A DNA stretch of 64,000 nt from an uncultured Thermoleophilia bacterium (lineage in GTDB: Bacteria > Actinomycetota > Thermoleophilia > UBA2241): positions 64,890 through 128,889 of the forward strand of contig CAVYDV010000003.1 of NCBI GenBank assembly GCA_963767505.1. The letters are read 5' to 3'. A program made the translations under genes and the position numbers. Positions 1 to 64,000 of this stretch are shown here, piece by piece; position 1 is the stretch's first letter, and each line of letters starts with the position of its first letter. The notes beneath the pieces were generated by a model that ran no database searches, was not told the DNA's origin, and saw nothing but the letters and a program-made list of their open reading frames with translations.

Positions 1-742
1 GTGGTCGCGGCGAGTGACGCCTCCTCGCCCAGCCGTGACCTGAGGATCGCCGTCCACATGACCGGCAGGCGGAGCTCCCAGCGCTGACTCAGCTCGACGC
101 GGGGGACGACCTCCCTCGTGTCGGCGTCGAGCTCTGGCTGGTAGAAGCGGTTGAAAAGCACGAGCCCGTCGGCTCCCGCACGGATGACTTCGCGGGCGAA
201 GCTGGCCAGGGTGGTGTAGTAGGGCGAGATCTTGACCGCCAGAGGAATGCTGATCGACTCCTTCAGCGCCCGGATGATGTTGAGGTCGTTGGCCTCCATC
301 GCCGCACCGCTGAGAAAGGGATCGGTCGCGATGTGGTAGAGATTCAGCTCGAGAGCGTCGGCTCCCGCCTCCTCGACGAGTCGCGCATAGCGCATCCATC
401 CGCCGTGGGATGTGGCGTTCAGGCTGGCGATGACCGGTACGTCGAGTCGGCGCTTCATCTCCTGGATGGCCGACAGGTAGCGATCGGTCGTAGACTCGAA
501 GGTCGTGACCTCGGGGAAGTAGTTGAGGGCTTCGGCGAACCCTTCCGCGCCCTCCTCCAGCGCCCGATTGAGCTGGACCTCCTCGTTGACGATCTCCTCC
601 TCGAAGAGCGACGGGAGGACGATGGCCGCCGCGCCACACTCCTGCAAGCGCAGGGCGCTCTCGGGTTCGCGCGTGAACGGCCCCGCCGAGGCGACGAGCG
701 GCGAACGAAGGTCCAATCCGAGGTACGTCGTGCTCAACCGGT

Positions 743-746
<4 letters not shown>
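1..746 (-). CDS. dihydroorotate dehydrogenase-like protein (PFOR-associated DHOD family), partial; 3' end lies beyond the window start
   Basis: Absent from the ORF track because it has no in-window stop. Minus-strand translation from the ATG at 746-744 gives MNRLSTTYLGLDLRSPLVASAGPFTREPESALRLQECGAAAIVLPS...SIPLAVKISPYYT..., a PF01180-like TIM barrel. An SD sequence (ACGGAGG) lies upstream, and its ATG overlaps the PFOR stop (ATGA). Confidence 0.65.
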
Positions 747-4414
<3,668 letters not shown>

Positions 4415-4514
4415 CCCTTCCGCCCCGCCAGTCCGCCCCTCAGACCTGAGAGCCGAGGGACAGCGTCTCCATGCCGGCAGGCGGTGCCGCATCCGTCGCT
4501 AGCGACGGAGTGGT

Positions 4515-4543
4515 ATTTTGAATGGTTCCTGCATCAGTAGCAA
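4515..4543 (-). promoter_or_regulatory. candidate sigma70-type promoter for PFOR (TTGCTA-N17-CAAAAT on the minus strand)
   Basis: An AT-rich island in otherwise GC-rich DNA about 100 nt upstream of the PFOR start. The -35-like hexamer is TTGCTA (4543-4538) and the -10-like hexamer is CAAAAT (4520-4515), with 17-nt spacing. Confidence 0.35.
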
Positions 4544-4585
4544 GCTCCGACACGCCCGGCGCGGACGACCTGACTGCCGGATCCT

Positions 4586-5245
4586 TCATGGGATGACCTC
4601 GTAGCGCGCCCACACCACACCGTCATCGAGCCGCTGGACCTCGACCAGGCGGAGGTGCGCAATGTCGGCGTGCGAGACGGGATCGGGTCCACGCATGAAG
4701 GCACGCGACGTCTCCCCGCCCACCAGCACGGGCTCGAGCAGAACGCTCACCTCGGTCAGGAGCCCGGCGCGCAGGAGCGCTCCGCTGAGCGCGCCTCCGC
4801 TGTCGACGCGTACGCTCTGCACGCCGAAGCGCGCGTTGAGAAGCTCGAGGGCGGCTCGCAAGTCGACGCGGTCGCGGCCCGTCGCAAGCGTCACCACACC
4901 TTGGGCGGCGAGCCGCTCTCGCGCCTCGGCGGGGGTGGCCGCCGCGACGAGCGCGACGGCGTCACGCCAGTACTGCTGCTTGCGCAGCCAATTCCATGTC
5001 CTGAAGCGTCCGCGACTGTCGACGACGACGAGCAGCGGCCCCTCGCCGAGGTCCCCGGGGGCCGGCGGCCGCGCATCGTCTTCGGCAGGCAGACCCGGCC
5101 CCTCGATCAGCGTGTCTGCGCCGGTGAGGATGGCGTCCTCATCGAACCCGGCCGCAAGCGCGTAGAAGCGTCCGATATCAGGCTGGATCCAGTCGATGCG
5201 CCCGTCGAGGCTCGCCTCGACGTGCAGGATGACGCGCGGAAGCAC
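4586..5245 (-). CDS. dihydrofolate reductase family protein (RibD C-terminal domain-like)
   Basis: The 219-aa ORF MLPRVILHVEASLDGRIDWIQPD...VVVDSRGRFRTWNW...LVGGETSRAFM matches the bacterial DHFR/RibD_C fold pattern. It is divergent from ppc. Confidence 0.6.
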   Translation of the reverse strand: MLPRVILHVEASLDGRIDWIQPDIGRFYALAAGFDEDAILTGADTLIEGPGLPAEDDARPPAPGDLGEGPLLVVVDSRGRFRTWNWLRKQQYWRDAVALVAAATPAEARERLAAQGVVTLATGRDRVDLRAALELLNARFGVQSVRVDSGGALSGALLRAGLLTEVSVLLEPVLVGGETSRAFMRGPDPVSHADIAHLRLVEVQRLDDGVVWARYEVIP

Positions 5246-5426
5246 TGCGACTCCTCCCCAACGACGTCTATCGACACCTGCTTCAGTCTACCAGCGACGG
5301 CGCCTCTGCCGGCCGACCAAGGCGCCCCGCCCGACCCGAAGCCCACGATGTGACGGATGCGGGGTCGCTCAGGTACGATTGCATCCCGCGCGTATGCAGC
5401 TGCGCAGAAACCCAAGCGAGGCAACG

Positions 5427-6902
5427 ATGACGAGAGACACGCCGCTCACGATCCCGTGCTGCATGAGCACGCAGCATCCCGACAACGTCAACGTGCCCTT
5501 CTTCTCCTCCGGCCCCGAGCTCAGCGGCGAAGATGAGGTGCAGGAGGCCTACTACGCCTTCTCACACCTGGGGTGCGACGAGCAGATGTGGGACGTCGAG
5601 GGCAAGGAGGTCGACTCATTCGTCGTCAAGAAGCTGCTCACGCGCCACCAGCCGTACTTCAAGGAACACCGTCTGGGCCGCGACGTGTTCGTCACGCTGC
5701 GCGTCCCCAACCCGACGGTCGAGAAGGCGGAGGCGAAGATCCTGCTCGAGACCCTCGAGAGCATCCCGCGGTCGTACGACGCCTCGAAGCTCGTCTTCGG
5801 CGACGACATGCCGCCCATCTTCGAGGTGATCCTGCCCATGACCGCCTCGGCCAAATGCGTGAACCGCGTCTACCACTACTACCGGGACTTCATCGTCGCA
5901 AGACAGAATCGCCCCTTCTACCAGGGCGACGTCTCGATCGCCGAGTGGATCGGGGAGTTCAAGCCCGACACGATCAACGTGATCCCGCTCTTCGAGGACC
6001 TGCCCCAACTGAGCTCGGCGGACGAGATCACCGCGGACTACCTCAAGGGCAAGGATGCCACCGATCAGCGGGTCTTTCTGGCGCGCTCCGACCCGGCGAT
6101 GAACTACGGGATCGTCAGCGCCGTGCTGATGACCAAGATCGCTCTGGCACGCCTGGAGGACCTTCAGGAGCGCAGCGGCGTGAGCATCCACCCGATTCTC
6201 GGTGCCGGATCAGCCCCGTTTCGAGGGAACCTGTCCCCGGCCAACGCGGCGCGAGTGGCCGACGAGTACCCAAGTGTCAAGACCTTCACAGTACAGTCGG
6301 CGTTCAAGTACGATCACGCCCCGACAAAGGTGATGAACGCCATCCGCTATCTGCGCGACCGCGGGGTCCGGCCGGCGCAAGAGATGGACGAGGAGAGCTG
6401 CCACTCTGTGACGGCGAGGTACGCGGCGGAGTACCAGCGGCAGGTGCAGGCGCTCGCGCCCGTGATCAACTCGGTGGCTCGTTTCATACCCGCTCGACGC
6501 AAGCGCAAGCTCCACGTCGGCCTGTTCGGCTATTCGCGTGACCTCGGCGGCACGCAACTGCCGCGCGCCATATCGTTTACTGCGGCGCTCTACTCATTGG
6601 GCGTGCCGCCCGAGCTACTCGGCCTCTCCGCCCTCACCTCCGCAGACCTGAGCAACGTGCGCAGCATGTACCGTCACTTCGACGCGGACATCGAGGACGC
6701 CCTGCGGTTCGCCGACCTCGAGAGTCCGTTCATGCCTAGCGAAATCCGCTCCGCGATCGAGAAGCTGGGCCTCACCGCGAGCGTCGACGGAGAACACCGC
6801 GAGATCGTGCGCCAGATCAGCCAGCTCACGCTCGACGAGCAGAATGAGAACGTCGCCGACTTGGTGGTTCGCGCGGCCAGCCTGCGCCGCTTCCTGGGAT
6901 AG
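5427..6902 (+). CDS. ppcA: archaeal-type phosphoenolpyruvate carboxylase (PepcA family)
   Basis: Within ORF 5196..6902 the in-frame ATG at 5427 gives MTRDTPLTIPCCMSTQHPDNVNVPFF..., the hallmark N-terminus (IPRxMSTQHPDN) of archaeal-type PEPC at about 490 aa. Confidence 0.85.
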   Translation: MTRDTPLTIPCCMSTQHPDNVNVPFFSSGPELSGEDEVQEAYYAFSHLGCDEQMWDVEGKEVDSFVVKKLLTRHQPYFKEHRLGRDVFVTLRVPNPTVEKAEAKILLETLESIPRSYDASKLVFGDDMPPIFEVILPMTASAKCVNRVYHYYRDFIVARQNRPFYQGDVSIAEWIGEFKPDTINVIPLFEDLPQLSSADEITADYLKGKDATDQRVFLARSDPAMNYGIVSAVLMTKIALARLEDLQERSGVSIHPILGAGSAPFRGNLSPANAARVADEYPSVKTFTVQSAFKYDHAPTKVMNAIRYLRDRGVRPAQEMDEESCHSVTARYAAEYQRQVQALAPVINSVARFIPARRKRKLHVGLFGYSRDLGGTQLPRAISFTAALYSLGVPPELLGLSALTSADLSNVRSMYRHFDADIEDALRFADLESPFMPSEIRSAIEKLGLTASVDGEHREIVRQISQLTLDEQNENVADLVVRAASLRRFLG

Positions 6903-6941
6903 GCGTCGGCGCCTGTCACGCCGCCTGCCGGACGTCGTACG

Positions 6942-8087
6942 TCAGCCCGGCTGGCCGCTGGGGCCCGCCTCCAGCGTTCGCAGATACTGCGAGATCGCAT
7001 CGAGTCCGCCCTCGAGCACGTCCCGGGCGCAGGCGTAGCCAAGACGGAAGGAGGACTCCTCGTCGAAGGCCGCCCCGGGGACCACGAAAGCGCCGTTGAA
7101 GTCGAACATCGCCGAGCACAACTGCGTAGAGGCGACCGGGTAATCGTAGCGCACGAGGGTCGTCGTGCCTGCACGCGGGCGCACATGCGCGAGCCGCGGC
7201 TCGCCTGCCAGCCACTCGTCGACCACAGCCAGGTTGCCGCGGACGATCTCGAGGGCTCTGGTGAGCACGGCCTCGTTCGTCAGAGCAATAGCCGCCAGCC
7301 TGTCGTCGAGCACTCCGCAACTGATCGTCGTGTAATCGCGCCGTTCGAGACAACGCTCGATGACGGCAGCGGGTCCCGCGACCCACCCCGTTCGCAGACC
7401 GGCAAGAGAGTACGTCTTCGACATGCTGCCAGTGCTCACGCCTTTCTCGTAGAGATCCGCGATCGAAGGCGCCGTCGTCCCGGGCGTGTGCTCGAGACCC
7501 CGGTAGACCTCGTCGCAGTGGACGTAGGCGCCGCACCCCCTGGCGACGGCGACGATCTCGCCGAGCAGCGCCTCGTCCATCAGGGACCCACTCGGGTTGT
7601 TCGGGTTGTTGATGACGATCAGCCGCGTCTTCCCGTCGACGAGCGAACGTAGCTCATCGGGGTCAGGCAGATAGCCGCTCCCGGAGCACAAGCGCAGCAG
7701 CTTGACTCGCGCGCCAAGCGCCTCCGGCACCGAGTAGAGTTGCTGGTAGGTCGGTTGCACGCAAACGACGGTGTCGCCCGGCTCCACAAGGGCGAAGTGC
7801 ACGAGGAAGTTCGCCCCGATGGCGCCGTTGGCAGTCAGCACCTGATCCGGCGAGATACTCTCTCCGTACAGGCCGGCGATGGCCTCGCGCAGGCGCGGGG
7901 AGCCGGGGACATGGCCGTAGGTGAGCTTCGTCTCGAGTATGGCGCGCAGCGCACCATCCGGATCGCCGCTCACGCCGAGCAGTTCACGAACAGTCAATGG
8001 GTCCACACAGGTCTCGGCTATGTTCCAGCGAGCGGTGGTCTCGCGAGCGTTCATCCACTGCTCGACGGCGAACGGCTTGATGTCCAC
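6942..8087 (-). CDS. class I/II PLP-dependent aminotransferase
   Basis: 381 aa starting MDIKPFAVEQWMNARETTARWNIAETCVDPLTV. The PLP-lysine motif SMSKTYSLAGLRTGW is present, together with NNPNNPSG. Confidence 0.8.
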   Translation of the reverse strand: MDIKPFAVEQWMNARETTARWNIAETCVDPLTVRELLGVSGDPDGALRAILETKLTYGHVPGSPRLREAIAGLYGESISPDQVLTANGAIGANFLVHFALVEPGDTVVCVQPTYQQLYSVPEALGARVKLLRLCSGSGYLPDPDELRSLVDGKTRLIVINNPNNPSGSLMDEALLGEIVAVARGCGAYVHCDEVYRGLEHTPGTTAPSIADLYEKGVSTGSMSKTYSLAGLRTGWVAGPAAVIERCLERRDYTTISCGVLDDRLAAIALTNEAVLTRALEIVRGNLAVVDEWLAGEPRLAHVRPRAGTTTLVRYDYPVASTQLCSAMFDFNGAFVVPGAAFDEESSFRLGYACARDVLEGGLDAISQYLRTLEAGPSGQPG

Positions 8088-8225
8088 GGTGCCTCCCTAT
8101 GGGGCGAGCCGGCGCAGACCGCCGACAGATCGCAGGCATCCTACAGCATCGCCCGCGGCGTGAGTCCCGCGTCGGCTATGCTCTACCTGGTGCTGGCCCC
8201 GGACCCAACCGCAAGGAGAGTCGTG

Positions 8226-9653
8226 ATGGACGCCGCCGAGTTCCGCGAACAGGGTCACGCGCTCATCGACTGGATCGCGGACTACCGCGAGAGCATGGCC
8301 AATCTCCCCGTGATGAGCCGTGTCCAACCCGGCGACATCGCCGCCATGCTCCCCAGTGACCCGCCGCAGCAGGCCGAGGGCCTCACCAGCATCGTGTCCG
8401 ACCTGGACCGGATCGTTCTCCCCGGCATCACTCACTGGAACCACCCAGGCTGGTTCGCGTACTTCCCCTCCAACACCGATCTCTCGTCAGTCCTCGCCGA
8501 CCTGGTAGCCGCTGGCCTCGGGGCCCAAGGCATGAGCTGGCAGACGAGCCCGGCGGCGACGGAAATCGAGGACGTGGTCGTGGAGTGGCTGCGGCGGATG
8601 CTGGGCCTCTCAGATGCCTTCAGTGGAGTGATCCACGACTCGGCGAGCACCGCGACCCTCTGCGCCCTGCTGTGCGCCCGCGAGCGCACGACGCAGTTCA
8701 GCCAGAACCGCGGGGGGCTGCAGGCCGAAGCCACCCCGCTGGTCGTCTACGCGTCCGACCAGGCGCACAGCTCGATCCCCAAGGCGGCTCTGCTGGCGGG
8801 GTTCGGAGCCGAGCACCTGCGCCTGATCGAGACAGACGACGCTCACGCCCTGCGCGTGGACCTCCTGCAGTCGGCTGTTGAGGCGGACATCGCGGCAGGG
8901 CGGCGGCCCTGCGCACTCGTCGCAGCCGTCGGCACTACGGCCACAACAGCGATCGACCCAGTGCGCGCCATGGCGTCCCTGGCGGATCGTCATGGCCTCT
9001 GGCTCCACGTCGACGCCGCGATGATCGGCAACGCCATGATCTGCCCTGAGCACCGCTGGGCGTGGGAGGGCGTGGAAGGCGCCGACTCGCTGGTGCTCAA
9101 CCCGCACAAGTGGCTGGGCACGGGCTTCGACCTCTCTGCCTACTACACGCGCGATCCTGAACACCTCGTACGCGTCATGAGCACGAACCCCAGTTACCTG
9201 AGTACCGATCAGGACGGCAGGGTGCGCAACCTCCGCGACTGGGGGATCCCGCTGGGCCGCCGGTTCCGGGCACTCAAGCTCTGGTTCCTCATCAGGGAGT
9301 ACGGCGTGGAGGGCTTGCAGAACCGCATCCGCCGCGACATCGCCAACGCCGAGTGGCTACGCCGGCAGATCGATGCGGCGCCTGAGTGGGAACGCCTCGC
9401 TCCGGCGCCGTTTCAGACCCTGTGCGTGCGTCACGTGCCGCACGGACTGACCGGGAACGAAGATGCGCTGCGGCCGCACAACCTGGCGCTCGCTGAGCAT
9501 CTCGGTCGCCAAGGCAGATACCATCTCACGCCGGCGATCCTCAAAGGCACGCAGATCCTCCGCATCTCGATCGGCGCACAGGCCACGAAGCGCGAACACG
9601 TGGCAGGGCTCTGGCAGGAACTGCGGGAGGCGGTTCAGTCGAGGCCGATGTAG
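8226..9653 (+). CDS. group II PLP-dependent decarboxylase (aromatic-L-amino-acid / tyrosine decarboxylase-like)
   Basis: The in-frame ATG at 8226 (SD AAGGAGAG) gives MDAAEFREQGHALIDWIADYRE.... Motifs HWNHPGWFAYFPS and NPHKWLGTGFD are the Pyridoxal_deC signature. 475 aa. The upstream part of ORF 7740.. is antisense overlap with the aminotransferase. Confidence 0.85.
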   Translation: MDAAEFREQGHALIDWIADYRESMANLPVMSRVQPGDIAAMLPSDPPQQAEGLTSIVSDLDRIVLPGITHWNHPGWFAYFPSNTDLSSVLADLVAAGLGAQGMSWQTSPAATEIEDVVVEWLRRMLGLSDAFSGVIHDSASTATLCALLCARERTTQFSQNRGGLQAEATPLVVYASDQAHSSIPKAALLAGFGAEHLRLIETDDAHALRVDLLQSAVEADIAAGRRPCALVAAVGTTATTAIDPVRAMASLADRHGLWLHVDAAMIGNAMICPEHRWAWEGVEGADSLVLNPHKWLGTGFDLSAYYTRDPEHLVRVMSTNPSYLSTDQDGRVRNLRDWGIPLGRRFRALKLWFLIREYGVEGLQNRIRRDIANAEWLRRQIDAAPEWERLAPAPFQTLCVRHVPHGLTGNEDALRPHNLALAEHLGRQGRYHLTPAILKGTQILRISIGAQATKREHVAGLWQELREAVQSRPM

Positions 9654-9990
9654 CCGCTGACGCGAGTCCCAAGGCTCTCGTACTCGCCGCACCAGTCATC
9701 CTCGCGCACGCGAGGGAAGGCAGCTTGGGAGAACCCGGCGCGCTCCGGCGACGGAACGACCACGACAGACGGAGACCGCCGCCGGCAGGTCCCCCAGCCA
9801 GGACCGCGATCCCTGGCGAACACCGAACCGCGGGGCTCCTCTCGGCCGAACTGGCAACTGCAGCAACCTGGCTCTTCGAACCCCATTTGCCCTCCCTGTG
9901 AAGTGATCCGTCTCTTCCGGCGCTATCGGCAGGAGAACGGGCGGGCGTGAGACATACGCCTTCTACCACGGGCTGATAGGCTGCCGCGCT

Positions 9991-10551
9991 ATGGCGCCCC
10001 TCACCCTCATCGGGATCGCGGTCGGGCTCGCCATGGACGCGTTCGCAGTCGCAATCGGTGCCGGGCTCACGTTGGGGCGCGTCGACGCACGCCAGACCTT
10101 CCGGCTCGCCTGGCATTTCGGCCTCTTCCAAGCCCTCATGCCGATCATCGGTTGGCTGGCCGGGCTCACCGTCGCGGCGTGGATCTCACCGATCGATCAC
10201 TGGATCGCCTTCGGTCTGCTGGCCGCTATCGGAGGCAAGATGATCTACGAGGCCATAGCGCACGGTGAGGAGCGCGCCCGCCCAGACCCGACGAAAGGCT
10301 GGTCGCTGATCCTTCTCTCGATCGCGACCAGCATCGACGCCTTCGCGGTCGGCCTGTCGCTCGCTCTGCTCGGCGTCGCCATCTGGTATCCGGCTCTGGT
10401 GATAGGCCTTGTCGCAGCCGCCTTCACAGCCGTCGGTCTGCACCTCGGCAGACGCTTCGGCGCCCTGCTCGGACGCCGGATGGAGGTCGCCGGCGGCGTC
10501 ATTCTCATCCTCATCGGCCTGCGGATCCTCATCGAGCATCTCACAGCCTAG
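9991..10551 (+). CDS. mntP: manganese efflux pump MntP
   Basis: 186 aa with 6 TM helices and the duplicated DAFAV motif (LAMDAFAVAIG / SIDAFAVGLS) typical of PF02659. Confidence 0.85.
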   Translation: MAPLTLIGIAVGLAMDAFAVAIGAGLTLGRVDARQTFRLAWHFGLFQALMPIIGWLAGLTVAAWISPIDHWIAFGLLAAIGGKMIYEAIAHGEERARPDPTKGWSLILLSIATSIDAFAVGLSLALLGVAIWYPALVIGLVAAAFTAVGLHLGRRFGALLGRRMEVAGGVILILIGLRILIEHLTA

Positions 10552-10556
10552 CGGGA

Positions 10557-11042
10557 TCACCCCGGAACAGGTTCAGCGGGAGCACCCGCTCTGACCTCGC
10601 CTCGCGAGTTAGTCCTGGTGTTCCTCTTCCGCCCCCACCAGTCGCCGGCGGGCACGACCTCGGTCGCGACCGGGCGCGCGTATCGACCTTCGGTGTCCAG
10701 CGCCCGGACCGCCTGCGTCGCTGCGGCACTCTGCTCCGTAGAGTGGAAGAAGACCGCCGAGCGGTACTGGGAGCCGACGTCAGGCCCCTGCCGCCCCCGC
10801 TGAGTGGGGTCGTGCATGGCGAAGAAGGCGGACAGCAGATCCTCGTAGCTGATCGCTTCCGGGTCATACTCGACCCGGACGGCTTCGGCGTGACCCGTCG
10901 TGTGCGAGCACACCTTCCGATATGTCGGATGTGCGGTGGAGCCGCCCGTGCAGCCGACCTCGGTCGACCGAACGCCACGAAGACACGCGAACTCGGCCTC
11001 CACTCCCCAGAAGCAGCCGGCCGCGAATGTCGCGATCGCCAC
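10557..11042 (-). CDS. msrA: peptide-methionine (S)-S-oxide reductase MsrA
   Basis: The C-terminal 160 aa of ORF 10557..11504 reads ATFAAGCFWGVEAEF...GHAEAVRVEYDP...SQYRSAVF. The probable GTG start at 11042 is preceded by GGGAAGGAGG. The upstream part of that ORF is low-complexity, non-homologous read-through. Confidence 0.85.
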   Translation of the reverse strand: MAIATFAAGCFWGVEAEFACLRGVRSTEVGCTGGSTAHPTYRKVCSHTTGHAEAVRVEYDPEAISYEDLLSAFFAMHDPTQRGRQGPDVGSQYRSAVFFHSTEQSAAATQAVRALDTEGRYARPVATEVVPAGDWWGRKRNTRTNSRGEVRAGAPAEPVPG

Positions 11043-11074
11043 GAGCGCCTCCTTCCCGCCCTCTCCGAGCCTGC

Positions 11075-11120
11075 GGTCAAGGCACACACGCCTCTGCGGT
11101 CCCCAAGAGGAGCCTTGACC
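11075..11120 (-). other. intergenic stem-loop GGTCAAGGC-N28-GCCTTGACC between the rSAM gene and msrA
   Basis: Perfect 9-bp inverted repeat with an internal CCTCT/AGAGG pair. There is no U-tract. The same GGTCAAGGC motif recurs upstream of the rSAM gene. Confidence 0.4.
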
Positions 11121-11133
11121 ACACGCGCTGGCG

Positions 11134-12597
11134 TCAGACGGGCGCCCGGTCCACCGCGCGTGTCTCCTGGGAGTTCCCCGTCGCCGGCGGCTCGACCCTC
11201 CGCGGCGGTCGCGGACGCAGGCTCGCCAGCATGCGCTCGTGAGCACGGTTGTCCGCATCCTTGCGCCACATGCGCGCATACCACCACAGCCAGCCGCGCT
11301 CGAGCATCCTGTCCCAGCTGCTCCTGTCGCGCTTGGTGAGCAACGCCCGCAGCGAATCCACGACTCGCCTCGTGCTGTAGAAGCGCCGATTGCCGCGCAA
11401 CGTCTCGCGCTGCAGATGGACTGGTGAAGTCTGCCGTGGCCTGAACACCACATGCTGAGCGTCGTAGAGCTCCCAGTCCTTGGTGATGAGCCTGTCCTCG
11501 GCATCGAGTTCGGCGAACTGCTGGGTGCCCGGCAGCGGGGTGAGGATGTTGAGCATCACCGTGTCGATGTGGTTCTTGAGGGCGAAGGTGACCGTGTCGC
11601 GCACGGTCTGTACGGTGTCTGTGTCGGCGCCGAGCACGAACATGCCGTGGCTACGGATCCCGTAGCCGTGCAGGATCTCGATGGAGCGCTCGATGTCCTC
11701 GACCGTCTGCGATTTCTCGAAGTGGTCCAGGGTGTCCTGGCTGACCGACTCGAGGCCGAGAGCGACGAAGTCACAGCCGGAGCGCCGCATGAGGGCGAGC
11801 AGCTCGGGGTCGCGCACGACGTCGGTGCGTACCTGAGCGCCCCACGGCATCGCGAGACCCTCATCGATCATCATCTGCAGCAGCCGCTTGAGGCGGCGCT
11901 TGTTGGCGGCGAAGTTGTCGTCGTAGAAGAAGATGCGCTTGGGGCGCTTCTCCTTGATCTCGGCGATCACGCTCTCGGCGCTGCGGAAGCGGTACTTGCG
12001 CCCGAACATCGCGGTCACCGAGCAGAAGTTGCAGGCGAACGGGCAACCCCAGCTGGTCATGATGGGGATGTTCGAGAGACGCTCGTAGCCCTTGATCAGA
12101 GAGAGGTCCGGGAACGGCAGCGTGTCGAGGTCGGCGCAGGGCTCGCGCAGCTGGTTGTGCACGGCGACGCCCTCGCGCAGGAAGGAGAGGCCGGCCACGT
12201 CCTCGAACTGGCGCCGGCCTTCGAGCGCCTCGATGAGCTCGAGCATGGTCTGCTCCCCGCCCTCGCCACGCGCCACGTAGTCGCCGTGTTCGAGCGCCTC
12301 GTCGGCCATGAAGGTGACGTGCGAGCCGCCGTGGATCACGGGGATGCCGCGCCAGCGCAGGTCGTCGGCGACGGCGTAGGCGGCCGGCGTGGTCGACGTG
12401 GTGCTAGAAAGCCCGACGAGGTCTGCGGAGTGCACATCGTCCCAGTCGATCGGCGCCAGATTGGGATGGTAGATGCGCACGTCGTGCCCCTGGGCCTTGA
12501 GCGTGGCACCGATGATGGGCAGACCGAGGCGGACGAAGTACGACTGCGACCAGAGATGCATGCTGGGCGCGTCGGGTTCGATGAGGCGTATCTTCAT
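11134..12597 (-). CDS. B12-binding domain-containing radical SAM protein (class B rSAM, function unknown)
   Basis: 487 aa. N-terminal cobalamin-binding Rossmann domain (MKIRLIEP...GHDVRIYHP...ADLVGLSS). rSAM cluster motif SWGCPFACNFCS (CX3CX2C). COG1032/HpnJ-like architecture. Confidence 0.85.
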   Translation of the reverse strand: MKIRLIEPDAPSMHLWSQSYFVRLGLPIIGATLKAQGHDVRIYHPNLAPIDWDDVHSADLVGLSSTTSTTPAAYAVADDLRWRGIPVIHGGSHVTFMADEALEHGDYVARGEGGEQTMLELIEALEGRRQFEDVAGLSFLREGVAVHNQLREPCADLDTLPFPDLSLIKGYERLSNIPIMTSWGCPFACNFCSVTAMFGRKYRFRSAESVIAEIKEKRPKRIFFYDDNFAANKRRLKRLLQMMIDEGLAMPWGAQVRTDVVRDPELLALMRRSGCDFVALGLESVSQDTLDHFEKSQTVEDIERSIEILHGYGIRSHGMFVLGADTDTVQTVRDTVTFALKNHIDTVMLNILTPLPGTQQFAELDAEDRLITKDWELYDAQHVVFRPRQTSPVHLQRETLRGNRRFYSTRRVVDSLRALLTKRDRSSWDRMLERGWLWWYARMWRKDADNRAHERMLASLRPRPPRRVEPPATGNSQETRAVDRAPV

Positions 12598-12623
12598 GAA
12601 GGTCCTTTGGATGTGACCGGGGC

Positions 12624-12659
12624 GGTCAAGGCATGACCGGCCACCGCACGGTGGCCTTG
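12624..12659 (-). other. 5'-leader hairpin(s) upstream of the rSAM gene (GGCCACC-GCAC-GGTGGCC; alternative GGTCAAGGC...GCCTTG pairing)
   Basis: A 7-bp perfect stem at 12639-12656 lies 42-59 nt upstream of the rSAM ATG. It overlaps a mutually exclusive CAAGGC/GCCTTG pairing that shares its motif with the downstream hairpin. Confidence 0.35.
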
Positions 12660-12797
12660 CAGTTCATACCCACAATACAGGATAAGCCAGACAATCGCCG
12701 TCCTCCATGCTGCGTCGGCCTCTGATAGCGTGTCGATGACCATAGTCAACGGCCGAGACGGCCATGCTGGTTCGAGACCGGCCAGCGGCCGGCCGCG

Positions 12798-13101
12798 CTA
12801 TCTGCCCCGGGACGTTCTGGCCTTCGGCGCAGGGAGCTCGCGCACCGTCAGCCTCACCACCTGGGTCAACCACTCGCGATCATCGATCCCGTCCTCGATC
12901 AGGAAGTGGGGCTTGGCGCTCGGGTAGCGAGGCGACTCGACCGTCTCGCCGATGAAGGCCCGGCCGCCGGACGTCGGCTTGCCGAACAGCCGGTCGTCGC
13001 AGTAGATGGCGAACTCGCCGAACATCTTCCGGGACCTGATGCGGCCTGCTTCGCTCGATCTGATCACAGACGCACTCGACGAACTCCAAGTCCGAGGACA
13101 T
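12798..13101 (-). CDS. TfoX N-terminal domain protein (frameshifted in this assembly)
   Basis: ORF 12880..13101 gives MSSDLEFVECVCDQIERS..., then ORF 12798..13127 gives ...EAGRIRSRKMFGEFAIYCDDRLFGKPTSGGRAFIGETVESPRYPSAKPHFLIEDGIDDREWLTQVVRLTVRELPAPK. Joined, the two match full-length TfoX_N (PF04993) proteins. The frame junction is near 13050 within a cgaagc repeat. Confidence 0.65.
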
Positions 13102-13427
13102 GACATCACTTCACAAGTCGGTGGCAACCTGTCGCGGCGCGGTTCACGGCACCTGCTCTCGCCAGTGCTCGGGGCGGTTCAGGGCATCGGCGCAGACGAG
13201 CGTGCCGCGGGCGGAGCCGATCACCCCTGCACGAAGAGGCTGGACCATCCAGGCATCCGCGTCTTCTGCAGGAATGGGACGGCGCCGGCGCCGCGGGCCC
13301 AAGAGCCGCGGAGAGCCACATCGGGGACGTCGAAGACGCTACGTGAGCCACGGGTCCCCGGCAAGTCGGCGGCGGAACACAGGGGGTTCGAACACACAGC
13401 CTGCGCTGTGCGGGGGCCGCCGGGAAT

Positions 13428-13622
13428 CTACCTTCTCTTGCCGCGACCTCGGCGGATGGCGCCGAGCAAGGGCGAGCCGGCCCCGAGTAGGAAGCCGAAC
13501 TGGTACCATCCTCCGTCGCGCGTGACGTCGTAGACGGGGAACTGCTCCAACCACCCGAATACATGCATGATCAGCAACGGCCACGCGGTGATGCCGTTCC
13601 ACAAGCCCCACAGGAAGTCCAT
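13428..13622 (-). CDS. small (64 aa) hydrophobic membrane protein, hypothetical
   Basis: MDFLWGLWNGITAWPLLIMHVFGWLEQFPVYDVTRDGGWYQFGFLLGAGSPLLG.... Strong SD GGGGGTGAG 6 nt upstream of the ATG. Confidence 0.45.
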   Translation of the reverse strand: MDFLWGLWNGITAWPLLIMHVFGWLEQFPVYDVTRDGGWYQFGFLLGAGSPLLGAIRRGRGKRR

Positions 13623-13723
13623 GGGCGCTCACCCCCGTACTAGACCTCGGTGGGCGGACCGATGGTACCACCGAAGGCACAGCACGCCCTGGCGCGCAGG
13701 GCCCGCGCCGGCTCCAGCACGCC

Positions 13724-15685
13724 TCAGCCCCCGGTCGCCCCGCGTTTCTCGGCCTTCTTGCGCTGCTCGCCGCCGAGGATGTGCTTGCGCACGCGGATCG
13801 ACTTGGGTGTGACCTCGACGAGCTCGTCGGCGGCGATCCACTCGAGAGCGCTCTCCAGAGTAAGCGGACGCGGCACCTTCAGACCCGTGTCGATCTCCTT
13901 GGTGGAGGAGCGATAGTTGCCGAGCTGCTTGCGTTTCGTGGGGTTGCAGAGCATGTCGTCGGCACGCGAGTTCTCCCCGATGATCATCCCTTCGTAGACG
14001 GGTTCCATCGGGCTCACGAAGAGGATCGCGCGCTGCTGGAGGTTCTCCAGTGAGTAGCTCGCGGCCTCACCGAAAGTCTGGCTCACGAGAGAGCCGCGCT
14101 CGCGGCCCGGCAGCTCCCCCCGCCAAGGGCCGTAGCCCGTGAACCGCGAGCTCATCACGCCCAAGCCACGCGTCTCGGTGAGGAAGTCGTTGCGGTAGCC
14201 GATAAGGCCTCGAGTCGAGATCGCAAGCTCGAGGCGCACGAGTCCGGTCCCACTCGACTCCACAGCCAGCAGTTCGCCCTTGCGCTGGCTCAGCTCCTGG
14301 ATCACCGTACCTTGATACTCGTCCGGCACGTCGATGATGAGCTGCTCCATGGGCTCGAGCAGTCTGCCACTCCCGTCGTGATGGGTGATGACTTCCGGTC
14401 GGCTGACGCAGATCTCGAGCCCCTCGCGGCGCATCTCCTCGATGAGAATGGCGAGGTGCAGCTCGCCGCGGCCACTCACCTTGACGCCATCGGGACGACC
14501 GAGGTCCTCAACCCGGAGGGCGACATTGACGCGCAGCTCACGATCCAGCCGGGCCTTGATCTGACGCAGTGTGGCGGCCCGGCCGTCCTTGCCGGCAAAG
14601 GGTCCGTTGTTCACGAGGAAGAACATGCTCACCGTCGGCTCCTCGATCTCAAGCGGCGGCAGCGCCACTCCAGCCGCCTCCGGGCCGGGAGCCGTCAGCG
14701 TGTCGCCGAGCGAGATGTCCGAAGGACCCGCGAGCCAGACGATGTCGCCCGCGGCGACATCGTCGACCTCACGGTTCTCGAGGCCACGCGTGACCCAGAG
14801 GTGCGACGTACGCGCAGCCTCCACGCCCGCGACCTCCCAGCCGGCAGCCGGGTCTCCGCGCTGCAGATGGCGAGTCGTCACGCGCTGCAGCTCGTCTCCC
14901 ACCTTGAGGGCGCCCTGCAGGACACGCCCACAGCCGATGCGCCCGATGTAGTCGCTCCAGGCAAGCGTGCTCACCTGCATCAGGAAGGGCGCGTCCTGGT
15001 CGACCCGCGGCGCAGGGACCTCGGCGATGATCGTCTCGAAGAGGTCGTTCATGCCCGCGTCGGCCAGCTCGGCGAGCAGCGCGGGCGAAAGCCCGCCGCT
15101 GCCGTCGCGGAGATGCTCCTCGCGGTCGTGCTCCTCGCGCTGGTACTCGTCCAGATCGTTCACGATCCAGCCCTCGAGACCCGAGCCGTAGAGCACGGGG
15201 AAGTCGAGCTGCTCGTTGCTGGCACCGAGTTCGACGAACAGGTCGAAGGTCTTGTCGAGGGCCCCGGACGGGTCGGCGTTGGGCCGGTCCGCCTTGTTGA
15301 CGACGACGATAGGTCGCAGCCCGAAGCGCAGAGCCCGCATCAGCACGTAGCGAGTCTGAGGCATCGGACCCTCGTTCGCGTCGACCAGAAGAAGCACGGA
15401 GTCGACCATGCTGAGCACTCGCTCGACCTCGCCGCTGAAGTCCGCGTGCCCGGGCGTGTCGATGATGTTGATCAGGTAGTCCTTCCACTCCACCGTGCAG
15501 TGCTTGGAGCGGATCGTGATGCCGCGCTCGCGCTCGAGGTCGTTGCTGTCCATGACGCGCGCATCGACGTGAGCGCTCTCGCGGAAGACGTGCGCGACGC
15601 GGAAGATGCTGTCGATCAGCGTGGTCTTGCCATGGTCGATGTGGGCGATGATGGCGAGATTGCGGATCTTGCTGACGGCGTGCAC
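13724..15685 (-). CDS. typA: translational GTPase TypA/BipA
   Basis: 653 aa starting [26 protein letters not shown], with G-domain motifs and an EF-G-like domain order. The frame is intact. Confidence 0.95.
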
Positions 15686-15821
15686 GGTCGCGGTCTTTCT
15701 GTCGGGGTGGCGGGCAGCTGGCGGCCCACGGCTGACGTCCGGCGGCTCAGCGCCACCCAGACGGTTCCTTCAGTGTACACGCCGCGCGAGCCGGCGTCGC
15801 CCGAGCACGGTGGGGCGACGG

Positions 15822-16199
15822 TCAGGATGCGGCCAGCAGGCCTATGATCGCGGCAGCGCCAGGCGGCACCGCGACGAACAGGAGCCGGAAGCCACTGGAC
15901 GCTTCCTCCGCCTCAGCCCCAGCGGCGCCATCATCCGGCTGCAAGGCGCTCTCCCGGGCAGCAAGCTCGTTCGGATCAAGTGGCCCCGCCCAGAGCTCGG
16001 CGGAGGCGCGCGCCACGCCGGGCGGGCGACGCTTGTCGGCACCCAGTACCGAGCCCCTGGCCACGACGATGATCAGAAGCGCCAAGGCACCGTTGAGGGG
16101 CACGAACAGCCTCCAGTCGCCGCCGATGAGGAGCACCGGTGTGGTGCCGATCCCCACGAGCCCGCTGCCCACAATCAGTCTGATCGCTGCCTTCTTCAT
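15822..16199 (-). CDS. hypothetical membrane protein (about 3 TM helices)
   Basis: MKKAAIRLIVGSGLVGIGTTPVLLIGG...LALLIIVVARG...LLFVAVPPGAAAIIGLLAAS. Its ATG overlaps the vanZ-like stop (ATGA). Confidence 0.4.
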   Translation of the reverse strand: MKKAAIRLIVGSGLVGIGTTPVLLIGGDWRLFVPLNGALALLIIVVARGSVLGADKRRPPGVARASAELWAGPLDPNELAARESALQPDDGAAGAEAEEASSGFRLLFVAVPPGAAAIIGLLAAS

Positions 16200-16781
16200 G
16201 GCCCTCCCACAGATGCGCCGGCTCGGGGGCGTGGAGACAAGGGCCCACTCACATATGGCCTCAGGAGAGAAAAGACCGAGAAGCCGAGCAGTATCCCGAG
16301 GAAGTTGAGCAGCACATCGTCCAGCTCAGTCAACCGGTAGGAGTAGCCAAGCAGAAGCGAGACAGCGAGCTGGCTCAGCTCGATGGCGATCGGAAAGAGC
16401 AGGGCGGCAACAGCCATGCGCCGCCACGACGACAGCCGCGGCGCAGCGAACGGCAGCAGGAACCCGAAGGGAGCCAGGGTGACGACGTTGCCTCCCAGAA
16501 TCCACACTTGGGCAAACTCCGTGCTGTCTCGCAGAGTGTCGCGAATCGAGGTGAGGGGAACGAGATTCAACCGAGAACTCCTGGCCGACGGCCTCGACGC
16601 GCACCACAGCGGCCCGAATCGGCAAGGGGAAGAGCGTCGCGCCGACCACCCAGCCCAGGTAAAGCACGAAGAGTATGCGCATGGTGACGACGAAGGCTGG
16701 CTGTCCGCCACGGGCCGCCCTCCACCCCACGAGAAGAGCACAACCTGCCGCGAAGGGGTATACGACGACACCGGTGAGCAT
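16196..16781 (-). CDS. VanZ-like family protein (frameshifted near 16575)
   Basis: N-terminal TM helices and the LFPLP motif lie in the frame of ORF 16326..16901 (MLTGVVVYPFAAGC...MRILFVLYLGWVVGATLFPLPI). The conserved NLVPLTSIRD...FGFLLPFAAP...IELSQL...DVLLNFLGILLGF part lies in the frame of ORF 16196..16978. SD GGAGG precedes the ATG at 16781. Confidence 0.7.
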
Positions 16782-17050
16782 GGACCTCCAGACTGCCTGG
16801 CGGAAGGTTCCAAGACTATCGCGCCGCAGCTGCCGGCACCGCCCAAGGGGCGGGCCCGGTGGTGCGGCCGACGACCACGCCCAGCCGCTCCTCCACACCA
16901 CGATTCTGCTATGGTGCTCTCCAGTGTCGCGACGGCCCGAGCTTGCCCATCATCGCAACCTGCCCGGATTGGGTACAATACTCGGGAAGCACTCCCTTCC
17001 GAGCCCCGCAGGGCACACGGAAGGGCAAGTTCGAACTGGAGGAGTGTGCC

Positions 17051-17227
17051 ATGATCTGGGTGCTCGCCGCCCTCATTATCTTCGGCGTCGTTATCTGGCG
17101 ACTGGTTCGGCTCGAGGCGCTAAGCCGTCAGCAGACCGTGGTCATCGAGGAGCTGCACCAGCGTGTGTGGCAGCTGGAAGACCTTGTCGCGATGCTGCAT
17201 CAGAAGCGCCAGTCGCGTCCCGAGTAG
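17051..17227 (+). CDS. small (58 aa) single-TM coiled-coil protein, hypothetical
   Basis: MIWVLAALIIFGVVIWRLVRLEALSRQQTVVIEELHQRVWQLEDLVAMLHQKRQSRPE, with SD GGAGG 8 nt upstream. Confidence 0.45.
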   Translation: MIWVLAALIIFGVVIWRLVRLEALSRQQTVVIEELHQRVWQLEDLVAMLHQKRQSRPE

Positions 17228-17371
17228 CGCCTCCCCCCGCAGCGGACGCGCGGCGGAAGGCCCGAGAAGGTCGATTCCCACCGGCCGTCATCGAGCGTAC
17301 CGCCGCCGATCTCATCGTTCCGTCCGGCTCGACAAGCTTGGCCTGCCACGGCCGTCTGGTACGCTTCCACG

Positions 17372-18095
17372 ATGCTCCGCGCCGTCACTTTCGATTTCTG
17401 GAACACGCTCTTCGTCGACCTCAGCGGCCACGAGCGCGAGAGACGTCGGGCCGACGTCCTCCAGGCAGAGCTGAAGCGCGCGGGCCTTCACCACCCTGTC
17501 GCGGTCGTAGACGAGGCGCTTCGCACGGGCTTCGGATTCTTCGATCGTGTCTGGCTCCTTGAACAGCGCACGCCCAGCTGCGCGGAGATCGTCGACAGCA
17601 TCCTCAGCGCACTGAGCGCACGGCTCCCCGTCGACGCCCAGGACCGGATCGTCGAGGAGTTCGAGCGGATGGTCCTCGATCTGCCGCCGAAGACCAATGG
17701 CCGGCGCCCGGGAGATCGTGCAAAGGCTGAGCAAGAATCACCGTCTCGCCGTCGTCTGCGACACAGGCTACTCCCCCGGCTGGGCCCTGCGAGAGGTCCT
17801 CGAGCGCCATCGTATGCTCGGCGGCTTCGAGTACCTCTTCTTCTCGAACGAGCATGGCATGAGCAAGCCGGACGTCCGCGTCTTTCAGCGCACTCTGGGC
17901 GAACTCGGTGTGTCCGCTCGCGAGGCCGCCCACGTTGGCGACATCCAGCGCACCGACATAGCCGGCGCCCAGGCCGCCGGCATGACCGCCATCCACTTCA
18001 TCGGCGCCAACCATCGCGACGAACCGCACTCGAGCGCCGATGCCATCGTGCGGCACTTCAACCAACTGCCGAGAGCGCTTCGCAAGCTCGCTTGA
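17372..18095 (+). CDS. HAD family hydrolase (frameshifted near 17690)
   Basis: Motif I (MLRAVTFDFWNTLFVD) lies in the frame of ORF 17372... Motifs II-IV (LAVVCDTG, SNEHGMSKPD, HVGDIQRTDIAGAQAAGMTAIHF) lie in the frame of ORF 17697..18095. Confidence 0.75.
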
Positions 18096-18773
18096 AGACC
18101 CCGATCATGTCCGCTTCCTCCATCGGCCACGCATGCAGCAAACTCGCCGCGAGAGACCGCTGAGGAGCCGGAACTGAAGCGTCGCGAGCCGATCGACACC
18201 GTCTTCCTCGACTGGGGGAACACCCTGATGGTCGACGACGGTGCGCAGGACGGGCCCATGGTGACGTGGACGCACGTGGCGGCCATGCCCGGGGCGCACG
18301 AGGCACTGCACAGGCTGCGCCCCCGCTACCGGCTCGTCGTCGCCACCAACGCGGAGGAATCCGGCGTGCAGGAGGTGCGAGCCGCTCTGACGCGCGTAGG
18401 GCTCGACGCACTCGTCGACGACGTCGTCAGCTCTCGCGACGTCGGTGCTCGCAAGCCCGACCCAGCCTTCTTCCGTGCCGCGCTGCGAGCTGCCTCCGTA
18501 GGACAGCCACCGGCGCCGCGACGCGCCGTCATGGTGGGCGATTCATGGAGCAACGACGTCGCGGGTGCCAGAGCAGCGGGGCTGCGCGCGGTTTGGCTCA
18601 ACCCGTCGCGCGCCGGGCGCCCCTGCGGCGCGCCCGGGCCGGATGCCGAGATCCGCGGACTCTTCGAGCTGCCGAGGGCTCTCGAAGGACTCGACTGCCC
18701 ACCCGGCGACCGGCGGGCGCACGACTGGGAGCGCGGGAGTCCCGGCCGCCGTCTCTGCCCAGAATCGCGAGCC

Positions 18774-20821
<2,048 letters not shown>

Positions 20822-21003
20822 CGACTCGCCTGCCGCGGGCGGCGAAGCGCTCTTGGCGCATGCGCCTTGTGAGCGGCGCCGCAGGACCGAGGAGCGAAGA
20901 GAGAGCGGCCACTCGCCGGGGTCGCCGGCAAGCGTTGTGGGGCAACACTCGTTTCTGGTAGCGTACCGCATCCACCCCCGACAGACGGAAAGCCCGAAGC
21001 GAC

Positions 21004-21958
21004 ATGCCACAGCTGCGCATCGTCGTCCTCGTCAAGCAGGTCCCGGACACGCAGAACGTGACCGGCGAGGCCATGAAAGAGGATGGCACGATCAACCGGT
21101 CGGCTCTGCCGGCTGTGTTCAACCCCGAAGACCTCAATGCGCTCGAGGAGGCGCTGCGCCTCCAGGAGCGTCACGGCGCGCGCGTCACGGTCGATCACGA
21201 TGGGTCCCCCAGCCGCCGTTCAGGTCCTGCGCGAGTCGCTCTACCGGGGCGCGGACGAAGTCATCCTGCTGACCGACAGGGCGTTCGCCGGCGCCGACAC
21301 GCTCGCCACCAGCTACGCGCTCTCCCGGGCCATTCTGAAGCTGGAGGGCTGCGATTTGATTCTCTGCGGCCGCCAGGCGATCGACGGCGACACCGCCCAG
21401 GTGGGGCCGCAGACCGCCGAGAAGCTCGGCGTGCCGCAGATCACCTGCGTGAGCCGCATCGACGAGCTGGTCCCCCCCGGCGTCACCGCACAGTCCGGCG
21501 CCGAGACCGCCGACGGCCGGGGTCTCGTCACCGCGACGCGCTCCATCGAGGGCGGCTTCGAGACCCTCTCCTCCTCGCTGCCCTGCTTGCTGACCGTCAC
21601 CGGCGAAGCCAACGAGCCGCGGTCGGCCAGCGTGAAGCTCGTCATGACCTACAAGAACGTCTCCGCGGAGGCGTTGCCCGAGTACGACGACAGCTATCTC
21701 GACCCGGAGAGCGACGCCGCCGAGGTGTGCATGATCGCACGCGACGGTCGCCCCGTGTGCCGGGCGCGGGTCGTGCAATGGGACCATGAAGCCATTGCCG
21801 CCGACCGCGAACTGCTCGGCCTGCGCGGTTCGCCCACGCGCGTGAAGGAGATCGAAAGCGTCGTGCTCGCACAGAGCGAAGCGCGCATGGTGGAGCCCGA
21901 CGAAGCGGCGATCACAGATCTTGTGCACGAGCTGATCGAGGAGCACATCCTTGGCTAG
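21004..21958 (+). CDS. etfB: electron transfer flavoprotein beta subunit (1-nt insertion frameshift near 21193)
   Basis: MPQLRIVVLVKQVPDTQNVTG...NPEDLNALEEALRL. The sequence continues in the +1 frame as ITMGPPAAVQVLRESLYRGADEVILLTD...LILCGRQAIDGDTAQVGPQ. Confidence 0.9.
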
Positions 21959-23095
21959 CGTGGATCAGACGAAGACGCCGGCCGGCGACGTCTGGGTCTT
22001 CGTCGAGCAGCACGACGGCACGGCGGCCGAGGTCAGTCTTGAGCTGCTCGGCCGAGCACGCGAGCTGGCCGACACGCTCGGTGCAGGGGTCGGCGCCGTA
22101 CTGGCCGGCTCGGGCGAGACGGTGCAGGGCAGTGGCTCCCGCCCTCATCGCCCGAGGCGTCGATGTCGTCTACCTCGCCGACGACGACGCGTTCGCCCCG
22201 TACATCGCCCTTCCGTACACTCGCCTGCTCTGCCACCTGATCGGCGCCCACCGGCCCCAGATCGTCCTGTACGGCGCCACGACCACTGGGCGCGATCTCG
22301 CACCGCGCGTGGCGAGCGCCCTGCGCACCGGCCTCACGGCCGATTGCACCGACCTGCGCATCGGCGATCACACGGCGAAGGACACGGAGTACCACGACCT
22401 GCTCTTCCAGATCCGCCCAGCCTTCGGCGGCAACATCATCGCCACCATCATCAGCCCCGAGCACCGGCCCCAGATGGCGACAGTCCGTGAAGGCGTCATG
22501 GTGATGCCCACAGCCGACCCAGGGCGCACCGGTGCCATCGTGGAGCGTCGACGTCCAGCGCGCCGGCGACGCATCCGACGGAGATGCCTCCGACGGCGTC
22601 GTCCAGCTCACCGACGCCGACTTCGCAGTGCGCCTCGTGCGGCGAGTCCAGGAGGAGAAGAGGGTCGACCTCAAGGGGGCGCGGGTCGTCGTGTCCGGGG
22701 GCGTGGGTGCCGGCTCGCGCGATGGCTTCGCACTGGTCGAAGAGCTGGCCCGCACTCTGGGCGGCGTCGTGGGGGCCAGCCGAGCGGCCGTCGACGCCGG
22801 CTGGGTGAGTCACGATCATCAGGTCGGTCAGACCGGCACCACGGTGCGCCCGAAGCTCTACATCGCCTGCGGCATCAGCGGCTCTGTCCAGCATCGTGCC
22901 GGCATGGACCAGAGCGCGCGCATCCTGGCGATCAACGAGGACCCCGGGGCTCCGATCTTCTCGATCGCCCACTACGGCATCGTCGGCGATCTGCGCAAGG
23001 TCGTCCCGCTCCTCATCGCGGCCTACAAGTCGAAGGGCGGCGACCATTCGGCGGTGGCCGCAGCGAACGGCAGAATGCCGGAAGCCGCATCGTGA
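21951..23095 (+). CDS. etfA: electron transfer flavoprotein alpha subunit (two frameshifts, near 22130 and 22540)
   Basis: Three frames carry [23 protein letters not shown]..., then [14 protein letters not shown]...[16 protein letters not shown]...FGGNIIATI, then the FAD-binding C-terminus [10 protein letters not shown]...SRAAVDAGW...[18 protein letters not shown]...[13 protein letters not shown]. Confidence 0.9.
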
Positions 23096-24834
23096 GCAAC
23101 TTCTACACCGACAACGCGGATCTGCAGGCGACGCTGAGGCGCCTCGACCTCGCGCGTATCGTCGCGCCTGCGTGAGGACGACTTCCGACAGGCCGAGGAC
23201 TTCTCCTACGCCCCGCGCGACCATGAGGACGCCATCGACTCGTACGAGCGTGCGCTGACGATAGTCGGCGAGATCGCGGGGGAGTTCATCGAGCCGCGCG
23301 CAGAGGCGGTCGATCGCGCCGGCAGCGAGCTGATCGACGGCGAGGTGTGCTACGCGCCCGGCATCGAGGAGGCGCTCGAGCGCCTGAGGCAGGCCGACCT
23401 GATGGGGATCACCCTGCCGCGCGCCTACGGCGGCCTCAACTTCCCCGCCTCGATCGGCGTGATGATCGTTGAGATGGTCTCGCGGGCCGACCCGGCGCTC
23501 ATGAACATCTTCGGCTTGCAGGACATCGCCGAGACCGTCAACAAGTTCGCCTCGGACGAGATCAAGAGCGCCTATCTGCCGCGCTTCGCGAGCGGAGAGG
23601 TGACGGGGTCGATGGCACTGACCGAGCCGGAAGCCGGCAGCGATCTCCAGAACGTCCAGCTCAAGGCGACCGAGGCAGGAGACGGCACCTGGCGGCTCAA
23701 CGGCGTGAAGCGCTTCATCACGAACGGCTGCGGCCGCATCTCGCTCGTCCTCGCCCGCTCGGAAGAAGGGACGACCGACGCCCGCGGCCTCTCGATGTTC
23801 CTCTACGAACGCGACGAGCACATGCGCATCCGTCGGCTGGAGGACAAGCTCGGCATCCACGGGTCGCCGACCTGCGAACTGCAGTTCGATGACGCTCCGG
23901 CGCTGCTCGTCGGCGACCGCCGGCGTGGGCTCACGACGTACGTCATGAGCCTCATGAACGGCGCCCGCATCGCCATCGCCGCGCAGGCCCAGGGCATCGC
24001 AGAGGCGGCCTATCGCGCAGCGGCCAAGTACGCGGGTGAGCGCGTGCAGTTCGGGGCGCCGATCGGCGAGCTGACGGCCGTCCGGGCCATGCTCGCCGAC
24101 ATGAAGGTCGAGCTGGAAGCGGCGCGTGCGCTGCTCTACGAGACGGCATCGATCGTCGACATGAAAGAGTCCCTCGAACACCGCCTCTGGCACCTCGCCG
24201 GCAAGCGGCTCACATGAAGCCGGGCCGAGTCAGGTCAAGGAGCTGCGTGCCGAGCTCAAGACGTACACCCGTTTGGCGGCCCTGTTCACGCCCATGGCGA
24301 AGGCTGCCTGCACCGAGATGGCCAACCGGATCGCCTACGAATCGCTGCAGATCCACGGCGGCTCTGGCTACATGCGCGACTTCGCCGTGGAGCGGCACGC
24401 GCGCGACGCACGCATCACGAACATCTACGAGGGCACGACCCAGCTGCAGGTCGTGGCTGCTATCGGCGGCGTGCTCGGCGGCACGCTCGCCGCGCGACTT
24501 GACGAGTACGACGCCGAGGATTTCGGCGCGACGCCGGAGTTGCTCGCAGCGTGTGCGACAGGCGAACGCTCGTCTCATGGAAGCCGTGACCCGCGTACGC
24601 GAGCTCGACGACGTGCGCTTCCGCGACTTCCACGGGCGCCGACTGGTCGAGATGGCGATCGACGTGATCTGCGCCTACCTCGTCCTGCGCTCTGCCCAGG
24701 ACGACTCACGCAAGCTCCTGGCGGCCCAGTACTTCGTCGACGCCATGGAAGCTCGCGTCGAGGGCGCCGCGACCCGCGTCCTCAGCGGCGACCCCGCCGC
24801 CCTGGACGCGCTCGCCCAGCTGGGGACGGGCTGA
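23092..24834 (+). CDS. FadE-like acyl-CoA dehydrogenase with N-terminal extension and ACAD C-terminal domain (three frameshifts, near 23170, 24215 and 24555)
   Basis: The GTG start overlaps the etfA stop (GTGA). Frames give [15 protein letters not shown]..., then ...[12 protein letters not shown]...[12 protein letters not shown]...RFITNGCG...[11 protein letters not shown], then ...[37 protein letters not shown], then the ACAD_C-like tail [10 protein letters not shown]...[25 protein letters not shown]. Confidence 0.85.
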
Positions 24835-24941
24835 ACGAACGCTCAAGCCACCGTGCGCATCGGCCGATACTTGAATCACGATTCCCCCCCAGAGGGCCGT
24901 GACAAGCTAGCCAGCCGGTCGCGGCCCTTCCCCCTTCTCTG

Positions 24942-25190
24942 GTGGCCACCCCCGCCATTTGTTACAGTGACACCTCTTCTACCGCGAGGGCCGCAGTGAT
25001 CTATTGCATCGTGCCACCGGAGCTCGGGGATGCGGCGTTCCGCCGACTCGTCGAGCACTATGAGGACAACCCGAACGTGAAGGTCCTCCTCGAGCGCCGC
25101 AAGAGCGAGCGTCGCAGCGACCGTTCTGGAGGCGCAGCGCGTACTACGCGGGACCGCCGCCAGCACGGTGGCGGCGCCTCCGAGGTCTAG
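24942..25190 (+). CDS. small basic-tailed hypothetical protein (about 64-82 aa)
   Basis: ...VIYCIVPPELGDAAFRRLVEHYEDNPNVKVLLERRKSERRSDRSGG.... Third-position GC is high. It sits between the ACAD and thioesterase genes on the same strand, and the start is ambiguous (GTG at 24942 or an internal GTG). Confidence 0.3.
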   Translation: MATPAICYSDTSSTARAAVIYCIVPPELGDAAFRRLVEHYEDNPNVKVLLERRKSERRSDRSGGAARTTRDRRQHGGGASEV

Positions 25191-25221
25191 GGCCCGTTCG
25201 GGGGAACGCGTGGACGACAGC

Positions 25222-25701
25222 ATGAAGCCGTTGCCACGAGGGAGCGAGACGAGCCTCGTCCTCACCCACCTGATGATGCCGGCTGACTCCAACTACATGG
25301 GCAACATCCACGGCGGCATCATCATGAAGCTCATCGATGAGGCGGCGGCGGCCTGCGCCTACCGATTCTGCCGAAGCAACGTCGCGACGGCGGCCATAGA
25401 CCGCATCGACTTCCACCACCCCGTGCAGATCGGCGACCTTGTGCGTCTACGGGCCAACGTCAACTACGCTGGGCGCACCTCCATGGAGGTCGGCGTCCGG
25501 GTGGAGGCGGAGGACCTGCGCAGCGGCCGCGTGACACACACCAACTCGGCCTACGTCGTGTTCGTTGCGGTCAACGAGAGCGGCCGGCCGATCCCCGTGC
25601 CGCCGCTGATTCCCACGACGGATGAGAAGAGGGCCTGGCGTGCCGCTGCCGAGAAGCGACGCATGAAACGGCTCGAGGAGCGCCAGCCGGCCGACGACTG
25701 A
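25222..25701 (+). CDS. acyl-CoA thioesterase (hotdog fold, YciA-like)
   Basis: MKPLPRGSETSLVLTHLMMPADSNYMGNIHGGIIMKLIDEAAAACA...VNYAGRTSMEVGVRVEAED. 159 aa. Confidence 0.8.
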   Translation: MKPLPRGSETSLVLTHLMMPADSNYMGNIHGGIIMKLIDEAAAACAYRFCRSNVATAAIDRIDFHHPVQIGDLVRLRANVNYAGRTSMEVGVRVEAEDLRSGRVTHTNSAYVVFVAVNESGRPIPVPPLIPTTDEKRAWRAAAEKRRMKRLEERQPADD

Positions 25702-26441
25702 GCAGGGCCCTTCGAGCCGGGAGCGGCCGCTACGACACGCCGCCAGCCAGCGGAGCGCGTCGCTCCATCCCGAAGGCAGCCCCGGCCTCGCCGGCATCCG
25801 ACGCTTCGAGCCGCAGGAGCTCGCGCAGCGCCAGGTCCGCGATGTCGAGCTGCTCGGCGGTCGGCTCGCTGGTAGTGAACAAGCGCTGCATCTCAATGCC
25901 CGGGCGACGCAGAGTCCGCGCCAGCGGATGAGTCTGGTGGCGCCCCATCCAGTTGAAGAGCTCGACGGCCGTCCCGATGCTCACCAGGCCCGCCACGAAC
26001 GTGGCCACCGGCTTGCTCTCCTGGCCCGCCGCACGCAGCAGCAAGTTCGTGGCGACCGTGGTGAGCGCCATCGGGACGATCAGGTTGGAGCCGCAGCGCC
26101 CATGCTCCTTGCCGGCCTCAGCTGGATCGATGTCCGTTTCGTAGGCTGCGATGCTCTTGTGCTCCGCGCCATGGTATCGGGCCAGACGAGAGTCGCGCAG
26201 CAGGAGCAGCACCGGAGCCAGCGAGATGCTCGCGGCTACGACCTCGCGAAGGAGCGCCGATCCGGGGACCCTGTGCCGCACGAAGTAGGTGCCCGCGACG
26301 CTGGCCAGCGTCGCCGCCAGCATCCGGGGATCCTCCTGCGGAAGCACCGGCCCTCCCGTGGCGCGCCGCACCGCAGGCAAGACCGCGAGGGCCTCTCCAA
26401 GTCTGAGCAGACCGCGCACGACGGGCAGCTGCTGCGCGGCC

Positions 26442-27782
<1,341 letters not shown>

Positions 27783-28168
27783 GCTGGTCCTCCCTCAGCT
27801 GAGCGATTCTCCCGATCGGGCACTGGAAGTGAATCAGTATGCACGATGACGCGGCGTGAGGAAAGCGGGCGACCAAGATGCGCGTCGGTCCCCAGGCTCG
27901 CGGACACGTCCGGTCGCGACCATGCAACGGACGATCGGATTCCAGCCTGCCCGACTTGAGCTGGCCTTGGCGGCCCGCGGTTACCGCTTGGTCCTCCCGC
28001 CGCCGTTCGCGGTGGCGACACCACGGCTACCAGTCTGCTCCTGGGGGACAACAAGATCGACGATGGACCGGCGGCCCCACAGGGAACATAATAGGGAGAC
28101 ATCCTCAGCGACACTGCCCACTCGATCGGGCATCGGCTGCCGTGACGCTGAGCCACAAAGGAGGACCC

Positions 28169-28468
28169 ATGGAATTGTTCGATACCGCGAAGTCCATAGC
28201 GGGCGACCTGGCCAGCGACGCGGGGCGCGCCGGCAAGGTGACAGCCGCCCAGGCCAACGTCATGCTGCTCCAGCAGGACCTCAAGAAGGCCGAGCGCGAA
28301 CTCGGCCGGGCGACGTTCCCGCTGATCGAGCGCGGCGAGCTGGACCACCCTGATTTGATCGTGGCCGCCGAGCGTGTCCGCGCCGCGCAAGGCGCAATCG
28401 ATGACAAGCGGGCGGAGATCGCGGAGCTGCGCGCGCACGTCGGACGAGGCCGAGGACTCCGCCGATGA
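28169..28468 (+). CDS. coiled-coil hypothetical protein; probably continues to 28543 as an acidic tail (frame change at 28455-28468)
   Basis: Strong SD AAAGGAGGA, then MELFDTAKSIAGDLASDAGRAGKVTAAQANVMLLQQDLKKAERELGRATFPLIERGELDHPDLIVAAERVRAAQGAIDDKRAEIAELRAHV. The -1 frame continues DEAEDSADETVIEAAVIDETTDDAAVEEESPSA*. Confidence 0.5.
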   Translation: MELFDTAKSIAGDLASDAGRAGKVTAAQANVMLLQQDLKKAERELGRATFPLIERGELDHPDLIVAAERVRAAQGAIDDKRAEIAELRAHVGRGRGLRR

Positions 28469-28697
28469 GACCGTCATCGAGGCGGCGGTGATAGACGAGA
28501 CGACGGATGACGCGGCGGTCGAGGAGGAGAGCCCCAGCGCCTGACGCCACAGACGACCTCCGCCTCCAAGACTCCTCCGCACGGCGGATACCCCAGCGCC
28601 GTCGCCGGGCTGCCCCTCTTCCCGCGGCATCGTCTGGTACCCTGAAGGGAATGAGGAGGCTGCAGTGACCAACGATCCAGGGACGTCTCGACCCGAC

Positions 28698-29678
28698 ATG
28701 ATTCGAACACCCGTCGTCGACCTGCGTTCCGGGCAGACGATCGACGGGTGCTACACATGCTCGGAGGTGGAGAGCACCGCCGACCGCAACGGAAAGCCGT
28801 TCCTGCGCCTGCGCCTGCGAGACGCGACGGGCGATGTGAAGGCTATCCATTTCGACCCGTCGGATGAAGCTCTCGGCATGACCGCAGGCGACATCGCCGT
28901 CGTCTTCGGCACATACAGCGTCCACCCGCAGTACGGTCCTCAGGTGCAGGTGCGTCGGCTTGCGACAGGCGACCGCCGAGGAATACGACCTCTCAGAACT
29001 CGTACCAAGTTCGCCGATCGACGCCGGCGAACTCGGCGAGCGCCTTCACGCGCTCATCGACTCGGTGAACGACCCCCATCTGCGCGCCCTCCTCGAGCGC
29101 GCCTTCGACGGCGCCCGCGAACCTGGGGCCACATTCGTCGTGGCTCCCGCCGCCGTGCGCAATCATCACGCCTACCGCCACGGGCTGCTCGAGCACTCTC
29201 TCAGTCGTCGCCGAGTGCGCCGCCGACGTCGCGTCGCGACTCGGCTCCGTCGACCGCGACATGGTGGTCGCCGGCGGCCTGCTGCACGACATGGGCAAGA
29301 CGCAAGCCTACACAGCCGGCGGCATGCTGCCGATGATGACCGACGTCGGTCGCCTGCACGGCGAGATCGTGATCGGCCAGAAGCATCGTCCAGCGCCTCA
29401 TCGATGAGCTGGCTGCCTTCCCGTCGGACATGGCGCTCCGCCTCGGTCACATCATCATCTCGCACCACGGCATGCGGGAGAAGGGCAGCCCTGCGGTCCC
29501 GATGACGCGGGAGGCGATCATCGTGCACTACTGCGACGACATGACGGCGCGCATCGCGGCGGTCGACGACGCCGAGCGCGCAACGCCACCCGGCGAGCCC
29601 TGGTCGAACCGCATCTTCATGATCGATGCTCCCGCCTACCTGGGAAATCGCGAGGAGACGGACAGCGATTCCCACTAG
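28698..29678 (+). CDS. OB-fold plus HD-domain 3'-5' exoribonuclease, YhaM-like (three frameshifts, near 28960, 29205 and 29410)
   Basis: OB domain MIRTPVVDLRSGQTIDGCYTCSEVES...KPFLRLRLRDATGDVKAIHFD. The HD domain is spread over three frames: AAVRNHHAYRHGLLEHSL, then GGLLHDMGKTQAY, then LRLGHIIISHHGMREKGSPAVPMTREAIIVHYCDDMTARI. Confidence 0.75.
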
Positions 29679-29863
29679 CAGTGAGCCAAGCGGCCGTGCC
29701 GCGCCGACACCGCCGGATAGTCCGCTCCCTGTTGGTCTCTTGTTGCACGACGGCAGACTAGCCGAGGCAGTCGACCTCGAGCCACGCGAGCCACCCAAGC
29801 CGAACGCAGCGAGCGCCGTCAAGACCTGATGACGTACAGCGGCCGCCCCACGCCCAAACGGCG

Positions 29864-30511
29864 TCAGCAGCGCTCGACGAAGAGGATCGTCGCTGGTACC
29901 GAGCACAGCTCGGCGAAACGCGCCGCGTCAGATCGACTCCCGACGACGTCTCCGTAGTGCATGGGAACGACCGCGGCCGTCTCGATCAACCGACTGGCCT
30001 CCGCCGCCTCGGTCGCCGTCATCGTGTAGGTCCCGCCGATCGGCAGCAGCGCCACGTCACAGCGCACATCGCGCATCTCAGGGATCAAGTCGGTGTCCCC
30101 TGCGTGATACACACGACGCCCATCAAGCTCGATCACGTACCCAAGACCTCCGGCCTCGCGCGGGTGGAAGAGCACACCGGGCTCGCGGTACTTGTCCGTG
30201 TTGTAGGCGGGCACCGCAGTCACGGATGCCAGGCCGACCTCCACCGTCTGCCCAGCCTCGATGGTCACCGCCGTGAGACCCTCGTCTTGCGGCAAACCGG
30301 CAGTCACGGACGCTGGGCCCACGATGACCGTCCCAGGCCTCGCGATCAGCGCGATGTCGTCCGGGCTGAAATGGTCGGAATGCTCATGCGTGATGAGGAT
30401 CGCATCCGCCGGGGGTGCGTTGGCGGGAAGCTTCCAAGGGTCCACATAGACGGTGCACGACCCCTCGATACGGAACGTGTCGTGGCCGATCCAATGGATG
30501 CCTTCGATCAT
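29864..30511 (-). CDS. MBL-fold metallo-hydrolase
   Basis: MIEGIHWIGHDTFRIEG...ILITHEHSDHFS...YHAGDTD...MHYGD, with SD GGAGGGGGG upstream of the ATG at 30511. Confidence 0.8.
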   Translation of the reverse strand: MIEGIHWIGHDTFRIEGSCTVYVDPWKLPANAPPADAILITHEHSDHFSPDDIALIARPGTVIVGPASVTAGLPQDEGLTAVTIEAGQTVEVGLASVTAVPAYNTDKYREPGVLFHPREAGGLGYVIELDGRRVYHAGDTDLIPEMRDVRCDVALLPIGGTYTMTATEAAEASRLIETAAVVPMHYGDVVGSRSDAARFAELCSVPATILFVERC

Positions 30512-30619
30512 CCCCCCTCCTTCAGCGCGCTCGTGGGGCACGCGCAGAGAAAGCACAGGGCCGACTTCCTGGGTCCGATCTCGTCCCAGGCGGCCGGCCC
30601 TGCCGTCGCTGGTGGAACC

Positions 30620-30922
30620 TCACTCGTCGTCGGATGCCGCCTCGTCGTCGGATGCCGGCTCGTCGTCGGAAGCCGGCTCGTCGTCGGAAGCTGGCTCCTC
30701 GACGGCCTCGGAGCCGGCCGCCGGCGACACGAACCGCACATTGGTGGCCTGTGGCCCCTTGCGCCCCTGCTCCGTCTCATACTCGACCAGCTGGTCCTTG
30801 TCGAGAGTAGTCACACCTTGCGCGAGGCCAGTCACATGGACGAAGATGTCGTTGTCGTTATCCTGCTCGATGAACCCGAATGCCTTCTCGGCCGAGAACC
30901 ATTTGACTTTACCCTGAGGCAC
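30620..30922 (-). CDS. cold-shock protein (CspA family) with an acidic C-terminal (PASDDE)x4 repeat tail
   Basis: GTG start after AAGGAGAT, then MPQGKVKWFSAEKAFGFIEQDNDNDIFVHVTGLAQ... carrying the RNP1/RNP2 motifs, then ...EEPASDDEPASDDEPASDDEAASDDE*. About 100 aa, against about 67 aa for typical Csp. Confidence 0.85.
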   Translation of the reverse strand: MPQGKVKWFSAEKAFGFIEQDNDNDIFVHVTGLAQGVTTLDKDQLVEYETEQGRKGPQATNVRFVSPAAGSEAVEEPASDDEPASDDEPASDDEAASDDE

Positions 30923-30993
30923 GTCTATCTCCTTCTGTCTTGCAGCGCATCCGCGTCGTGCTTGGTGGCCATGGATAGCGCTCCTTGTGCCAC

Positions 30994-31665
30994 TCACGCC
31001 GGTCTCTGGGGCGCAGAGCGTACCTGTAGTGTAGACCCTTTCGCCAGTACTCGAAAGCGGTCGCCGTCTACTGCCGGTGAACCGCGAAGATGGCGATACG
31101 AGCCAGCAGATTGGGAGCGACAGCACGCTGCCGGCGGAGCCTTGTCCGTGCTGCTGAGGAAGAGCTCCTGCCCGATGGACAGACCCTCCTCGGAGCAGAG
31201 CTGGCGGAAGTCCTTGATGGTGCAGAGGTGGATGTTGGGGGTGTCCCACCACTGATAGGGAAGCTCGTGCGAGACGGGCATGCGGCCACGAAGGCAGAGC
31301 CGCGTCCGGGGGGCCCAGTGGGCGAAGTTCGGGAAGCTGACGATCGCCTGCCGGCCGACGCGCACCATCTCGCGCACGATCATCCGCGGACGCCGCAACT
31401 GCTGCAGGCTCATGCTCAGGATGACCACGTCGTGCGAGCCATCGGCGAAGTCGGCAAGGCCCTCGTCCAGGTCTCCGTGGAAGACCGAGAGCCCCTTGCC
31501 GACGCACGCCTCCACGGCCTCCTGAGAGACCTCGACGCCGCTGCCGTGTACGCCCTTCGCCGAGATGAGCTCGCTGAGGAGTTCGCCGTCGCCGCAGGCG
31601 AGATCGAGCACTGTCGCGCCCTCGGGCACGAGGTCCTCGATCAGTTTGTAGTCGATGCGCCTCAT
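30994..31665 (-). CDS. metW: methionine biosynthesis protein MetW (the true stop is probably earlier; the ORF tail is non-homologous)
   Basis: MRRIDYKLIEDLVPEGATVLDLACGDGELL...VSFPNFAHWAPRTRLCLRGRMPVSHELPYQWWDTPNIHLCTIKDF. The ATG lies 4 nt after the metX stop. Confidence 0.8.
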   Translation of the reverse strand: MRRIDYKLIEDLVPEGATVLDLACGDGELLSELISAKGVHGSGVEVSQEAVEACVGKGLSVFHGDLDEGLADFADGSHDVVILSMSLQQLRRPRMIVREMVRVGRQAIVSFPNFAHWAPRTRLCLRGRMPVSHELPYQWWDTPNIHLCTIKDFRQLCSEEGLSIGQELFLSSTDKAPPAACCRSQSAGSYRHLRGSPAVDGDRFRVLAKGSTLQVRSAPQRPA

Positions 31666-31669
31666 CGCT

Positions 31670-32879
31670 TCAGGCCCTCGGTGTGTAGGTGCGCGAGCCG
31701 CTGGCCAGAAACGCACTGATCACGCCCTCCATCTTCTCGCGCTCAAGGAGAAAGGCGTCGTGACCGAAGTGGCTTTCGACCTCGTAGTAGCTCACGTGCT
31801 TGTGGGTCGCTCGCAGCGCGCCCACGATCTCCTTCAACTGATACTCCGGATGCAGCCAGTCGCTCTTGAACGCGAGCACCAGAAAGCGCGCCTCCACATC
31901 GCGAAAGGCTTGCACCAGACTGCCGTGCTGCCGCGTGAGATCGAAGTAGTCCAGGGCACGCGTGATGTACAAATAGGTGTTGGCGTCGAAGCGGTCGGTG
32001 AACGCCAGACCCTGGTGGCGCAGGTAGCTCTCCACCTCGAAATCGGCAGAGAAGGTGAACGAGTAGTCGTGGATCTGGCGCAGGCGACGCCCGAACTTCT
32101 CCTGCATGGCCTCGTCGCTGAGATACGTGATGTGACCGACCATGCGGGCCACGCTCAGGCCCTTGGTCGGAGCGGGACCGCCATAGTAGTGACCGTCCTT
32201 CCAGTTGGGATCGGCCATGATCGCTTGCCGGCCGACCTCGTTGAAGGCGATCGCCTGAGTCGGCTGCCGCGCCGCAGTGGCCATCGGCACGCAAACGTGC
32301 ACGCGCTCGGGGTGCGAGATCGCCCACTCCAGCACCTGCATGCCGCCCATCGATCCGCCTACGGCCGCGAGCAGCTTGTCGATGCCCAGGTGGTCGAGCA
32401 GCATCGCCTGCGCATTGACCATGTCCGCGATCGTGATGATGGGGAAGTCGGTGCCGTAGGGACGTTCGGTGGCCGGGTTGGTCGAGGCCGGACCGGTGGA
32501 GCCGCTGCAGCCGCCGATCACGTTCGAGCAGATGACGAAGTACGTGTCCGTGTCGAGCGCCTTGCCTGGGCCGACCAGCATGTCCCACCACCCCGGGCGC
32601 CTGTCGTTCGCGCTGTGGAGACCGGCGCAGTGTGCATCGCCGGAGAGCGCGTGGGCGACGAGGATGGCATTGTCCCTGCGCTCGTTGAGCGCGCCGTAGG
32701 TCTCGTAGGCAAGCGTGAACGGCCAGAGCTGGCCCCCACCCTCGAGGCCGAGACGCTGGGGCTGCTGGTCGAAGGTCACGCTCTGCCGCGTACACGAGGC
32801 CGGCGGAGCCCCAGTCGTCACCGACGCCGGAGGGGATGTCCCCGATCTCTTTGGTCTGCGCGCGCTTCTCGTCAGTCAT
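31670..32879 (-). CDS. metX: homoserine O-acetyltransferase MetX (frameshift near 32800)
   Basis: N-terminus MTDEKRAQTKEIGDIPSGVGDDWG in one frame (SD GAGGT). The rest is in the frame of ORF 31670..32821: SVTFDQQPQRLGLEGGGQLWPFTLAYETYGALN...VGGSMGGMQVLEW... Confidence 0.9.
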
Positions 32880-33002
32880 GGCCCAACCTCGGTAGGAAGC
32901 ACCGGGAGCGGCCCATGCCACCGCCCAGCGTCCATTGTACGCGCTCGCCAAGGCCGCTCGCTCCCCGTCGCACGCCTCCGCGATTCGGGTGAGCTGCCCC
33001 GG

Positions 33003-34732
<1,730 letters not shown>

Positions 34733-34738
34733 CGTCTT

Positions 34739-34873
34739 CCAGTATCAGGTGGAGGGGCGACCCGCCGACTCCTCCTAGTATTCCTACTTCTTCCTAGAGT
34801 TTGGAAGTTTAGCGGCCCACCCATCGACGTGTCAAGGAAGTGAGCCTCGCCCGTGCCCGCCGCGGGATACTGG
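34739..34873. promoter_or_regulatory. divergent rrf2/murB control region with TCCTA direct repeats at 9-10 bp spacing and a flanking CCAGTATC...GATACTGG inverted repeat
   Basis: TCCTA at 34773, 34782 and 34792, spaced by one helical turn. CCAGTATC lies at 34739-46 and its reverse complement at 34866-73. Confidence 0.35.
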
Positions 34874-34885
34874 TACCATCATCGC

Positions 34886-35782
34886 GTGAGCTCTCTCTCG
34901 GAAATCCTGCGGCGCGAGCTGCCCGGGCTCGAAGAGGCCGTGCCCCTCGCGCCGCTCTGCGCCTACGGTGTCGGAGGCCCAGCCGAACTCCTCTTCCGTG
35001 CGAAGACCACGAACGCGTTGGTGCACGCCGTGAGAACGGCGCGAGAGCGTGCTGTCCCGCTGACCGTGCTTGGCCAGGGCACGAACGTCCTCATCAGCGA
35101 CGAGGGCCTGCCCGGGCTCACGATCCTGACGCGAAACGCGGAGCACACGTTCGATGGCGAGCTCCTGGTGGTCGAGGCGGGTGCAGAGCTTCCCGCCTTG
35201 GTCGCGAGTCTGGCTGACCGAGGTCTCGCCGGCCTCGAGTTCTCGGGCAACATCCCCGGGTCGGTCGGCGGCGCGGTTGTCGGCAACGCCGGCGCCTACG
35301 GACGCGCCGTGAGCGACGTCCTCGTCAGCGTCCACTTCCTCGACGGTGTCACAGAGCACGTCAAGGAGCCGGCCGCGCTGGAGTTCGCCTACCGCACGAG
35401 CTTGTTCAAACAGCTTCCCGATCTCGTCGTCCTCTCAGCGACCTTCCGCCTGCGCCTCGGCGTCCGCAGCGAACTGCTCGAGGAGGTCGCTGAGGATGCG
35501 GCACTGCGCCGCCGCAAGCATCCGCTCGACTCAGACAGCTGCGGCAGCTACTTCAAGAACCCGTCGCGTGAGCTACCGGCGGCTCGCCTCATCGAGGACG
35601 CCGGGCTCAAGGGCCTCAGCACCGGCAAGGCTCTGGTCAGCGAGAAGCATGCGAACTTCCTCGTCGCGCTTCCCGGCGGCACAGCGGCCGATATCGAGGC
35701 TCTAGCGGCTGAGGTCAAGCGCCGCGTGCGGGAGCACAGCGGCCACGAGCTCACGGAAGAGGTGCGCCGCCTGGGAGTCTGA
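34886..35782 (+). CDS. murB: UDP-N-acetylmuramate dehydrogenase MurB
   Basis: In-frame GTG at 34886 gives VSSLSEILRRELPGLEEAVPLAPLCAYGVGGPA.... FAD-binding and MurB C-terminal motifs are present (SYFKNP, LIEDAGLKG). Confidence 0.85.
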   Translation: MSSLSEILRRELPGLEEAVPLAPLCAYGVGGPAELLFRAKTTNALVHAVRTARERAVPLTVLGQGTNVLISDEGLPGLTILTRNAEHTFDGELLVVEAGAELPALVASLADRGLAGLEFSGNIPGSVGGAVVGNAGAYGRAVSDVLVSVHFLDGVTEHVKEPAALEFAYRTSLFKQLPDLVVLSATFRLRLGVRSELLEEVAEDAALRRRKHPLDSDSCGSYFKNPSRELPAARLIEDAGLKGLSTGKALVSEKHANFLVALPGGTAADIEALAAEVKRRVREHSGHELTEEVRRLGV

Positions 35783-35798
35783 GCCTGCCGGGCCATAC

Positions 35799-36404
35799 TT
35801 GCCACACCCGCCCGATGAACTTGCGCCGGAGTACTGGCGTCTCTCACTCTGCAATGGGAGGAAGACGATCGAGGACTTGCCGCACGGCCTGGCCGACCGC
35901 CTGCGCAACGGCGAGCCGGAGGCACGAGTGGAGTTCTTTCGCCGCTACGCCCCACAGGCGCGGCGCATCCTCTTCCTTCAAGGGTACTGCGAGGAGGTAG
36001 ACGACGCCGTGCAGGACGTCTTCATCAAGGTGTATCGCGCGAAGATCCCCGCCGAGTCGACTCTGCTTCCATGGTTCTACAGCGTCATTCTCAACACGGG
36101 GCGCGACCACGGCAGGCGGCGCAAGACGCGCCTCGGCCTGCTCGACAAGCTGCAGCAAGTCGCGCCCGACTGCGCCATCGACCCGCCGGCGGAGCCCGCA
36201 GATCCTGCCCTGCGAGTTGCGCTCGCAGAGCTCCCCGCGGAGCAGCGCGAGGGCGTGGCGCTCCGCTTCTTCGCCGATCTCGCTCTGGATGAGATCGCCG
36301 ACATCCAGAATGTTCCGGTCGGCACGGTGAAGTCCCGCTTGCACAGCGCTATGAGACGGCTGCGTGGCTCGCTCCAGGAGATGGGTTTCGAGCGTCATGA
36401 CTGA
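35799..36404 (+). CDS. RNA polymerase ECF sigma factor
   Basis: Region 2 (VDDAVQDVFIKVYR) and region 4 (ALRFFADLALDEIADIQNVPVGTVKSRLHSAMRRL) are present. Confidence 0.85.
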   Translation: MPHPPDELAPEYWRLSLCNGRKTIEDLPHGLADRLRNGEPEARVEFFRRYAPQARRILFLQGYCEEVDDAVQDVFIKVYRAKIPAESTLLPWFYSVILNTGRDHGRRRKTRLGLLDKLQQVAPDCAIDPPAEPADPALRVALAELPAEQREGVALRFFADLALDEIADIQNVPVGTVKSRLHSAMRRLRGSLQEMGFERHD

Positions 36405-37242
36405 TGCTCCGCAGACAGGCGGCGCTCTGCCCCCCGACCTCGACGACGACCGTCTCCTGGCCTACGTTTTGGGTTTGCAGACCGATCCGCAGCTTGAGGC
36501 GGCTGCGATAGAGGACGCCGCGCTGCGCCGCCGCCTCGATGCGCTGCGTAGCGAGATGATGCAGATCCATGAACAGGTCGCTCGTGCCGTGCCAGAGCCA
36601 AGCGAGACGTACACAGACCTCTCCGAGCCACGCTGGGCCACCCTACGCCCGCATCTCCAGGAGAAGCCGCGCACAGCGGCGCGGGGTCGGCCTCGTGCAC
36701 CGTCCGTCATGACACGCTGGCTCCGTGTGGCTGCTCCGATCGCCGCGGGCCTCGTTGTGCTCGCTGTGGGCGTGGGCGTCCTCCGGCAGCCAGACGGGAG
36801 CGTGCTCACGAACCAAGGAGACAAGGCGGCCGACCTGACGGCTCCCGAAGTCCCAAGCGGTGGGGCGGCCGACGCTGAGCGTGCGGCGGAGGAACAGGCC
36901 GGTCTGGACCAGGCGGATCTGTACGATGTCGTGCTCATCGCCCGCGCGGGACCCTTGAGCAGCGGCTTCCAGCGGTTCGACGTGGTGCGGATGCTGCGGG
37001 GATCGGCGCCGGCCGTGCTTCGCCTGCGCGTGGTGACGCGAGCCGCCGAGGCAGGCCGGCTCCACGTCGTCTACCTCTCCCCCTCGAGACGTGACGAGGG
37101 CGAGACGAGCTCCACCGCCGGCGACGAGGGCCTGAGCCAGTCCATGCGCGACGATCTGCTCCGCTTCGAGGAGGGCGGCGACACCGTTCTCGCCGCGCGA
37201 CTGCCAGCAGACGCGGACCCAGACGACATCGCCCTTCCCTGA
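36397..37242 (+). CDS. anti-sigma factor (single TM, extracytoplasmic C-terminal domain)
   Basis: The ATG overlaps the sigma gene's stop (ATGACTGA). MTDAPQTGGALPPDLDDDRLLAYVLGLQTDPQLEAAAIED, then a TM segment WLRVAAPIAAGLVVLAVGVGVL. Confidence 0.6.
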   Translation: MTDAPQTGGALPPDLDDDRLLAYVLGLQTDPQLEAAAIEDAALRRRLDALRSEMMQIHEQVARAVPEPSETYTDLSEPRWATLRPHLQEKPRTAARGRPRAPSVMTRWLRVAAPIAAGLVVLAVGVGVLRQPDGSVLTNQGDKAADLTAPEVPSGGAADAERAAEEQAGLDQADLYDVVLIARAGPLSSGFQRFDVVRMLRGSAPAVLRLRVVTRAAEAGRLHVVYLSPSRRDEGETSSTAGDEGLSQSMRDDLLRFEEGGDTVLAARLPADADPDDIALP

Positions 37243-37283
37243 GCAGCGTCGCCAAGGAGTGAGGCGTTTCTCCTCGCCCTGCT

Positions 37284-37973
37284 ATGATGCCGCCAGTGAC
37301 GCCCATGAGCCCATCCGCCAGACAGCAGTCGGTCCATGCCTTGCGCAGCCGCTACTTCAGCGACGCGAAGCCGGCGTTCCTCGAGCTCTTCGACCCGCGA
37401 CAGCTGCGCATCCTCGACCTTGGCTGCGGCGGCGGACACAACGGCGCCCTCCTGAAGCGCGCCGGCGCTCGGTGGGTGGGCGGCGTAGAGCTCAGCGCCG
37501 ACGCCTGCGTCACAGCCCGGCAGCGTCTGGACGCTGTGGCCCAGTGCGATCTCGCCGAGTTCGATCCGTCCGCCTTCGGTCCGGAGCCCTACGACGCCAT
37601 CCTCGCCAGCGACGTGCTCGAGCATCTGGCCGAGCCGGAGCTAGTGCTCTCCCGCGCCATCACTCACCTTCGCCCCGGCGGCATCGTCGTCACCTCCATC
37701 CCCAACGTCGCACACGTGTACGTCTTCGCCAACCTGCTGCTCCAGCGCTGGCCGCGCAAGACCTCGGGGATCTTCGATAGCACCCACGTCCGGTTCTTCG
37801 GCAAGAGGAACATGATCGAGCTCCTCGAGGGATGTGGTCTGCGGGTATTGCGCGTGAAGCCCTACTACACCCGTTACCGGCTGGTTCGCGCCGCCTGCCT
37901 GGTCCTGTCGCTCTACGTGTTCCGCGACTACTGGGCGCGGCAGTTCCTCCTGCTTGCCGACAAGCCGGGCTGA
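37284..37973 (+). CDS. class I SAM-dependent methyltransferase
   Basis: SAM-binding motif ILDLGCGGGHNGALL and motif II AILASDVLEHL. Confidence 0.75.
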   Translation: MMPPVTPMSPSARQQSVHALRSRYFSDAKPAFLELFDPRQLRILDLGCGGGHNGALLKRAGARWVGGVELSADACVTARQRLDAVAQCDLAEFDPSAFGPEPYDAILASDVLEHLAEPELVLSRAITHLRPGGIVVTSIPNVAHVYVFANLLLQRWPRKTSGIFDSTHVRFFGKRNMIELLEGCGLRVLRVKPYYTRYRLVRAACLVLSLYVFRDYWARQFLLLADKPG

Positions 37974-38005
37974 GCCGGCATGACCCCGACCGACGCGGAG
38001 GGACA

Positions 38006-38773
38006 GTGACAGATCTCCTCTCAGGCGCGAACTACCTGGTCATAGGTGCCGCCAACTCGCGTTCGATCGCCTGGTCCGTCGCACTGGCCATCAAGAGACA
38101 TGGGGGGGCGGTAGCTCTCACCTATCAGGCGAATCGCCTGAGGAGTCGCGTTCAGGCGCTTGCCGACGAGCTCGGAGGAGCGCCGCTGATCGAGTGTGAC
38201 GTGAGCAGCGACGAGGCGGTGCGTCGCGCCATCGACGAACTTGCCGTGGCGATGCCGGTCCTCAATGGCGTGGTTCACAGCGTCGCCTGGGCGCCCGCGC
38301 ACGACCTGCAGGGCAGCTTCGTGGAGACGACCCGGGAGGGCTTCGCGCAGGCGAACGACATCAGCTCGTACTCCTTGGTCGCCACCGCCCGCGAGGCCCG
38401 GCGCCTCATGGCCCTGGGAGGATCCATCGTCACCATGACTTACGCAGGCTCGTGGCGAGTCGTGCCCAACTACAACGTCATGGGCCCCGCAAAGGCGTCT
38501 CTGGAAAGCGCCGTTCGGTACCTTGCCGCCGATCTCGGCCCTGAGGCCATCCGTGTCAACGCGATCTCAGCCGGCCCGATTGCCACCGTAGCGGCACGCA
38601 CCATCAAGGATTTCGACGGCATGCTCGATCTCCTTGCCAGCCATACGCCGCTGCGTCGCAACGTGACGGCCGAGGAAGTGGCCGACGCCGCCGTCTTCCT
38701 GCTCAGCGATCTCGCCCGTGCGGTCACCGGCGAGATCTTGCATGTCGACGCCGGCGCACACACGACTGTCTGA
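38006..38773 (+). CDS. fabI: enoyl-[acyl-carrier-protein] reductase (NADH) FabI
   Basis: GTG at 38006 (SD GGAGGG) gives MTDLLSGANYLVIGAANSRSIAWSVALAIKRHGGAVALTYQ.... The catalytic Y/K region is SLVATAREARRLM...MGPAKASLESAVRYLA. Confidence 0.9.
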   Translation: MTDLLSGANYLVIGAANSRSIAWSVALAIKRHGGAVALTYQANRLRSRVQALADELGGAPLIECDVSSDEAVRRAIDELAVAMPVLNGVVHSVAWAPAHDLQGSFVETTREGFAQANDISSYSLVATAREARRLMALGGSIVTMTYAGSWRVVPNYNVMGPAKASLESAVRYLAADLGPEAIRVNAISAGPIATVAARTIKDFDGMLDLLASHTPLRRNVTAEEVADAAVFLLSDLARAVTGEILHVDAGAHTTV

Positions 38774-38874
38774 CCCGCTCCATGCTCCGGCGCCGCCTAT
38801 GGCACAATGAAGTGGGAAGGCCAGCGGAGTCCAGCACAGCCGCAGCACACTACCCACGCAAGGGGAGAGGAACG

Positions 38875-39981
38875 ATGCAGATGACCACCATCCCACCATC
38901 CTCGATGAGAAGAGCAGCGTCGGCGGCACTCCTCGTGCTCATGGCCCTGCTGATGAGCGCCTGCGGATCCAGCGGTGAGATCGCGGCGACCGGCGGTGCG
39001 CAGGCGAGTCCAGCGGCGGACGAAGCGCCCATCTCGACGACTGGGCAGAGCCCCGCCATCTACGTCGCTGAGACGCTGCGGCCCAGCGTGGTCGACGTGA
39101 GTGTCGCGGACGCTCAGAGGCAGGCGCAGGGACTCGGCTCCGGAGTCATCTACCTCTCGAACGGCGTGATCGTGACCAACAACCACGTCGTGACCGCGGG
39201 CGGGAATCAGCCAGCGCCGAACATCACCGTCACACTCGCAACGGGCGAGCGTCTTGACGCCTCCCTCGTGGGCCGGGATCCCCTCTCCGATCTCGCAGTC
39301 CTGCGCGTCGATACGGATGACCTGCCAGCGGCCACCTTCCTCACGGACATGTCGCAGGTGCAGGTCGGGCAGTATGCCTTCGCACTCGGCACGCCGCTGG
39401 GCCTCGAGGGATCGGTGACCATGGGCATCGTGAGCGCCATCAACCGCGAAGTGCCGGGCGGCGGCTCGCTCGGCACGCTGGACCTGATCCAGACCGACGC
39501 AGCGATCAGTCCCGGGAACTCAGGCGGCGCGCTGGCCGATGCGCGAGCGCGCGTGATCGGCATCAATGTGGCCGCCGCCTCTCCCGACATCGAGACGCGG
39601 GCCCAGAACATCGGCTTCGCCATCCCTTCCGACCTGGTGGTCGACGTCGTCGAGCAGATCCTCGAAACGGGCAAGGTCGACTACGGCTACCTCGGGATTC
39701 AAACGACGGCTATCACCAAGAGCCTGGAGCAGGACTACGGCCTCAGTCGCTCCGAGGGGGTCCTCGTCGTTCAGGTCGAGTCCGATTCGCCAGCCGCCAA
39801 GGCCGGCGTCAGGCAGGGTGACATCATCATCCAGATCGGAGACAGGGTCGTGGACTCCGAGGTAGACCTCTTCTCCTACCTGCGCGGCCAGAAGCCCGGC
39901 GAACAGGTCGAGCTCGTCATCGTTCGCGACGGCGAGGAGCGGACGCTCACAGCCACCTTGGGGAGCCGTCCAAGCAGTTGA
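38875..39981 (+). CDS. HtrA/DegP-family trypsin-like serine protease with PDZ domain (lipoprotein)
   Basis: Lipobox LLMSAC. Catalytic triad context VVTNNHVV ... DLAVLRV ... GNSGGAL. C-terminal PDZ domain (GVLVVQVESDSPAAKAGVRQGDIII). Confidence 0.85.
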   Translation: MQMTTIPPSSMRRAASAALLVLMALLMSACGSSGEIAATGGAQASPAADEAPISTTGQSPAIYVAETLRPSVVDVSVADAQRQAQGLGSGVIYLSNGVIVTNNHVVTAGGNQPAPNITVTLATGERLDASLVGRDPLSDLAVLRVDTDDLPAATFLTDMSQVQVGQYAFALGTPLGLEGSVTMGIVSAINREVPGGGSLGTLDLIQTDAAISPGNSGGALADARARVIGINVAAASPDIETRAQNIGFAIPSDLVVDVVEQILETGKVDYGYLGIQTTAITKSLEQDYGLSRSEGVLVVQVESDSPAAKAGVRQGDIIIQIGDRVVDSEVDLFSYLRGQKPGEQVELVIVRDGEERTLTATLGSRPSS

Positions 39982-40078
39982 CGCGTGGTCCGGCACCTGA
40001 GCCGAGCTGAGGATCTGCCGATGACGCATCAGGGCATGGGATAGACTGGCCACTCGCATCTTCGATGGAGAGGCACGC

Positions 40079-41773
40079 ATGACGCCCTGCGCGACCAAGG
40101 GACGCAGGCGGCTCGCCCCCGGTCCGGCACTCATCCTGGCGCTCACGATAGGCCTTGTCGCGGGGCTCACCGCCTGTGGTGGCGGCGACGGTCCGAGCGG
40201 CGGCGCCGGCACCAGCGTACGACCCTCGGCGACGCCCAAGGCGGGGGGCACACTCACCGTCTCCTACCTCACGGACGCACGGAGCCTGGATCCGGCGCTT
40301 GCCCAGAACCCCACCGAGCGCAGTGTCGCCAACGCCGTTTCTCAGGGCCTGTTGCGCTACACGGCGAGACCGGGCGCCGAAGGCGCCGTACTCGAGCCCT
40401 GCCTCGCCGCCGAGCTGCCGACCAGAGCCAACGGCGGCATCTCGGCCGACGGGAGGACGTATTTGTTCGCCCTTCGTCGCGGGGTCATATTCCAGCCGCC
40501 CCTGAATCGAGAACTCACCGCGAGCGACGTCAAGTACAGCCTAGAGCGCATGATGGGCATCGCGCCCGCCGAGACGAGATCTCTCTACGCGGGCGTCGTC
40601 GGCTCGGCGCGTTTCCTCGCGGGGACGGACGACGACATCGATGGCCTCGAGGTCGTCGACGACGAGACGATCCGCGTCAGGCTGATCAGGCCCGACCCGT
40701 CGTTCCTGAACGCATTGGCCATGGAGTCCAGCTACATCGTACCGGAGGAGTGGGTCGTGAGGTGGGGGGCGGAGTTCGGGCAGCATCCACTCGGGACCGG
40801 CCCATTCGCCTTTCTGAGATGGGTGCCGGGCGACAAGATCAAGCTGGCGCGAAGCCCCAGCTACTGGGAGCCTGGCAAGCCCTACGTCGATGCAGTCGAC
40901 TTCGTGCGTGCGCCCACAGCCGAGACGGCCGTCGCAAAGCTTCGGGCGGGCGAGGTCGATGTGCTTGGCCACGGCCTGCCCCCTGAGGGGCTCCCCGCCT
41001 TCGCCGACGAGCCCTCGTGGCAGAGCCAGGTGCGCACGGGGCCGCTACTCGCGGGAACCTACCTGTTCCTGAACACCGGACTGGCGCCGTTCGACGACGT
41101 CCGCGTCAGGCGCGCGCTGAGTTGGGCCATCGACCGTGACAGGATCGCCGGGCTCCAGCCGGACCGGGCTGAGCCTCTCTGGCAGTACTACCCTTCGGGC
41201 CTTCCCGGCCACGCGGAGAGCGCCGTCTCCCACGGCTACGCTCCTGCAAAGGCAAAGTCATTGCTGCGCCGGGCCGGCTATCCGCGCGGGTTCGATACCG
41301 TGCTCTTCACAGAAAGGGAGGGCCTTGATCCGGCCATCTTGAAGACGGTGCGCTCCAACCTTGCAGCAGTCGGCATCAGCGCGCGACTGAGAACGCTCGA
41401 CCGCGCTCAGTACATCCGCCGGCGCAGCAAGCCGGGAGCACTGGCCATGGGGAGCATCCCCTGGCAGGCGGGCATCCCCGACCCAGGCGACTGGATCGAC
41501 ACGATGGCCAGCAAGGCCGGCGCTCGGCGTGGCGACAACCCCAGCTTCTGGTGGGACGCTGAGCTGGAGACGGCTCAAGCCGCAGCAGACGTGAGCGCCG
41601 ATCAGCAGGCTCGCATCAGTCAGTACACGGCGATGCAGCGAACTATGGCCGCCCAGGCACCGTACGTACCGCTCTACTCGTCCCTGCAGACGAGCCTGTG
41701 CTCGAAGAACACCGGCGGCTTCTACGTACACCCGGTGTACCGGATTGACCCTGCGAGCTACTGGAAGATGTAG
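40079..41773 (+). CDS. ABC transporter substrate-binding protein, family 5 (peptide/nickel), lipoprotein
   Basis: Lipobox GLTACGG. 564 aa in the SBP_bac_5 pattern. Confidence 0.85.
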   Translation: MTPCATKGRRRLAPGPALILALTIGLVAGLTACGGGDGPSGGAGTSVRPSATPKAGGTLTVSYLTDARSLDPALAQNPTERSVANAVSQGLLRYTARPGAEGAVLEPCLAAELPTRANGGISADGRTYLFALRRGVIFQPPLNRELTASDVKYSLERMMGIAPAETRSLYAGVVGSARFLAGTDDDIDGLEVVDDETIRVRLIRPDPSFLNALAMESSYIVPEEWVVRWGAEFGQHPLGTGPFAFLRWVPGDKIKLARSPSYWEPGKPYVDAVDFVRAPTAETAVAKLRAGEVDVLGHGLPPEGLPAFADEPSWQSQVRTGPLLAGTYLFLNTGLAPFDDVRVRRALSWAIDRDRIAGLQPDRAEPLWQYYPSGLPGHAESAVSHGYAPAKAKSLLRRAGYPRGFDTVLFTEREGLDPAILKTVRSNLAAVGISARLRTLDRAQYIRRRSKPGALAMGSIPWQAGIPDPGDWIDTMASKAGARRGDNPSFWWDAELETAQAAADVSADQQARISQYTAMQRTMAAQAPYVPLYSSLQTSLCSKNTGGFYVHPVYRIDPASYWKM

Positions 41774-41793
41774 CGACTTGAAAGGAGATACCG

Positions 41794-42231
41794 ATGGCTC
41801 GACAGTTTCCCGAGATCGTGACGTACAAGTCGGCGTTCAGCTTCGCACTTGAAGTCGAGAGAGCGTGTGCCGACTTCGCTGCAGCAGCTGAGGTACTGGC
41901 CCCGACCGGCGCCTGGCAAGCCAAGCTCGAGGAACTCGTGTGTACGCACGACGACCGCGTAGACAAGCTCAGCCACAAGCGTCAGGACGTGGATGAGCCG
42001 CTACATGCACTCAAGGCCGACGAGTATCTCCAGACGCTCGGCAACGAACCGGCCACGAGTTGGCCTGCGGCGGTCGAACAGGTGATCGTGGCCGAAGAGG
42101 ACGCCGCGCGGTATCATGAGGCCTTCGCGGCCGCATGCGGGCCGCTGCTTGGCGATACCGCACGAGCCTTCGCCAAATCCGCGAAGCAAGAACGCGCCGC
42201 CGGCCAAGAGTTGCGCGCGATGCTCGGCTGA
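41794..42231 (+). CDS. hypothetical protein (145 aa)
   Basis: MARQFPEIVTYKSAFSFALEVERACADFAAAAEVLAPTGAWQ.... No confident family assignment. Coding-like third-position bias. Confidence 0.4.
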   Translation: MARQFPEIVTYKSAFSFALEVERACADFAAAAEVLAPTGAWQAKLEELVCTHDDRVDKLSHKRQDVDEPLHALKADEYLQTLGNEPATSWPAAVEQVIVAEEDAARYHEAFAAACGPLLGDTARAFAKSAKQERAAGQELRAMLG

Positions 42232-42263
42232 CACTCGCCGCGGCGACAGGTCGCGGGCTGCCG

Positions 42264-43502
42264 TCAGCCTGCGTGCGGCCCCGCATCGGCGAGTTCGGTC
42301 AACGCCGACCGGGGAACGCCGGCACCCGCGTAGAACCGGACGCCGGCTCGGGCGAGGCCAGCAGTGATGCCCGTGAAGTCGCCATCGAGCACGCCCTCGG
42401 CCGCCCAGACGGGCTTGCCGGCACGGGCGGCCTCCATGACGGCGACGATATTGCGCTCATTCCCATGGCTGACCGGGATCGCCGTCACGATCACCACGTC
42501 GGCACGGGCCATGAGGTCGAGGTTCTCGGCGTGTGTCTCGTCGCTGACCGGCGAGAACGGTGCCTCCACGGCCATCCGCAGGCCAAGCTCGCGACCCGTC
42601 TCCTCATCGGTGTCGAGGGCGTTCAAGACGCCGGCGGACACGTCGTACCCGCCGTCCACCAGCTCGCGCATCATCCCAGCGCCGGTGCCGCCGCCACAAA
42701 CAAGGTGCACGCGCCCCAGACGTTCGCCCCTCAGGCGCGGCGAGAACGTGAGGTAGGTCCTCCCCGCATGTCTGTGCAGAAAGGCACGCACGCCGTACAC
42801 CGCCTCGATAATCTCCGGCCGCAGCACTTCGTCGGGCGCCCCGTAGGCAGCCACCTCGCCCTCGGAGAACACGAGCAGCTTGTCGAAGTAGTGGATCGCG
42901 AGATTCAGGTCGTGGAGCACGCAGAGGACCGTGAGCCCCTCGGCGTTGAGTTGCTTGAGAAGGTCGAAGAGTCGGAGCTGATGAGAGACGTCGAGGGCCG
43001 AGGCGGGCTCGTCCAGGAGAAGCAACTGCGCGCGCTGCATGAGCGCCTGTGCCAGCACCACGAGCTGCTTCTCGCCGCCGGAGAGTTCCGAGAAGCGGCG
43101 ATCGACCAGGCCGCCGACACCGAGCCGAGCGAGCGTCTGGCCGGCGTCGGCGGTCGCATCCGCCTCCTTGGCACGGCAGTAGTAGCCCATCTCGACCACC
43201 TCGCGGACCGAGAGGTCGAACTCCAGCGCGAACTGCTGCGGGACCAGCGCCACCTCACGGGCCATGTCGCGACGCCGATACGTGTGCGTCGGCTTGCCTC
43301 GCACGAGGATCTTGCCGGACTTGGGCCTCAGCACGCCGTCGATGAGATCGAGCAGTGTGCTCTTGCCGCTCCCGTTCGGGCCGACCACGCCGACGAAGTC
43401 ACCCGCATCGACGTCGAAGGAGACGCGCCTCAGGACGGGACGCACGTCGTAGGTGAACCCAAGGTCCATGACCGACACGAGGCTTCTCGACGAGGCCATC
43501 AC
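42264..43502 (-). CDS. Fe3+-siderophore/cobalamin-type ABC transporter ATP-binding protein (FepC/BtuD family) with an about 150-aa C-terminal extension
   Basis: Walker A GPNGSGKSTLL, signature LSGGEKQ and Walker B LLLLDEPASALD. It is followed by the extension HLVCGGGTGAGMMRELVDGGYDVSAGVLNALD...ADVVIVTAIPVSHGNERNIVAVMEAARAGKPVW, which is Rossmann-like. The ATG overlaps the permease stop. Confidence 0.85.
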   Translation of the reverse strand: MMASSRSLVSVMDLGFTYDVRPVLRRVSFDVDAGDFVGVVGPNGSGKSTLLDLIDGVLRPKSGKILVRGKPTHTYRRRDMAREVALVPQQFALEFDLSVREVVEMGYYCRAKEADATADAGQTLARLGVGGLVDRRFSELSGGEKQLVVLAQALMQRAQLLLLDEPASALDVSHQLRLFDLLKQLNAEGLTVLCVLHDLNLAIHYFDKLLVFSEGEVAAYGAPDEVLRPEIIEAVYGVRAFLHRHAGRTYLTFSPRLRGERLGRVHLVCGGGTGAGMMRELVDGGYDVSAGVLNALDTDEETGRELGLRMAVEAPFSPVSDETHAENLDLMARADVVIVTAIPVSHGNERNIVAVMEAARAGKPVWAAEGVLDGDFTGITAGLARAGVRFYAGAGVPRSALTELADAGPHAG

Positions 43503-44494
43503 GACCGCCTCCTGCGCAGCAGGTAGACGAAGAGTGGTGCGCCCACGAAGGTGGTCACGACCCCGACGGGAACCTCCGCCGGCGCCACAATCGTGCGTGA
43601 GAGCAGGTCGGCGATGCCCATCAGGGCGGCGCCGCCGAGAAGCGCGATAGGCAGCATCCGCCGATGTCCAGGACCGACCAGAAGCCGCGCGATGTGTGGG
43701 ACCACCAAGCCGACGAAACCGATGACGCCGGACACGCTCACGGCGATCGCCGTGAGGGCCGCGGCCGTGACCAGCAGGACGCGTTTGGCTCGCTCGACCT
43801 CGACACCTAGTTCAAGAGCGCGCTTCTCGCCCTGGAGGAGGATATCCATCTCTTCGGTGAAGAAGATCGGGACGACCATGAACGGCAGCACGAAGAGGGC
43901 TACTTCGACATCCTGCCAGCCGCGCGCGCTGAAGCTGCCCAGGAGCCAGTAGACGATCGCGTGCATGTCCTCGCCGGCACGGATCATCATCACACTGATC
44001 ACGGCGGTGACGAGGTAGGAGATCGTGACCCCGGCCAGGAGCAGCACGTAGATATCGATCCTCCCGCGCCGTTGCGCCGCGACCCACACGACGGCGAGCG
44101 TCACGAATCCGCCGACCAGAGCGAACAGAGTGACCCAGGGCAGCTGCGCCAGCCTGAGCACGATGCCGAACGTGGCTCCGAGCGCGGCGCCAGACGACAC
44201 ACCGGTGACGTAGGGGTCGGTCAGGGGGTTCAGGAACAGATCCTGCAGGATCACACCGGCGGCCGAGAGAGAGGCGCCGACCAAGAACGCCAGAAGCACC
44301 CGGGGGAGCCGGATCTGCCAGAAGATCACGCCACCCGGTTCGCTCGTTCCCGGCCCCGCGCCCACGTACTCGAGGAGCTTGTCGATGGGCAGCGAGGCCG
44401 GGCCGAAAGCGAGAGACACCACGAGGCACGCAACGAAGATGACGACTACGAGAGCGAGCCCGAGCCGACCCCCATTGCGTGCCTGCGGAGTCAC
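43499..44494 (-). CDS. iron-chelate/cobalamin ABC transporter permease (FecCD family)
   Basis: 331 aa, polytopic, in the FecCD pattern (LLAGVTISYL, GVIGFVGLVVPHIARLLVG). The ATG overlaps the upstream SBP gene's stop. Confidence 0.9.
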   Translation of the reverse strand: MTPQARNGGRLGLALVVVIFVACLVVSLAFGPASLPIDKLLEYVGAGPGTSEPGGVIFWQIRLPRVLLAFLVGASLSAAGVILQDLFLNPLTDPYVTGVSSGAALGATFGIVLRLAQLPWVTLFALVGGFVTLAVVWVAAQRRGRIDIYVLLLAGVTISYLVTAVISVMMIRAGEDMHAIVYWLLGSFSARGWQDVEVALFVLPFMVVPIFFTEEMDILLQGEKRALELGVEVERAKRVLLVTAAALTAIAVSVSGVIGFVGLVVPHIARLLVGPGHRRMLPIALLGGAALMGIADLLSRTIVAPAEVPVGVVTTFVGAPLFVYLLRRRRS

Positions 44495-45459
44495 TGCCCC
44501 TGATACGCCTCAGGATGGATCATCGCGGCGAGCTCCTGAAGGCCGAGCGCAAGTCGAGGCCCGGGACGCGTGATGAGATCGTCGTCGATCACGTAGACGC
44601 GGCCGTCTTCGACGGCGCTCATCTGCCCATGCCCGGGCCTCTTGGCGATGTCACCAGGAGAGCTCTGCGCCCCCGATACCGCGATGTAGACGGCAGGGTC
44701 TTCCTCGATCAGCACCTCGCTGCTGTAGGTGGGGAAGCCGGGACCAGCCGAAGCTCCGAGATTGATGCCCCCGGCGAGGATGACGAGGTCGTCGATGTAC
44801 GAGCCGCTGCCCGCCGTCATCAAGGGCTTGCTGTAGATCTCGATGAACGTCACGCTCTTGTCCAGAGAGCCGGCCTTCGCCGCAACGTCCGCAGCGGCCG
44901 TCTCCATCGCCTCCGTCACCACAGCCGCCTCGTCCGTGACGCCCATGATGAGGCCCAGCTCCGTGATGGTGACGACTACACCGTCGTAGGTCGTCGGATC
45001 CGCCACGTACACCTGCATGCCGAGCTTCTCGAGCTTGCTCCGCAAACCAGCCTGGATGCCGCCGGCGGCGAGGACGAGATCTGGCTGCAAGGCGACGATC
45101 TTCTCGACGCTGGGGTTGGCGAAGTCGCCGATCTTCGGCAGCGCCTTCGCCTCCTCCGGGTAGTCGTCGTAGGAGGTCCCACCGACCAGCTTGTCGCCCG
45201 CCCCGATCGCGAAAGCGATCTCGGTGTTGGCGGGAGCGAGACTGACGACACGTGCTGCCGGTTGCTCAAGCGTCACCTCTTCGCCTGCGTCGTCGGTCAC
45301 CGTGAGCGGACCGGCGGAAGAGGACGGCGAGGGGTCGGCGGCGGAGTCGCCGTCCGATCCGCAACCCACCAGAACGGCGGCACCAAGGGGGCACAGCAGG
45401 AGCGCCGTCACGAGTGCTGCCGCCGCGAACAGGCGGCTACGGGGGCTGGTGATAGTCAT
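44491..45459 (-). CDS. ABC transporter substrate-binding protein, BtuF/FecB-type (PF01497), lipoprotein
   Basis: Lipobox VLVGCGS, then RVVSLAPANTEIAFAIGAGDKLVGGTSYDDYP...IVALQPDLVLAAG. Its ATG overlaps the stop of the upstream PP-loop ATPase gene (ATGA). Confidence 0.8.
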   Translation of the reverse strand: MTITSPRSRLFAAAALVTALLLCPLGAAVLVGCGSDGDSAADPSPSSSAGPLTVTDDAGEEVTLEQPAARVVSLAPANTEIAFAIGAGDKLVGGTSYDDYPEEAKALPKIGDFANPSVEKIVALQPDLVLAAGGIQAGLRSKLEKLGMQVYVADPTTYDGVVVTITELGLIMGVTDEAAVVTEAMETAAADVAAKAGSLDKSVTFIEIYSKPLMTAGSGSYIDDLVILAGGINLGASAGPGFPTYSSEVLIEEDPAVYIAVSGAQSSPGDIAKRPGHGQMSAVEDGRVYVIDDDLITRPGPRLALGLQELAAMIHPEAYQGQ

Positions 45460-46214
45460 TGTGCTTGGTTCTCCCTTCGAGGTGTGGCTCTACATCGTGG
45501 GTCCTCGAACTTCAGGACCCAGTGGTCGTCGCGCTCTTCGTAGCCATCCCATCCGAGCGAGACGGGCGCCGCGAACAGAGGTGCGTCGGTGACCATGGTG
45601 TGATACTCGCACTCCTCGCCGCAGACATCGGCACCGGCGGCCGCGAGATCAGCGGCCAGCTCAGCATCGACCTGCCGGCCGAGATAGGCCGCGTCGAGTC
45701 TGGATGCATCCACCGCGACCACTGTAGCGCGCACGCCAGACCCGATCAGCTCGTCGACGAGCGAGCGCCGCGGTTCCTGCCAGAGGGGCAGATGGCACGA
45801 CGATCCAGCCGCACGGCACGCACCCTCGACCCAATCGCGATGGGCCTGCGTATCGATGTCGCCGAACACGCCCTCCCGGAGACCCCGACGGCGAAGGTCG
45901 CGGAGAGCCGCGACGAAGGTTGGTTCGTACTCAGCCCACGTCGTCGCTCGCGCAACGAGTGGGACGCCGAGCGCAGCGGCTTGCTCCTCGAGCAGCGCGA
46001 GCGGCAGACCGTGGCCGCGACTGTGGGTACCGTCCTCCCGCAGCATGCACAAGAGCGCAGCGGGCCGTCCGCCTTCGGCGACCGCCCGCTGCAGGGCGAG
46101 GTAGGCGTCCTTGCCTCCGCTCCACGAACAGAAGAGCCGGCGGTCGGACAGCGCCGCCCGTGCGTCCGAGTCCGACGACTCCGAAACATGCACGACGTCA
46201 ATCTTCACGGGCAT
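45456..46214 (-). CDS. Dph6/MJ0570-like PP-loop ATP-binding domain protein (DUF71, ATP_bind_4)
   Basis: LFCSWSGGKDAYLAL (SGGKD PP-loop) ...GVFGDIDTQAHRDWV...HLPLWQEP...GEECEYHTMVTDAPLF, matching the MJ0570/diphthine-ammonia-ligase N-domain family. Confidence 0.7.
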   Translation of the reverse strand: MPVKIDVVHVSESSDSDARAALSDRRLFCSWSGGKDAYLALQRAVAEGGRPAALLCMLREDGTHSRGHGLPLALLEEQAAALGVPLVARATTWAEYEPTFVAALRDLRRRGLREGVFGDIDTQAHRDWVEGACRAAGSSCHLPLWQEPRRSLVDELIGSGVRATVVAVDASRLDAAYLGRQVDAELAADLAAAGADVCGEECEYHTMVTDAPLFAAPVSLGWDGYEERDDHWVLKFEDPRCRATPRRENQAQ

Positions 46215-46668
46215 CCTCCCGCGCCTCCCGGCAAGTGGGGCAGATGCCGTAGACCTCGAGATGATGGCCGTAGATGCTGAAGCCCGTCTGCTCGGCAAGC
46301 CGCCGCTCCAGCTCGACGACATCGCCGTCTCCGTCAAAACGCACCAGGCGCCGGCAGACCCCACAGATGAGTGGATGGCTGTGGCCCAGCGGCGGCGCCG
46401 TGTAGCAAATCTCGCCGCGCCGATCCTGCACGCGGGCGAGCAGACCCAGGTCGGAGAGCAAGGTCACGGAGCGATAGACAGTGGCCTGACCGACGCCCTC
46501 GTCCCGCAGAGCGTCAGCAGCTTCACCGATCGTCGCAGCCCGATCGCCGCACGCGAAGAACTCCCAGATCAGACGCCGCTGACGCGTGAACGGGATGCCC
46601 TTCTCGCGAAAGACGACAGCGATCTCAGGCGAAGCCTCGCGCTTCCCAGCGCATGCGTCCACAGGCAA
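46198..46668 (-). CDS. Fur family transcriptional regulator (Fur/Zur/PerR-like)
   Basis: FTRQRRLIWEFF..., an HTH, and the metal-site residues HPLICGVCRRLV...HHLEVYGICPTC. The start codon is TTG. Confidence 0.8.
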   Translation of the reverse strand: MPVDACAGKREASPEIAVVFREKGIPFTRQRRLIWEFFACGDRAATIGEAADALRDEGVGQATVYRSVTLLSDLGLLARVQDRRGEICYTAPPLGHSHPLICGVCRRLVRFDGDGDVVELERRLAEQTGFSIYGHHLEVYGICPTCREAREDARED

Positions 46669-46683
46669 GTCACTCCAGTGTCG

Positions 46684-46700
46684 ATGAGAATCCTTCTCAT
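46684..46700. promoter_or_regulatory. Fur-family-type operator candidate ATGAGAA-TCC-TTCTCAT (perfect 7-3-7 palindrome) immediately upstream of the fur-family gene
   Basis: A perfect inverted repeat, AT-rich in GC-rich context, 16 nt upstream of the regulator start codon. It resembles the TGAnAAnnnTTnTCA core of Fur/Zur boxes. Confidence 0.5.
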
Positions 46701-46738
46701 TCCCAGCTGAGAAACCCTATCAACCGGGCTGCGACGCG

Positions 46739-47845
46739 TCAATCTCCCTGGGCTGCGGGGTGCGGGGGGACGGGCAACGCCGCGAAGGCTGCCAGGAGCC
46801 GATCATTGTGTGGTCTCAGTCGCGGACTGACCCGCACGTACTCGGGCAGGCCGAACGACGCGCAGTCGCGCACGAGACAGCCGTGCTCGAGCAGATCACG
46901 CCGCGCTTCCGCGGCGGAGCCCACGCGGACGAGGAAGAAGCCCGCGGACGAGGGCTCCACAGTCCAGCCGGCAGAGCCCAACACACCCATGAGCCGATCG
47001 CGCTCACGCTCGAGGAGCCGCAGCGCGCGCTGATGGTGTCCACTATCGGCGAGCGCGCGGACGCCGGCAGCTTGCGCGCAGGCGTTCACATTCCACGGCG
47101 GGGCCGCCGCACGCAGCCCCGCCGCCGTCTCAGGCGCTGCAACGACGTAGCCGAGGCGCAGACCGGCGAGACCCCAGGACTTGGTCATCGACCGCAGGAC
47201 CAGGAGATCGCCCTCGGCAAGCAGTGTGCGCGACCACTGCGGCGTGGCGAAGAGTCCGCAGTACGCCTCGTCGAGCACGAAGACGGTGTGAGAGTAGTCG
47301 CGAACGAGAGCTGCGGTCAGGGCCGGAGGCAGCGCCGCTCCGGTGGGGTTGTTCGGGGAACAGAGCCAGCAGAGACGAGGACTCAGCTCCGCCAGGGCGG
47401 TCCGGAGAACGGGCTCGTCACAGCGGAAGCCCGCCCCGGCGCCATCGTGCGCAAGCCTGACCTCGGCGAAACGGGCGCCGGCGAGCCGTGTCGCAACCTC
47501 GTACTCGCCGAACGAAGGTCCCAGCGACAGTGCCGTATCACCGGGCGCCAGCGCCAGCTGGGCGATCAGGCGGATGAGCTCAGTGCTTCCGTTGCCTGCC
47601 ACGACGCAGTCCGCCGGCAGTCCGCAGCGTTCAGCGACGGCGGTACAGAACTCAGAGGCGTGGGGGTCCGGGTAGGCGTCGACGACCGCGGCCGACACGG
47701 CGCCGGCCACACCCGGAGCCGCGCCCAGAGGGGACTGATTGGAACTGAAGTCTATGGTCGCGTCTGGACTGAAGCCCTCGGCACGGAGCGCCGCCGGATC
47801 GATCGCCCCATGTGCGGCCGCAGCAACGCGGCGAAGGACGCTCAC
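46739..47845 (-). CDS. cobD: L-threonine-O-3-phosphate decarboxylase CobD (histidinol-phosphate aminotransferase family)
   Basis: IDFSSNQSPLGAAPGV...LCSPNNPTGA...RSMTKSWGLAGLRLGY. The GTG at 47845 overlaps the cbiB stop (GTGA). The long R/G-rich N-terminus of the ORF is read-through. Confidence 0.8.
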   Translation of the reverse strand: MSVLRRVAAAAHGAIDPAALRAEGFSPDATIDFSSNQSPLGAAPGVAGAVSAAVVDAYPDPHASEFCTAVAERCGLPADCVVAGNGSTELIRLIAQLALAPGDTALSLGPSFGEYEVATRLAGARFAEVRLAHDGAGAGFRCDEPVLRTALAELSPRLCWLCSPNNPTGAALPPALTAALVRDYSHTVFVLDEAYCGLFATPQWSRTLLAEGDLLVLRSMTKSWGLAGLRLGYVVAAPETAAGLRAAAPPWNVNACAQAAGVRALADSGHHQRALRLLERERDRLMGVLGSAGWTVEPSSAGFFLVRVGSAAEARRDLLEHGCLVRDCASFGLPEYVRVSPRLRPHNDRLLAAFAALPVPPHPAAQGD

Positions 47846-48808
47846 CCCCACACCCCCCACGCGACCAGAGCGGCGAACCCGGCGGCGGCGGCGATGACGA
47901 TCCCGCCGCCGGCCCAGACGACAGCCGTCGCCTCCGCAATGACGCCAGCCGTGAGCGGCCGCTCCGCTCGCCCCACTGCGTAGAAGCCGGGGCGCGACAG
48001 GCGCACGCGCAGCGCCCCGGCCATGGGCGCGATCGTCCACAGCTTGTTCGGACTCGCCGAGAAGTGCCGCTGACCCATGAGCGCGGCCCATGCCGTGTTG
48101 GCGGTCCCCCTCACGGATGCGAGTGCGACCAGGAGAAGACCGGTCAGTCGAGCCGGCACCCAGTTCAGCACATCGTCGCAGCGCGCGGCGGCCTTGCCCA
48201 CGTACTCGTACTCGCCGCGATACCCAATCATCGCGTCCATAGTGTTGACCGATCGGTAGACGAGAGCCCCGGGCAAGCCGAACAGAGCGAAGTAGAACAG
48301 CGGCGAGACGACGCTGTCGACGAGGTTCTCGGCTAGAGACTCGACCGTGGCGGACACGATGTGCGGGGCATCAAGCTCGCGGTCGCGGCTCACCAGGGCG
48401 ACGAGGCTGGCACGGGCCTGACCAAGATCGCTCGCGAGAGCCCGACGCACGTCGCTGGCAGCAGCAACGAGACCACGCAGACGAGAAGGTCGTCTTCAGC
48501 ACCGCGGCGCCAAGCGGCAGCGCCAGCCACCAGGGCAACCAGCTCAGCATGAGCACGAGCGCCAAGCCCACGGCAAGGGATGCGCCGACCAAGGCGACCA
48601 CGATCAGGACACCGAACCCCAGCTCGGCCCACGGCCGACCACGCGGACGACGCGCCTCGAGCGCCCCGATGAGCCGGCCCATCCAGACGACCGGATGCGC
48701 CGACGAAGGCGGCTCTCCGAAGACAATGTCGATGACGCCTGCTAGCAGTACCATGGCGAGCGTCAGTGGCCAGCTGTGCGGCACGAGCATCACGAAGCGG
48801 CACCGCAA
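47842..48808 (-). CDS. cbiB: adenosylcobinamide-phosphate synthase CbiB (frameshift near 48450)
   Basis: N-terminus (VLLAGVIDIVFGEPPSSAHPVVWMGRLI) in the frame of ORF 48371..48808. C-terminus (LVSRDRELDAPHIVSATVESLAENLVDSVVSPLFYF...NTMDAMIGY...ARCDDVLNWVPARLT) in the frame of ORF 47842..48450. Confidence 0.8.
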
Positions 48809-49533
48809 GCAGCGTCATCCGCCGAAGCCGCCCCTGCAAGATGACTCGTCCCATTCACGAAGCGAACGTTGACCCAGCCGCTGGACCACTCGAGCAGCGA
48901 GACGCCGCCATGCGTCGTGGTGAGAGCCCACCACTTCTCGGGGAGCACGCCGAGGAAGTGATTGAGGATGGCACGGATGGGACCGTCATGGGCGACGAGG
49001 CAGGCACAGCCGTCCCCCTCGCTCTTCGCCAACGCGCCGACGGGCACGGAGCCTGCCACCACCGCTCCCGCCATGGCAGGCGAACGGCTGTGACGACTGA
49101 CGATGTCGTCCACCGCCGCGAGCACTCGTGACTTCAGCTGGGCGAGGGACTCGCCGCCGGGCAGCGCCGTATGATACGGATCGGCGACCATCGCGGCGTT
49201 GAGCTTCTCGTCGGCGAGGAAGTCGTCCCAGGAACGGCCCTCGTAGACACCCATGTGGATCTCGCGCAGGCGCTCATCGTCGCCGATGAGAGCGGACACG
49301 CCGGACGGCCCCTCCGCGGCAGGCTCCCAGACGGCGGCGATGTGCTCCGCCGTCTCATGCGCCCGGGCGAGATCGCTGCAGTACACAGGCATGGGCCCCA
49401 ACGGCGCCAGCCGCGACGCCACTGCTCGAGCTTGAGCCAGACCCTCCTCCGTGAGGGGATGGGCGCTGTGACCCAGCAGATTCCCGGGCGTGTTGCCAGT
49501 CGAGGCCCCATGCCGCACCAAGTAGAGCTTCAT
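48790..49533 (-). CDS. cobC: alpha-ribazole phosphatase / histidine phosphatase family protein CobC
   Basis: MKLYLVRHGASTGNTPGNLLGHSAHPLTEEG...CSDLARAHETA (RHG...H phosphatase motifs). 247 aa. Confidence 0.75.
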   Translation of the reverse strand: MKLYLVRHGASTGNTPGNLLGHSAHPLTEEGLAQARAVASRLAPLGPMPVYCSDLARAHETAEHIAAVWEPAAEGPSGVSALIGDDERLREIHMGVYEGRSWDDFLADEKLNAAMVADPYHTALPGGESLAQLKSRVLAAVDDIVSRHSRSPAMAGAVVAGSVPVGALAKSEGDGCACLVAHDGPIRAILNHFLGVLPEKWWALTTTHGGVSLLEWSSGWVNVRFVNGTSHLAGAASADDAACGAAS

Positions 49534-49564
49534 CGCTTCTCCTTCGCGAAGAACACCGGTCGAG

Positions 49565-50365
49565 TCACCGTGCCAGAGCGCAGCCGACGACCAGGGCTGC
49601 CGCCTCCGCAAGCTGGATACCCATCCCGTACACGTCCCCAGTGAGGCCGCCAAGCCGCTTCGCCACGGCGGCCTGCATGAGAAGTGCCACACCCACGGCC
49701 ACCACGGCAACGACAACGCACGCCCACCAGCCCCCAGCTCCTCCGACCGCGAGCGTGATGGCGCCGGCGGCCACGAGCGCAGCGACCAGAAGGCCCGCGG
49801 CCAGAGCCACCGGCCCCGGCGTGCGCTCGTGAGTGAAGGCCTCGCCCGTGCCTGTCGGGCGTGCGTACGGCCACACGTACACATCGAGCGCCGGGAGCGC
49901 GCGCGCCGCGGCCCATCCGGCGAGCAAGGGCGCAGCGGAATCGGCGCGCGCCAGCGTGCTCAGGGCCGCGACCTTCAGCAGGAGTATGAGCACGGCCGCA
50001 ACGACTCCCATGGCGCCGACCTGGCTGTCCTTCATGATCTGGAGAGCTCTCTCCCGGGGAGCCCCGCTGAAGATGCCGTCGGCCGTGTCCATGAGGCCGT
50101 CGATATGCAGTCCGCGCGTCAGCACCTCGAGAAGCAGGATGACAAGGACCGCCGCGACCAGCGCCGGCAACAGCTCGAGCAGGCCGGCGTAGGCGCCCCA
50201 CGCGGCGGTGCCGAGCGCCAACCCGACGAGAGGGTACCAGCCCATGCTGCGCCAGAGGTCGGCCGGCGACACCTCACCGCGCACCGGCAGAGGGATGCCG
50301 GTGAGGAAGGTCACCGCCAGCGTCATGTGCCTGAGGTGTCCGGTAGGCCGGCGCAGCTGCTCCAT
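49565..50365 (-). CDS. cobS: adenosylcobinamide-GDP ribazoletransferase (cobalamin 5'-phosphate synthase) CobS
   Basis: MEQLRRPTGHLRHMTLAVTFLTGIP...GLHIDGLMDTADG...LGGLTGDVYG. Confidence 0.85.
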   Translation of the reverse strand: MEQLRRPTGHLRHMTLAVTFLTGIPLPVRGEVSPADLWRSMGWYPLVGLALGTAAWGAYAGLLELLPALVAAVLVILLLEVLTRGLHIDGLMDTADGIFSGAPRERALQIMKDSQVGAMGVVAAVLILLLKVAALSTLARADSAAPLLAGWAAARALPALDVYVWPYARPTGTGEAFTHERTPGPVALAAGLLVAALVAAGAITLAVGGAGGWWACVVVAVVAVGVALLMQAAVAKRLGGLTGDVYGMGIQLAEAAALVVGCALAR

Positions 50366-50372
50366 CAGCGCC

Positions 50373-51458
50373 TCAACGCGCCAGCTGGGCATCCGCCCGG
50401 CTCGAGTCACCAGCGACCCCCGCACTCTCGAAGGTCGCCATATCCGCAAGGACGCGGGCGGCTGCCTCGATGATCCCCATGGCCAGAGCCGCGCCGGTGC
50501 CCTCGCCGAGGCGCATCTGCAGATCGAAGAGCGGCGTCAGGCCGAGCTCGTCGAGCACCACCTGATGGCCGATCTCGATGCTCACATGGCTTGGCAGGAT
50601 GTAGTCGACGCACTCGCGACAGAGCCTCACCGCCACGAGCGCCGCAGCGGCGCTGATGAAACCATCCATCACGACCGGCACCCGGTGTACGGCGGCGCCC
50701 AGGAACACACCCGTCATGGCGGCGATCTCCAGGCCGCCGACCTTGGCCAGCACGCCCAAGGGGTCGGTGGCATCGGGGGAGTTCACGGCAAGCGCCCTCT
50801 CGATGACGGCGACCTTCGCCGGTAGCGCCTCGGCGCTGATACCCGTGCCCCGGCCGGTCACCAGCGCCACCGGCTGGCCGGTCAACGCCGCGATCACCGC
50901 CGAGGCCGCGGTCGTGTTGCCTATGCCCATCTCACCAGTCGCGACGATGTCCAGGCCGAGGACCAGCTCCTCCTCGACCAGCTCCAGCCCAACCTGGACC
51001 GCGGCGAGACACTCCTCATGTGTCATCGCCGGCCCCAGCGCCATGTTGGCTGTGCCCATGCGGACCTTCTTCTGGCGCACTCCGGAAGCATCGCTGAGAT
51101 CGGCATTCACGCCGACGTCAGTGACGATGACCCTGGCGCCGACGTGACGACCGATGACATTGATCGCCGCTCCGCCGGCAACGAAATTCAGGACCATGCC
51201 AGGCGTGACCTCAGCGGGAAACGCGCTCACTCCTTCGGCCGTGACGCCGTGGTCGGCCGCCATGACGGCGATGGCCTTCTGATCGATGACCGGCGCAGGT
51301 GCAACCTTGATGCCGGCCAACTGGATCGACAGCGCTTCCAGTCGGCCAAGAGCCTTGGGGGGCTTGGTGAGCTGCGCCTGCCGCGCTTCCGCTGACCGCA
51401 TGGCGTCGGCGTCCAGCGGCCGGATCTGGCGAATGGCGTGGTCCAACGAGTAGCTCAC
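50373..51458 (-). CDS. cobT: nicotinate-nucleotide--dimethylbenzimidazole phosphoribosyltransferase CobT
   Basis: The GTG start (SD AAGGAG) overlaps the cobU stop (GTGA). LTKPPKALGRLEALSIQLAGI...GEMGIGNTTAASA...VMDGFISAAAAL. Confidence 0.9.
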   Translation of the reverse strand: MSYSLDHAIRQIRPLDADAMRSAEARQAQLTKPPKALGRLEALSIQLAGIKVAPAPVIDQKAIAVMAADHGVTAEGVSAFPAEVTPGMVLNFVAGGAAINVIGRHVGARVIVTDVGVNADLSDASGVRQKKVRMGTANMALGPAMTHEECLAAVQVGLELVEEELVLGLDIVATGEMGIGNTTAASAVIAALTGQPVALVTGRGTGISAEALPAKVAVIERALAVNSPDATDPLGVLAKVGGLEIAAMTGVFLGAAVHRVPVVMDGFISAAAALVAVRLCRECVDYILPSHVSIEIGHQVVLDELGLTPLFDLQMRLGEGTGAALAMGIIEAAARVLADMATFESAGVAGDSSRADAQLAR

Positions 51459-52177
51459 GTCGACTCCTTGGAGAGAGGTGGCGGGGCGTGTGGGCCAGGG
51501 GGTGGGGTGGACGCCCAGGGCGATGCCAGGGCGCACAGGTCGAGCGGAATCCCCGAGACGAGAAAGAATACGCGGTCGGCGGCCGCCGCAAGGCGTTGGT
51601 TGGCCCATCCGAGCTGGTCACGATAGAGGCGCGCCAGCGGGTACTCGGGGACTACGCCGAGTCCCACCTCATTGGAGACGGCAAGGAGCGTCGCCCCGGT
51701 CTCGGCGAGTGCCGCCAGAAGGTCGTCGACGGCGTCCGCGACCCGACGCGCGACGGAGGCCTCCTGGGAGGCGGTCGGCAACGACTTGTCGTAGTTGAAC
51801 CCATCCCCAGGGTCGGTGCCGCCGAAATCGCCGACAGAGAAGATGAGGTTGCTGACCCAGAAGGTGACGCAGTCCAGGAGGAAGACGGACGAGCCGCCCG
51901 TCCCGGCGCGAGCCCGCACGACGGCCGGCACATCAAGGGGGCACTCCACGGTCGCCCAGGCGGCAGGTCGCGCGGCGCGATGCGCGGCGACACGCGACGC
52001 CATCTCGGCGTCGTTGGCCTCGGAGGTCGCAAGGTAGGTCACGCCGACGCGCGAGGCCGCTGCGCCGGACGCCGCCGACTGCTCCTCCGCCAGCGCGGCC
52101 GCGAGCCGCTCGGCGAAGGTACTCTTGCCGCTGCGCGCGCCGCCGGTGACCAGAATGAGTCGATCGTGAGGTCCCAC
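51455..52177 (-). CDS. cobU: bifunctional adenosylcobinamide kinase / adenosylcobinamide-phosphate guanylyltransferase CobU
   Basis: MGPHDRLILVTGGARSGKSTFAERLA (P-loop) ...LLDCVTFWVSN...AVSNEVGLGVVPE. Confidence 0.9.
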   Translation of the reverse strand: MGPHDRLILVTGGARSGKSTFAERLAAALAEEQSAASGAAASRVGVTYLATSEANDAEMASRVAAHRAARPAAWATVECPLDVPAVVRARAGTGGSSVFLLDCVTFWVSNLIFSVGDFGGTDPGDGFNYDKSLPTASQEASVARRVADAVDDLLAALAETGATLLAVSNEVGLGVVPEYPLARLYRDQLGWANQRLAAAADRVFFLVSGIPLDLCALASPWASTPPPGPHAPPPLSKEST

Positions 52178-52209
52178 CGCAGCCCTCCCTCGAGGCTCTC
52201 TCGCGATGA

Positions 52210-52380
52210 CCCCCCAGCCTCGGTGTCCTGGCTCGCGCTTCCTCCTACTGGCCGCGCCTTCCCGCCCCTTTGGGCAGTGGCCACATTGCGGCGGTCGTCC
52301 GCGCCTACAGTTGCGGGGCAGCGCCGGCTTCTCACCGGCTTCCCGAGAACTGAGGGATACGCATGAAGGCTACTCCCGCC
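52210..52380 (-). promoter_or_regulatory. cobalamin (adenosylcobalamin) riboswitch in the cobU leader
   Basis: The minus-strand RNA reads ...GGGAAGCCGGUGAGAAGCCGGCGCUGCCCCGCAACUGUAGG...AUGUGGCCACUGCCCAAAGGGGCGGGAAGGCGCGGCC...GAGCCAGGACACCGAGGCUGG. These are the conserved core, the B12-box (GCCACUG...GGGAAGGC) and the 3' CCAGGA element of RF00174. It is followed by a GC hairpin that can pair with the GAGGGAGGG SD of cobU. Confidence 0.8.
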
Positions 52381-52502
52381 GCGACTCGGACGTCAATCCG
52401 TGGGGGCGGAACGAGCGCCGTGCGGACCGCCCGCTCCCCGCCCACATCCAGGCCGCTCCCGCCCGAGGGCACGGCTCTCGCGCCGCCCGGTATACTCGCC
52501 CG

Positions 52503-53191
52503 ATGATCGCCGAGCACAGCCAGACCATGCGCAATCTGCACGCAGCGGAGCTGTTCGTCCAGCTCGACGACGACCAACTCGCGAAGATCGAGACGGTGGC
52601 GCAGCCCCTGACGCTGCCGGCCCAGAGCACCCTGTTTCTGCGCAGTGACCCTGCCGTGGCCTTCTACTTGCTTGCCGAGGGTCGCGTGAAGGTCTACAAG
52701 CTACTCAGCGACGGGCGCACGGCGACCATCCGTCACGTGGACTCCAGACAGACCTTCGCTGAGGCGGCGCTGTTCCACGACGAATACCCTCAAGCGCCGA
52801 GACCATGGCCCCCTGCCGCCTGTACCGGTTCGACACGCACGCCTTCCGTAGCCTGCTCCTGGCGGAGCCGCAGCTGGCCGTCAACCTTCTGGGGGCCATG
52901 GCGGAGCTGCTCGCGCTGCTCAATCGGCGCGTGGAGGAGCTGCTGCTGCCGGTGCCGGCGCGACTTGCCCGCTATCTGCTCGCACTCGCCGACGAGCACG
53001 GATCGCCTTCCGGGATGGTGAGGCTGCCGACCAGCAAGCGCGAACTGGCGGCTCGCCTGGGCACCGTCCCCGAGACACTGAGCCGAACGTTCGATCGCCT
53101 CAGCCGCGGCGGCGTTCTGCGCATGAGCGGCGACCACGAGTTCATCGAGATCGTGGACGACGAGAAACTGCAGCGACTGGCGCAGAACTAG
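52503..53191 (+). CDS. Crp/Fnr family transcriptional regulator (frameshift near 52800)
   Basis: The cNMP-binding-like N-domain (LFVQLDDDQLAKIETVAQPLTLPAQSTLFLRSDPAVAFYLLAEGRVKVYK) is in one frame and the HTH C-domain (TSKRELAARLGTVPETLSRTFDRLSRGGVL) in the next. A TATACT -10 box lies 7 nt upstream of the ATG, suggesting a leaderless transcript. Confidence 0.85.
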
Positions 53192-53295
53192 GAGGCCATG
53201 ACCCGCGCTCTCAGCTTGTGTGGCTCGAACGGGCGGTCCCGGTCGCCTTCGAGAAGCCCCGCGTCATGGAGACAGCTTCCCGCGCGAAGGAGCTC

Positions 53296-53309
53296 TTGAC
53301 CCACGTCAA
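53296..53309. promoter_or_regulatory. Crp/Fnr-type binding site TTGAC-CCAC-GTCAA upstream of the ferredoxin gene
   Basis: Perfect 5-4-5 inverted repeat matching the FNR/FixK/Dnr-type consensus TTGAY-N4-RTCAA. A TAGCAT -10-like hexamer lies about 30 nt downstream of the site centre, so the site sits near -41.5 (class II geometry). It is 72 nt upstream of the fdx ATG and just downstream of the crp/fnr gene. Confidence 0.55.
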
Positions 53310-53380
53310 TGGCGACAGACACGCGTGTGAGATAGCATAACCCTTGTCACCGTAGTGTTTAATCCGAAAGCGAGACCCTG

Positions 53381-53764
53381 ATGGCAGTACGCAGTATCGT
53401 CCACATCGACGAGGAGCTCTGCAACGGGTGCGGCCTGTGTGTCACTCCCTGCGCCGAGGGCGCTATCGAGATCATCGACGGCAAGGCGAAGGTGATGAAG
53501 GAAGAGCTATGCGACGGCGCCGGATTCTGCCTCGCCGTCTGCCCGGAGGGAGCGCTCACGGTCGAACAGCGCGACGCGCCCGAGTTCGATGAAGAGGCCG
53601 CGACCGAGAAGATGGCCGCCAAGCTGGCCGCCAGCGTTCGCATCAAGCAGACCTGCTTCCGCTGTGGAAGCGACGAGGACCAGGGCGTGCTCTTCCCGTG
53701 TCGCCTCAAGGGCGAGAGCCTGTGGGCCTGCGCTCGCTGTCTCCCGCCGCTGATCCACGGCTAG
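53381..53764 (+). CDS. 2x[4Fe-4S] ferredoxin-domain protein with a C-terminal CxxC...CxxC (zinc-ribbon-like) motif
   Basis: CNGCGLCVTPC and CDGAGFCLAVCP cluster motifs, then CFRCGSDEDQGVLFPCRLKGESLWACARC. 127 aa. Confidence 0.8.
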   Translation: MAVRSIVHIDEELCNGCGLCVTPCAEGAIEIIDGKAKVMKEELCDGAGFCLAVCPEGALTVEQRDAPEFDEEAATEKMAAKLAASVRIKQTCFRCGSDEDQGVLFPCRLKGESLWACARCLPPLIHG

Positions 53765-53808
53765 GAGACGTCGCCCCGAGGGCGCCAGCGGTCGAGAATC
53801 CGACTCAG

Positions 53809-54255
53809 CTAGACGATGTCGAGCAGTTCGAAGCCCGTTGCCTCGTCGAGTCGCCGCACGGCCTGGTTGTCGAGCAGTTCGACAACAACGGCCTCGCCCA
53901 CGATCCAGGTCGTGACGCCTGCCCGGATGCAGCCAGCGGCCACCTGATCGTCGCGGCCGAAGGCAGCATGGAGGTGCAGCACCGGCTGCCCACTCCCGTC
54001 CGGGAACAGGGTACCGACGCCGGCCATCTCGTGAACGTCGTGCAGCGCCCGTTGCATCGGCACGATGGTGTCGGCGCGTCCGTTCTCCGGGCCGACAACG
54101 AGGCGGCTGCCGCCGTCGGCGCCCCCGAGCAGAATGACCGTGGCGCGCTGGATCCCCTCGTTGCGCGCCGCCTCCTCGATGCACTCATGCACCGTATCGC
54201 CGTCCTCCAACCGGATGACGAGCGTTCGGCCCAGACTGGCTGTCGAGTACTTCAT
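53809..54255 (-). CDS. PPC (DUF296) domain-containing protein
   Basis: MKYSTASLGRTLVIRLEDGDTVHECIEEAARNEGIQRATVILLGGADGGSRLVVGPENG...PVLHLHAAFG matches the PF03479 pattern. Confidence 0.7.
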   Translation of the reverse strand: MKYSTASLGRTLVIRLEDGDTVHECIEEAARNEGIQRATVILLGGADGGSRLVVGPENGRADTIVPMQRALHDVHEMAGVGTLFPDGSGQPVLHLHAAFGRDDQVAAGCIRAGVTTWIVGEAVVVELLDNQAVRRLDEATGFELLDIV

Positions 54256-54346
54256 GGGGGAACCTCCCTGCCGCCGCCTCATGAGCGATGACCGCAGCAT
54301 CATCACCGCCTGCACCGCCGTCCGTCAACCTTGCTAGACTCGGACA

Positions 54347-56263
54347 GTGACCTCTGCCTCGCACCTGCCCAGCTCACCGGGCGCCGATGATCGACCCTCC
54401 GCACGCGTCCTCCTGCGCGACGTCTTCGGCTTTGCGGAGTATCGCCCAGCTCAGGAGCAGATCGTGGAACACCTCATCGCGGGCTACGACGCTTTCGTAC
54501 TCATGCCGACCGGCGGCGGCAAGTCTCTCTGCTACCAGATCCCAGCACTCGTTCGCCCCGGCACCGCTATCGTCGTCTCGCCGTTGATCTCGCTCATGAA
54601 GGACCAGGTCGATGCACTTGCGGCGGCCGGCGTACGCGCCGCCGCCTTCAACTCGTCGCTCGAGGCGAACGAGGCGCGGAGCATACTCGCGCGACTGCAT
54701 CGCGGCGAGCTCGAGCTACTCTACGTCGCTCCGGAGACCCTCATGACCGAGCCCTTCTTGGCTCGGCTGAGACAGCTCACCGAGGTCGGTCGTGGTCCCG
54801 CCCTCTTCGCCATCGACGAGGCGCACTGCGTGAGCCAGTGGGGTCATGACTTCCGACCGGAGTACGTGCGCCTCGGCGAGCTGCGCAGCCTTTTCCCGGG
54901 TGCTCCGATCGTCGCCTGCACGGCGACCGCCGACCCGCAGACAAGAGAGGACGTGCGCGCCCGGCTCAAGCTCAGCGACGCCCCCAGCTTCGTCACCGGG
55001 TTCGATCGGCCGAACATCCGCTACACGGTCGTCGAGAAGCACGAGCCTCTGCAGCAGCTCAGGAGGTTCCTCGAGGGCCGACCGGACGAAGCTGGCATCG
55101 TCTACTGCCTGAGCCGCAAGCGCACGGAAGAAGTGGCCGAAAAACTCGCGGCTGCCGGGTTCTCCGCAGCCGCCTACCATGCGGGCCTCTCGGCGGAGAA
55201 GCGGCGGCGCGTGCAGGACGCCTTCGCTCGCGACGACCTCCTCGTCGTAGTCGCCACCGTGGCCTTCGGCATGGGCATCGACAAGAGCAACGTCCGCTTC
55301 GTCGTGCACTACGACTTGCCCAAGAGTGTCGAGAGCTACTACCAGGAGACGGGCAGAGCGGGCCGTGACGGCCTCCCGGCCGAGGCTCTTCTGCTCTTCG
55401 GCCTCGGTGATGCACCCTTCGTGCGGGCGCTGATCGAACGCAGCAATGCAGACACGGACCTCGAGCGCGACCCCCGGCAGGTCCGCGTCGAACTGCACAA
55501 ACTCGACACCATGGTGGGCTACGCCGATGGACTCACCTGCCGGCGCCTGACCCTCCTCGGCTACTTCGGGGAGCAGCGGGAGCACGACTGCGGAAACTGC
55601 GACATCTGCCTCGATCCGCCCGAGACCTACGACGCCACAGAGCAGGCGCGGATGGCTCTCTCGTGCGTCTATCGGGTGGGAGAGTCCTTCGGCATGGGCC
55701 ACGTCGTCGACGTCCTGCTCGGTGCGGACACCGAGAAGATCCGGGCTCGAGCCCACGACAAGCTGTCCACCTACGGGATCGGCGCCGGGACGAGCCGCGA
55801 GCACTGGCTGAGTGTCATCCGGCAGCTGATCCACCGCGGGTATCTCAGCCAGGACATCGCACGCTACTCGGTCCTGGGGCTCACGGCCAAGGCACGTCCA
55901 CTGCTGCGCGGCGAAGAGACACTCACGCTGGCGCGGCCGCGCACTCGCGTCCCTCTCGCCAAGAGGTCGCGCTCGAGGATGGGCGGCCGCGGCGACGCGC
56001 CCACCCTCGGCGACGAGGATGGACGGCTGTTCACGGAGCTGCGCGCCCTGCGCAAACGCCTTGCCGAGCAACAGGGCGTCCCGGCCTATGTCGTGTTCAG
56101 CGACGCAACGCTGGCCGAGATGGCCTCGCGAAGACCGTCCACTTCGGCAGAACTCCTCACCGTGGGCGGCGTCGGACGCGCCAAGCTTGAACGCTACGGA
56201 AGCATATTCCTCAGCGCCATCGCGGCCGAGCGCAACGAGTCACCTCGCGAGGCGTCAGCCTAG
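54347..56263 (+). CDS. recQ: ATP-dependent DNA helicase RecQ
   Basis: 638 aa with helicase motifs (LMPTGGGKSLCYQIPAL, DEAHCVSQWGHDFRPEY, HAGL...RRRVQDAF), an RQC Zn site CGNCDICLD, and an HRDC-like C-terminus. The frame is intact. Confidence 0.95.
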   Translation: MTSASHLPSSPGADDRPSARVLLRDVFGFAEYRPAQEQIVEHLIAGYDAFVLMPTGGGKSLCYQIPALVRPGTAIVVSPLISLMKDQVDALAAAGVRAAAFNSSLEANEARSILARLHRGELELLYVAPETLMTEPFLARLRQLTEVGRGPALFAIDEAHCVSQWGHDFRPEYVRLGELRSLFPGAPIVACTATADPQTREDVRARLKLSDAPSFVTGFDRPNIRYTVVEKHEPLQQLRRFLEGRPDEAGIVYCLSRKRTEEVAEKLAAAGFSAAAYHAGLSAEKRRRVQDAFARDDLLVVVATVAFGMGIDKSNVRFVVHYDLPKSVESYYQETGRAGRDGLPAEALLLFGLGDAPFVRALIERSNADTDLERDPRQVRVELHKLDTMVGYADGLTCRRLTLLGYFGEQREHDCGNCDICLDPPETYDATEQARMALSCVYRVGESFGMGHVVDVLLGADTEKIRARAHDKLSTYGIGAGTSREHWLSVIRQLIHRGYLSQDIARYSVLGLTAKARPLLRGEETLTLARPRTRVPLAKRSRSRMGGRGDAPTLGDEDGRLFTELRALRKRLAEQQGVPAYVVFSDATLAEMASRRPSTSAELLTVGGVGRAKLERYGSIFLSAIAAERNESPREASA

Positions 56264-56300
56264 CCCACTCCGCCAAGTCCCTGCATGGTAGCCTAGCGGG

Positions 56301-58610
56301 ATGGGCCTTCCCCTCTTCGCCACCGTCCCCAGAGGCATGGAATCGCTGCTGGCCGGCGAGCTTCGCGGGCTCGGTGCGCTCGGACTCAAGCAGACACGGG
56401 CCGGCGTGTCCTTCACTGGGTCGCTGGAGACGGCGTACCGCGTCTGCCTGTGGTCGAGACTGGCGAGTCGCGTACTGCTGCCATTGGCCAGCGGACGCGC
56501 CACGGACGCCGACGAGCTCTACTCGACGGTGCAGAGAGTCTCTTGGGACGAGCACCTGGGCGTCGACGGCACGCTCGCGGTCGACTTCACCGGCGTCAGC
56601 GAAGCCATCCGTGACACCCGCTTCGGGGCGGTGCGCGTGAAGGACGCGATCGTCGACCAGTTCCGCGAGCGGCACGGAGATCGACGCCCCTCGGTCGATG
56701 TCCGCGCGCCCGACCTGCGTGTGAGCGCGCATCTGGCGCGCGGTCGCCTCACGGTCTCGGTCGACCTGAGTGGCGAGAGCCTGCACCGACGAGGCTACCG
56801 CCTCGACAAGCTGCAGGTCGAGGCGCCGCTCAAGGAGAACCTGGCCGCGGCCGTGCTGCTCTACGCGGAGTGGTCGCGCGAGAGTTCTGCCGGAGGCAGC
56901 TTCCTCGACCCGCTCTGCGGATCCGCCACGCTGCCTATCGAAGCGGCCTGGATCGCAGCCGACGTCGCCCCCGGCCTGCTCCGAGCACGGGGCATCGCGG
57001 GCTTCGGCTTCCTCCGCTGGAGAGGGCACGAGGAGACCGTCTGGCGAAAGCTCGTAGACGAGGCCCAAACCCGGCGGGCGGGGGGCATGGAGCGCTTGCG
57101 GACCGCCGGCCCGGGACCGTCATTCGCGGCAGCGACCGAGACGCGCGCGCCCTGCGTGTCGCACAAACCTGCGTCGAACGCGCCGGGTGCGCCGATGTGC
57201 TGGCACTCGAGCGCGTCGACCTCGCGGAGCTGCGCGCGCCTGCTCGCCAAGGACTGCTGGCCACCAACGCCCCATATGGCGAGCGCCTGAGCCAGGGTGA
57301 GGATGCCGAGGCCGTCTATCGGCTGCTCGGCCACCGGCTGCGCGACCACTTCGGCGGATGGCGGGCTGCAGTGCTCGCCGGTCACCGTCGCCAGGTCGCG
57401 GCCATGGGGCTGCCTCCGAAGCGCGAGACCGCGCTCTACAACGGCCCCATGCCTTGCACTCTCGCATACCTCGCGGTCGAGCGGAAGCGTTCTCGCGGCG
57501 GCGCCGCGCTCCGACCGCGCCGCCGCCCGCTCGTCCGCGCCACCAATCACGGGAGCGCGCGCCGACGAAGGGACGAAGACGAACCCGGTCGAGTCCGGGG
57601 CCCACGCCGACCTCCGGCCTCCTGAGCGGCGGCGCCGAGCAGCTCGCCAACCGCCTGCGCAAGAACCACAGACGTCTGGGGCGGCAACTGCGCCGTGACG
57701 GCATCACCTGCTACCGGCTCTACGACGCCGACCTCCCAGAGTACAACTTCGTGGTCGACGTGTACGGCGACTGGGTCCACGTGCAGGAGTACGCTCCGCC
57801 GCCCGAGATCGATCCGACGAAGGTCCGACGCCGCATCGAGGACGCCATGGCGGTCATTGCGACCGTGCTCGAGATTCCGACTGACCGGCTCGTCCTCAAG
57901 GAGCGGCGGCGGCAGCGAGGCGCCGCGCAATACGAGCGCCACGCGACACGTGGCTCCTTTCACGAAGTCGCCGAGGATGGACTCACCTACCTCGTCAACC
58001 TCACGGACTATCTCGACGCCGGTCTGTTTCTGGACCAGAGACTCACGCGGCGCCTGGTACGCAAGCAGGCGGGTGGGCAGCGCTTCCTCAACCTATTCGC
58101 CTACACGGGGACGATGACCGTGAACGCCATCGCCGGGGGAGCGCCCTCGTCGACCAGCGTGGACCTCTCATCGACGTACCTCGAGTGGACGCTGCGCAAC
58201 CTCGTCGCCAATGGTCTCACGGCAACGCTCGAGTCGTCGGAAGGTGCGTCAGACTCCGTCGGCAGCGCACCGCCTCGTTCGGGCGGATTGCCTAGAGCTG
58301 GCTCACTCAGGCGAAGGGCGAGTACGACTTCATCTGGCTCGACCCACCGACGTTCTCCAATTCGAAGCGGATGGGCCGCGCCACGTTCGACGTCCAGCGC
58401 GACCACGCCGACCTCATCCGTATGGCCGCCCGCCGTCTGCTAGCGCCGGGGGGCGCGTTGCTCTTCTCGACCAACCGTCGCGGCTTCAAGCTCGATCTCA
58501 AGGAGCTTGGCGGACTGCACGCAGAGGACCTCTCGCGCAACACCCTGCCGTTCGACTGCGAACGCGGCGCTAAACGCCATCACGTGTTCCGCATCGAGCG
58601 CCGCCGGTGA
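56301..58610 (+). CDS. rlmL: bifunctional 23S rRNA m2G2445/m7G2069 methyltransferase RlmKL (at least four frameshifts)
   Basis: The THUMP/RlmL N-terminus is in the frame of ORF 56301... The RlmL catalytic segment (LLATNAPYGERL) is in the frame of ORF 56870... The RlmK segment (ITCYRLYDADLPEYNFVVDVY...VNLTDYLDAGLFLDQR...NLFAYTGT) is in the frame of ORF 57358... The terminal DPPTFSNSKRMGRATFDVQRDH...LFSTNRRGF lies in two further frames. Confidence 0.85.
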
Positions 58611-58759
58611 CCCACGGCATAGCTTCAGCGAATGCCGGGGTACTGAAGCGACGAGGTGGGCATGGTCGACATCAGGCATGCGCGGCGCTGTGACCCCCTC
58701 AGCGCTTGAAGCGCGGTGAAACCAGTCCATCGCGCCTCTTCATGTGTCGGAGAGGTACG

Positions 58760-60862
58760 ATGGACAGCGTCATGATGTCGCCGAGGCAAACGACAGCCCC
58801 CTACGGAGCGTGGAGTTCCCCGATCACGGCTCGTCTCATCGCCGAGACGGGCGTGGCGCTCGGCCAGCTGCAGGCGGTGGCCGGCCGCACGTTCTGGCTG
58901 GAGATGCGTCCCCTCGAGGGAGGCCGCTCCTGTCTGGTCCATCGTGCCCCCGGCGGTGAGATAGTCGATGTCACACCACCGGGCCACAACGCCAGAACGC
59001 TTGTGCACGAGTACGGCGGCGGCAGCTACGCCCTGTGCGACACGGGCGAACGAATGACGGTGTTCTTCAGTGAGTTTGAAGACCAGCGGCTCTACCGGCA
59101 GGAAATCGACCTCGACGGCTCGGCCACGTCGCCGGAGCCGGTCACCCCGGCACCAGCGACGGCTCGCGCCCTCCGATATGCCGACGGACGCTTGACGCCC
59201 GACGGACGCACCCTGGTCTGTGTTCGCGAGCAACACGAAGGCGGCGAGGTCGTCAACGAGGTCGTCGCCGTGGCGGCGACGGGCGGGCAGCTGTCAGCTG
59301 GTCATGTCCCCCGGGTGTTGGCCAACGGTCGCGACTTCTACGCCGCCCCGCGCATCAGCCCCGACGGCGGTACGCTGGCTTGGCTCTGCTGGGATCATCC
59401 GCAGATGCCGTGGGACGGCACCGAGCTATGGGTCGCGGCACTGACGGCCACCGGGCTCGCCGCTGCTCGCCGTATCGCCGGCGGGCCGGGCGAGAGCATC
59501 GTCCAACCATCCTGGAGCGCCGACGGCCGCCTGCACTTCATCAGCGATCGCAGCGGCTGGTGGAACATCTATCGGCTCGACGATCAGGACCGCCCGGCGA
59601 GCGCCAGCGCGCTGGCTCCGCTCGCCGCCGAGTTCGCCAAGCCGGCTTGGGCCTTCGGCCTGCGGAGCTATGCCTTCCTGGACGATTCACGCATCGTCTG
59701 CTTCTTCAGCCAAGATGGCATCGATCGCCTCGCCCTGATCGAGCCGGATCGCCCCGGCGTTCAGCCGATCCCCTGCTCCTACACGACGTTCTCGAGCGTC
59801 GGCGCCACCGGGAAGACCGTCGCAGTCATCGGCGGCAGCGCCACCCAGGGGTCGACCGTGGCCCTGCTCGATCCGACCAGCGGCCAGCTGGAGCCCGTCC
59901 GCCACAGCAGGCCCATCGCGGTCGACCCTGAGTACCTGTCACGGCCAGAGCCGATCTCGTTCCCGACGTCCTACGACCCCGGCTCGGTGACGGGACCGCT
60001 GCTCGCAGAGCTTGACGCGGCCGGCGGCGAGACTAGGGCTCACGCCCTGTACTACCCGCCGACGAACCCGGCCTTCCAGGGGCCGGAAGGCGAGCGACCG
60101 CCGCTCATCGTCATGAGTCACGGCGGCCCCACCTCGGCCCGCGAAGCCATCCTGAGCCTGGACATCCAGTTCTGGACCTCGCGCGGCGTCGCCGTCGTCG
60201 ACGTCAACTATGGCGGCTCCACGGGCTACGGGCGCGCCTACCGAGAGCGCCTCCGCGGCAACTGGGGCATCGTCGACACGGTCGACTGCATCAACGCCGC
60301 GCGGTACCTCATCGCACGCGACGACGTGGATCCCGCGCGGATCGCCGTGCAGGGTGGCAGTGCCGGCGGCTACACCACTCTCAACGCGCTCACGCGGCAC
60401 CGCTTCTTCTCCGCCGGCGCCTCTTTCTTCGGCCTTGCCGACCTCGAACTGTTCGCGAGCGGCGGCACGCACAAGTTCGAATCGCACTACCTCGACGGCC
60501 TGGTCGGCCCGTATCCCGAGCGCGCTGCCGTCTACCGCGAGCGCTCGCCCATTCAGCACGTACGTGACATCTCCTGCCCGGTGATCCTTCTGCAGGGGCT
60601 CGAAGACGCCATCGTCCCACCCGCCCAGGCCGAGGTCATCGTCGCCGCTCTGAGCATTAGCGGGCTGCCGTACGCGTACCTTGCGTTCGCGGGCGAGCAA
60701 CACGGCTTTCGCAGAGCCGAGACCATCATCCGGGCGGAGGAGGCCGTGCTCTCCTTCTACGGCCACGTCTTCGGATTCGCGCCCGCCGACAAGGTCGAGT
60801 CGCTGACGATCGAGAATCTCGAGACCGGCAACGGGACGAGCCGCACCGACGACTCCGTCTGA
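58760..60862 (+). CDS. S9 family peptidase (prolyl oligopeptidase / acylaminoacyl-peptidase-like) with N-terminal beta-propeller
   Basis: MDSVMMSPRQTT...(propeller)...IVMSHGGPTS...QGGSAGGYTT (nucleophile GxSxGG) ...GLEDAIVPP...EQHGF. 700 aa with an intact frame. Confidence 0.85.
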   Translation: MDSVMMSPRQTTAPYGAWSSPITARLIAETGVALGQLQAVAGRTFWLEMRPLEGGRSCLVHRAPGGEIVDVTPPGHNARTLVHEYGGGSYALCDTGERMTVFFSEFEDQRLYRQEIDLDGSATSPEPVTPAPATARALRYADGRLTPDGRTLVCVREQHEGGEVVNEVVAVAATGGQLSAGHVPRVLANGRDFYAAPRISPDGGTLAWLCWDHPQMPWDGTELWVAALTATGLAAARRIAGGPGESIVQPSWSADGRLHFISDRSGWWNIYRLDDQDRPASASALAPLAAEFAKPAWAFGLRSYAFLDDSRIVCFFSQDGIDRLALIEPDRPGVQPIPCSYTTFSSVGATGKTVAVIGGSATQGSTVALLDPTSGQLEPVRHSRPIAVDPEYLSRPEPISFPTSYDPGSVTGPLLAELDAAGGETRAHALYYPPTNPAFQGPEGERPPLIVMSHGGPTSAREAILSLDIQFWTSRGVAVVDVNYGGSTGYGRAYRERLRGNWGIVDTVDCINAARYLIARDDVDPARIAVQGGSAGGYTTLNALTRHRFFSAGASFFGLADLELFASGGTHKFESHYLDGLVGPYPERAAVYRERSPIQHVRDISCPVILLQGLEDAIVPPAQAEVIVAALSISGLPYAYLAFAGEQHGFRRAETIIRAEEAVLSFYGHVFGFAPADKVESLTIENLETGNGTSRTDDSV

Positions 60863-60865
60863 GGC

Positions 60866-61657
60866 ATGCGCACCGCCCGACGCCTCATTTCGGCGCTAGT
60901 CCTGATCGGCGTATTCACGGCGCTCGTCCATGTCTATGGCGCGCCGCAGCAATGGTTCGGCATCCGGCTGGACGATCTGACCCAGCTGGGCGACCGGCGA
61001 CCGGCGCTGAGCGCCTCGACAGAGTCGCTGCCAGCCTATGCGCGTGAAGTCGCCGGCAAGCCCTGGTTCGCGCGCTACTACACACGCATCGTCTTCAGCG
61101 ACCAGGGCGGCACCGGCTCCTACGGCGGCAGGTTGACGAAATGGAAGAAGCGCCGCGTGCGGATAGACGTGCTCAACAACGGCGGATCGGGGATGAACAC
61201 CTACGTGAAGAGCCTTGCGCGTCGCCTCAACCGCATGCAATCCGCCACCCGCTTCGCGGTGGTCGACGGCTCGGCCGACATCACGATCGAGTATCTCTCC
61301 CATGACGAGTACGTTCGCGCCGTCGGCGACGACTCCGTCGGGAATTGCGAGACTCGCTTCTACAACGCAGCTCCTGGACTCGTGGAGGCCACCATCAAGG
61401 TTGATGCCGGCGTGTTGCGCACGCCGGCCCAGCGGAAGCCGGTCGTGATCCACGAACTCACCCACGCCATCGGCTTCAAGGGCCACTTCCATGACCCGCG
61501 CTACAGGACTCGCAGCGTGCTCTACTACGCCGCCTCCATCACCGACTGGAGCAGGGACGACGGAGCCGCCGTGCGCATCATGTACTCGTCGGCAATGAAG
61601 AATGGGATGAGCCCGAGCGCAGTACGCAAGGCGCTGCGGCGGATCCCCTCAGAGTAG
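60866..61657 (+). CDS. DUF2927 domain-containing protein (zincin-like, secreted or membrane-anchored)
   Basis: N-terminal TM/signal segment RLISALVLIGVFTALV. HExxH-like VVIHELTHAIGF. Confidence 0.7.
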   Translation: MRTARRLISALVLIGVFTALVHVYGAPQQWFGIRLDDLTQLGDRRPALSASTESLPAYAREVAGKPWFARYYTRIVFSDQGGTGSYGGRLTKWKKRRVRIDVLNNGGSGMNTYVKSLARRLNRMQSATRFAVVDGSADITIEYLSHDEYVRAVGDDSVGNCETRFYNAAPGLVEATIKVDAGVLRTPAQRKPVVIHELTHAIGFKGHFHDPRYRTRSVLYYAASITDWSRDDGAAVRIMYSSAMKNGMSPSAVRKALRRIPSE

Positions 61658-61678
61658 GCGAAAGAGGAGGACGGACGC

Positions 61679-62116
61679 ATGGTCTCGGAGTGCGAGCGAT
61701 TCTGGGAGCGCGACAGCTACGCCGTCGTTGGACATCAGGCCAAGAGAAGCTTCCCCAAGATCACGTACAAGGCCCTCAAGGAGCGGGGCAAGACAGCCTA
61801 CGCGATCGATCCGGAGAGTCCCGAGGTGGAGGGCGACACCGCCTACCCGGACTTCGCTTCTCTCCCCGACTCAGTCGAAGCGGCCGTTCTCGAACTGCCC
61901 AAGGAAGAAACGGCCCTGTGGGTCGGCAGGGCCGCAGACGCGGGCATCAAGGAGATCTGGCTTCACCAGATGACCGATACGCCGGAGGCCTTGGCCGAGG
62001 CCGCTCAGCGCGGCCTTCATGTCCTCACCGGCCACTGCGCCGTCATGTACAACCTGGAGGGCTTCAGCATGCACTCCCCTCACCGCTTCATTTGGAAGCT
62101 GCTCGGGAAGTACTGA
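61679..62116 (+). CDS. CoA-binding domain protein (YccU-like)
   Basis: SYAVVGHQAKRSFPKITYKALKERGKTAYAIDPES...IKEIWLHQ matches the CoA_binding_2 pattern. Confidence 0.75.
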   Translation: MVSECERFWERDSYAVVGHQAKRSFPKITYKALKERGKTAYAIDPESPEVEGDTAYPDFASLPDSVEAAVLELPKEETALWVGRAADAGIKEIWLHQMTDTPEALAEAAQRGLHVLTGHCAVMYNLEGFSMHSPHRFIWKLLGKY

Positions 62117-62136
62117 CCGCGCCGCCGGCTGCGCCC

Positions 62137-62394
62137 CTACGCCGGCCTGTAGCCCTCGCTCAGCGCCGCCTTTCGGCACATGTGGCAGACGGTGATCACA
62201 GAGTCGGTCGATCGCGGCGTGACCATGCGATAGCGGAGCGCGTCCGTGGCCAGCTTGGTGCCGCACAGACCACAAGTGGCGGTTTCCATGAAGTGAACGC
62301 TCGCGGCGGGCTGGTTCTCCGAGGGGGCCGGGTGGACGGTCGGCTCGTCCGGCTCAGGAGATGAAGGAAGAGGTTGGACGACGCCCATGGGCAC
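62137..62394 (-). CDS. hypothetical zinc-ribbon protein (85 aa)
   Basis: CGLCGTKLATDALRYRMVTPRSTDSVITVCHMCRKAALSEGY. Two CxxC pairs. Confidence 0.4.
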   Translation of the reverse strand: MPMGVVQPLPSSPEPDEPTVHPAPSENQPAASVHFMETATCGLCGTKLATDALRYRMVTPRSTDSVITVCHMCRKAALSEGYRPA

Positions 62395-62664
62395 TCACTC
62401 CTGCAGCGTGTCGGCGACGCCGGAGACGGCTCGCAGACAAGGATGGTGTACTTGGGAGTGCCCTCTTGAGGGCGGCACCAAACTCGCTGCGTTCGCGTGT
62501 CGGCCCGCTCGACCCGGCCCGTTGCCGAATCAGCCATTGCCACTCCGCCGTAGCTCTCGGCTTCAAGGAGCGCCCGCGTACCGCTCCCGGAGGCGATTCA
62601 CGGCATGCGTCATCGGCTGCCGAGTGAGGTAAGCTAGCCGCTTCTGCAGTCCCGGGAGGCAGCC

Positions 62665-63618
62665 ATGAAGCTCGATGCGCGGCGGAGGGCGAGTGCCCTG
62701 TGGCACGGGTCCGTCGCGCTCGTACGCGCCGCCTTGGCGCACAGCATCCTGCAGCTCGCTGCCGCGCTCACCTACTACACCCTGCTTTCGATCTTCCCCG
62801 CACTCATCGTCGTCGTCTCCCTTCTCGGCCTGCTAGGCCTTCCCCCGGAGACGCTGGAGAGCATCCTCAATAGCGTTGCCGAGAGGACACAGTCACAGTG
62901 GGCCATCGAGCTGGTTTCAGGCGTACTGGACAGCGTCTTCCAGTCTGCAACCGCGGGTGCGTTCCTCAGCATCGGCGTGCTCACCGCCCTGTATTCGTCC
63001 TCCGCCTACGTCAGATCCTTCATGTGGTCCTCAGACCGTATCTACGAGGTGACAACCAGTCGCTCCTACTGGCGAGGCCTTCCGATCCGTATCGGCCTCG
63101 CGCTGATGCTCATTCTGCTGTTCACACTAGCGGTGGCAGCGTTGACCTTTCTCGGCCCGTTCCGCGCCTGGGCCATCAGAAACCTTGGACTCGATCCGAA
63201 CGTCGTCGACCCATGGCTCTGGCTCGCCTCGCTGCTTCTGCTCGGCATCGCGGTGCTGATGCTGGGCCTGCTCTTCAAGTACGCTCCGTCCCGACGTCAA
63301 CCGGCCCTCTGGCGCCTCCTGATCGGCGCGAGCGTGACTGCGGTCTCCTTGGTCCTCGTCTCAATCGGATACGGCATCTACTTCGTCTCCTTCAGCTCGT
63401 ACAACGATGTGTACGGCGCGCTCGGCGCTGCCCTGGGCTTCATTGTCTGGGCGTGGGTGATGAACATCGCGGTCCTCGCCGGGGTCGAGATCAACAGGGC
63501 GATCGAGTCTCGGGGTGCGGGCGATGCGGCTGACGCGGCCGATACGGTCGACTCAGCCGACCAGGCTGACGCTGTCGATGACCCTGATGCGGCCGGTGGG
63601 GCCGAGGGAGCCGACTGA
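62665..63618 (+). CDS. YihY/BrkB (virulence factor BrkB / ribonuclease BN-like) family membrane protein
   Basis: LAAALTYYTLLSIFPALIVVVSLLGL... with 6 TM helices in the PF03631 pattern and an acidic D/A-rich tail. Confidence 0.85.
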   Translation: MKLDARRRASALWHGSVALVRAALAHSILQLAAALTYYTLLSIFPALIVVVSLLGLLGLPPETLESILNSVAERTQSQWAIELVSGVLDSVFQSATAGAFLSIGVLTALYSSSAYVRSFMWSSDRIYEVTTSRSYWRGLPIRIGLALMLILLFTLAVAALTFLGPFRAWAIRNLGLDPNVVDPWLWLASLLLLGIAVLMLGLLFKYAPSRRQPALWRLLIGASVTAVSLVLVSIGYGIYFVSFSSYNDVYGALGAALGFIVWAWVMNIAVLAGVEINRAIESRGAGDAADAADTVDSADQADAVDDPDAAGGAEGAD

Positions 63619-63792
63619 GCTGGATCCCAGCCGCACGTCTCGACATCGCCGCCCGCGCCCATGCACCCGCCGTGGATGCGGGCCCCTCGGGAGCCCCGCT
63701 TCCTCAGCCCTCTGCTCAATCGGACCCCCGGGAGCGCCCGGACGGTGACGACAGGAGCGACCGTCCAGCCGCAAACGGTCATCTCACCGGGC

Positions 63793-63909
63793 TCACGCCC
63801 GAGGGGCCTGAGTGCCCCGGGGGCACCATGCCGCAGAGTACGCCGCGAGTGCCAGTGCAGCGACTGCGGCAAGAGTGCCGAACATGGCCGTCTCGGTCTT
63901 CCTGTTCAT
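63793..63909 (-). CDS. possible small (38 aa) hydrophobic peptide
   Basis: Strong SD GGGAGGGGG 5 nt upstream of the ATG. MNRKTETAMFGTLAAVAALALAAYSAAWCPRGTQAPRA. Below the ORF-track size cutoff. Speculative. Confidence 0.25.
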   Translation of the reverse strand: MNRKTETAMFGTLAAVAALALAAYSAAWCPRGTQAPRA

Positions 63910-64000
63910 CTGCGCCCCCTCCCGAAGAGTTGCCGGCACATACCACGTGCCGCCGAATCGTCGCCGTGCAAGTGATGTATGAATCCCCGTCGGTCGCGAA

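Follow-up and report, generated by a model that had tools for sequence, protein, structure and literature searches.

The B12 salvage locus described here lies within the 64,000-nucleotide stretch of DNA that was analyzed (the window) and is best explained as a pair of neighboring transcription units for corrinoid salvage, in an actinobacterium that resembles Thermoleophilia. Taken as a whole, we regard this explanation as fairly probable. The first unit would run from a promoter through a cobalamin riboswitch into cobU-cobT-cobS-cobC-cbiB-cobD, while the second would be a self-contained cassette of five genes (fur-like, DUF71-B12, btuF, btuC and btuD with an MJ0874 domain) with its own promoter in the spacer between cobD and fur. 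The locus reads better in this way than as the single riboswitch-led array of 12 genes proposed in an earlier note, because the five genes at the end constitute a cassette of their own, with a conserved promoter and conserved operators.

Gene Content and Boundaries of the Locus

Pfam searches identified 11 minus-strand genes in the order cobU, cobT, cobS, cobC-type phosphatase, cbiB, cobD, fur-like, DUF71, substrate-binding protein (SBP), permease and ATPase (Table 1). The twelfth gene counted earlier, an "etfA-like" frame with a GTGA junction, is the C-terminal stretch of about 150 aa of the single ATPase reading frame, and it is likewise fused to the ATPase in all relatives whose sequence reaches that far. 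The boundaries given for the locus were correct, since the neighboring genes are unrelated or lie on the opposite strand. Among the overlapping start and stop codons that had been claimed, GTGA at cobU/cobT (51455-51458) and cbiB/cobD (47842-47845) and ATGA at DUF71/SBP (45456-45459) were confirmed, but the SBP/permease junction is GTGA instead of ATGA, and the permease/ATPase junction reads GTGATG. The fur and DUF71 genes overlap by 17 nt. No overlap joins cobD and fur, which are separated by a spacer of 70-76 nt holding a putative promoter and operators.

Table 1. Features of the corrinoid-salvage locus, in the direction of transcription (positions refer to the window).
Feature	Position	Strand	Evidence and remarks
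Putative promoter P1	52367..52396	-	-35 TTGACG (52396-52391), 18-nt spacer, -10 TAGCCT (52372-52367); read from sequence
Cobalamin riboswitch aptamer	52199..52369	-	RF00174, 88.7 bits, E 1.4e-20, full model 1-189
cobU (cobinamide kinase / cobinamide-phosphate guanylyltransferase)	51455..52177	-	PF02283, 182 bits; 240 aa, length as in L201
cobT (nicotinate-nucleotide:DMB phosphoribosyltransferase)	50373..51458	-	PF02277, 440 bits; GTGA overlap with cobU
cobS (cobalamin-5'-phosphate synthase)	49565..50365	-	PF02654, 171 bits
cobC-type histidine phosphatase (alpha-ribazole-phosphate / cobalamin-phosphate phosphatase type)	48790..49533	-	PF00300, 144 bits
cbiB (adenosylcobinamide-phosphate synthase)	47842..48790	-	PF03186 split over two frames, profile positions 2-93 and 105-262
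cobD (L-threonine-O-3-phosphate decarboxylase type aminotransferase)	46739..47845	-	PF00155, 169 bits; GTGA overlap with cbiB; 368 aa as in L201
Putative promoter P2 of the fur cassette	46714..46742	-	-35 TTGACG (46742-46737), 17-nt spacer, -10 TAGGGT (46719-46714)
Operator box 1 (GTTGATAGGGTTTCTCAGC)	46706..46724	-	Degenerate 9-1-9 Fur-box-like site, overlaps -10
Operator box 2 (ATGAGAA-GGA-TTCTCAT)	46684..46700	-	Perfect 7-3-7 palindrome
Fur-family regulator	46198..46662	-	PF01475, 47 bits; 154 aa from GTG 46662; same 154-aa call in L201
DUF71-B12 subgroup PP-loop ATPase	45456..46214	-	PF01902, 113.7 bits; 252 aa; overlaps fur by 17 nt, btuF by 4 nt
BtuF-like substrate-binding protein	44491..45459	-	PF01497 (Peripla_BP_2), 113 bits
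BtuC-like FecCD permease	43499..44494	-	PF01032, 298 bits
BtuD-like ABC ATPase	42264..43499 (or 43502)	-	PF00005, 117 bits; 411-412 aa; C-terminal PF27219 "MJ0874" domain from aa 263 (42267-42713)

The Riboswitch-Headed cob Unit

A cobalamin riboswitch at the head of nucleotide-loop and corrinoid salvage genes, as described before, was confirmed by the RF00174 match (gathering score 31.5) and by Pfam matches for cobU, cobT, cobS, the cobC-type gene, cbiB and cobD. Directly upstream of the aptamer, and just overlapping it, lies the putative promoter P1, which is of the same TTGACG/TAGNNT type as the fur promoter. The aptamer ends 21 nt before the GTG of cobU, with a GGGAGG Shine-Dalgarno sequence in between, and therefore the riboswitch probably controls translation, not the transcription of distal genes. 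In the proposed mechanism, B12 would bind this AdoCbl-type riboswitch and probably shut the unit off at the initiation of cobU translation, and the products of the unit would rebuild the nucleotide loop and the aminopropanol linker.

A GAAGGAG ribosome-binding site precedes the ATG of the cobC-type gene. The cbiB gene of the window carries a +1 frameshift due to one extra G at 48482 (TTCTCgTCTG, compared with TTCTCTCTG in the 95.3%-identical metagenome contig L201, where cbiB is intact and encodes 315 aa). Because of this frameshift, and because the DUF71 protein of the window alone has Cys in place of the invariant Gly in GExGE[FY]H, the pathway may be decaying in this copy; errors in the sequence would be another explanation.

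A Conserved Cassette with a Putative Promoter and Operators of Its Own

The -35 element of the putative cassette promoter P2 overlaps the cobD stop codon. When 22 regions upstream of fur were aligned, almost all of them kept the TTGACG-N17-TAGNNT pattern and both boxes. That the Fur-family gene has a palindromic box of its own, as noted before, holds true for box 2, whose family consensus is GTTGAGAACnGTTCTCAAC. Wherever both boxes scored in a weight matrix scan, box 1 starts 22 nt before box 2, and across the 492 kb scanned, which include the whole window, sites were found only at fur promoters.

Each of the 21 genome loci examined from Thermoleophilia/Actinomycetota has, on one strand, the order fur-DUF71-SBP-permease-ATPase (with extension); among them, the sequence of L012 ends after the SBP gene, and the ATPase gene of L018 lies about 5 kb further on. 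The same order was found in four metagenome contigs (L201, L204-L206) with differing neighbors. This conservation supports the functional tie between DUF71 and the BtuF-type importer that had been proposed from the overlapping genes, and speaks against a random adjacency of the two. Most loci have the five-gene cassette on its own, with any cob gene kilobases away; a complete cob operon directly upstream, giving the same 11-gene order, occurs only in L003 and L201/L202. Scanning the 17 cassette loci without an adjacent cobU revealed no cobalamin riboswitch, while in loci where cobU is present (L003, L019, L020) the riboswitch lies immediately before it. Thus, regulation of the cassette separate from that of cobD, which the earlier note had named as evidence against a single array, is nearly borne out by its own promoter and operators and by the stand-alone cassettes; however, no intrinsic terminator was found between cobD and fur, and therefore riboswitch-controlled read-through from cobD into the second unit is possible in this arrangement.

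Related genes in other phyla are arranged differently. In L036 (Moorellaceae) the order is riboswitch-SBP-permease-ATPase(ext)-DUF71, and in L051 (Ca. Geothermincola) it is riboswitch-cobUTS-cbiB-cobD-SBP-DUF71-permease-ATPase(ext). These operons share related gene content (38-48% identity) with the Thermoleophilia cassette, including the MJ0874-type ATPase extension and the placement of DUF71 inside the transporter operon; in other phyla the gene lies inside btu/cob operons behind B12 riboswitches. These operons are headed by a riboswitch and lack Fur, whereas the Thermoleophilia cassette includes a Fur gene, and no riboswitch was detected in those of its loci that were scanned. By this comparison, the Fur-like repressor appears to hold the regulatory position that is given to the B12 riboswitch in other phyla.

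The Fur-like Regulator

Members of this Fur-like subfamily are 75-94% identical, and the protein scored below every cutoff of the NCBIfam Fur, Zur and PerR models. An alternative start is possible at TTG 46668. The protein shares the PF01475 fold and the Cys4 structural site with autoregulated Fur/Zur/Nur-type repressors of metal uptake (7-1-7 / 9-1-9 boxes), and in both cases palindromic operators, here TGAGAA-N3-TTCTCA, overlap the promoter of an uptake operon that starts with the regulator gene. It is probably an autoregulated repressor of the cassette: together with a co-repressor, it would bind both operators and repress its own gene and the four downstream genes. In contrast to those repressors, the His of the DNA-binding domain is Ala, the canonical sensing ligands D62, C76, H81 and H83 of M. 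tuberculosis FurB are replaced by A, P, S and P, respectively, and H-x-H...H is the only site retained. Since the usual regulatory-site ligands are absent, even a metal effector is not assured. A further difference is that the target of the cassette's regulator appears to be a corrinoid importer.

The BtuFCD-like Importer

The three transporter genes resemble a BtuFCD type II ABC importer, with a BtuF-like binding protein, a FecCD permease and a FepC/BtuD-type ATPase. The N-terminus of the binding protein resembles a lipoprotein signal (LVGCGS), and its best solved relatives are BtuF proteins (5ysc, 6.5e-29; E. coli BtuF, near 1e-22), with haem-binding proteins also among the relatives at about 1e-19. 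The best NCBIfam models are NF007081 BtuC for the permease (283.5 bits; cutoff 461) and NF007082 "corrinoid ABC transporter ATPase" for the ATPase (274.7 bits; cutoff 537), that is, scores of about half the equivalog cutoffs. The NF007082 model has 402 positions and reaches beyond the ABC domain, and the ATPase extension of the window matches its positions 269-354. The PF27219 domain is precomputed for homologues. The AF2 model is Rossmann-like, with a pLDDT of 92.

Both models presumably derive from a haloarchaeal corrinoid transporter, and an ABC transporter for corrinoids has reportedly been described in Halobacterium sp. NRC-1 (a paper cited in PMC1447603). The window differs from that system in that its organism is a bacterium and its cassette would be regulated by a Fur-family protein. 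Because the BtuC and BtuD cutoffs are not reached, specificity for corrinoids is judged from similarity and from the gene context seen in other phyla. The suggestion that a BtuF-type system fits corrinoid salvage is plausible given the BtuF relatives, and the system would accordingly be read as importing corrinoids.

The DUF71-B12 Enzyme

The PP-loop gene between fur and btuF belongs to the "DUF71-B12" subgroup defined by de Crecy-Lagard et al. in 2012 (Biol Direct, PMC3541065). The view that a PP-loop enzyme tied to B12 salvage was undescribed was therefore wrong, and the statement that bacterial members have no assigned function holds only in part, since a role in B12 salvage is predicted for them. 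In that study, clustering with BtuCDF and cbiB was published, 75 of 102 members adjoin BtuCDF genes, and the genome table lists one actinobacterial DUF71 homologue, from Conexibacter woesei (Thermoleophilia); no mention of a Fur-coupled, riboswitch-free arrangement was found in it (PMC3541065). Its authors favored a CbiZ-like role.

In the window protein, the PP-loop SWSGGKD spans aa 30-36 and the motif GEECEYHT aa 199-206, corresponding to the SGGKD and C-terminal ExGE[F/Y]H of the subgroup, and its homologues carry precomputed PF01902 N-terminal and PF28410 C-terminal domains. The subgroup signature, a His where Dph6 has the catalytic Glu188, is present in all 80 DUF71 homologues found, and for half of them (40/80) a cob or btu gene lies no more than 10 kb away. 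As in other members, the gene is bacterial and lies within or beside btuFCD and near cbiB, and the protein reads as cytoplasmic from its N-terminus. It differs in that the position written as Asn in PMC3541065 is Glu in the clade of the window (GEEGEYHT), and in its coupling to a Fur-family regulator with no B12 riboswitch in the scanned cassette loci. Translational coupling with both fur and btuF is indicated by the 17-nt overlap with the former and the ATGA overlap with the latter.

In comparison with Dph6, the diphthine-ammonia ligase (PF0828 / PH1257; 3RK1, 2D13), the protein belongs to the same two-domain family (PF01902 N-terminal plus C-terminal domain) with an ATP-binding PP-loop and scores 62 bits against PH1257. 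However, it reaches 84.5 bits against a TIGR03679 cutoff of 197.3, lacks the catalytic Glu, and occurs in bacteria, which have no diphthamide. Cytoplasmic DUF71-B12 would use ATP (PP-loop adenylation with release of AMP and PPi) to make imported corrinoids usable. We prefer a reaction in which a free side-chain carboxylate of the corrinoid would be adenylated and then amidated with ammonia; by analogy with Dph6, corrinoids that are deamidated or incomplete would in this way be repaired in the direction of cobyric acid or cobinamide.

Alternative Explanations

That all 11 genes form one riboswitch-led operon, with DUF71 and the importer regulated mainly by B12 and with the Fur gene and palindrome as a minor internal feature, agrees with the co-directional, tightly packed genes, the lack of an intrinsic terminator between cobD and fur, and the identical order in L201/L202 and L003. 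We consider it improbable, as this arrangement is exceptional among cassettes that mostly stand alone, 17 of which showed no riboswitch when scanned, the conserved -35/-10 elements and two operators lie directly upstream of fur in the window as well, and the riboswitch probably controls translation at cobU. It also seems quite unlikely that the ABC system imports a metal ion or chelate (cobalt, haem or a siderophore) under metal-responsive Fur-family repression, with a DUF71 substrate other than a corrinoid. Fur-family regulators do normally repress uptake of the sensed metal, the BtuC/BtuD cutoffs are not reached, haem-binding proteins are among the relatives, and the BtuF-like CbtJKL of Sinorhizobium meliloti turned out to import Co(II) (PMC7689651). 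CbtJKL likewise combines a BtuF-like fold class, a FecCD permease and an ATPase with a link to B12 status, and a B12 riboswitch was confirmed just upstream of the candidate cbtJKL locus. However, the window binding protein matches solved BtuF proteins at 6.5e-29 to 1e-22, whereas candidate CbtJ, which shares only 24% identity with it, reaches no better than 3e-4 against BtuF. No DUF71 or Fur gene was seen in the examined stretch of that locus. The best permease and ATPase models, the DUF71-B12 His of all 80 homologues and the recurrent cob/btu neighborhood, here and in PMC3541065, likewise argue against metal import.

With the architecture unchanged, DUF71-B12 might be a non-orthologous replacement of bacterial CbiZ, which would strip pseudo-B12 or cobinamide of its lower ligand or aminopropanol arm, yielding adenosylcobyric acid for rebuilding by CbiB and CobD. 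In its favor, DUF71-B12 and CbiZ are reported to be strictly anti-correlated among bacterial genomes, and the change of Glu188 to His suggests altered chemistry (PMC3541065). Also speaking for it, DUF71 is frequently found close to cbiB and cobD, which act on cobyric acid, in the window and in other phyla (L028, L039, L043, L051, L077). We nevertheless find it somewhat unlikely, both because no CbiZ-like fold or motif is present and because the PP-loop ATPases that have been characterized activate an oxygen or a carboxylate of their substrate by adenylation to build C-N or C-S bonds; we know of none that hydrolyzes an amide.

A link of DUF71 to B12 salvage was proposed as early as 2012, and the less ordinary feature, under the preferred two-unit reading, is a Fur-family repressor that apparently controls the uptake genes.

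Gene Content of the Locus

The eleven genes of this locus lie on the minus strand and were assigned by their Pfam matches. Six of them (cobU, cobT, cobS, cobC, cbiB and cobD) stand behind a cobalamin riboswitch, and five follow as a cassette that encodes a Fur-like protein, a PP-loop protein of the DUF71 family (PF01902), a BtuF-like substrate-binding protein (SBP), a BtuC-like permease and a BtuD-like ATPase. A spacer of 70–76 nt separates cobD from fur. The earlier note had described a riboswitch-led array of twelve genes; its gene identities hold, but the count does not, because the stretch taken for 'etfA-like' encodes the C-terminal ~150 residues of the ATPase, which is one ORF of 411 aa. 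A gene of its own was ruled out here, since the stretch shares one ORF with the ATPase and is fused likewise in relatives. Overlapping start and stop codons are seen in the window as GTGA at cobU/cobT and cbiB/cobD and as ATGA at DUF71/SBP, whereas the SBP/permease and permease/ATPase junctions, previously read as ATGA, are GTGA and GTGATG, respectively.

Features of the locus, in window coordinates
Feature	Position	Strand	Match or remark
Promoter-like TTGACG-N18-TAGCCT	52396-52367	-	directly 5′ of the riboswitch
Cobalamin riboswitch	52199-52369	-	RF00174
CobU		-	Pfam 182 bits
CobT/DBI_PRT		-	Pfam 440 bits
CobS		-	Pfam 171 bits
CobC-type histidine phosphatase		-	Pfam 144 bits
CbiB	47842-48790	-	Pfam profile matched in two frames, positions 2-93 and 105-262
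CobD-type aminotransferase		-	Pfam 169 bits
-35 of proposed fur promoter	46742-46737	-	overlaps the cobD stop codon
-10 of proposed fur promoter	46719-46714	-	
Box 1	46724-46706	-	
Box 2	46700-46684	-	perfect 7-3-7 palindrome ATGAGAA/TTCTCAT
Fur-family protein		-	Pfam PF01475, 47 bits
PF01902 'diphthamide synthase' PP-loop protein	45456-46214	-	Pfam 114 bits
Peripla_BP_2 binding protein		-	Pfam 113 bits
FecCD permease		-	Pfam 298 bits
ABC ATPase		-	Pfam 117 bits
C-terminal ATPase extension	42267-42713	-	~150 aa
ORF of 145 aa	41794-42231	+	no Pfam match; convergent with the cassette end

The riboswitch scored 88.7 bits against a gathering threshold of 31.5 over the complete model (positions 1–189), and it is the sole Rfam family found in a scan of the entire 64-kb window. 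The promoter-like element directly upstream of it and the conserved fur promoter described below are of one type. The genes flanking the array are unrelated or on the opposite strand. On one side these are an SBP_bac_5 gene and the 145-aa ORF; the other side carries genes for a Crp-like HTH protein, a ferredoxin and RecQ. In two metagenome contigs (L201 and L202), a 145-aa gene without a Pfam match occupies the position equivalent to that of this ORF.

Comparison with the Closest Contig

Contig L201 shares 95.3% DNA identity with the window across 12.5 kb, and the order of the eleven genes is identical. Its independent gene calls comprise a Fur protein of 154 aa, a DUF71 protein of 252 aa whose gene overlaps fur by 17 nt, an ATPase of 411 aa and CbiB, which is intact at 315 aa. 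In the window, cbiB is split over two frames because of one extra G at position 48482 (TTCTCgTCTG compared with TTCTCTCTG in L201), while the 315-aa gene is likewise intact in L202, in another metagenome contig (L204) and in two genome loci (L003 and L007). The gene of the window may be a true pseudogene, or the frameshift may have arisen in the assembly. Codon 202 of the DUF71 gene (45609–45611) reads TGC (Cys) in the window only, at a position of the GExGE[FY]H motif that is Gly in L201 and in all 80 genome loci surveyed below. Both lesions may represent real decay or assembly errors. Furthermore, when codon differences between the window and L201 were counted, DUF71 had the highest non-synonymous to synonymous ratio (0.85), with 0.25–0.64 for the other genes.

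Conservation of the Cassette across Loci

To survey the cassette, the window proteins were compared by tblastn with 80 genome loci around DUF71 homologues, the relatives being covered to ±10 kb. The order fur-DUF71-SBP-permease-ATPase with its extension was kept on one strand in all 21 Thermoleophilia/Actinomycetota loci as far as the contigs reach; the contig of L012 stops after the SBP, and in L018 the ATPase lies ~5 kb past the permease. The adjacency of DUF71 to the importer is therefore not random, as the earlier note had argued.

A complete cob operon stands directly 5′ of the cassette only in L003 among these 21 loci. In L019 and L020, cobUTSC lies 1.5–6 kb from the cassette, and four loci (L001, L007, L014 and L017) show cob fragments only, at the locus edge; in the remaining ones, tblastn detected no cob gene within 10 kb. 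Three further annotated metagenome contigs agree with this picture: five unrelated genes separate cobD from fur in L204, L205 carries the cassette without cob genes, and CbiM lies ~9 kb off in L206. With the Rfam model, the cobalamin riboswitch was found immediately 5′ of cobU in L003, L019 and L020, and in none of the 17 cassette loci without an adjacent cobU. Literature searches on cobalamin salvage in Thermoleophilia returned nothing relevant.

In contrast to these Fur-containing cassettes, the related cassettes of other phyla are led by a riboswitch and lack a Fur gene. The order is riboswitch-SBP-permease-ATPase-DUF71 in a member of the Moorellaceae (L036) and riboswitch-cobUTS-cbiB-cobD-SBP-DUF71-permease-ATPase in Ca. 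Geothermincola (L051), the ATPase being extended in both, and two more loci (L029 and L043) are arranged similarly. In seven other-phyla DUF71 loci without detectable cob genes, the Rfam scan found no riboswitch, in agreement with the report that not all members of the DUF71-B12 subgroup are linked to B12 (PMC3541065). In a MAG of the Halanaerobiales (L022), an OLE (ornate large extremophilic) RNA at 16958–17501 follows the DUF71 homologue at a distance of ~6 kb, probably by coincidence.

Proposed Promoter and Operators of the Fur Cassette

An alignment of the fur-upstream regions of the window and 21 loci revealed a conserved block consisting of TTGACG, 17 nt and TAGNNT, followed by two related inverted repeats. 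Box 1 (consensus GTTGATAGnTTTTCTCAAC) overlaps the −10 element, and box 2 (consensus GTTGAGAACnGTTCTCAAC) is a 9-1-9 palindrome that starts 22 nt after the start of box 1. The palindromic box noticed earlier ahead of fur corresponds to box 2 and was confirmed. Its half-site arrangement TGAGAA-N3-TTCTCA can be regarded as a modified form of the classic 7-1-7 Fur/Zur/PerR box, and the proposed promoters follow the actinobacterial-type TTGACN-N17/18-TANNNT pattern. A scan for E. coli-type promoters gave no match and missed both of them; the fur promoter is proposed because of its conservation across the aligned regions.

A weight matrix of box 2, run over 492 kb (25 loci and the entire window), matched at fur promoters only, and exact box matches in the 80 genome loci likewise occurred only upstream of fur. 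A metagenome-wide search for a regulon with the 14-base operator TTGAGAANNNTTCTCAA was set aside as uninformative: it returned 120 mostly unrelated loci, with a close member of the Fur subfamily in a single one (L087) and distant Fur homologues (31–35% identity) in three others. Within the clade, no operator-like box scored upstream of fur in L018, and the more divergent Actinomycetota loci L019–L021 possess a single operator-like box (ATTGATAATTTCTCTCAAC) right before the fur start codon. The arrangement of operators thus differs between members of the clade.

From these sequence features, we conclude that the locus is organized as two predicted transcription units instead of the single riboswitch-led array proposed before, the second having its own conserved promoter and operators and being riboswitch-free in the 17 scanned loci. 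Judging from conservation, this second unit, which comprises the five cassette genes, is probably an operon that is repressed by the Fur-like protein and thereby autoregulated. A search for intrinsic terminators in the cobD-fur interval gave none; therefore, some read-through into the cassette is possible in the arrangement of the window.

The Fur-Like Regulator

The Fur-like protein clearly belongs to the Fur family: its Pfam match (cutoff 23.1 bits) covers profile positions 2–121, and the structural Cys4 zinc site with its two CxxC motifs is kept and invariant (C100, C103, C141 and C144 in the 154-aa numbering). However, the protein differs from the canonical sensors of the family in both its NCBIfam scores and its regulatory-site ligands. 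It scored 49.2 against a cutoff of 180 for PerR, 43.2 against 220 for Fur and 33.2 against 167 for Zur, and reached no cutoff among the equivalogs Fur, Zur, PerR and Irr. For the sensing sites, it was aligned with M. tuberculosis FurB/Zur (2O03), whose site 1 ligands we take to be D62, C76, H81 and H83 and whose site 3 we take to be H-x-H...H. The site 1 positions are occupied by A, P, S and P, a G-H-S-H-P motif stands in place of the HHHxH run, and the histidine of the DNA-binding domain of classical Fur ('HxSAEE') is an alanine; H94, H96 and H133, at the positions of FurB site 3 or the 'M-site', are kept. With the main sensing-site ligands replaced, the sequence alone does not indicate the effector.

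The subfamily is conserved more tightly (75–94% identity) than DUF71 (64–75%), and only 10 representatives were found at E ≤ 1e-30 in a library clustered at 50% identity. More distant Fur-family relatives at 40–48% identity (P0289–P0299) have the unusual G-H-x-H and EGHHLE motifs in common with this subfamily. Two apparent Fur-DUF71 fusion proteins, P0287 (698 aa) and P0288 (398 aa), were rejected as gene-calling artefacts, being Arg/Pro-rich out-of-frame read-throughs of frameshifted contigs. Searches of the literature for Fur-family control of cobalamin transport yielded nothing relevant. Instead of a classical iron or zinc sensor, the Fur-like protein might be a dedicated cobalt or corrinoid sensor that, in Thermoleophilia and related Actinomycetota, has taken over the role of the riboswitch in the control of corrinoid uptake and DUF71-B12, since the canonical ligands are lost, the conservation of the regulator exceeds that of the enzymes under its presumed control and, in the available sequence, the operator occurs only at its own promoter; we consider this possible but rather unlikely.

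The DUF71 Protein and Its Possible Chemistry

More than 1,500 homologues of the DUF71 protein were present in the database, and its best 18 loci in a one-genome-per-species collection all belong to MAGs of Thermoleophilia or other Actinomycetota (64–74% identity). The DUF71/COG2102 family has been divided into Dph6, the diphthine-ammonia ligase, and the bacterial and partly archaeal subgroup DUF71-B12, which carries the signature ENGE[F/Y]H, its His standing where Dph6 has the catalytic Glu188 (de Crecy-Lagard et al., Biol Direct 2012, PMC3541065). In the window protein, the PP-loop ATP-binding motif SWSGGKD (aa 30–36) aligned to the SGGKD of the Dph6 structures PH1257 and PF0828, and GEECEYHT was found opposite their GEGGEFET. 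The C-terminal subgroup motif is thus present, with His at the position of Glu188; GExGE[FY]H[TS] occurs in 80 of 80 related loci, and the 'N' position of the signature is Glu in the clade of the window, with Cys at the otherwise invariant Gly in the window alone. The protein differs from Dph6 in this loss of the catalytic Glu of the EGGE/DxE188 motif and in its score with the Dph6 equivalog TIGR03679 (84.5 bits, cutoff 197.3).

Gene context points to the same subgroup. DUF71-B12 members stand beside BtuCDF-type transporter genes in 75 of 102 cases and beside cbiB in 18 of 102 (PMC3541065). The window gene lies downstream of cbiB and cobD and is ATGA-coupled to the btuF-like gene, and the DUF71-btuF adjacency is kept throughout the 21 clade loci. 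The earlier note regarded a link between a PP-loop enzyme and B12 salvage as undescribed; this does not stand, as DUF71-B12 was published in 2012 with a role in (pseudo-)B12 salvage proposed from its anti-correlation with CbiZ, and Conexibacter woesei (Solirubrobacterales, within Thermoleophilia; homologue YP_003396308) provides the one actinobacterial homologue in the genome table (PMC3541065). The functional link to the importer and a corrinoid chemistry remain plausible; the novelty and the single operon do not. Literature searches found no experimental work on a DUF71-B12 enzyme after 2012, and the function of the subgroup is a predicted one.

In the mechanism that the evidence supports best, B12 status would act through the riboswitch on the loop-assembly genes, and a separate Fur-type repressor would govern corrinoid import together with DUF71-B12, a putative cytoplasmic ATP-pyrophosphatase that would work on the imported corrinoid. 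Provided that the substrate is a corrinoid, the enzyme may adenylate and then amidate a carboxylate of it, a reading that we favor tentatively, at a little less than even confidence, because Dph6 sets a precedent within the family: it forms an amide from a carboxylate and NH3 at the expense of ATP, with AMP and PPi as by-products. A CbiZ-like role, as put forward in 2012, would agree with the frequent presence of cbiB and cobD near DUF71. We know of no PP-loop ATPase that acts in a CbiZ-like manner, and we consider this alternative unlikely.

The Transporter and the ATPase Extension

According to Pfam, a BtuF-class SBP, a FecCD permease and a BtuD/FepC ATPase are encoded together. The best solved relatives of the SBP are BtuF structures (5ysc at 6.5e-29, E. 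coli BtuF at ~1e-22), followed by haem binders at ~1e-19, and it scored 109 with the BtuF model NF002894 (cutoff 234). The best NCBIfam models were BtuC NF007081 for the permease (283.5, cutoff 461) and 'corrinoid ABC transporter ATPase' NF007082 for the ATPase (274.7, cutoff 537). S. meliloti CbtJKL, a BtuF-like importer under B12-riboswitch control, transports cobalt instead (PMC7689651). A candidate cbtJKL locus, unannotated on pSymB, was picked by its permease and ATPase matches, the adjacent upstream SBP ORF and an upstream riboswitch. Its CbtJ candidate and the window SBP share 24% identity (55 bits), which falls short of orthology; the candidate matched solved BtuF at only 3e-4, and its closest solved structures differ from those of the window SBP. 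This comparison weakens the reading as a cobalt importer, which we keep as a minor rival to corrinoid uptake.

The C-terminal extension of the ATPase corresponds to Pfam PF27219 'MJ0874' in precomputed annotations, while a local Pfam search of it gave no match and literature searches found nothing on the MJ0874 domain. The 402-position model NF007082 reaches beyond the ABC domain, and the extension aligns to its positions 269–354. Extensions of this type are also present on the ATPases of the riboswitch-led L036 and L051. A confident AF2 model (pLDDT 92) displays a Rossmann-like α/β domain with generic structural neighbours only (YjeF/ribokinase, Sir2, DprA, MoCo-carrier and LOG-like proteins). 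Other ABC importer ATPases possess C-terminal regulatory domains, and we speculate that the extension may be a regulatory, ligand-sensing domain.

Significance

The locus represents the known DUF71-B12/BtuFCD salvage cluster in a variant form of regulation, in which control by a Fur-family protein appears to stand in for the riboswitch of other phyla. The tie between a PP-loop protein and B12 salvage was already published in 2012, and no new kind of system is added here. For testing DUF71-B12, the clade supplies a clean cassette of five genes as well as Conexibacter woesei, a cultured relative with a DUF71 gene. Moreover, the whole actinobacterial clade appears to regulate corrinoid uptake by an atypical repressor of the Fur family that has a well-defined double operator. 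If the effector were cobalt or a corrinoid, the Fur family would gain a new class of effector and a wider sensing range, and the clade would exemplify the replacement of a riboswitch by a regulatory protein, showing how the two types of control can be exchanged. If the effector were iron or zinc, B12 scavenging would be linked to metal limitation, which would be ecologically relevant for the abundant soil Thermoleophilia.

What the first reader, a model, noticed from the sequence alone, without database searches (positions are those of the whole stretch)
52487..53764. Crp/Fnr regulator, leaderless promoter, class-II TTGAC-N4-GTCAA site and a di-cluster ferredoxin with an extra Cys4 motif
A perfect FNR/FixK/Dnr-type palindrome (53296-53309) lies about 30 bp upstream of a TAGCAT -10 element (53333-53338) in front of a 127-aa 2x[4Fe-4S] ferredoxin that has an additional C-x2-C...C-x2-C tail. 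The regulator gene directly upstream has a TATACT box 7 nt before its ATG, suggesting a leaderless mRNA. The regulator lacks the N-terminal Cys cluster of O2-sensing Fnr, so its effector is unknown. The ferredoxin is a plausible redox partner for the PFOR encoded at the start of the window, and a PPC/DUF296 protein is divergently encoded next to it.
Basis: partly seen in the sequence, partly recalled or inferred. Interest (0 to 1): 0.55.

Follow-up and report, generated by a model that had tools for sequence, protein, structure and literature searches.

The report
HcpR-type regulator and FrdX-like ferredoxin module
This is a Thermoleophilia copy of a known stress module, in which a Crp/Fnr-family activator switches on a small iron-sulfur protein through a conserved DNA palindrome; the regulator gene carries a one-base frameshift in this assembly, and in related genomes the same promoter also drives a CooS-V-type enzyme whose cellular role is unknown.

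Summary
The DNA features are real. The perfect palindrome TTGACCCACGTCAA lies 23 nt before a TAGCAT -10 box, a TATACT box sits 6 nt before the regulator's ATG, and a 127-aa ferredoxin carries a Cys4 tail.

Three details in the finding are wrong:
- The regulator gene is split by a 1-nt deletion at 52789/52790.
- The ferredoxin core has 7 Cys, not 8, because the second motif is an invariant C-x2-A-x2-C-x3-CP.
- The PPC gene is convergent with the ferredoxin gene, not divergent.

Comparative evidence is strong. The palindrome precedes the orthologous ferredoxin gene in 63 of 77 loci, always 22-24 nt before a TAnnnT box. 23 of 26 regulator orthologues have a -10 box (TATACT in 21) 6-8 nt before the start codon.

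The motif, the PETLSR recognition helix and the ferredoxin's N-terminal domain all match the published HcpR-FrdX regulon. That domain is 60% identical to an FrdX encoded beside hcp. The likely signal is therefore NO or another reactive nitrogen species, not O2, and PFOR is not the supported partner.

In 54 related loci the ferredoxin gene is followed by a CooS-V-type hybrid-cluster protein gene. The window has none.

The frameshift is probably an assembly error or very recent. This is a new variant of a known kind and of moderate interest.

The parts
52491..52496 (+). -10 box TATACT of the regulator gene, 6 nt before the ATG; promoter of a probable leaderless mRNA
   Evidence: Read directly. 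A -10 box (TATACT in 21, TATAAT and TAGACT in one each) lies 6-8 nt before the start codon in 23 of 26 orthologues. There is no room for a Shine-Dalgarno sequence.
52503..52789 (+). Crp/Fnr regulator, N-terminal part (cNMP-binding-like sensor domain), reading frame of ATG 52503
   Evidence: PF00027, E 3.5e-11. 96% identical to the intact 229-aa protein of L001/P0121.
52789..52790 (+). Frameshift site: one base is missing relative to the intact orthologue (TACCC-TCAAGC here, TACCCGTCGAGC in L001)
   Evidence: Pairwise alignment A2. All 120 listed homologues are full length. Codon differences after the shift, read in the shifted frame, are 17 synonymous to 7 non-synonymous.
52790..53191 (+). Crp/Fnr regulator, C-terminal part (dimerisation helix and HTH_Crp_2 with recognition helix P-E-T-L-S-R), in the +1 frame relative to the N-terminal part; the end coordinate includes the stop codon
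   Evidence: PF13545, E 2.1e-17. The best solved relative of the repaired protein is DNR 3dkw, E 1.2e-25. The helix TVPETLSRT is invariant in orthologues.
53296..53309 (.). Operator TTGAC-N4-GTCAA, predicted binding site of the regulator dimer, centred about -42.5 from the predicted transcription start
   Evidence: Present upstream of the orthologous gene in 63 of 77 loci. It is almost the only perfect copy in each roughly 8-kb locus. The motif is the one published for HcpR.
53333..53338 (+). -10 box TAGCAT of the ferredoxin promoter, with no -35 hexamer
   Evidence: TAnnnT follows all 63 sites at 22-24 nt: 42 at 23 nt, 18 at 22 nt and 3 at 24 nt. T38, A39 and T43 are invariant in alignment A3. 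A generic sigma-70 scan finds nothing here.
53345..53380 (+). Predicted 5' UTR of about 36 nt, with a conserved CAC-N4-GTG element and the Shine-Dalgarno-like block GAAAGCGAG (53366-53374)
   Evidence: Alignment A3. The alifold signal is weak, -3.1 kcal/mol. The start of the UTR is inferred from the -10 box and has not been mapped.
53381..53764 (+). 127-aa FrdX-like ferredoxin: an N-terminal domain with 7 core Cys (C14, C17, C20, C24; C44, A47, C50, C54-P) and a C-terminal Cys4 tail (C92, C95, C117, C120) ending LPxLIHG
   Evidence: 60% identical over 81 aa to a 267-aa FrdX that is encoded directly before hcp and behind a TTGACCTAGGTCAA site.

Best explanation
The locus is an HcpR-type regulatory module in a Thermoleophilia (Actinomycetota) genome.

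A Crp/Fnr-family activator of the HcpR1/DNR type is made from a leaderless mRNA. As a dimer it binds TTGAC-N4-GTCAA centred about 42 bp upstream of the transcription start of a -10-only promoter. From that class-II position it activates a monocistronic gene for a short FrdX-like ferredoxin.

By analogy with HcpR and DNR, the signal is most likely nitric oxide or a related reactive nitrogen species, sensed through a cofactor in the N-terminal domain. The ferredoxin would supply low-potential electrons to a hybrid-cluster enzyme. In most relatives that enzyme is a CooS-V-type protein encoded immediately downstream. This window's lineage has lost that gene from the site.

Shown here: the sequence features, their conservation and spacing, the family relationships and the gene neighbourhoods.
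Inferred: DNA binding by this protein, activation rather than repression, the NO signal, the electron-transfer role and the leaderless start.

The 1-nt frameshift in the regulator is most likely an assembly indel or a very recent mutation.
For: Site and promoter architecture:
- 63 of 77 orthologous upstream regions carry the palindrome, including all 51 with a CooS-V gene. Every site is followed at 22-24 nt by TAnnnT.
- Perfect sites are almost absent elsewhere in roughly 620 kb of locus DNA.

Regulator:
- The closest solved relative is DNR.
- The recognition helix is P-E-T-L-S-R. Pro at the CRP-R180 position and Glu at 181 are what Rodionov et al. correlate with the motif wyTTGACnnnnGTCAArw of HcpR1.
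- There is no conserved Cys.

Target gene:
- The ferredoxin's N-terminal 81 aa are 60% identical to a 267-aa Fer4+AF_0155 protein. That protein sits behind TTGACCTAGGTCAA, followed 22 nt later by TACACT, and directly before hcp (MFCYQCEQT...).
- Other long forms sit behind Crp/Fnr genes with TTGACGTGGGTCAA or TTGATTTAAATCAA sites. Their regulators are 31-36% identical to this one and have the same helix.

Published biology:
- HcpR activates frdX-hcp in response to NO in C. difficile, and knock-down of frdX causes NO sensitivity.
- HcpR of P. gingivalis is a heme-based NO sensor.

Neighbouring enzyme in relatives:
- TIGR01702 scores 727 bits. The best PDB hit is CooS-V at 698 bits, against 388 bits for the next.
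- All 54 copies have Glu at the CODH-II Cys295 position. That residue defines the hybrid-cluster CooS-V type, which has no CO oxidation activity.

Leaderless start.

Frameshift recent or artefactual:
- 17 synonymous to 7 non-synonymous codon differences after the shift.
- nifJ is also split in this window.
- The same species assembled twice shows shattered genes in one assembly.
Against: - No experiment links this protein to this site or to NO.
- The His residues I recall as heme ligands of DNR (His139, His187) align with non-His residues here. This is my own reading of the alignment, and the ligand identities come from memory.
- No hcp, nor or nir gene is present in the window, so the nitrogen-oxide link rests on relatives and on the literature.
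- CooS-V did not reduce NO detectably in vitro and reduces NH2OH only slowly. Its authors suggest a physiological role different from that of HCP.
- The ferredoxin lacks the AF_0155 C-terminal domain of FrdX and has a different tail, so it may have a different partner.
- HcpR1 and DNR were not separated by a phylogeny with reference sequences.
- If the frameshift is real, the module is not working in this organism.
Confidence: 0.6

Rival explanations
1. This is an oxygen- or redox-responsive FNR/FixK-type anaerobic activator. It would switch on a general low-potential ferredoxin for anaerobic metabolism (PFOR or 2-oxoacid oxidoreductases) when oxygen is scarce.
For: - The box is of the FNR/FixK type and sits in class-II position.
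- PFOR lies in the same window.
- 2-oxoacid:ferredoxin oxidoreductase genes lie next to the ferredoxin gene in 17 related loci.
- Weak NCBIfam similarity to FtrB, FnrL and FixK, all far below the cut-offs.
Against: - No Cys cluster and no conserved Cys at all.
- FixK2 scores only 36 bits, against 94 for DNR.
- No site near nifJ.
- The strictly co-located gene in relatives is a CooS-V hybrid-cluster protein, not an oxidoreductase for 2-oxoacids.
- FrdX-type relatives sit with hcp.
Confidence: 0.15
2. The module is a decaying remnant in this organism. The regulator is a true pseudogene, the downstream cooS-V gene has been deleted, and the palindrome and ferredoxin gene are leftovers that are either unregulated or served by a paralogous regulator.
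For: - A 1-nt deletion splits the regulator.
- cooS-V is absent from the window, although 54 of 80 relatives have it immediately downstream.
- nifJ is also frameshifted, which could indicate loss of anaerobic functions.
Against: - Codon differences after the frameshift are mostly synonymous in the shifted frame, 17 to 7, like the intact flanks.
- The 97%-identical relative L001 also lacks cooS-V yet keeps an intact regulator, site and ferredoxin.
- The promoter and ferredoxin gene are fully conserved.
- Related long-read metagenome assemblies show obvious indel fragmentation of the same genes.
- Of about 27 ORFs in this window put through family searches, no split other than the regulator and nifJ was seen.
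Confidence: 0.2
3. This is a CO-sensing CooA-like regulator that controls a carbon-monoxide dehydrogenase operon with its electron-acceptor ferredoxin.
For: - The gene after the ferredoxin gene in relatives passes the NCBIfam model for the anaerobic CODH catalytic subunit, at 727 bits.
- CooA belongs to the same superfamily.
Against: - That gene is of the CooS-V type, with Glu in place of Cys295 in all 54 copies. The characterised member, CooS-V of C. hydrogenoformans, shows no CO oxidation or CO2 reduction.
- CooA scores only 26.9 bits.
- From my own knowledge, CooA sites are CRP-like 16-mers, not TTGAC-N4-GTCAA.
- The N-terminus is not conserved, so a Pro2-type ligand is unlikely.
Confidence: 0.03

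Closest known systems
HcpR regulon, HcpR1 branch with the motif wyTTGACnnnnGTCAArw (Geobacter, Desulfuromonas, Desulfotalea, cyanobacteria; Rodionov et al. 2004 and 2005, PMC545781 and PMC1274295)
   Same: - A Crp/Fnr regulator without FNR cysteines.
- Pro at the CRP-R180 position, with Glu181 and Arg185 kept.
- The same palindrome about 80-200 nt before the start codon.
- A ferredoxin-like gene as a core target, sometimes standing alone.
- A site overlapping the -35 region, which implies activation.
- A NapH/YccM-like polyferredoxin gene in the neighbourhood in 15 relatives.
   Different: - The phylum is Actinomycetota (Thermoleophilia).
- No hcp gene is present; relatives carry a CooS-V-type protein instead.
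- The ferredoxin is a 127-aa short form with a Cys4 tail instead of the AF_0155 domain.
- The regulator is made from a leaderless transcript.
- Orthology with reference HcpR1 proteins was not tested by phylogeny.
FrdX, the ferredoxin-like protein of frdX-hcp operons (C. difficile CDR20291_2075, PMC12915319; here the 259-286-aa Fer4+PF27217 proteins of L084, L088 and L092)
   Same: - The N-terminal roughly 80 aa are 55-65% identical, including CxxCxxCxxxC and the three-Cys motif C-D-G-x-G-x-C-x3-CP.
- The same kind of operator and regulator lies upstream.
   Different: - The C-terminal AF_0155-type domain is missing and is replaced by about 40 aa with two CxxC pairs and LPxLIHG.
- I could not compare it with the named FrdX proteins of Desulfovibrio or C. 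difficile, because no sequence was available.
DNR of Pseudomonas aeruginosa (PDB 3dkw), the heme-based NO sensor of denitrification
   Same: - It is the best solved relative (E 1.2e-25, full length).
- It has the same P-E-T-x-S-R helix.
- It binds an FNR-type box.
   Different: - No nir, nor or nos genes are nearby.
- The proposed DNR heme-ligand histidines are not conserved (ligand identities from memory).
- Identity is only about 30%.
CooS-V of Carboxydothermus hydrogenoformans (PDB 7B7Q and others, PMC9311411). This applies to the gene next to the ferredoxin gene in relatives, not to anything in the window.
   Same: - 698 bits over the full length.
- Glu at the Cys295 position.
- The same N-terminal Cys pattern.
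   Different: - The gene is absent from this window.
- The published enzyme has no assigned physiological role or partner, whereas here it has a conserved ferredoxin gene and an HcpR-type operator.

Membership tests
Crp/Fnr superfamily | N-terminal cNMP-binding-like beta-roll plus a C-terminal HTH_Crp_2 domain in one polypeptide | tested here: inconclusive
   Both domains are present (PF00027, E 3.5e-11; PF13545, E 2.1e-17). They lie in two reading frames because of a 1-nt deletion. The repaired protein is 96% identical to an intact 229-aa homologue.
FNR (O2 sensor) | N-terminal Cys cluster plus a central Cys that bind a [4Fe-4S] cluster | tested here: not met
   The repaired protein has a single Cys, and it is not conserved among 24 orthologues.
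HcpR (HcpR1 type) | Recognition helix with Ser or Pro at CRP position 180 and Glu at 181 | tested here: met
   The helix is G-T-V-P-E-T-L-S-R and is invariant in orthologues. The criterion comes from Rodionov 2005.
HcpR (HcpR1 type) | The palindrome TTGACnnnnGTCAA upstream of target genes, overlapping the -35 region | tested here: met
   The site is at 53296-53309, 23 nt before the -10 box. It is conserved in 63 of 77 loci.
HcpR (HcpR1 type) | Targets are hcp and the ferredoxin-like frdX | tested here: inconclusive
   There is no hcp in the window. The target is an FrdX-like short form. Relatives carry a CooS-V-type hybrid-cluster protein in place of Hcp.
HcpR (HcpR1 type) | Responds to NO or nitrite; binds heme or another NO-sensing cofactor | not testable with these tools
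   This rests only on analogy with the literature.
HcpR (HcpR1 type) | Clusters with reference HcpR1 proteins in a phylogeny | not tested
   No reference HcpR1 sequences were available. Regulators next to FrdX long forms are 31-36% identical to this one.
DNR | Controls nir, nor and nos denitrification genes | tested here: not met
   No such genes were found in the window or in the roughly 8-kb neighbourhoods of 80 relatives. A genome-wide check was not possible.
CooA | Heme sensor with His77 and an N-terminal Pro ligand; CRP-like 16-bp site; controls a true Ni-CODH | tested here: not met
   CooA scores 26.9 bits. The N-terminus is not conserved. The neighbouring enzyme in relatives has Glu in place of Cys295.
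CRP (cAMP receptor) | Arg82/Ser83-type cAMP contacts and the R-E-x-x-x-R helix that binds TGTGA-N6-TCACA | tested here: not met
   The helix has Pro at position 180, and the box is TTGAC-N4-GTCAA. Ser-Ser (Ser97-Ser98) align at the Arg82/Ser83 position, by my own reading of the alignment.
Bacterial-type 2x[4Fe-4S] ferredoxin | Two complete CxxCxxCxxxCP motifs, giving 8 Cys | tested here: not met
   Motif 2 is C-D-G-A-G-F-C-x3-C-P. The Ala is invariant across six phyla, and Leu or Phe occupies that position in FrdX long forms. One site therefore has three Cys ligands.
FrdX | Ferredoxin-like protein encoded with hcp under an HcpR site | tested here: inconclusive
   The N-terminal domain is homologous, at 60% identity over 81 aa, to a protein in exactly that context. 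The C-terminal AF_0155 domain is absent. The named FrdX sequences were not compared.
CooF | A protein of about 190 aa with four [4Fe-4S] motifs | tested here: not met
   This protein is 127 aa and has one complete and one three-Cys motif.
Zinc-ribbon or rubredoxin-like Cys4 site (C-terminal tail) | Two CxxC knuckles on beta-hairpins that bind one metal ion | tested here: inconclusive
   C92-x2-C95 and C117-x2-C120 are invariant. The AlphaFold model shows hairpins at 104-117 but has a mean pLDDT of 59.7. There is no Pfam hit.
Class-II activator-dependent promoter | Activator site centred near -41.5 that replaces the -35 element | tested here: inconclusive
   The spacing to the -10 box is fixed at 22-24 nt in 63 of 63 sites. 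That gives a centre at -41.5 to -43.5 (-42.5 in this window) if transcription starts 7 nt after the -10 box. The start has not been mapped.
Leaderless mRNA | Transcription starts at or next to the start codon | tested here: inconclusive
   A -10 box lies 6-8 nt before the ATG or GTG in 23 of 26 orthologues. No transcription-start data exist.
Cobalamin riboswitch (RF00174), a neighbouring element | Score above the Rfam gathering threshold, located upstream of B12-related genes | tested here: met
   88.7 bits against a threshold of 31.5, full model length, upstream of cobU-cobT on the minus strand.

The most novel reading that the evidence does not exclude
In Thermoleophilia, a CooS-V-type hybrid-cluster enzyme has taken the place of Hcp as the enzymatic arm of an HcpR-FrdX stress regulon. 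The short 127-aa ferredoxin would be its dedicated electron donor; it has a three-Cys cluster site and a Cys4 tail, and it is about 65-70% identical across six phyla. This would give the first physiological context for CooS-V enzymes: defence against NO, nitrite or hydroxylamine, or another reaction at very low potential. It would also define a new, widespread ferredoxin family controlled by Crp/Fnr regulators of at least two DNA specificities, TTGAC-N4-GTCAA and TGTGA-N6-TCACA.
Probability: 0.35. Interest if true: 0.6.

Novelty: new variant of a known kind. Interest (0 to 1): 0.4.

Why it matters
For this window alone the result is mainly a correct annotation:
- The regulator is of the HcpR/DNR type, not an O2 sensor.
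- Its gene is frameshifted in this assembly.
- The ferredoxin is FrdX-like with a three-Cys cluster site.
- PFOR is not its indicated partner.

The wider value lies in the comparison. The same operator and promoter drives fdx plus a CooS-V-type gene in all 51 related loci that have CooS-V and enough upstream sequence.

CooS-V enzymes are annotated as CO dehydrogenases. The characterised member does not oxidise CO and has no known role. A conserved link to an NO-stress-type regulon gives a hypothesis that can be tested directly.

It also warns against counting these genes as CO-oxidation potential in soil and sediment metagenomes.

Tried and rejected
- **Second regulon member in the window.** The only near-match (ATGACCATAGTCAA, 12736-12749, one mismatch) is intergenic upstream of a B12-radical-SAM gene. 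It has no TAnnnT at the right spacing and is within chance expectation. I did not accept it.
- **Site at the nifJ promoter.** None with up to 2 mismatches.
- **Generic sigma-70 promoter and terminator scan.** Nothing at either promoter. This is expected for -10-only promoters.
- **Structure of the ferredoxin.** The AlphaFold model has mean pLDDT 59.7, too poor for a fold search, so I ran none.
- **RNA structure in the 5' UTR.** Only a 3-5-bp CAC/GTG hairpin with weak alifold energy. I did not claim it.
- **CO-sensing idea.** I considered it when the neighbour in relatives scored as CODH. I dropped it once the neighbour proved to be of the CooS-V type.
- **Conserved context in distant homologues.** Neighbours in Firmicutes and other phyla are unrelated genes.
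- **Literature on Ni-CODH contexts.** PMC6344411 and PMC13240472 do not mention this ferredoxin or regulator.
- **Direct comparison with named FrdX proteins** (DVU2544, CDR20291_2075). Not possible, because no sequences were available.
Full report
**1. What is in the sequence**

- The window is 67% G+C.
- On the plus strand, TATACT (52491-52496) lies 6 nt before an ATG at 52503.
- That ATG opens a frame encoding a cNMP-binding-like domain (PF00027, E 3.5e-11).
- The matching HTH_Crp_2 domain (PF13545, E 2.1e-17) is in a different frame, ORF 52805-53191.
- The perfect palindrome TTGACCCACGTCAA is at 53296-53309. It is the only perfect copy in the 64 kb.
- TAGCAT follows 23 nt later (53333-53338), and the ATG of a 127-aa ferredoxin follows at 53381.
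- The PPC/DUF296 gene (53809-54258) is on the minus strand, tail-to-tail with the ferredoxin gene. It is therefore convergent with that gene and divergent from recQ at 54347.
- A cobalamin riboswitch (52199-52369, minus strand, 88.7 bits) heads the cobU-cobT operon. It shares the intergenic region with the regulator's promoter.

**2. The frameshift**

- A genome scan returned 80 loci encoding relatives of the ferredoxin, mostly from Thermoleophilia MAGs.
- L001 is 97% identical in DNA and has the same gene order: cobT-cobU-regulator-ferredoxin-PPC-recQ.
- Its regulator is one 229-aa ORF. The window lacks a single G between 52789 and 52790 (TACCC-TCAAGC here, TACCCGTCGAGC in L001).
- All 120 listed homologues of the repaired protein are full length.
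- After the shift, codon differences between the window and L001, read in the shifted frame, are 17 synonymous to 7 non-synonymous. The N-terminal part gives 8 to 3 and the ferredoxin gene 13 to 3. The C-terminal half has therefore stayed under selection.
- nifJ at the start of the window is also split. ORF 1631-4498 covers profile positions 3-896 of TIGR02176, and ORF 810-1847 covers 900-1148.
- Two assemblies of one related species differ in exactly this way: genes are intact in one and shattered in the other.
- I conclude that the frameshift is an assembly indel or a very recent mutation. Only reads can decide between these.

**3. The operator and the two promoters are conserved**

- Of 77 loci with at least 150 nt upstream of the ferredoxin gene, 63 carry TTGA[CT]-N4-[GA]TCAA within 250 nt. 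58 of these are perfect, and the four central bases vary.
- Every one of the 63 sites is followed by TAnnnT at 22-24 nt: 42 at 23 nt, 18 at 22 nt and 3 at 24 nt (alignment).
- In roughly 620 kb of locus DNA, perfect copies occur almost only at this position.
- If transcription starts 7 nt after the -10 box, the site centre is at -41.5 to -43.5 (-42.5 in this window). This is a class-II arrangement with no -35 hexamer, which agrees with the empty generic promoter scan.
- For the regulator gene, 23 of 26 orthologues have a -10 box 6-8 nt before the ATG or GTG: TATACT in 21, TATAAT in one and TAGACT in one. This conservation supports a leaderless transcript.
- Two of the three exceptions (L040, L045) appear to be translationally coupled to an upstream polyferredoxin gene. 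No upstream start codon could be assigned in the third (L060).

**4. What the regulator is**

- The repaired protein's best solved relative is DNR of P. aeruginosa (E 1.2e-25). M. tuberculosis Crp, FixK2 and CooA score far lower.
- Orthologues have no conserved cysteine. They share an invariant R-H-V (His78) and the recognition helix G-T-V-P-E-T-L-S-R.
- Rodionov et al. (PMC545781, PMC1274295) described HcpR, a branch of Crp/Fnr regulators next to DNR.
  - Replacement of CRP Arg180 by Ser or Pro goes with the motif wyTTGACnnnnGTCAArw.
  - That motif is found before hcp, before the ferredoxin-like frdX (including stand-alone copies) and before a polyferredoxin gene. Its position implies activation.
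- The helix here has Pro-Glu at positions 180-181, and the box is that motif.
- HcpR activates frdX-hcp in response to NO in C. difficile, and knock-down of frdX gives NO sensitivity (PMC12915319).
- P. gingivalis HcpR senses NO through heme (PMC12750200).
- I could not place the protein in a tree with reference HcpR1 sequences.
- The histidines I recall as DNR heme ligands are not conserved here. The sensing chemistry therefore remains an inference.

**5. What the ferredoxin is**

- Motif 1 is complete: C14-x2-C17-x2-C20-x3-C24.
- Motif 2 is C44-D-G-A47-G-F-C50-x3-C54-P. The Ala is invariant in Thermoleophilia and in Firmicutes, Chloroflexota, Planctomycetota, Spirochaetota and Coriobacteriia.
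- One cluster site therefore has only three Cys ligands. It may hold a [3Fe-4S] cluster, or a [4Fe-4S] cluster with a free or non-Cys-ligated iron.
- The tail C92-x2-C95...C117-x2-C120-LPxLIHG is also invariant. The structural model is too weak to define its fold (pLDDT 59.7).
- An exhaustive search of 1.84 billion representative proteins gave these counts:

| E-value cut-off | Representatives |
|---|---|
| up to 1e-30 | 17 |
| up to 1e-10 | 1645 |

- Many of the listed hits, including the ten I read in full, share only the N-terminal roughly 80 residues at 55-65% identity. Many are 200-290 aa long.
- These long forms carry a PF27217 (AF_0155) C-terminal domain. They sit in textbook HcpR contexts:
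  - L088 and L090: Crp/Fnr gene, then TTGACGTGGGTCAA, then 22 nt, then TATTCT, then the long form.
  - L084: Crp/Fnr gene, then TTGATTTAAATCAA, then the long form.
  - L092: TTGACCTAGGTCAA, then 22 nt, then TACACT, then the long form, then Hcp (MFCYQCEQT...).
- The window's ferredoxin is 60% identical over 81 aa to the L092 protein, including the three-Cys motif.
- The regulators next to the long forms are 31-36% identical to this one and have the same helix.
- The ferredoxin is thus a short FrdX-type protein with a different C-terminal module.

**6. What relatives add**

- In 54 of 80 loci the ferredoxin gene is followed, 50-120 bp downstream, by a 621-aa protein.
- That protein passes the NCBIfam model for the anaerobic CODH catalytic subunit at 727 bits.
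- Its best solved relative by a wide margin is CooS-V of C. hydrogenoformans, at 698 bits against 388 for the next hit.
- All 54 copies have GSIETGQE, which puts Glu at the CODH-II Cys295 position. None has the CC motif of true CODHs.
- Jeoung et al. (PMC9311411) showed the following for CooS-V:
  - This substitution gives an Fe/S/O hybrid cluster like that of Hcp.
  - There is no CO oxidation and only slow NH2OH reduction.
- All 51 CooS-V-positive loci with enough upstream sequence carry the operator.
- No paper in the searched library mentions both CooS-V and HcpR.
- The window has no cooS-V, hcp or long FrdX gene.
- Gene order in relatives is fdx-cooS-V ... PPC-recQ. This indicates that the window's lineage, together with L001 and L059, lost cooS-V from the site.
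- Twelve loci without CooS-V still keep the operator and the ferredoxin gene. Among them are Phycisphaerae and Anaerolineales MAGs whose regulators are 37-44% identical to this one. The ferredoxin is therefore the core target.

**7. Verdict**

- The module is best filed as a Thermoleophilia variant of the HcpR-FrdX regulon, not as an O2-sensing system that feeds PFOR.
- Its signal (NO or another reactive nitrogen species) and the ferredoxin's partner are inferred, not shown.
- The window's copy is incomplete. The regulator is frameshifted, probably through an assembly artefact, and there is no hybrid-cluster enzyme next door.
- Interest is moderate. It comes mainly from the conserved link between an HcpR-type operator, this unusual ferredoxin and CooS-V-type enzymes in related genomes.

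Noticed in passing
window 810-4498 (minus strand): nifJ (pyruvate:ferredoxin oxidoreductase) is split into two overlapping ORFs. ORF 1631-4498 covers TIGR02176 positions 3-896 and ORF 810-1847 covers 900-1148. This is a second frameshift in the window, near 1634-1640.
   Followed up: partly
window 52199-52369 (minus strand): A cobalamin riboswitch (RF00174, 88.7 bits) lies upstream of the cobU (51455-52177), cobT (50373-51608) and cobS operon. Its promoter must lie in the 133 nt it shares with the regulator's leaderless promoter.
   Followed up: partly
window 12736-12749: ATGACCATAGTCAA is a one-mismatch copy of the operator. It lies in the intergenic region upstream of a B12-binding radical-SAM gene (11134-12663, minus strand). 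No TAnnnT follows at 22-24 nt on either strand, and the match is within chance expectation.
   Followed up: partly
L068, L078, L079 (Desulfofundulus and Desulfovirgula), 104-110 nt upstream of the ferredoxin gene at 4001: The same ferredoxin family is preceded there by a CRP-type palindrome, TGTGA-N6-TCACA (for example TGTGATGATTATCACA). This is the other published HcpR motif type. No Crp/Fnr gene was found within 4 kb.
   Followed up: partly
window 53345-53380 and alignment A3: The predicted 5' UTR of the ferredoxin mRNA has conserved blocks: CAC-N4..8-GTG, an A-rich run, and CGAAAGCGAG 7-16 nt before the ATG. In many relatives a 5' CACTG could also pair with CAGTG just before the ATG. Fold support is weak.
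   Followed up: partly
L081 versus L082/L083: The same species was assembled from different samples. In L081 the Crp/Fnr gene and the 2-oxoacid oxidoreductase alpha gene are broken into small ORFs, while L082 and L083 have them intact. This points to frequent indel errors in these metagenome assemblies.
   Followed up: no
L023, L030, L040, L045, L051, L056, L059, L082 and others (15 loci): A NapH/NapG-like polyferredoxin gene of about 540 aa lies directly upstream of the regulator gene, apparently co-transcribed in L040 and L045. This recalls the yccM polyferredoxin target of HcpR in Desulfuromonas.
   Followed up: partly
L041 (ferredoxin copies at 1854-2231 and 4001-4381): There are two tandem copies of the ferredoxin gene in one locus. 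The operator precedes the first copy (site at 1768), and the CooS-V gene follows the second.
   Followed up: no
window 54299-54328 (minus strand): The only sigma-70-like match in the region (TTGACG-18-GATGAT) lies upstream of the PPC gene, in the 88-nt divergent region shared with recQ.
   Followed up: no
window 5166-6902: An archaeal-type phosphoenolpyruvate carboxylase (PF14010, 628 bits) is encoded divergently from nifJ.
   Followed up: no
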